Shown piece by piece: positions 1-23,751 of a DNA stretch of 23,751 nt. A model generated the notes under the pieces. The model ran no database searches. It saw only the letters and a list, made by a program, of their open reading frames with translations, and was not told where the DNA came from. Numbering within the stretch: the first letter of the stretch is position 1; each line of letters begins with the position of its first letter. Both the position numbers and the translations under genes were made by a program. This DNA is from Trueperaceae bacterium. Its GTDB lineage: Bacteria > Deinococcota > Deinococci > Deinococcales > Trueperaceae. The DNA lies in assembly GCA_965215565.1 (NCBI GenBank), contig CBDCDZ010000003.1, positions 1 to 23,751 on the forward strand, written 5' to 3'.

Positions 1-145
1 TAGACAGTTGGTAGAACCCGAAACTGCCGCGCAGGTTAAGCGGTTAGACAACCTTCAGGCGAAGGCCCGCGAAACTGCCGAGACGAGCGAACACGGGCCG
101 GTGGTGCGCTTGGTACTATGGCTCGAGCGGGTGTTACGGCGCTAA
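1..145 (+). CDS. 3' end (partial) of the MerR-HTH/coiled-coil protein
   Basis: Identical to 10998-11142; TAA at 143-145. Confidence 0.85.
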   Translation, partial: RQLVEPETAAQVKRLDNLQAKARETAETSEHGPVVRLVLWLERVLRR

Positions 146-292
146 ATTGCTACGGTTCACATATCGGATTTGAAAACGAGAAAATACGCTGACCTGCTCT
201 TGAGTCATAGAGTTATGCCCACTTTTTAAGTGCAAGATTCTTCTGTTATTAGGAGATAGCCCTGACTTACAATATGTGTAGAAGGAGAATCT

Positions 293-1031
293 ATGAAACT
301 TGCTCGCCTGTTACCCTTTGCCCTCACGCTCTTGCTTGCCGCCTGCGGTGGCGACGGCCCTACCCCCGTGCCACCGACCGAACCCACGCCGCCCGTTAGC
401 GCCGCCGACCACACCAGTAGACCCGCCGACGGCACCAACGCCGCCGCCCGTACCGCCTCCCACGACCCCTACACCTCCGACAACACCTTTTGACGGACAG
501 TACGCAGGCGATTGGATTTGGGTTGCTGTTTTGCCGGACGACTCGACCCGTACCGGATACTTAACGATTACCGAGGTTGCCGATATTATTCCTTCGTTTA
601 CAGGGGAGCAGGGAGGCTATTTGGAGTGTGATAACAACGATTGCGAGTCCGCACTAGCTAACCCGTCAAGGCAAGGCACTGGAGGTATTGGCACCTCCAC
701 TTTTGAAGGCGCGGAAAGCTTGACCGCGCTTTTTGAAAGTGATGATGGCTTCTTAGAAGTTATTGCTTTCGACCAAGATAATCGCCTTGGAAACGAGATT
801 GACAGCGCTCTTACAACGTTTATTGGCCCAGGTGGATTTTACTCGGGGCCTGATGATGATGACGGCACTGATGTTGTCTTTGGTATAGGGCAGGTAAATG
901 AAGCGCCTCTTTTGCCGCTCAGCTTTGAAAGCTTAGGGCTGAGTCAAAAAGAAATTGACGCGGTACGCGCTTACCAAAAGACAAGTGAGTACTCGAGCGC
1001 TCGCCAGCAGATTAGAGCTTTGGCCCGCTGA
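293..1031 (+). pseudogene. Lipoprotein gene, apparently frameshifted by a 1-nt insertion (probable sequencing error)
   Basis: CCCGTTAGC at 392-400 versus CCCGTAGC in copies 2 and 3, which encode an intact 245-aa protein. RBS AGGAGA lies upstream of ATG 293. Confidence 0.8.
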
Positions 1032-1051
1032 TAGTTTTAGCAACTTTTGAC

Positions 1052-1078
1052 GAAAGGGCACCCGAAAGCGCTCTTTTC
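1052..1078. terminator. Possible bidirectional terminator between the convergent lipoprotein gene and the minus-strand gene
   Basis: AAAGGGC...GCTCTTTT imperfect stem flanked by A and T tracts, about 20 nt after the lipoprotein stop. Confidence 0.35.
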
Positions 1079-1145
1079 CAACTCACCCTATGAACCCTAA
1101 TGCTCGCCCTATCTGGTGCTGGGTGGGCAACGGTGCGATAACGGC

Positions 1146-1427
1146 TTACGCTGCGACCGCCATAACGTTTGCAATCGGGACAAGGCTATGAACCTCATCC
1201 CAGACGCCGTAATCAACCCGCTCGACCTGCGTAGTGAAGGCGTAAGGCTGTGGCGAGAACACGACCTCATCTCGGATAAGGTCAGCGAAAGCGACGCGCC
1301 GGTTTACCTTGTCGGCACCTTCGACGAGAGCGTACCCGTAAGAGAGGGTGCTCGAGACTGCAACCACTACGCCGAGCCCCTTTACCGTTGCGCCTAAAAG
1401 CTTTGTTTGTCTGGGTGTATTCTGCAC
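1146..1427 (-). CDS. Hypothetical protein, 93 aa, divergent from the XRE-HTH gene
   Basis: GTG start with GGAG 6 nt upstream; TTGCAA-N17-TAGTAT promoter upstream. Confidence 0.7.
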   Translation of the reverse strand: MQNTPRQTKLLGATVKGLGVVVAVSSTLSYGYALVEGADKVNRRVAFADLIRDEVVFSPQPYAFTTQVERVDYGVWDEVHSLVPIANVMAVAA

Positions 1428-1488
1428 TTGGAACTCCGTTTCTAGCTGAGCAGTTAAGTTGTCCAGACCGGACTGCTTAGCTATCTTT

Positions 1489-1517
1489 ATACTACTGCAA
1501 TGTCAGTAGTATTGCAA
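1489..1517 (-). promoter_or_regulatory. Sigma70-type promoter (-35 TTGCAA 1517-1512, 17 nt, -10 TAGTAT 1494-1489) overlapped by a palindromic operator ATACTACTG-N6-CAGTAGTAT (1489-1512)
   Basis: Consensus spacing read directly; perfect 9-bp inverted repeat in the divergent intergenic region next to an XRE-HTH gene. Confidence 0.65.
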
Positions 1518-1535
1518 GTACCATAGCGGCGTGTG

Positions 1536-1544
1536 TGCTACTAT
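1536..1544 (+). promoter_or_regulatory. Extended -10 (TGCTACTAT) 6 nt before ATG 1551, implying a leaderless mRNA for the antitoxin-toxin operon
   Basis: TGn-TACTAT-N6-ATG geometry with no Shine-Dalgarno. Confidence 0.6.
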
Positions 1545-1550
1545 ACAGAC

Positions 1551-1928
1551 ATGGTTACTTGGAAACTACGCGACTACCTAGACGCGCACAACGTCAGCGC
1601 CTACGCCCTCAGCAAGTCAACCGACCTAGCACCCAGCACTGTCTACGCCCTTGCACGCGGCGACCAGGGCCGGGTAGACCTAGCGGTGCTCGACAAAGTG
1701 CTAGCAGCTTTAGAGCAGCTCACCGGGCAAACCGTGACGTTTAACGACCTGTTAGAACGTCAGAGGCAAGACGACGCTGCAATCTTAAAAGAAGATGAGG
1801 ACTTGCTGTTAGCGTCCGGTACTGCCGACTTGCAAGAAACACTAGACGAGATAGAAGCCGACCTGCCAGCGGGTGAGGTAGATACCTGGCTCGAGTCATT
1901 CCGTCAAGCGGCTGACGCAAACGGGTGA
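1551..1928 (+). CDS. XRE/Cro-C1 (HTH_26-like) regulator with acidic C-terminal tail; probable antitoxin
   Basis: MVTWKLRDYLDAHNVSAYALSKSTDLAPSTVYALARG is a Cro/C1-type HTH; D/E-rich C-terminal half; stop overlaps the toxin start (GTGA). Start moved from 1533 to ATG 1551. Confidence 0.8.
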   Translation: MVTWKLRDYLDAHNVSAYALSKSTDLAPSTVYALARGDQGRVDLAVLDKVLAALEQLTGQTVTFNDLLERQRQDDAAILKEDEDLLLASGTADLQETLDEIEADLPAGEVDTWLESFRQAADANG

Positions 1929-2290
1929 ACCCACGCAAACCGTACCCCCGGCAGAGCATTGTGCTCGTCCGGCTTGACCCGGTAGTAGGCAGTGAACAGG
2001 GCAAAGTGCGCCCGTGCATCGTCGCTACTGACGCCGCAACCGTCCGGCAGTCTCGAGCCCGTTTGCTCTACTCGGTTGTGCCGTTGACGCACTCCCAGAC
2101 CTTAGTAGGGCCGTTAGCACCGCGCATAAAGGCCCGTGCGGGCGGCTCACCGTCTGACGGGGTAGCACTTTGTATGCACGTCCGCACGGTAGACCCGGCG
2201 CGGGTAGTCGGCTACGTCGGCACGCTCGACGAGGACGAGTATCAACCTGTCAGCCGAGGTTTGGGCGTGCTGCTGGGGCTTTCGTCGTGA
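1925..2290 (+). CDS. mazF: PemK/MazF family endoribonuclease toxin
   Basis: LDPVVGSEQGKVRPCIV, VVPLT and ALCMHVRTVDPARV match the PemK/MazF signature (DPxxGxEQxxxRPxxV...VVPxT...QxRxxDxxR); 121 aa. Confidence 0.92.
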   Translation: MNPRKPYPRQSIVLVRLDPVVGSEQGKVRPCIVATDAATVRQSRARLLYSVVPLTHSQTLVGPLAPRIKARAGGSPSDGVALCMHVRTVDPARVVGYVGTLDEDEYQPVSRGLGVLLGLSS

Positions 2291-2475
2291 GGCGCTACGG
2301 GGTGAGTAGCGAGGTAGCGGCCCGTAATGGCGCTGTAAATGTTCAGGATGTCACTACCTGTAAAGAGGTCGAGAGGATAACGCAGATAAAGGGATGCCCC
2401 TCAAGTTTTCTTAAACAAGCATGTTATGTGGACTTCGTTCACGGCAAATACATAGGCTCGTGAAGGGTAGGGGCA

Positions 2476-3006
2476 ATGGGGCGGCGGCGTAAAAACGAGT
2501 CTAAAGAAGAACCTTTAGTGTCTATTGACGTTACGAAAAAACAGTTTGACCTTCTATCTTGGGTTTACAACGAGGGATATGGCATTGGAGCCAGCAGAAC
2601 ACGTTGGAGTCCTACGGCTTATCAAGGCCGTAAGCTGACAAGCGCTGAAGCTGCAACGCTTTCAAACAGAGTTAAAACGCTTGTGGAACGTCACCTCTTA
2701 AATCGTGATGGCAACGAGGTAACACTAACTGACTTAGGTCGTGAAGCTATCGACCACTTCATACGCACCCACCCGGAAGCAGTCAATAATGTTACGAAAG
2801 AGATGCTAGCGCTTGACGGTGATGTTAGGTTGCTGGGCTCACTTTACAAAGTGCGCGATGGTTTCATACGCTACCGCCGGGCTTCAGGTCTAACAAAAGA
2901 AGAGGCAGAGCTTACGCTTAAACATTTTGATGCTTTGCATAAAACGGTTATCAGCCAGGTACAGCAAAGGTTAGAAATCATCACAGAAGAAGCACTGCAA
3001 AAGTAG
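2476..3006 (+). CDS. Winged-helix (MarR-like) domain protein, 176 aa
   Basis: ATLSNRVKTLVERHLLNRDGNEVTLTDLGREAI resembles a wHTH recognition helix plus wing (LTxxG); helical C-terminus; more AT-rich than the rep operon. Confidence 0.65.
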   Translation: MGRRRKNESKEEPLVSIDVTKKQFDLLSWVYNEGYGIGASRTRWSPTAYQGRKLTSAEAATLSNRVKTLVERHLLNRDGNEVTLTDLGREAIDHFIRTHPEAVNNVTKEMLALDGDVRLLGSLYKVRDGFIRYRRASGLTKEEAELTLKHFDALHKTVISQVQQRLEIITEEALQK

Positions 3007-3281
3007 CTCATCAATTAAGTTAGCTGCTATTTTGCTAAATTACGCCTATTTTTTAGCATTATTTACTGACCTTTTATGCCGTCTGGCATGATGTTTCATG
3101 TACTTGCCGAACAGATGCAACATAGGCTAGACTATGAGAGACTACGAACCCCGCCATACACCTTTTGGTGTGCAATGATGCGGCGATAGGAGGTTACTCA
3201 GTATGTAGCCGAGCCAAAGGAAAGAACGGAAAGCGCTGTAAGTTTCCCGACCTATACGCGATCCGTTCTTTTAGCAAAGCC

Positions 3282-3320
3282 GAGCCCGTGCTAGCGGGCT
3301 CTGTAGTTTTACTTTTACCT
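3282..3320 (+). terminator. Hairpin GAGCCCG-N6-CGGGCTC followed by a T-rich tract
   Basis: 7-bp perfect stem at 3282-3301, then TGTAGTTTTACTTTT. Confidence 0.35.
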
Positions 3321-3391
3321 TCTCACGACCTAAGCCGTACCTTGATATTAGCAGAGAAAGACGTTAATAGAAAGTGTACGCGAGCAACAAA

Positions 3392-3418
3392 GGGTAAAGA
3401 CGGGTAAAGCCGAGTAAA
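3392..3418 (+). repeat. Three 10-bp-phased direct repeats G(G/A)GTAAA upstream of the Xis-like gene
   Basis: GGGTAAA at 3392, GGGTAAA at 3402, GAGTAAA at 3412. Confidence 0.6.
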
Positions 3419-3474
3419 CCTAGAGAGCGCTTAGAACGGGAACCCCACCGAAACGGTGAAGAGGAACCCACTAT

Positions 3475-3669
3475 ATGCAGAACCCCGAAACTAAAGACGC
3501 CTACAGCAAAGATGAGGCCGCAAAGCGCCTCGGTATCGGTTATGTGACGCTCCATAACAAGCTTCTAAAAACCGGTCTACTGCGAACGGTGCGCGTCGGG
3601 ACGAGAGTCCTCATCCCTAAAACCGAACTCGAGCGTTTCCTGACGCCGACCGACCAGAGGGCCGCTTAA
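3475..3669 (+). CDS. Excisionase-like (HTH_17) DNA-binding protein, 64 aa
   Basis: AYSKDEAAKRLGIG...G.LRTVRVGTRVLIPKTELERFL is the typical Xis/HTH_17 pattern; first gene of the coupled operon; GAGG RBS. Confidence 0.88.
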   Translation: MQNPETKDAYSKDEAAKRLGIGYVTLHNKLLKTGLLRTVRVGTRVLIPKTELERFLTPTDQRAA

Positions 3670-4055
3670 TGAAAAAAGCCGCAACCAGGGCGGGCAGCGG
3701 CGGGGGGGCAGCACGGGCTAGTGCTAAAGCAAGTATACCACTTGTAGACCGGCTGAACACCCTACACCGTGAGGTTCAAGCCCACGAGACGCAGATGTTA
3801 CTCAAGGCCCGAGCCGCTGGTGAACTCTTGCTTGAGGTCAAGAAAGCCTTAAAGCACGGCGAATATTTAGTGTGGCTGGCTGAAAACTTTGAAGGGTCAC
3901 AGGCGACGGCGTGGCGTTATACCCGCATTGCTAAGTGCTGGGACGAGATAGCCGCAAATTATTCAAACGTGAATGGTTTGAGTATCTCCAAAGCTCTGCA
4001 CTGTGTCCGCTACGGTTACAGCTCAACCTCTCATCAAAACGGGGCGCACTCATGA
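3669..4055 (+). CDS. DUF3102-like protein, 128 aa
   Basis: AGELLLEVKKALKHGEYLVWLAENFEGSQATAWRYTRIA matches the DUF3102 pattern (GxxLxExK..L.HGxWxxWL....SxxTAxxYMxxA); TAATG coupling. Confidence 0.75.
   Translation: MKKAATRAGSGGGAARASAKASIPLVDRLNTLHREVQAHETQMLLKARAAGELLLEVKKALKHGEYLVWLAENFEGSQATAWRYTRIAKCWDEIAANYSNVNGLSISKALHCVRYGYSSTSHQNGAHS
3670..3726 (-). ncRNA. Candidate ~55-nt antisense RNA (countertranscript) at the head of the rep operon
   Basis: Minus-strand extended -10 TGGTATACT (3740-3732) followed by a GCCGC...GCGGC hairpin (3701-3678) and TTTTTT (3677-3672). Confidence 0.5.
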
Positions 4056-4657
4056 GTGCGCCCCTAAAACTGCACCAAAACCTTGCACAACGCATAAACG
4101 ACGCGCACCGAGCCGGTAATACCGCACTCGGAAACGCTTTAGAGCATTATCACCGGGCCGGGGTACTGCTAAACGGAGTCAAGGCGGAATTACCGCACGG
4201 CACTTGGTTAGGCTGGCTCGAGACTAATTTCGACGGCACACCCCGCACGGCACAGCGTTATATGCGTCTCGCCGACAACTGGACAGCGTTAGAGGCAAAA
4301 ACGACACTCGTGACGCATTTGACACAAGGGTTAAAAGAGCTGAGTAACCCTAAACCGCTGACAGGTGAGCGAGCCGTGCGAGAAGTTATCTTCCCTGGCA
4401 TCCGAGCGGCTAAAGCTCTAGCCGAAGTGCGCGATAAAGTTTTACACCGTCCGCTGTCTTTTGAGACGTACTGCCGAGAGCGCTGGGGGCTTGACGCTGA
4501 CGGCGTAGCGTACACACTAGAGCTTGTCAACCCGGAAAGCGTCCCGTTAAGGAACGCGGCGATAGGTGTGATGCTCGAGCGCGACCTGAGTTTCAAAGGA
4601 GCTATAGACCACATCACAGGCGAGTTTCAGGTGTACATAAGTGGGGGTACAAGGTGA
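4052..4657 (+). CDS. DUF3102-like protein with a second related helical domain, 201 aa
   Basis: AGVLLNGVKAELPHGTWLGWLETNFDGTPRTAQRYMRLA; C-terminal ALAEVRDKVLHRPLSFETYCRERWG. Start placed at the ATGA overlap at 4052 rather than 3935. Confidence 0.78.
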   Translation: MSAPLKLHQNLAQRINDAHRAGNTALGNALEHYHRAGVLLNGVKAELPHGTWLGWLETNFDGTPRTAQRYMRLADNWTALEAKTTLVTHLTQGLKELSNPKPLTGERAVREVIFPGIRAAKALAEVRDKVLHRPLSFETYCRERWGLDADGVAYTLELVNPESVPLRNAAIGVMLERDLSFKGAIDHITGEFQVYISGGTR

Positions 4658-7600
4658 CAGACACCCTCACCCAAGCCATAGAACACGCCGACCTGCGCGA
4701 AATAATAGACGACCTTTACCCAGATGCCGGGGTGCATCTGGGAGCATTTAAGCAGCGCATCGGCGCACCGTGGCGCGGCGGCGATAATCCCGAAGTCGTC
4801 AGCCTCAACTCTAAAACCGCACGCGACCACAAAGCCGCGGAGACCTATACCCCGTTTACGTTTCTTACTGAAGTCGCCGGATATAGCAAAGGGGAGGCCG
4901 CAACCTACTTGATAGGCCGCGCCGGTCTCGCCAACACGCCCCAGGCCAAACGCAAGGCGGCGCGGCGCAAGCGGCAAGACAAAACCGCAGACGTGCGTGC
5001 TGAGGCCATGAGAGCCCGCAGACAAGCCGAGGCGCTGGCATTGCAGCAAACGGCCCCTACAGAGGGCGTCAGCACGTATCTGGGGCGTAAGGGCGTCACT
5101 GAGGTATTCAGCACGCACCGGGTCGCCCCGGCAAAACTACCGAACGGTAAAACCGTACCGGGAATGGTTTACAGCGCAGACAAGCACGGCGCGTTCGTAC
5201 AGCTCGTTTTACACGACCTAGAAGGAATCGTCACCGGGTATCAACGCCTTTACGACGGCGAGCGCGGTAAGCAGTTTGTGTACGGTTCTAAAACGACCGG
5301 CGCGTTTGTGTTGCTCGAGCCGAGCGGCGGGCTACCCAAAACCGCCAAAGCGTTAGGCAACCTCGAGCTAGGGGTTTGCGAAGGGGTTGCAACCGGCGCG
5401 AGCATCTGTCTGGCACGGCCCCACACCGCGATGTTTTGCTCTCTGTCAGCGGGCAACCTAGCAGCCGTTACCGAGGCGCTGAGAGGGCACTACGGCTACA
5501 CCTACCGCGAAAAAGCACGCAAGAAAGACGACTACAAAAGCCGGTTTGCCGTAGACCTCACCGTCTGGGCTGACTTCGACGAAAGCAGAACCGGACAGAT
5601 AGAGGCGCACCGAGCGGCGTTAGCGTCCGGCTGTCACGTCCGGCTACCTAAGTTCAAACACGGCTACGGCGACTTTAACGACCTGCACAAGGCCAAAGGC
5701 TTAGAGGCCGTCAAACGCACCCGCAAGGTAACGCCGGACGTAACGCTAGCCTTTGCTAAAGAACTCGGCAAACAAAAGCTTAGTGCTGACAAACACCTCG
5801 CACCCTTTGCGCTACCGGATAGCGGCGCGGCGCTCATCGTCCGAGCGCCCCAAGAGAGCGGTAAGACGCACCGGTTAGCCGAGCTGCTAGACGATACGCA
5901 CATGGCTGTGCTCGTGGTGACGCACCGCGAAAGCCTAGCCCGGAACCTAGCAGCGCGGCTTAGGTTTGAGTGCTACAACGATTATTCGGCGCATATGTTG
6001 CGAGATATACCCCAGCTCGTGATTTGTTTCGACAGCCTGCAAAAGCTCGAGCTTAACGGGCAACTGCCGAGCTACGATCTACTCGTGCTTGACGAGTCCG
6101 AACAGGTTTTACAGCACACGACCGGGCGGCATATCAAACGCAAGGCGCAAAACTTCGGTGTGTTTGAACACTACTTAAAGACCGCGCCGCGCATCATTGC
6201 AGCGGACGCTAACGCCGGACGGCTGACACACGACACCCTAAAACGCTACAACCCGGAGCGCGTCATCACCTGGCACCGGCACGAGCACCATGTAGCAGCG
6301 GGGCGGCGCTTGCGCTTTACTCACGACCGGGACGACGTACTCGACGCGCTAGAAGCCGAGACCCGGCCCGCCTGGTTAGCAGCGGACAGTCTGCGCTTTA
6401 CTCGTGACGTTGACGCCTATCTGGGCGACCCGGCGACGCTGACGATAAACAGTGAGACTTCGACTACTGACGCGGCGGCGGCGTATCTACTCGACCCGAC
6501 CGGACAGGCCAAAGCGCACGAGCGCATGATTGCGTCACCTTCAGTACAGACCGGACTCAGCGACGATAGCGGACACTGGCAGCACGTCTTAGGTAGCTTT
6601 ACCGGTTACTCGAGCACGCCCCAAGACGCCATGCAAGCCCTTATGCGGGCGCGGCGGGTTAGTGAGCTGACGGTTTACGCTACGCGGGGGCGTGGTGAGC
6701 CTATGAGCGTGCAAGAAGCGTTAGACGACGCGGCGGCGGCTGACGATCACGAGGCCAAAGGGTTGAAACGCGACAGCTACGGCGACCAAAACCCAAGCTA
6801 TGACCGGTTGCAAGCTGAGGTTACGTCACAGCGCTCATGGCGACAGGCAGACTATAAAACCGGACTTGCGCTCGAGGTAGCGCGTCTCGGCTTTAGCGTT
6901 ACCTGCGACGTAGCCTGCGATCTAAAACCTGCTGAGGTTGAAAGACGAGACGACCGGCGCACTGCACTTAAAGAAGCCGGGCTCGAGCGCTACGTCCGCG
7001 ACCGGGTAGCAGCCGAGCGTATTGACGAGGCCCGCGCCAAACTACTTGACGACAAATACACGAGAACGCAACCCGAGCACTTTGCTTTGGAACAGTATCA
7101 GTTACGGGCGTTTTACCGGTTGCCTGACGACGTACCAGACGATCACCTAGCCGAGATGCTGCGCGTAGACGATTACAAGGCGCTGCGCGAAAAGGTTATC
7201 CGCTACGAAAACTTTTTAGAACCGCGTGAGGTTGCCGAGGCGAGGGCGTCCGGCGACCTTGAGGCGGGCGTGCTGCGCGGCGACACCAAAGCGCACCTAC
7301 TCAGGTTTGACTATCACCGCGAACTCGGCAAGGTGGTAGGCATGAACGCCGAAACCGAGGCCCACGCCGAAACCTGGCAGACCGAACAGGACAGGTTAGA
7401 AGGGGAGCTGCACAGCTTGACGGCTGAAGCTAAAGACGCCCAGACGCGGCGCAAAGGTGAGCTACTAAAACAGATTGCCAAGCTCGAGACCGATCTGGCA
7501 GCGCATCGGCTTAAAGATGTCGGGACGACCTACAACGCCAAAAGCGACACGGTTAAGGCGTTCGTCAAATGGTGCTGCAAACACTACCGGGCGCTGAAGC

Positions 7601-8160
7601 ACGCCGGACTCGTGAGCGCGACCTTAGAAAACCTGAAAGCTAAACCGCTTGAAACCATAGGCGACAGTTTGAGCCATGCCGGACTCGAGCAAAAACTGGC
7701 GAGCAAGTCAGACGGTTTTAGGGACTACACCCTGCTACTCGTTAGCGTTTCGAGCATGTGTAATTACAGCCGTCACCGACGCGAAAACTGGCGTTTCGGG
7801 CAACAAACGGATATAAAGAATCTTGTTAGCAATTTGTTGCCCGAAATCGCCGTATTAGCGTCAGGGACAGGGTTAATTACCGCTACTGAAAAAGCTAACG
7901 ACATCTCACCGTCTGAAACGACCTCACCCCCGGCGCGGCGCTACGAACCGACCCTGGCAAATGAGCGCGTCAGCCCCTGGAAAACGCCCGGATATGAAGC
8001 GCTACGGGCGCTCGTCCGCGAACAAAGACAAAGCGAGTCACGCACACAACTACTTGAAACCTTCAGATGGGCGGACTCAGGCGACGCGGCGGCGCTGGGC
8101 GACCTCGCCGGATATCTGCAAAATCCGCAGGTGCAAAGGCTGTTAGGAATGAGCGCATGA
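4654..8160 (+). CDS. Replication initiator: TOPRIM primase fused to a UL9/CyRepA1-like superfamily-2 helicase, 1168 aa
   Basis: TOPRIM motifs CEGVATG, WADFD, GDFNDL; helicase motifs APQESGKT (Walker A), VVTHRESLA (Ia), LVLDESEQ (Walker B), ADAN (III), SPSVQTGLS (V), QALMRAR (VI); GTGA coupling. Confidence 0.88.
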   Translation: MTDTLTQAIEHADLREIIDDLYPDAGVHLGAFKQRIGAPWRGGDNPEVVSLNSKTARDHKAAETYTPFTFLTEVAGYSKGEAATYLIGRAGLANTPQAKRKAARRKRQDKTADVRAEAMRARRQAEALALQQTAPTEGVSTYLGRKGVTEVFSTHRVAPAKLPNGKTVPGMVYSADKHGAFVQLVLHDLEGIVTGYQRLYDGERGKQFVYGSKTTGAFVLLEPSGGLPKTAKALGNLELGVCEGVATGASICLARPHTAMFCSLSAGNLAAVTEALRGHYGYTYREKARKKDDYKSRFAVDLTVWADFDESRTGQIEAHRAALASGCHVRLPKFKHGYGDFNDLHKAKGLEAVKRTRKVTPDVTLAFAKELGKQKLSADKHLAPFALPDSGAALIVRAPQESGKTHRLAELLDDTHMAVLVVTHRESLARNLAARLRFECYNDYSAHMLRDIPQLVICFDSLQKLELNGQLPSYDLLVLDESEQVLQHTTGRHIKRKAQNFGVFEHYLKTAPRIIAADANAGRLTHDTLKRYNPERVITWHRHEHHVAAGRRLRFTHDRDDVLDALEAETRPAWLAADSLRFTRDVDAYLGDPATLTINSETSTTDAAAAYLLDPTGQAKAHERMIASPSVQTGLSDDSGHWQHVLGSFTGYSSTPQDAMQALMRARRVSELTVYATRGRGEPMSVQEALDDAAAADDHEAKGLKRDSYGDQNPSYDRLQAEVTSQRSWRQADYKTGLALEVARLGFSVTCDVACDLKPAEVERRDDRRTALKEAGLERYVRDRVAAERIDEARAKLLDDKYTRTQPEHFALEQYQLRAFYRLPDDVPDDHLAEMLRVDDYKALREKVIRYENFLEPREVAEARASGDLEAGVLRGDTKAHLLRFDYHRELGKVVGMNAETEAHAETWQTEQDRLEGELHSLTAEAKDAQTRRKGELLKQIAKLETDLAAHRLKDVGTTYNAKSDTVKAFVKWCCKHYRALKHAGLVSATLENLKAKPLETIGDSLSHAGLEQKLASKSDGFRDYTLLLVSVSSMCNYSRHRRENWRFGQQTDIKNLVSNLLPEIAVLASGTGLITATEKANDISPSETTSPPARRYEPTLANERVSPWKTPGYEALRALVREQRQSESRTQLLETFRWADSGDAAALGDLAGYLQNPQVQRLLGMSA
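7794..7846. repeat. Perfect 14-bp inverted repeat around a 25-bp AT-rich spacer inside rep; candidate replication origin
   Basis: TTTCGGGCAACAAA (7794-7807) / TTTGTTGCCCGAAA (7833-7846); spacer 17/25 A+T. Confidence 0.7.
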
Positions 8161-8348
8161 CGACCCGAAAAGCAAAACAGCCGCGTCTACTCCCTAACCT
8201 GGCACCTATTCAGGACAGCGACGCGCTAGGTATAGACGACCTGACGACCCGCTACAAATGCAGGTGTGGCAACACGGCCCAAACCGGCATCCGTTTAGAT
8301 GAAATCGTCTGCACCCGTTGCGGCGCTGCAATGAAGGCGACCTCATGA
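8157..8348 (+). CDS. Small Zn-ribbon protein, 63 aa (CxC...CxxC)
   Basis: MTTRKAK...YKCRCG...VCTRCGAAM; ATGA overlap with the rep stop. Confidence 0.7.
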   Translation: MTTRKAKQPRLLPNLAPIQDSDALGIDDLTTRYKCRCGNTAQTGIRLDEIVCTRCGAAMKATS

Positions 8349-8533
8349 CGACCCGACAAACTGCCGAAACGGTGTTATTCGACAAGCCCGTAGGAACGTC
8401 ATCATTTGTCATCAAACCGACGCGCCGCCGCGTTGACGCGACCTACTGCCCACGTTGTCAGAGTTGGGTAGAAGTGCGCCTAAACCCTGTCAGGCTGCAC
8501 TGCACGGGCTGTCAGCGTGAGGCTAGGCCGTGA
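8345..8533 (+). CDS. Small Zn-ribbon protein, 62 aa (CxxC...CxxC)
   Basis: MTTRQTA...YCPRCQ...HCTGCQ; ATGA overlap. Confidence 0.7.
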   Translation: MTTRQTAETVLFDKPVGTSSFVIKPTRRRVDATYCPRCQSWVEVRLNPVRLHCTGCQREARP

Positions 8534-8682
8534 GTGAAGTCGTAGACGTGCCGACCATAGCTCATGGCACAAGCGAAACGCTAATACCCCATAGCAAAAC
8601 CGGCGCACCGCTACCTGTGCTGTCACTTAGTAGCGCCCTGGCATCTGCTGGGGCTGTACATCATGGAACTGAACAGCCTTAA
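8530..8682 (+). CDS. Possible 50-aa coupled ORF (MSEVVDVPTIAHG...)
   Basis: GTGA overlap with the upstream stop, open to TAA 8680-8682; below the ORF-track length cutoff; no recognisable motif. Confidence 0.35.
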   Translation: MSEVVDVPTIAHGTSETLIPHSKTGAPLPVLSLSSALASAGAVHHGTEQP

Positions 8683-8725
8683 TGATTAAACATCATGGGG
8701 TGCAACAGAGACGGGGGGGCTGACC

Positions 8726-9037
8726 ATGCCCGGAGACACGAAACCGCACCTAGCAAGGCAGGGTAAAAAACGCAACCGACGCCCGAAACCCGGCACCGTC
8801 AAGCAGCTCAGCGCGGTGTTGTGGCGAGCGATCACGCACCTTGAGGAACACTTAGACGAGGTTACAACCGCCGAAACGGTAGATACTGCCGAGCTGTGCA
8901 AACTCACGCACGCCTTATCGCAGTCCGCAAGCACCTACTTGAAAGCGGTTGAGGTTGGTGAACTGGAAGCGAGACTCGAGGCACTAGAGAAAGCCCAGGC
9001 CGTCACTCAAGACACGCCGGGGCGTTGGGCCGCATGA
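8726..9037 (+). CDS. Helical protein, 103 aa, with basic N-terminus and C-terminal ELEARLEALE coiled coil (possibly terminase-small-subunit-like)
   Basis: GKKRNRRPKPG basic patch, two helices, then YLKAVEVGELEARLEALEKAQ; G-rich RBS. The TerS likeness is from architecture only. Confidence 0.7.
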   Translation: MPGDTKPHLARQGKKRNRRPKPGTVKQLSAVLWRAITHLEEHLDEVTTAETVDTAELCKLTHALSQSASTYLKAVEVGELEARLEALEKAQAVTQDTPGRWAA

Positions 9038-9077
9038 GTAAATGCAGTATTTTCAGGCTAAAAAAAGAGACGCAAGC

Positions 9078-9266
9078 ATGAACTTACGCAGACGTTTAGA
9101 CCGGCTGACTCCGGCACGTCCTGAGCGGTGCGAGCTGCACGTCTACCTGTTCGACTACGGCGGCGATACTGCGACCGGCCCGAACGGTGAGCGTATGACA
9201 ACGGCTGAAGCTGAGCAGAGGCAACAGGACGCGGCGCTCGTAATCGATTTGAGGCACAACCTGTGA
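9078..9266 (+). CDS. RLxxL-tag small protein 1 (MNLRRRLDRLT), 62 aa
   Basis: The start at 9078 aligns the shared N-terminal tag with the next four genes. Confidence 0.75.
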   Translation: MNLRRRLDRLTPARPERCELHVYLFDYGGDTATGPNGERMTTAEAEQRQQDAALVIDLRHNL

Positions 9267-9496
9267 GACTCAAAACGAGACTAGACCGGCTCGAGCAAAC
9301 CGTCCCTAGTGGCGAGCTGCTAAGACACCACCTGTCTACCCGCGCCTTAGAGGTGAGCTGGCAGGTGCTAGAGCGGCGTTCGTTTTGTGCTAGCCCTGAA
9401 GTTATAGACGCGGTTACGGCTGGTCTGTTAGCCCGTCCCGACTGTGACCTGGCGATTAGGCAACGGGTAGAGGCAAAGGTGAACCGTGAGACTTAG
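9263..9496 (+). CDS. RLxxL-tag small protein 2 (MRLKTRLDRLE), 77 aa
   Basis: GTGA overlap; shared tag. Confidence 0.78.
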   Translation: MRLKTRLDRLEQTVPSGELLRHHLSTRALEVSWQVLERRSFCASPEVIDAVTAGLLARPDCDLAIRQRVEAKVNRET

Positions 9497-9680
9497 AACT
9501 CGGTTAGACCGGCTCAAGACTTCAGCCCCGACCCGTCACGAGGTATGGGCGCAAGACGACGATCTGCCCGACCTGTATCACTGTAAAGAGCTGACCTTAA
9601 ACGGTGACGCACTCAGTAAACGAGCGGACGCTAGCCCCGGCTTGCAAGTTATCCGTATCGTTTGGGAGAGCGTCACATGA
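9486..9680 (+). CDS. RLxxL-tag small protein 3 (MRLRTRLDRLK), 64 aa
   Basis: 11-nt overlap with the upstream gene; shared tag. Confidence 0.78.
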   Translation: MRLRTRLDRLKTSAPTRHEVWAQDDDLPDLYHCKELTLNGDALSKRADASPGLQVIRIVWESVT

Positions 9681-9844
9681 ACCGTGCTAAGCGTTTAGAG
9701 AAGCTCGAGCGTAAAGCTGTCCCGACACACCCGGCGCTGCTGTTTATGACCGCTGACGGGTTGCGAGATACCCATAACCGACCGGTAGACCATGCGCTAG
9801 TGGGTGCGAAAGTCATTATCGGCTTAGACCCGAGAGACATGTAA
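9677..9844 (+). CDS. RLxxL-tag small protein 4 (MNRAKRLEKLE), 55 aa
   Basis: ATGA overlap, GGGAG RBS; shared tag. Confidence 0.75.
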   Translation: MNRAKRLEKLERKAVPTHPALLFMTADGLRDTHNRPVDHALVGAKVIIGLDPRDM

Positions 9845-9847
9845 GCC

Positions 9848-10312
9848 GTGAGGCTTAGGGGACGCCTAGACAAGCTCGAGACTGAGACCGTAGCGCACTG
9901 GCACGCGGCCTGGGAGAGTTATAGCGAACGCCTGTTCTATCACACCGACCCTTTACTAGACCCGTTACGCGCCGCTGCTACTGAAGCCGAGGCGCAAGGG
10001 CTATTCAAGGATGAGGCAGCCCTAAACGCCTCGTGTGACGTGTTCTGCGAATGTATCGGTATCCCCAGTCCGTTTGCGCTGTCAGCGTGGGAGGCAAAGT
10101 CAGAACTACCCGACCTTGACGCACCGCCTGACTTAACCCGCTGGCCTCACCATTTAGCTGAGCCACCGCCCGAACCGTTAGGGGTTAGAGAGAAGCTCGA
10201 GCCCTACAAAACTAGCCCTGACATCCGCGAGAGTTTACCGGCGCTGCTGTATCTGTTCTGGTTAGCTTATGCGCGGGCGCGTCGTGAGTATCAGACGGTT
10301 GTCAAAAGTTAA
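9848..10312 (+). CDS. RLxxL-tag protein 5 (MRLRGRLDKLE), 154 aa
   Basis: GTG 3 nt after the upstream stop; shared tag; Pro/Trp-rich middle and hydrophobic C-terminal helix LPALLYLFWLAYA. Confidence 0.8.
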   Translation: MRLRGRLDKLETETVAHWHAAWESYSERLFYHTDPLLDPLRAAATEAEAQGLFKDEAALNASCDVFCECIGIPSPFALSAWEAKSELPDLDAPPDLTRWPHHLAEPPPEPLGVREKLEPYKTSPDIRESLPALLYLFWLAYARARREYQTVVKS

Positions 10313-10360
10313 GGGTCGCCGGAGTCTATAACAAAGAGTCTATAAACGGCGACCCCTTTG
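10313..10360 (+). terminator. Stem-loop directly after the operon; the loop is a tandem GAGTCTATAA repeat
   Basis: GGGTCGCCG (10313-10321) / CGGCGACCC (10347-10355), then CTTTG; the 25-nt loop is atypical for a simple terminator. Confidence 0.5.
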
Positions 10361-10433
10361 TAATGGTTAAGGGTTGCCCGTGCCGGTTGCTGCTCTTTTG
10401 TCTCGAGTGCATATCAAGGAGTGCATAAACCGC
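10322..10433 (+). repeat. Two 29-bp bipartite elements, each with two GAGTnnATA half-sites 14 bp apart
   Basis: GAGTCTATAACAAAGAGTCTATAAACGGC (10322) versus GAGTGCATATCAAGGAGTGCATAAACCGC (10405). Confidence 0.75.
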
Positions 10434-10581
10434 TTGTATGTCCTGTAAACACAGCCCTATTTTGTAGAACAGGTATTCTCGGTACTCCGTAGCGCACTCA
10501 GCAACTACGCACGACTACCAGACATGATAGCTATCTATCCCGCTACTCGCCGGATAGCGACGTGCTACCGTTGCCCGATAA

Positions 10582-11142
10582 ATGGCAGAACAGCCCGAAC
10601 CATCCGAAACCCTTTACTCAGCTCGTGAGGTTGCAACCGAGTTGGGTTTAGGCGCGGCGATGCTGAGACGCTACGCCTCAACCTACGAAACGGTATCAGG
10701 CGACGCGATCACGGTGCATCGTCGGGACGGGCGGCTATTTACTGAGGAACAAGTAAAAGTCTTAGTGCAGGCTCGTGCCTTGGTTATGCAGACTTCAGTA
10801 GACGTTGAAACTGCCGTCAAGCAAGCCCTAGATAAACCGCTACAGGTTGCGCCGGTTGCCCTGGCACAAAGTAGCGCACAGGGTAGCGACGCCCTGATAG
10901 CGGCCCTTACAGCCGCACAGAGAGAAGCTAACGCGCCGCTACTGGGTGAGTTGCGCGGTATCCGGGAAAGCTTGGAACGCCTCGAGGGTTTACAGGCTAG
11001 ACAGTTGGTAGAACCCGAAACTGCCGCGCAGGTTAAGCGGTTAGACAACCTTCAGGCGAAGGCCCGCGAAACTGCCGAGACGAGCGAACACGGGCCGGTG
11101 GTGCGCTTGGTACTATGGCTCGAGCGGGTGTTACGGCGCTAA
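10582..11142 (+). CDS. MerR-type HTH / coiled-coil protein with amphipathic C-terminal helix; candidate single-protein partition factor
   Basis: YSAREVATELGLGAAMLRRYA...RRDGRLFTEEQV (MerR-like wHTH); coiled coil LLGELRGIRESLERLE; tail VVRLVLWLERVLRR. Confidence 0.75.
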   Translation: MAEQPEPSETLYSAREVATELGLGAAMLRRYASTYETVSGDAITVHRRDGRLFTEEQVKVLVQARALVMQTSVDVETAVKQALDKPLQVAPVALAQSSAQGSDALIAALTAAQREANAPLLGELRGIRESLERLEGLQARQLVEPETAAQVKRLDNLQAKARETAETSEHGPVVRLVLWLERVLRR

Positions 11143-11289
11143 ATTGCTACGGTTCACATATCGGATTTGAAAACGAGAAAATACGCTGACCTGCTCTTGA
11201 GTCATAGAGTTATGCCCACTTTTTAAGTGCAAGATTCTTCTGTTATTAGGAGATAGCCCTGACTTACAATATGTGTAGAAGGAGAATCT

Positions 11290-12027
11290 ATGAAACTTGC
11301 TCGCCTGTTACCCTTTGCCCTCACGCTCTTGCTTGCCGCCTGCGGTGGCGACGGCCCTACCCCCGTGCCACCGACCGAACCCACGCCGCCCGTAGCGCCG
11401 CCGACCACACCAGTAGACCCGCCGACGGCACCAACGCCGCCGCCCGTACCGCCTCCCACGACCCCTACACCTCCGACAACACCTTTTGACGGACAGTACG
11501 CAGGCGATTGGATTTGGGTTGCTGTTTTGCCGGACGACTCGACCCGTACCGGATACTTAACGATTACCGAGGTTGCCGATATTATTCCTTCGTTTACAGG
11601 GGAGCAGGGAGGCTATTTGGAGTGTGATAACAACGATTGCGAGTCCGCACTAGCTAACCCGTCAAGGCAAGGCACTGGAGGTATTGGCACCTCCACTTTT
11701 GAAGGCGCGGAAAGCTTGACCGCGCTTTTTGAAAGTGATGATGGCTTCTTAGAAGTTATTGCTTTCGACCAAGATAATCGCCTTGGAAACGAGATTGACA
11801 GCGCTCTTACAACGTTTATTGGCCCAGGTGGATTTTACTCGGGGCCTGATGATGATGACGGCACTGATGTTGTCTTTGGTATAGGGCAGGTAAATGAAGC
11901 GCCTCTTTTGCCGCTCAGCTTTGAAAGCTTAGGGCTGAGTCAAAAAGAAATTGACGCGGTACGCGCTTACCAAAAGACAAGTGAGTACTCGAGCGCTCGC
12001 CAGCAGATTAGAGCTTTGGCCCGCTGA
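11290..12027 (+). CDS. Lipoprotein with Pro/Thr-rich linker and acidic C-terminal domain, 245 aa
   Basis: Signal peptide II with lipobox LAA-C18-GG; about 45-aa PT-rich stalk; AGGAGA RBS. Confidence 0.88.
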   Translation: MKLARLLPFALTLLLAACGGDGPTPVPPTEPTPPVAPPTTPVDPPTAPTPPPVPPPTTPTPPTTPFDGQYAGDWIWVAVLPDDSTRTGYLTITEVADIIPSFTGEQGGYLECDNNDCESALANPSRQGTGGIGTSTFEGAESLTALFESDDGFLEVIAFDQDNRLGNEIDSALTTFIGPGGFYSGPDDDDGTDVVFGIGQVNEAPLLPLSFESLGLSQKEIDAVRAYQKTSEYSSARQQIRALAR

Positions 12028-12141
12028 TAGTTTTAGCAACTTTTGACGAAAGGGCACCCGAAAGCGCTCTTTTCCAACTCACCCTATGAACCCTAATGCT
12101 CGCCCTATCTGGTGCTGGGTGGGCAACGGTGCGATAACGGC

Positions 12142-12423
12142 TTACGCTGCGACCGCCATAACGTTTGCAATCGGGACAAGGCTATGAACCTCATCCCAGA
12201 CGCCGTAATCAACCCGCTCGACCTGCGTAGTGAAGGCGTAAGGCTGTGGCGAGAACACGACCTCATCTCGGATAAGGTCAGCGAAAGCGACGCGCCGGTT
12301 TACCTTGTCGGCACCTTCGACGAGAGCGTACCCGTAAGAGAGGGTGCTCGAGACTGCAACCACTACGCCGAGCCCCTTTACCGTTGCGCCTAAAAGCTTT
12401 GTTTGTCTGGGTGTATTCTGCAC
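12142..12423 (-). CDS. Hypothetical protein, 93 aa (copy 2)
   Basis: Identical to 1146-1427. Confidence 0.7.
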   Translation of the reverse strand: MQNTPRQTKLLGATVKGLGVVVAVSSTLSYGYALVEGADKVNRRVAFADLIRDEVVFSPQPYAFTTQVERVDYGVWDEVHSLVPIANVMAVAA

Positions 12424-12546
12424 TTGGAACTCCGTTTCTAGCTGAGCAGTTAAGTTGTCCAGACCGGACTGCTTAGCTATCTTTATACTACTGCAATGTC
12501 AGTAGTATTGCAAGTACCATAGCGGCGTGTGTGCTACTATACAGAC

Positions 12547-12924
12547 ATGGTTACTTGGAAACTACGCGACTACCTAGACGCGCACAACGTCAGCGCCTAC
12601 GCCCTCAGCAAGTCAACCGACCTAGCACCCAGCACTGTCTACGCCCTTGCACGCGGCGACCAGGGCCGGGTAGACCTAGCGGTGCTCGACAAAGTGCTAG
12701 CAGCTTTAGAGCAGCTCACCGGGCAAACCGTGACGTTTAACGACCTGTTAGAACGTCAGAGGCAAGACGACGCTGCAATCTTAAAAGAAGATGAGGACTT
12801 GCTGTTAGCGTCCGGTACTGCCGACTTGCAAGAAACACTAGACGAGATAGAAGCCGACCTGCCAGCGGGTGAGGTAGATACCTGGCTCGAGTCATTCCGT
12901 CAAGCGGCTGACGCAAACGGGTGA
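12547..12924 (+). CDS. XRE-HTH/acidic probable antitoxin (copy 2)
   Basis: Identical to 1551-1928. Confidence 0.8.
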   Translation: MVTWKLRDYLDAHNVSAYALSKSTDLAPSTVYALARGDQGRVDLAVLDKVLAALEQLTGQTVTFNDLLERQRQDDAAILKEDEDLLLASGTADLQETLDEIEADLPAGEVDTWLESFRQAADANG

Positions 12925-13286
12925 ACCCACGCAAACCGTACCCCCGGCAGAGCATTGTGCTCGTCCGGCTTGACCCGGTAGTAGGCAGTGAACAGGGCAA
13001 AGTGCGCCCGTGCATCGTCGCTACTGACGCCGCAACCGTCCGGCAGTCTCGAGCCCGTTTGCTCTACTCGGTTGTGCCGTTGACGCACTCCCAGACCTTA
13101 GTAGGGCCGTTAGCACCGCGCATAAAGGCCCGTGCGGGCGGCTCACCGTCTGACGGGGTAGCACTTTGTATGCACGTCCGCACGGTAGACCCGGCGCGGG
13201 TAGTCGGCTACGTCGGCACGCTCGACGAGGACGAGTATCAACCTGTCAGCCGAGGTTTGGGCGTGCTGCTGGGGCTTTCGTCGTGA
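12921..13286 (+). CDS. mazF: PemK/MazF toxin (copy 2)
   Basis: Identical to 1925-2290. Confidence 0.92.
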   Translation: MNPRKPYPRQSIVLVRLDPVVGSEQGKVRPCIVATDAATVRQSRARLLYSVVPLTHSQTLVGPLAPRIKARAGGSPSDGVALCMHVRTVDPARVVGYVGTLDEDEYQPVSRGLGVLLGLSS

Positions 13287-13471
13287 GGCGCTACGGGGTG
13301 AGTAGCGAGGTAGCGGCCCGTAATGGCGCTGTAAATGTTCAGGATGTCACTACCTGTAAAGAGGTCGAGAGGATAACGCAGATAAAGGGATGCCCCTCAA
13401 GTTTTCTTAAACAAGCATGTTATGTGGACTTCGTTCACGGCAAATACATAGGCTCGTGAAGGGTAGGGGCA

Positions 13472-14002
13472 ATGGGGCGGCGGCGTAAAAACGAGTCTAA
13501 AGAAGAACCTTTAGTGTCTATTGACGTTACGAAAAAACAGTTTGACCTTCTATCTTGGGTTTACAACGAGGGATATGGCATTGGAGCCAGCAGAACACGT
13601 TGGAGTCCTACGGCTTATCAAGGCCGTAAGCTGACAAGCGCTGAAGCTGCAACGCTTTCAAACAGAGTTAAAACGCTTGTGGAACGTCACCTCTTAAATC
13701 GTGATGGCAACGAGGTAACACTAACTGACTTAGGTCGTGAAGCTATCGACCACTTCATACGCACCCACCCGGAAGCAGTCAATAATGTTACGAAAGAGAT
13801 GCTAGCGCTTGACGGTGATGTTAGGTTGCTGGGCTCACTTTACAAAGTGCGCGATGGTTTCATACGCTACCGCCGGGCTTCAGGTCTAACAAAAGAAGAG
13901 GCAGAGCTTACGCTTAAACATTTTGATGCTTTGCATAAAACGGTTATCAGCCAGGTACAGCAAAGGTTAGAAATCATCACAGAAGAAGCACTGCAAAAGT
14001 AG
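13472..14002 (+). CDS. Winged-helix domain protein (copy 2)
   Basis: Identical to 2476-3006. Confidence 0.65.
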   Translation: MGRRRKNESKEEPLVSIDVTKKQFDLLSWVYNEGYGIGASRTRWSPTAYQGRKLTSAEAATLSNRVKTLVERHLLNRDGNEVTLTDLGREAIDHFIRTHPEAVNNVTKEMLALDGDVRLLGSLYKVRDGFIRYRRASGLTKEEAELTLKHFDALHKTVISQVQQRLEIITEEALQK

Positions 14003-14470
14003 CTCATCAATTAAGTTAGCTGCTATTTTGCTAAATTACGCCTATTTTTTAGCATTATTTACTGACCTTTTATGCCGTCTGGCATGATGTTTCATGTACT
14101 TGCCGAACAGATGCAACATAGGCTAGACTATGAGAGACTACGAACCCCGCCATACACCTTTTGGTGTGCAATGATGCGGCGATAGGAGGTTACTCAGTAT
14201 GTAGCCGAGCCAAAGGAAAGAACGGAAAGCGCTGTAAGTTTCCCGACCTATACGCGATCCGTTCTTTTAGCAAAGCCGAGCCCGTGCTAGCGGGCTCTGT
14301 AGTTTTACTTTTACCTTCTCACGACCTAAGCCGTACCTTGATATTAGCAGAGAAAGACGTTAATAGAAAGTGTACGCGAGCAACAAAGGGTAAAGACGGG
14401 TAAAGCCGAGTAAACCTAGAGAGCGCTTAGAACGGGAACCCCACCGAAACGGTGAAGAGGAACCCACTAT

Positions 14471-14665
14471 ATGCAGAACCCCGAAACTAAAGACGCCTAC
14501 AGCAAAGATGAGGCCGCAAAGCGCCTCGGTATCGGTTATGTGACGCTCCATAACAAGCTTCTAAAAACCGGTCTACTGCGAACGGTGCGCGTCGGGACGA
14601 GAGTCCTCATCCCTAAAACCGAACTCGAGCGTTTCCTGACGCCGACCGACCAGAGGGCCGCTTAA
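14471..14665 (+). CDS. Excisionase-like HTH_17 protein (copy 2)
   Basis: Identical to 3475-3669. Confidence 0.88.
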   Translation: MQNPETKDAYSKDEAAKRLGIGYVTLHNKLLKTGLLRTVRVGTRVLIPKTELERFLTPTDQRAA

Positions 14666-15051
14666 TGAAAAAAGCCGCAACCAGGGCGGGCAGCGGCGGG
14701 GGGGCAGCACGGGCTAGTGCTAAAGCAAGTATACCACTTGTAGACCGGCTGAACACCCTACACCGTGAGGTTCAAGCCCACGAGACGCAGATGTTACTCA
14801 AGGCCCGAGCCGCTGGTGAACTCTTGCTTGAGGTCAAGAAAGCCTTAAAGCACGGCGAATATTTAGTGTGGCTGGCTGAAAACTTTGAAGGGTCACAGGC
14901 GACGGCGTGGCGTTATACCCGCATTGCTAAGTGCTGGGACGAGATAGCCGCAAATTATTCAAACGTGAATGGTTTGAGTATCTCCAAAGCTCTGCACTGT
15001 GTCCGCTACGGTTACAGCTCAACCTCTCATCAAAACGGGGCGCACTCATGA
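14665..15051 (+). CDS. DUF3102-like protein (copy 2)
   Basis: Identical to 3669-4055. Confidence 0.75.
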   Translation: MKKAATRAGSGGGAARASAKASIPLVDRLNTLHREVQAHETQMLLKARAAGELLLEVKKALKHGEYLVWLAENFEGSQATAWRYTRIAKCWDEIAANYSNVNGLSISKALHCVRYGYSSTSHQNGAHS

Positions 15052-15653
15052 GTGCGCCCCTAAAACTGCACCAAAACCTTGCACAACGCATAAACGACGC
15101 GCACCGAGCCGGTAATACCGCACTCGGAAACGCTTTAGAGCATTATCACCGGGCCGGGGTACTGCTAAACGGAGTCAAGGCGGAATTACCGCACGGCACT
15201 TGGTTAGGCTGGCTCGAGACTAATTTCGACGGCACACCCCGCACGGCACAGCGTTATATGCGTCTCGCCGACAACTGGACAGCGTTAGAGGCAAAAACGA
15301 CACTCGTGACGCATTTGACACAAGGGTTAAAAGAGCTGAGTAACCCTAAACCGCTGACAGGTGAGCGAGCCGTGCGAGAAGTTATCTTCCCTGGCATCCG
15401 AGCGGCTAAAGCTCTAGCCGAAGTGCGCGATAAAGTTTTACACCGTCCGCTGTCTTTTGAGACGTACTGCCGAGAGCGCTGGGGGCTTGACGCTGACGGC
15501 GTAGCGTACACACTAGAGCTTGTCAACCCGGAAAGCGTCCCGTTAAGGAACGCGGCGATAGGTGTGATGCTCGAGCGCGACCTGAGTTTCAAAGGAGCTA
15601 TAGACCACATCACAGGCGAGTTTCAGGTGTACATAAGTGGGGGTACAAGGTGA
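15048..15653 (+). CDS. DUF3102-like two-domain protein (copy 2)
   Basis: Identical to 4052-4657. Confidence 0.78.
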   Translation: MSAPLKLHQNLAQRINDAHRAGNTALGNALEHYHRAGVLLNGVKAELPHGTWLGWLETNFDGTPRTAQRYMRLADNWTALEAKTTLVTHLTQGLKELSNPKPLTGERAVREVIFPGIRAAKALAEVRDKVLHRPLSFETYCRERWGLDADGVAYTLELVNPESVPLRNAAIGVMLERDLSFKGAIDHITGEFQVYISGGTR

Positions 15654-18600
15654 CAGACACCCTCACCCAAGCCATAGAACACGCCGACCTGCGCGAAATA
15701 ATAGACGACCTTTACCCAGATGCCGGGGTGCATCTGGGAGCATTTAAGCAGCGCATCGGCGCACCGTGGCGCGGCGGCGATAATCCCGAAGTCGTCAGCC
15801 TCAACTCTAAAACCGCACGCGACCACAAAGCCGCGGAGACCTATACCCCGTTTACGTTTCTTACTGAAGTCGCCGGATATAGCAAAGGGGAGGCCGCAAC
15901 CTACTTGATAGGCCGCGCCGGTCTCGCCAACACGCCCCAGGCCAAACGCAAGGCGGCGCGGCGCAAGCGGCAAGACAAAACCGCAGACGTGCGTGCTGAG
16001 GCCATGAGAGCCCGCAGACAAGCCGAGGCGCTGGCATTGCAGCAAACGGCCCCTACAGAGGGCGTCAGCACGTATCTGGGGCGTAAGGGCGTCACTGAGG
16101 TATTCAGCACGCACCGGGTCGCCCCGGCAAAACTACCGAACGGTAAAACCGTACCGGGAATGGTTTACAGCGCAGACAAGCACGGCGCGTTCGTACAGCT
16201 CGTTTTACACGACCTAGAAGGAATCGTCACCGGGTATCAACGCCTTTACGACGGCGAGCGCGGTAAGCAGTTTGTGTACGGTTCTAAAACGACCGGCGCG
16301 TTTGTGTTGCTCGAGCCGAGCGGCGGGCTACCCAAAACCGCCAAAGCGTTAGGCAACCTCGAGCTAGGGGTTTGCGAAGGGGTTGCAACCGGCGCGAGCA
16401 TCTGTCTGGCACGGCCCCACACCGCGATGTTTTGCTCTCTGTCAGCGGGCAACCTAGCAGCCGTTACCGAGGCGCTGAGAGGGCACTACGGCTACACCTA
16501 CCGCGAAAAAGCACGCAAGAAAGACGACTACAAAAGCCGGTTTGCCGTAGACCTCACCGTCTGGGCTGACTTCGACGAAAGCAGAACCGGACAGATAGAG
16601 GCGCACCGAGCGGCGTTAGCGTCCGGCTGTCACGTCCGGCTACCTAAGTTCAAACACGGCTACGGCGACTTTAACGACCTGCACAAGGCCAAAGGCTTAG
16701 AGGCCGTCAAACGCACCCGCAAGGTAACGCCGGACGTAACGCTAGCCTTTGCTAAAGAACTCGGCAAACAAAAGCTTAGTGCTGACAAACACCTCGCACC
16801 CTTTGCGCTACCGGATAGCGGCGCGGCGCTCATCGTCCGAGCGCCCCAAGAGAGCGGTAAGACGCACCGGTTAGCCGAGCTGCTAGACGATACGCACATG
16901 GCTGTGCTCGTGGTGACGCACCGCGAAAGCCTAGCCCGGAACCTAGCAGCGCGGCTTAGGTTTGAGTGCTACAACGATTATTCGGCGCATATGTTGCGAG
17001 ATATACCCCAGCTCGTGATTTGTTTCGACAGCCTGCAAAAGCTCGAGCTTAACGGGCAACTGCCGAGCTACGATCTACTCGTGCTTGACGAGTCCGAACA
17101 GGTTTTACAGCACACGACCGGGCGGCATATCAAACGCAAGGCGCAAAACTTCGGTGTGTTTGAACACTACTTAAAGACCGCGCCGCGCATCATTGCAGCG
17201 GACGCTAACGCCGGACGGCTGACACACGACACCCTAAAACGCTACAACCCGGAGCGCGTCATCACCTGGCACCGGCACGAGCACCATGTAGCAGCGGGGC
17301 GGCGCTTGCGCTTTACTCACGACCGGGACGACGTACTCGACGCGCTAGAAGCCGAGACCCGGCCCGCCTGGTTAGCAGCGGACAGTCTGCGCTTTACTCG
17401 TGACGTTGACGCCTATCTGGGCGACCCGGCGACGCTGACGATAAACAGTGAGACTTCGACTACTGACGCGGCGGCGGCGTATCTACTCGACCCGACCGGA
17501 CAGGCCAAAGCGCACGAGCGCATGATTGCGTCACCTTCAGTACAGACCGGACTCAGCGACGATAGCGGACACTGGCAGCACGTCTTAGGTAGCTTTACCG
17601 GTTACTCGAGCACGCCCCAAGACGCCATGCAAGCCCTTATGCGGGCGCGGCGGGTTAGTGAGCTGACGGTTTACGCTACGCGGGGGCGTGGTGAGCCTAT
17701 GAGCGTGCAAGAAGCGTTAGACGACGCGGCGGCGGCTGACGATCACGAGGCCAAAGGGTTGAAACGCGACAGCTACGGCGACCAAAACCCAAGCTATGAC
17801 CGGTTGCAAGCTGAGGTTACGTCACAGCGCTCATGGCGACAGGCAGACTATAAAACCGGACTTGCGCTCGAGGTAGCGCGTCTCGGCTTTAGCGTTACCT
17901 GCGACGTAGCCTGCGATCTAAAACCTGCTGAGGTTGAAAGACGAGACGACCGGCGCACTGCACTTAAAGAAGCCGGGCTCGAGCGCTACGTCCGCGACCG
18001 GGTAGCAGCCGAGCGTATTGACGAGGCCCGCGCCAAACTACTTGACGACAAATACACGAGAACGCAACCCGAGCACTTTGCTTTGGAACAGTATCAGTTA
18101 CGGGCGTTTTACCGGTTGCCTGACGACGTACCAGACGATCACCTAGCCGAGATGCTGCGCGTAGACGATTACAAGGCGCTGCGCGAAAAGGTTATCCGCT
18201 ACGAAAACTTTTTAGAACCGCGTGAGGTTGCCGAGGCGAGGGCGTCCGGCGACCTTGAGGCGGGCGTGCTGCGCGGCGACACCAAAGCGCACCTACTCAG
18301 GTTTGACTATCACCGCGAACTCGGCAAGGTGGTAGGCATGAACGCCGAAACCGAGGCCCACGCCGAAACCTGGCAGACCGAACAGGACAGGTTAGAAGGG
18401 GAGCTGCACAGCTTGACGGCTGAAGCTAAAGACGCCCAGACGCGGCGCAAAGGTGAGCTACTAAAACAGATTGCCAAGCTCGAGACCGATCTGGCAGCGC
18501 ATCGGCTTAAAGATGTCGGGACGACCTACAACGCCAAAAGCGACACGGTTAAGGCGTTCGTCAAATGGTGCTGCAAACACTACCGGGCGCTGAAGCACGC

Positions 18601-19156
18601 CGGACTCGTGAGCGCGACCTTAGAAAACCTGAAAGCTAAACCGCTTGAAACCATAGGCGACAGTTTGAGCCATGCCGGACTCGAGCAAAAACTGGCGAGC
18701 AAGTCAGACGGTTTTAGGGACTACACCCTGCTACTCGTTAGCGTTTCGAGCATGTGTAATTACAGCCGTCACCGACGCGAAAACTGGCGTTTCGGGCAAC
18801 AAACGGATATAAAGAATCTTGTTAGCAATTTGTTGCCCGAAATCGCCGTATTAGCGTCAGGGACAGGGTTAATTACCGCTACTGAAAAAGCTAACGACAT
18901 CTCACCGTCTGAAACGACCTCACCCCCGGCGCGGCGCTACGAACCGACCCTGGCAAATGAGCGCGTCAGCCCCTGGAAAACGCCCGGATATGAAGCGCTA
19001 CGGGCGCTCGTCCGCGAACAAAGACAAAGCGAGTCACGCACACAACTACTTGAAACCTTCAGATGGGCGGACTCAGGCGACGCGGCGGCGCTGGGCGACC
19101 TCGCCGGATATCTGCAAAATCCGCAGGTGCAAAGGCTGTTAGGAATGAGCGCATGA
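15650..19156 (+). CDS. TOPRIM primase / UL9-like SF2 helicase Rep (copy 2)
   Basis: Identical to 4654-8160. Confidence 0.88.
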   Translation: MTDTLTQAIEHADLREIIDDLYPDAGVHLGAFKQRIGAPWRGGDNPEVVSLNSKTARDHKAAETYTPFTFLTEVAGYSKGEAATYLIGRAGLANTPQAKRKAARRKRQDKTADVRAEAMRARRQAEALALQQTAPTEGVSTYLGRKGVTEVFSTHRVAPAKLPNGKTVPGMVYSADKHGAFVQLVLHDLEGIVTGYQRLYDGERGKQFVYGSKTTGAFVLLEPSGGLPKTAKALGNLELGVCEGVATGASICLARPHTAMFCSLSAGNLAAVTEALRGHYGYTYREKARKKDDYKSRFAVDLTVWADFDESRTGQIEAHRAALASGCHVRLPKFKHGYGDFNDLHKAKGLEAVKRTRKVTPDVTLAFAKELGKQKLSADKHLAPFALPDSGAALIVRAPQESGKTHRLAELLDDTHMAVLVVTHRESLARNLAARLRFECYNDYSAHMLRDIPQLVICFDSLQKLELNGQLPSYDLLVLDESEQVLQHTTGRHIKRKAQNFGVFEHYLKTAPRIIAADANAGRLTHDTLKRYNPERVITWHRHEHHVAAGRRLRFTHDRDDVLDALEAETRPAWLAADSLRFTRDVDAYLGDPATLTINSETSTTDAAAAYLLDPTGQAKAHERMIASPSVQTGLSDDSGHWQHVLGSFTGYSSTPQDAMQALMRARRVSELTVYATRGRGEPMSVQEALDDAAAADDHEAKGLKRDSYGDQNPSYDRLQAEVTSQRSWRQADYKTGLALEVARLGFSVTCDVACDLKPAEVERRDDRRTALKEAGLERYVRDRVAAERIDEARAKLLDDKYTRTQPEHFALEQYQLRAFYRLPDDVPDDHLAEMLRVDDYKALREKVIRYENFLEPREVAEARASGDLEAGVLRGDTKAHLLRFDYHRELGKVVGMNAETEAHAETWQTEQDRLEGELHSLTAEAKDAQTRRKGELLKQIAKLETDLAAHRLKDVGTTYNAKSDTVKAFVKWCCKHYRALKHAGLVSATLENLKAKPLETIGDSLSHAGLEQKLASKSDGFRDYTLLLVSVSSMCNYSRHRRENWRFGQQTDIKNLVSNLLPEIAVLASGTGLITATEKANDISPSETTSPPARRYEPTLANERVSPWKTPGYEALRALVREQRQSESRTQLLETFRWADSGDAAALGDLAGYLQNPQVQRLLGMSA
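18790..18842. repeat. 14-bp inverted repeat, candidate origin (copy 2)
   Basis: Identical to 7794-7846. Confidence 0.7.
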
Positions 19157-19344
19157 CGACCCGAAAAGCAAAACAGCCGCGTCTACTCCCTAACCTGGCA
19201 CCTATTCAGGACAGCGACGCGCTAGGTATAGACGACCTGACGACCCGCTACAAATGCAGGTGTGGCAACACGGCCCAAACCGGCATCCGTTTAGATGAAA
19301 TCGTCTGCACCCGTTGCGGCGCTGCAATGAAGGCGACCTCATGA
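19153..19344 (+). CDS. Zn-ribbon protein (copy 2)
   Basis: Identical to 8157-8348. Confidence 0.7.
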   Translation: MTTRKAKQPRLLPNLAPIQDSDALGIDDLTTRYKCRCGNTAQTGIRLDEIVCTRCGAAMKATS

Positions 19345-19529
19345 CGACCCGACAAACTGCCGAAACGGTGTTATTCGACAAGCCCGTAGGAACGTCATCA
19401 TTTGTCATCAAACCGACGCGCCGCCGCGTTGACGCGACCTACTGCCCACGTTGTCAGAGTTGGGTAGAAGTGCGCCTAAACCCTGTCAGGCTGCACTGCA
19501 CGGGCTGTCAGCGTGAGGCTAGGCCGTGA
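19341..19529 (+). CDS. Zn-ribbon protein (copy 2)
   Basis: Identical to 8345-8533. Confidence 0.7.
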   Translation: MTTRQTAETVLFDKPVGTSSFVIKPTRRRVDATYCPRCQSWVEVRLNPVRLHCTGCQREARP

Positions 19530-19721
19530 GTGAAGTCGTAGACGTGCCGACCATAGCTCATGGCACAAGCGAAACGCTAATACCCCATAGCAAAACCGGC
19601 GCACCGCTACCTGTGCTGTCACTTAGTAGCGCCCTGGCATCTGCTGGGGCTGTACATCATGGAACTGAACAGCCTTAATGATTAAACATCATGGGGTGCA
19701 ACAGAGACGGGGGGGCTGACC

Positions 19722-20033
19722 ATGCCCGGAGACACGAAACCGCACCTAGCAAGGCAGGGTAAAAAACGCAACCGACGCCCGAAACCCGGCACCGTCAAGC
19801 AGCTCAGCGCGGTGTTGTGGCGAGCGATCACGCACCTTGAGGAACACTTAGACGAGGTTACAACCGCCGAAACGGTAGATACTGCCGAGCTGTGCAAACT
19901 CACGCACGCCTTATCGCAGTCCGCAAGCACCTACTTGAAAGCGGTTGAGGTTGGTGAACTGGAAGCGAGACTCGAGGCACTAGAGAAAGCCCAGGCCGTC
20001 ACTCAAGACACGCCGGGGCGTTGGGCCGCATGA
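19722..20033 (+). CDS. 103-aa helical protein with C-terminal RLEALE (copy 2)
   Basis: Identical to 8726-9037. Confidence 0.7.
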   Translation: MPGDTKPHLARQGKKRNRRPKPGTVKQLSAVLWRAITHLEEHLDEVTTAETVDTAELCKLTHALSQSASTYLKAVEVGELEARLEALEKAQAVTQDTPGRWAA

Positions 20034-20073
20034 GTAAATGCAGTATTTTCAGGCTAAAAAAAGAGACGCAAGC

Positions 20074-20262
20074 ATGAACTTACGCAGACGTTTAGACCGG
20101 CTGACTCCGGCACGTCCTGAGCGGTGCGAGCTGCACGTCTACCTGTTCGACTACGGCGGCGATACTGCGACCGGCCCGAACGGTGAGCGTATGACAACGG
20201 CTGAAGCTGAGCAGAGGCAACAGGACGCGGCGCTCGTAATCGATTTGAGGCACAACCTGTGA
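20074..20262 (+). CDS. RLxxL-tag small protein 1 (copy 2)
   Basis: Identical to 9078-9266. Confidence 0.75.
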   Translation: MNLRRRLDRLTPARPERCELHVYLFDYGGDTATGPNGERMTTAEAEQRQQDAALVIDLRHNL

Positions 20263-20492
20263 GACTCAAAACGAGACTAGACCGGCTCGAGCAAACCGTC
20301 CCTAGTGGCGAGCTGCTAAGACACCACCTGTCTACCCGCGCCTTAGAGGTGAGCTGGCAGGTGCTAGAGCGGCGTTCGTTTTGTGCTAGCCCTGAAGTTA
20401 TAGACGCGGTTACGGCTGGTCTGTTAGCCCGTCCCGACTGTGACCTGGCGATTAGGCAACGGGTAGAGGCAAAGGTGAACCGTGAGACTTAG
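20259..20492 (+). CDS. RLxxL-tag small protein 2 (copy 2)
   Basis: Identical to 9263-9496. Confidence 0.78.
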   Translation: MRLKTRLDRLEQTVPSGELLRHHLSTRALEVSWQVLERRSFCASPEVIDAVTAGLLARPDCDLAIRQRVEAKVNRET

Positions 20493-20676
20493 AACTCGGT
20501 TAGACCGGCTCAAGACTTCAGCCCCGACCCGTCACGAGGTATGGGCGCAAGACGACGATCTGCCCGACCTGTATCACTGTAAAGAGCTGACCTTAAACGG
20601 TGACGCACTCAGTAAACGAGCGGACGCTAGCCCCGGCTTGCAAGTTATCCGTATCGTTTGGGAGAGCGTCACATGA
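20482..20676 (+). CDS. RLxxL-tag small protein 3 (copy 2)
   Basis: Identical to 9486-9680. Confidence 0.78.
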   Translation: MRLRTRLDRLKTSAPTRHEVWAQDDDLPDLYHCKELTLNGDALSKRADASPGLQVIRIVWESVT

Positions 20677-20840
20677 ACCGTGCTAAGCGTTTAGAGAAGC
20701 TCGAGCGTAAAGCTGTCCCGACACACCCGGCGCTGCTGTTTATGACCGCTGACGGGTTGCGAGATACCCATAACCGACCGGTAGACCATGCGCTAGTGGG
20801 TGCGAAAGTCATTATCGGCTTAGACCCGAGAGACATGTAA
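20673..20840 (+). CDS. RLxxL-tag small protein 4 (copy 2)
   Basis: Identical to 9677-9844. Confidence 0.75.
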   Translation: MNRAKRLEKLERKAVPTHPALLFMTADGLRDTHNRPVDHALVGAKVIIGLDPRDM

Positions 20841-20843
20841 GCC

Positions 20844-21308
20844 GTGAGGCTTAGGGGACGCCTAGACAAGCTCGAGACTGAGACCGTAGCGCACTGGCAC
20901 GCGGCCTGGGAGAGTTATAGCGAACGCCTGTTCTATCACACCGACCCTTTACTAGACCCGTTACGCGCCGCTGCTACTGAAGCCGAGGCGCAAGGGCTAT
21001 TCAAGGATGAGGCAGCCCTAAACGCCTCGTGTGACGTGTTCTGCGAATGTATCGGTATCCCCAGTCCGTTTGCGCTGTCAGCGTGGGAGGCAAAGTCAGA
21101 ACTACCCGACCTTGACGCACCGCCTGACTTAACCCGCTGGCCTCACCATTTAGCTGAGCCACCGCCCGAACCGTTAGGGGTTAGAGAGAAGCTCGAGCCC
21201 TACAAAACTAGCCCTGACATCCGCGAGAGTTTACCGGCGCTGCTGTATCTGTTCTGGTTAGCTTATGCGCGGGCGCGTCGTGAGTATCAGACGGTTGTCA
21301 AAAGTTAA
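20844..21308 (+). CDS. RLxxL-tag protein 5 (copy 2)
   Basis: Identical to 9848-10312. Confidence 0.8.
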   Translation: MRLRGRLDKLETETVAHWHAAWESYSERLFYHTDPLLDPLRAAATEAEAQGLFKDEAALNASCDVFCECIGIPSPFALSAWEAKSELPDLDAPPDLTRWPHHLAEPPPEPLGVREKLEPYKTSPDIRESLPALLYLFWLAYARARREYQTVVKS

Positions 21309-21577
21309 GGGTCGCCGGAGTCTATAACAAAGAGTCTATAAACGGCGACCCCTTTGTAATGGTTAAGGGTTGCCCGTGCCGGTTGCTGCTCTTTTGTCTC
21401 GAGTGCATATCAAGGAGTGCATAAACCGCTTGTATGTCCTGTAAACACAGCCCTATTTTGTAGAACAGGTATTCTCGGTACTCCGTAGCGCACTCAGCAA
21501 CTACGCACGACTACCAGACATGATAGCTATCTATCCCGCTACTCGCCGGATAGCGACGTGCTACCGTTGCCCGATAA

Positions 21578-22138
21578 ATGGCAGAACAGCCCGAACCATC
21601 CGAAACCCTTTACTCAGCTCGTGAGGTTGCAACCGAGTTGGGTTTAGGCGCGGCGATGCTGAGACGCTACGCCTCAACCTACGAAACGGTATCAGGCGAC
21701 GCGATCACGGTGCATCGTCGGGACGGGCGGCTATTTACTGAGGAACAAGTAAAAGTCTTAGTGCAGGCTCGTGCCTTGGTTATGCAGACTTCAGTAGACG
21801 TTGAAACTGCCGTCAAGCAAGCCCTAGATAAACCGCTACAGGTTGCGCCGGTTGCCCTGGCACAAAGTAGCGCACAGGGTAGCGACGCCCTGATAGCGGC
21901 CCTTACAGCCGCACAGAGAGAAGCTAACGCGCCGCTACTGGGTGAGTTGCGCGGTATCCGGGAAAGCTTGGAACGCCTCGAGGGTTTACAGGCTAGACAG
22001 TTGGTAGAACCCGAAACTGCCGCGCAGGTTAAGCGGTTAGACAACCTTCAGGCGAAGGCCCGCGAAACTGCCGAGACGAGCGAACACGGGCCGGTGGTGC
22101 GCTTGGTACTATGGCTCGAGCGGGTGTTACGGCGCTAA
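21578..22138 (+). CDS. MerR-HTH/coiled-coil candidate partition protein (copy 2)
   Basis: Identical to 10582-11142. Confidence 0.75.
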   Translation: MAEQPEPSETLYSAREVATELGLGAAMLRRYASTYETVSGDAITVHRRDGRLFTEEQVKVLVQARALVMQTSVDVETAVKQALDKPLQVAPVALAQSSAQGSDALIAALTAAQREANAPLLGELRGIRESLERLEGLQARQLVEPETAAQVKRLDNLQAKARETAETSEHGPVVRLVLWLERVLRR

Positions 22139-22285
22139 ATTGCTACGGTTCACATATCGGATTTGAAAACGAGAAAATACGCTGACCTGCTCTTGAGTCA
22201 TAGAGTTATGCCCACTTTTTAAGTGCAAGATTCTTCTGTTATTAGGAGATAGCCCTGACTTACAATATGTGTAGAAGGAGAATCT

Positions 22286-23023
22286 ATGAAACTTGCTCGC
22301 CTGTTACCCTTTGCCCTCACGCTCTTGCTTGCCGCCTGCGGTGGCGACGGCCCTACCCCCGTGCCACCGACCGAACCCACGCCGCCCGTAGCGCCGCCGA
22401 CCACACCAGTAGACCCGCCGACGGCACCAACGCCGCCGCCCGTACCGCCTCCCACGACCCCTACACCTCCGACAACACCTTTTGACGGACAGTACGCAGG
22501 CGATTGGATTTGGGTTGCTGTTTTGCCGGACGACTCGACCCGTACCGGATACTTAACGATTACCGAGGTTGCCGATATTATTCCTTCGTTTACAGGGGAG
22601 CAGGGAGGCTATTTGGAGTGTGATAACAACGATTGCGAGTCCGCACTAGCTAACCCGTCAAGGCAAGGCACTGGAGGTATTGGCACCTCCACTTTTGAAG
22701 GCGCGGAAAGCTTGACCGCGCTTTTTGAAAGTGATGATGGCTTCTTAGAAGTTATTGCTTTCGACCAAGATAATCGCCTTGGAAACGAGATTGACAGCGC
22801 TCTTACAACGTTTATTGGCCCAGGTGGATTTTACTCGGGGCCTGATGATGATGACGGCACTGATGTTGTCTTTGGTATAGGGCAGGTAAATGAAGCGCCT
22901 CTTTTGCCGCTCAGCTTTGAAAGCTTAGGGCTGAGTCAAAAAGAAATTGACGCGGTACGCGCTTACCAAAAGACAAGTGAGTACTCGAGCGCTCGCCAGC
23001 AGATTAGAGCTTTGGCCCGCTGA
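22286..23023 (+). CDS. Lipoprotein with Pro/Thr linker (copy 3)
   Basis: Identical to 11290-12027. Confidence 0.88.
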   Translation: MKLARLLPFALTLLLAACGGDGPTPVPPTEPTPPVAPPTTPVDPPTAPTPPPVPPPTTPTPPTTPFDGQYAGDWIWVAVLPDDSTRTGYLTITEVADIIPSFTGEQGGYLECDNNDCESALANPSRQGTGGIGTSTFEGAESLTALFESDDGFLEVIAFDQDNRLGNEIDSALTTFIGPGGFYSGPDDDDGTDVVFGIGQVNEAPLLPLSFESLGLSQKEIDAVRAYQKTSEYSSARQQIRALAR

Positions 23024-23137
23024 TAGTTTTAGCAACTTTTGACGAAAGGGCACCCGAAAGCGCTCTTTTCCAACTCACCCTATGAACCCTAATGCTCGCC
23101 CTATCTGGTGCTGGGTGGGCAACGGTGCGATAACGGC

Positions 23138-23418
23138 TTACGCTGCGACCGCCATAACGTTTGCAATCGGGACAAGGCTATGAACCTCATCCCAGACGCC
23201 GTAATCAACCCGCTCGACCTGCGTAGTGAAGGCGTAAGGCTGTGGCGAGAACACGACCTCATCTCGGATAAGGTCAGCGAAAGCGACGCGCCGGTTTACC
23301 TTGTCGGCACCTTCGACGAGAGCGTACCCGTAAGAGAGGGTGCTCGAGACTGCAACCACTACGCCGAGCCCTTTACCGTTGCGCCTAAAAGCTTTGTTTG
23401 TCTGGGTGTATTCTGCAC
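23138..23418 (-). pseudogene. 93-aa hypothetical gene, copy 3, frameshifted by a 1-nt homopolymer deletion (probable sequencing error)
   Basis: GAGCCCTTT at 23366-23374 versus GAGCCCCTTT in copies 1 and 2. Confidence 0.7.
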
Positions 23419-23541
23419 TTGGAACTCCGTTTCTAGCTGAGCAGTTAAGTTGTCCAGACCGGACTGCTTAGCTATCTTTATACTACTGCAATGTCAGTAG
23501 TATTGCAAGTACCATAGCGGCGTGTGTGCTACTATACAGAC

Positions 23542-23751
23542 ATGGTTACTTGGAAACTACGCGACTACCTAGACGCGCACAACGTCAGCGCCTACGCCCT
23601 CAGCAAGTCAACCGACCTAGCACCCAGCACTGTCTACGCCCTTGCACGCGGCGACCAGGGCCGGGTAGACCTAGCGGTGCTCGACAAAGTGCTAGCAGCT
23701 TTAGAGCAGCTCACCGGGCAAACCGTGACGTTTAACGACCTGTTAGAACGT
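23542..23751 (+). CDS. XRE-HTH antitoxin, 5' part (truncated by the window end)
   Basis: Identical to 1551-1760. Confidence 0.8.
   Translation, partial: MVTWKLRDYLDAHNVSAYALSKSTDLAPSTVYALARGDQGRVDLAVLDKVLAALEQLTGQTVTFNDLLER

Follow-up and report, generated by a model that had tools for sequence, protein, structure and literature searches.

SaPIs encode their own TerS to use the TerL of the helper, and a small SaPI protein, Ppi, blocks the helper's TerS. In phage lambda, the excerpted text of PMC9026076 places a proposed TerL-binding domain in the C-terminal 40 residues of TerS, facing the N-terminus of TerL. In the Gram-negative PICIs of E. coli, Rpp engages TerS via coiled-coil contacts and redirects packaging to the satellite (PMC9026076 and PMC6739421, both in excerpt). 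The Vibrio cholerae satellite PLE encodes Gpi, GpsA, and GpsB, one of which is given in the excerpted text of PMC11417361 as an inhibitor of TerL and two as packaging specifiers. The locus described here combines a 103-residue protein, which we call the hub, with an array of five small genes that share a short N-terminal tag.

The window, that is, the whole stretch of 23,751 nucleotides that was analysed, is a complete contig and contains a 10,996-bp unit in 2.16 tandem copies in the assembly (Table 1). Because of this, the second copy of the hub and array, which the original prediction had listed as a repeat, is not independent. The replication protein gives tblastn matches annotated as the CyRepA1 family with 24–27% identity. 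A toxin–antitoxin pair is located on the same plasmid; as the plasmid replicates itself and carries this pair, satellite status is not required. The gene content is of the satellite type, with a primase-helicase Rep and the hub and with structural genes absent by Pfam and PHROGs; the same searches found no capsid, portal, tail, or TerL genes in the window. The chromosomal relatives contain PrimPol, DUF3987, and Hjc genes. An integrase is identified by Pfam in L015 only; integrases elsewhere were read by eye from the N-termini of the open reading frames. Neither PF03237 nor PF03354 detected a TerL in the genome to which the window belongs, and no hub homologue was found by tblastn in the phage and plasmid collections or in the viral-contig scan, so there is no known helper phage. 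A promoter and terminator scan showed no enrichment. The stretch is present in only two sequencing runs, both from one sample, and no RNA run is listed as containing it; two further runs with the same species label share almost no sequence words with it, although this does not prove that it is absent there.

Table 1. Location of the hub, the tagged genes, and associated features; positions are those of the window unless a locus is named
Feature	Position or locus	Strand	Basis and remarks
Replication protein (primase-helicase)	4654..8160	+	Toprim_3, Herpes_ori_bp, phrog_4913 matches
Hub gene, candidate TerS, unannotated family	8726..9037	+	ORF; homologues; TerL synteny in relatives
Hub residues 80–91 (LEARLEALEKAQ), proposed docking surface	8963..8998	+	Alignment A4, tag-profile score
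Tagged gene 1, 62 aa, MNLRRRLDRLT...	9078..9266	+	Profile score 17.0
Tagged gene 2, 77 aa, MRLKTRLDRLE...	9263..9496	+	Profile score 21.3
Tagged gene 3, 64 aa, MRLRTRLDRLK...	9486..9680	+	Profile score 16.0
Tagged gene 4, 55 aa, MNRAKRLEKLE..., body family F8	9677..9844	+	Profile score 21.2
Tagged gene 5, 154 aa, MRLRGRLDKLE..., body family F4	9848..10312	+	ORF, AF2 model
Operon-closing hairpin	10313..10355	+	9-bp perfect stem GGGTCGCCG / CGGCGACCC; loop with two GAGTCTATAA repeats
Second copy of hub and array	19722..21308	+	100% identity, concatemeric assembly of the 10,996-bp unit
Hub–TerL loci	G017:C4, G017:C21, G036:C75, G007:C23, G333:C323, G284:C13 (two copies), metagenome L109

The hub has a basic N-terminus and a helical hairpin, and its C-terminal helix is long (helices 7–18, 25–48, and 54–95 in the AF2 model, pLDDT 85.8). 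The most conserved block of the family, EVGELEAR[LIV]xx[LI]E in an alignment of 29 hubs (A4), includes residues 80–91 and protrudes past the hairpin, as judged from the helix lengths of the model. The net charge of the block lies between −2 and −5 (mean −3.2) and is negative in 29/29 hubs. The tag motif had been noted near the C-terminus of this protein, and RLEALE (8972–8989) does fall within the block; residues 80–91 score 15.7 with the tag profile, a value reached by 3 of 678,367 background windows. Hub homologues are found in Trueperaceae, Deinococcus, Rhodothermales, Chloroflexi, and metagenomes. At least 1,669 clusters make up this family; none is annotated, and some are mislabelled as transcriptional regulators. 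The Chloroflexi-type hubs have a Cys-rich N-terminal variant, and one of the 29 A4 members matches DUF5763.

The layout of the hub, with a basic N-terminus and helices 25–48 and 54–95, is compatible with the DNA-binding, oligomerisation hairpin, and TerL-binding parts of a TerS. The comparison with terminase small subunits that the original prediction had proposed came back empty: the PDB profile search with A4 gave nothing below E 0.2, and Foldseek of the hub against the PDB gave nothing at E ≤ 0.001, with non-specific helical matches only. The hub itself matches nothing in Pfam or PHROGs, and none of the 29 A4 members matches a known TerS family there; when the hub was compared by hhalign with the 160-aa Zn/HTH TerS found in neighbouring TerL lineages, the probability was 6%. 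In the protein atlas, only unnamed Deinococcota and Planctomycetota clusters were obtained; the nearest named family, DUF8136 at 0.87, is below the lead threshold. The idea of a TerS-like hub finds no backing in similarity to known TerS, in sequence or fold, and is backed by gene order. At eight loci, a hub homologue is located directly upstream of TerL, the position of a TerS; the window itself has no TerL. The TerL of the hub loci is identified by Pfam Terminase_6N/6C and by phrog_7579 at E 4e-64, and it is encoded in two parts, one gene for the ATPase and one for the nuclease. The N-terminus of the L109 TerL, MTTASVLRRLSKLEARV, has a tag score of 23.0, compared with a maximum of 17.0 among 7,568 background ORFs. 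Six other hub-linked TerLs have scores from 9.2 to −2.3 (empirical p 0.0016–0.098). For six TerLs located after a different TerS, the scores are −3.2 to −17.6 (p 0.12–0.88), and the N-terminal extension is absent. The canonical tag is present on one hub-linked TerL only; the others are weakly similar, and several of them are kin. As a TerL with a tag-like N-terminus occupies the same slot in eight related loci, the hub is most likely a new TerS family. No capsid or portal gene was found near the loci examined.

The five genes of the array begin where they had been placed, and all five show the pattern M-x4-R-L-[DE]-[RK]-L, with R6-L7-[DE]8-[RK]9-L10 as the proposed R-L-[DE]-[RK]-L at residues 6–10. 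At position 11, three of the genes have E, the 9078 gene has T, and the 9486 gene has K. Gene 1 starts 40 nt after the hub. The proposed translational coupling of the genes is seen at every junction, with overlaps of GTGA at 9263, of 11 nt at 9486, and of ATGA at 9677, and with a 3-nt gap at 9848. In a MAFFT alignment of the five proteins, only M1, R6, L7, and L10 are invariant and there is no alignment past about residue 16–25, in agreement with the claim that the bodies (55–154 aa) have diverged. No Pfam or PHROG match was obtained for the tagged proteins. The body of gene 1 resembles 63-aa genes of two related loci (L085 and L086), gene 2 has a singleton body family within the set analysed, and gene 4 has homologues in L020, L085, and L086. 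Gene 5 belongs to the most widely conserved tagged family, F4. Its AF2 model is all-helical (pLDDT 91.4, pTM 0.83); the tag opens one continuous helix (residues 3–49) and is not a free peptide. F4 has no fold match in the PDB or BFVD, with non-specific helical matches only. Complex prediction of the full-length hub with this 154-aa protein gave 0.01 against a mark of 0.32 and is uninformative either way. The hairpin that closes the operon has a folding energy of −22.5 kcal/mol (z −2.8). Intergenic repeats of the plasmid lie at 8534–8725 and 10313–10581. Across the 4.49-Mb genome, a tag score of at least 14 is reached at 53 of 154,273 candidate starts. Twelve of these are on this contig (the five genes in two copies and two alternative starts, which lie upstream and in frame of the 9677 gene, one per copy); the remaining 41 are dispersed over the 4.39-Mb chromosome without a single cluster. 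The tag array is beyond chance expectation.

Nearly all hub homologues are followed by one to eight tagged genes, variable in number, order, and identity. In the genome collection, a tagged ORF begins at the hub stop in 22 of the 26 hub loci examined, a count from a regex chain that missed gene 1 of the window (T at position 11) and some variants, the profile being used afterwards. The other four loci comprise three variant or displaced tags and one truncated hub gene. In an independent metagenome set, 37/49 hub loci have a tagged ORF, and weaker tag variants are found in seven of nine re-examined misses. Variation in the number and identity of the tagged genes between related elements had been anticipated; it is seen among close plasmid relatives (83–89% hub identity), which have 5–6 tagged genes and differ in order as well as composition. 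Body-only BLASTP divides 73 tagged proteins into 31 body families, and to this extent the tag behaves as the shared protein module that was suggested. In several families the tag is followed by a linker, a hydrophobic strand, and a D-G or P-D-G turn, as seen by eye. The tags are basic, with 92% of 135 tags net positive (mean +2.1). In all ten pairwise comparisons of the window's tags, one to five identical residues are encoded by different codons. Among 128 tags, the core Arg and Leu positions make use of all six codons for each residue, which places the selection on the tag at the protein level, as the original prediction had concluded from synonymous differences.

In our tentative reading, the tag is a docking helix of the TerL type with the hub as its partner, and the small proteins are swappable, putative adaptors or decoys of TerL-less satellite-like elements; this reading has somewhat less than an even chance of being correct. 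The hub would be a TerS-like packaging-initiation protein from a large unannotated family. In related elements, the hub gene is followed by a two-gene TerL with an extra N-terminal amphipathic helix resembling the tag, and this helix would dock on the C-terminal helix of the hub, which is acidic and protrudes (ELEAR-L-x-x-L-E). Such docking may be likened to the contact that the N-terminus of lambda TerL makes with the TerL-binding domain at the C-terminus of lambda TerS. TerL is absent from this plasmid and from most of its relatives, and its slot is taken by one to eight small, fast-turnover genes that keep only the basic N-terminal helix. At this same hub surface, the tagged proteins would serve as exchangeable accessory subunits, either as adaptors that couple the element's own TerS to the packaging motor of a helper phage or as decoys that compete with a TerL. 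Docking is supported by the tag-like N-terminal helix of the hub-linked TerLs, which TerLs after a different TerS lack, and by the charge complementarity between the basic tags and the acidic hub block. It is possible, if on the doubtful side, that the arrangement amounts to modular packaging docking, in which a new TerS with an acidic socket is served by a TerL plug and by a swappable rack of unrelated proteins that bear the same plug. Jointly with this, and equally doubtful, each tagged protein might either connect the TerS with the motor or portal of a different helper or act as a block on one, and the array might set and widen the helper range of the element. Overall, the interpretation put forward in the original prediction is partly supported.

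The tag and the hub motif are both coiled-coil-like, and either could self-associate. Coronin-1 is said to carry the trimerisation motif R-h-x-x-h-E as RLDRLE; three of the five window tags and the tag-profile consensus fit this pattern (T or K replaces E elsewhere), as does the hub. The tag may then be a self-association module, a short coiled coil, and the tagged proteins homo-oligomeric, independent effectors (anti-defence, host-takeover) that share the hub operon, which we regard as unlikely. The tag of F4 does run on into a 47-residue helix in the AF2 model, and the C-terminal part of the hub profile is weakly like designed trimeric coiled-coil peptides (E 0.5–6, not significant). R-h-x-x-h-E is indeed a conserved trimerisation motif, as had been stated (PMC6173795, in excerpt). 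However, most of the small families are helix-friendly for about 11–14 residues until a Pro or Gly, which is short for a stand-alone coiled coil, and self-association leaves unexplained the link of the tag to the post-hub gene across phyla, the tag-like TerL helix in the same slot, and the charge complementarity with the hub. Ordinary fast-evolving paralogues of one ancestral small protein, with the N-terminal helix as their slowest part and without docking on the hub, are a rather improbable explanation. Mobile elements often contain diverging paralogues in tandem, and the second, weak post-tag feature of several families (the linker, hydrophobic strand, and D-G/P-D-G turn seen by eye) would fit common descent. 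Against this, other tagged proteins of 150–365 aa, such as F4 and the Chloroflexi-type, are all-helical, the core Arg is at residue 6 or 7 in 47/70 tags, and the presence of at least three unrelated folds behind the tag, which would speak against paralogy, is already partly borne out. One tagged protein is the TerL ATPase; the tag is therefore found on demonstrably unrelated bodies.

N-terminal capsid-targeting sequences offer an analogy for a tag that serves as an address label for the portal, the procapsid, or TerL itself, with the tagged proteins delivered to or packaged into helper capsids. The anchoring at the N-terminus, common to unrelated cargo-like small proteins, and the packaging context agree with such a role, but the matching conserved motif of the hub is left unexplained and the loci examined have no capsid or portal gene nearby; we give it only a small chance. 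The peptide likeness could also be the by-product of a DNA-level repeat, either TerS binding sites (a pac-like array) or recombination microhomology. Cassettes are gained, lost, and reordered between arrays, and three tags of the window share 22–26/36 nt. The other pairs share 17–21/36 nt, however, the conserved residues use six Arg and six Leu codons, and the peptide is kept across phyla of very different G+C content. The DNA-level repeat was rejected as largely refuted by codon usage and is scarcely credible.

If the tag docks on the hub, it would constitute a portable address peptide of ~11 residues for a terminase small subunit and a new route for plasmids and satellites into phage packaging. 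Docking would explain a large unannotated family, with its at least 1,669 hub clusters, and dozens of orphan families of small proteins from Deinococcota, Rhodothermales, and Chloroflexi would gain a role. Docking would also supply a sequence rule to locate TerS–TerL contact sites, which are poorly defined in most phages, and a handle to predict transducible elements.

No description of tagged small-gene arrays like these was found in the literature searched. SaPIs have one inhibitor, compared with the modular tagged array here, and the protein families are unrelated. Most tags, like the hub block, fit the R-h-x-x-h-E pattern. Its known examples are homotrimeric coiled coils that span several heptads, whereas here the motif is located in the first 11 residues of many proteins, often with Pro following. 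As in the lambda terminase, a small protein precedes TerL, and the C-terminal helix of the small subunit is proposed, in the excerpted lambda account, to contact the N-terminal segment of TerL. In contrast to lambda, similarity of the hub to known TerS families could not be detected in sequence or in fold, the hub-family TerL is split into ATPase and nuclease, and small tagged proteins replace TerL at most loci. No homology of the tagged proteins to Rpp, Ppi, or Gpi–Gps was found, judged from the absent PHROG and Pfam matches, and on the same ground no sequence relation to the PLE proteins was found. The array resembles Gpi, GpsA, and GpsB in comprising several small proteins, for which joint action on the terminase is reported in PLE; the excerpted text of that paper mentions no tag in common, and in PLE it is the TerL of the helper that is targeted (PMC11417361). 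With Rpp, the locus would have in common a satellite-encoded small protein that engages TerS, if the tags bind the hub as predicted. The excerpts cited above describe Rpp as one winged-HTH, TerS-like protein with the TerS of the helper as its binding partner, whereas the element described here carries its own TerS-like hub together with a variable array of unrelated proteins with one short N-terminal tag.

The five small genes that follow the gene of the hub, a 103-aa product and candidate small terminase (TerS), have the starts, N-termini, coupling and diverging bodies that the original prediction gave them. All five products carry R6-L7-[DE]8-[RK]9-L10 in an N-terminal helix (the tag), and there is no alignment among them past about residue 16-25. 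The junctions are, in order, 4-, 11- and 4-nt overlaps and then a 3-nt gap. A tag profile made from the 63 unique tags of the genome set scores at least 14 at 53 of the 154,273 candidate starts of the whole genome. Twelve of these are located on contig C3 (in each of the two copies, the five genes and one alternative start); the other 41 are scattered over the chromosome, none adjacent to another. A chance origin of the array is excluded. On the chromosome, ORFs of 57 and 142 aa (G000:C4:4256100 (+) and C4:768423 (+), in the window's own genome) have N-terminal tag matches, with profile scores of 15.3 and 16.9.

The window is the entire contig C3 of a four-contig, 4.49-Mb genome and consists of 2.16 copies of a 10,996-bp unit, with 100% identity between copies. 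The array thought to be repeated at 19722-21308 is the same locus read twice, a small replicon having been assembled as a concatemer, and not a separate repeat. Either the replicon is a true multimer, or a small circular plasmid was misassembled from long reads; the distinction could matter, as terminases usually act on concatemers. The tblastn matches of the replication protein (24-27% identity) are annotated as CyRepA1 family, and no capsid, portal, tail or large terminase (TerL) genes were found in the unit. The window is an autonomous plasmid, which counts as a weakness of a packaging-satellite reading, and its HTH_26 and PemK/MazF-like pair is an ordinary plasmid addiction module. The 3' part of the replication gene contains an 81-nt inverted repeat (7739-7901), whose arms are 70% complementary and 1 nt apart. 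The two CxxC ORFs have no family match; in chromosomal relatives, their place upstream of the hub is taken by an Hjc-type resolvase gene (L011:8644-9084; Pfam Hjc and PDDEXK_15). The DNA-binding domain of lambda gpNu1 is MerR-like, so the 186-aa MerR-like protein could be a second packaging-recognition candidate. It contains an internal tag-like stretch, SLERLEGLQ, and 5' of its gene (10313-10430) GAGTCTATAA and GAGTGCATA each occur twice, as direct repeats with a spacing of 14 nt; these are candidate protein-binding sites.

Features of the window and of related loci (L, hub or TerL loci in other genomes or metagenomes; G:C, genome and contig)
Feature	Location	Size and matches
HTH (HTH_26) antitoxin-like gene coupled to PemK/MazF-like toxin gene	10,996-bp unit; window 1533-2290	toxin E 9e-18
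Replication protein, primase-helicase	one per 10,996-bp unit	1,168 aa; Toprim_3, Herpes_ori_bp, phrog_4913
Two DUF3102 proteins	10,996-bp unit	
Two overlapping small ORFs just upstream of hub	window 8067-8348 and 8318-8533	93 and 71 aa; two CxxC pairs each, zinc-ribbon-like
Hub	window 8726-9037 (+)	103 aa
Five co-directional tagged genes	window, starts 9078, 9263, 9486, 9677, 9848	62, 77, 64, 55, 154 aa
Strong hairpin closing the operon	window 10313-10355	
MerR-like protein, 3' of the operon	10,996-bp unit; window 10582-11142	186 aa; MerR_1 below cut-off; phrog_3470 E 7e-10
Chloroflexi-type hub loci	L042:920-1339; L044:6791-7216; L047:1264-1659; L050:2686-3075; L051:709-1131; L119; L120; L127	
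Hub-TerL loci	G017:C4; G017:C21; G036:C75; G007:C23; G333:C323; G284:C13 (two copies); metagenome locus L109	
Split TerL	L015:1864-3380; L039:848-2262; L082:9626-11100; L084:1230-2737; L109:6072-6860	
Post-tag strand and turn, examples	window 9078 and 9677 genes; L037:6318; L105:1808; L036:2254	

Homologues of the hub occur in 11 of 61 related genomes, at 32 loci of a species-level genome collection (Trueperaceae, many Deinococcus species including one plasmid, Rubricoccaceae, Rhodothermales, Chloroflexi and others) and on 51 further metagenome contigs. A hub profile search, in which 8,000 candidates were scored, gave at least 1,669 protein clusters; no cluster has a Pfam domain, and every one is either named "hypothetical" or mislabelled. 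By a strict regular expression, at least one tagged ORF starts at the hub stop in 22 of 26 genome loci. The other four comprise a variant first copy with tags present (L029), a truncated hub gene (L043), a 292-aa protein with a weaker variant (L047) and a tagged ORF about 660 nt downstream (L050). Six loci were left out of this chain; tagged ORFs are present in L040 and L041, and in L045, L046, L048 and L049 the hub match is partial or there is too little room. Applied to the independent metagenome set, the tag profile found at least one tagged ORF in 37 of the 49 loci having a hub stop. Nine of the twelve misses were re-inspected: L091 has six tag-variant genes, five loci encode a protein of about 363 aa with an N-terminal R-L-D-R-L-Y variant, one has a 292-aa variant and two are too short; the remaining three have at most 208 nt downstream. 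Arrays range from one to eight tagged genes (eight in Deinococcus frigens). The pattern of hub and tagged genes is general and highly non-random. Chloroflexi-type hubs have a Cys-rich segment (C...C...FCxxH; one member matches DUF5763, E 3.9e-5) instead of the basic N-terminus, retain a LEVGELEARLxALE block and precede the gene of a single protein, 280-367 aa long, that carries a tag variant and matches no family. Many hubs end in R-G-A-A or A-A (window 9020-9037; L014:8570-8591; other Deinococcus loci). The DNA of this tail forms a G-rich Shine-Dalgarno-like run and a GTGA/ATGA stop-start overlap with the first tagged gene, so the tail may be conserved for translational coupling and not for a role in the protein.

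The hub matches nothing in Pfam or PHROGs, nor any PDB entry by sequence or fold, and no homologue was found in phage and viral collections. The AF2 model (pLDDT 85.8) consists of a basic N-terminal helix and a hairpin (25-48 and 54 to about 78), the second helix of which runs on to residue 95. The hub occupies the TerS position, because a large terminase directly follows hub homologues in eight loci, often with overlapping starts; the next slot holds either small tagged genes or TerL, and the two were not seen together in the loci examined. Every hub-linked TerL is encoded by a pair of neighbouring genes, one for an ATPase (about 262-272 aa; Terminase_6N; phrog_7579 E 4e-64 in L109) and one for a nuclease (about 199-234 aa; Terminase_6C). 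Where the TerS is a different one, the TerL homologue is a single protein of 427-447 aa. The split is kept across genomes at 46-74% identity and therefore looks natural rather than a pseudogene. Where inspected, the hub-TerL loci resemble the tag-bearing ones in seeming to be small integrated elements, with the order hub, TerL, HTH gene and integrase (the last by Pfam in L015 only, and read by eye from ORF N-termini in L039 and L083). By eye, no obvious capsid or portal gene is present among the ORFs listed for about 10 kb on each side of both G284 copies. By the two families searched (PF03237, PF03354), neither a TerL nor a helper phage was found in the host genome of the window.

The hub-linked TerLs have an extra N-terminal amphipathic helix. 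In L109, alone among those scored, this is a canonical tag, MTTASVLRRLSKLEARV, with a profile score of 23.0 (background maximum 17.0 in 7,568 ORFs; tagged-protein median 19.5). The other six, two of them close kin, score 9.2, 6.5, 2.1, 2.0, 1.6 and -2.3 (empirical p 0.0016-0.098). Six TerL homologues behind a different, roughly 160-aa Cys/HTH TerS are without the extension and score -3.2 to -17.6 (p 0.12-0.88). The tag-like motif reported near the hub C-terminus is borne out; it belongs to the most conserved hub block, EVGELEAR[LIV]xx[LI]E, which in the window scores 15.7 on the tag profile, a value attained by 3 of 678,367 background windows. Judged by predicted helix lengths, the block would lie beyond the hairpin. 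All 29 of 29 hubs have an acidic block (mean -3.2), and of 135 tags 92% carry a net positive charge (mean +2.1). In hub-TerL loci reached through TerL, the block deviates from R-L-x-x-L-E, and the N-terminal helix of TerL is longer and further from the canonical form. This is a hint that block and helix co-vary, with the caveat that the hub-first searches were seeded on the canonical block. The proposal of a TerS-like hub with docking tags is partly supported, and the TerL link sharpens it; gene order and architecture are the basis of the putative TerS assignment.

BLASTP of 73 tagged proteins without their tags gives 31 families (E < 1e-3). The 154-aa protein of the window belongs to the widest, F4, and the 55-aa protein to F8; the other three are singletons among the 73, two with look-alikes in L085-L087. 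As anticipated, the number and identity of tagged genes vary between related elements: close plasmid relatives (hub identity 83-89%, contigs of 10.5-13.5 kb) have five or six that differ in order and composition, and the five on the chromosomal island L020 are ordered differently again. Several small families share, by eye, a hydrophobic strand and a D-G or P-D-G turn about 8-15 residues past the tag, which may point to a shared small fold or to an additional contact element. With this second weak feature in common, some "families" may be very diverged paralogues. Plain divergent paralogy of all the tagged genes is nevertheless improbable, as other bodies are clearly different; F4 is predicted with confidence to be all-helical (pLDDT 91.4, pTM 0.83), and its fold has no match in PDB or BFVD.

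A role of the repeated tag at the DNA level is largely excluded by codon usage and very improbable. The same residue is frequently encoded by different codons among the window's tags, and the conserved positions of 128 tags from many loci use all six Arg and all six Leu codons; the tag is selected as peptide, not as DNA, as originally argued. R-h-x-x-h-E is a named trimerisation motif (PMC6173795), and mixed coiled coils of hub and tag helices would be one possible geometry. That the tag makes the tagged proteins self-associate is unlikely, though the least so of these alternatives; that it is an address label for another machine is doubtful, more so than paralogy. In the predicted F4 structure the tag begins one long helix and is not obviously a free peptide.

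By analogy with lambda TerS, whose proposed TerL-binding domain is the C-terminal 40 residues, facing the TerL N-terminus (PMC9026076), TerL may use the tag as its plug for docking on TerS proteins of this family. Elements without TerL, such as the window plasmid, would carry a set of unrelated proteins bearing the same plug. These could be adaptors linking the element's TerS to a helper phage's motor, or competitors blocking a TerL; the tagged bodies are conserved and would therefore argue for more than occupancy of the socket, as adaptors. Hub docking is the function that we infer for the tagged proteins, with hub-tag binding predicted. No description of arrays sharing a TerL-like tag was found in the literature searched. 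Mobile elements that interfere with or redirect phage packaging are a known kind, and the modular architecture seen here is undescribed among them. Rpp is a single satellite protein binding TerS (PMC9026076), and Gpi, GpsA and GpsB of PLE are a small protein set acting on the terminase (PMC11417361), whereas here there is an array of proteins with a common tag.
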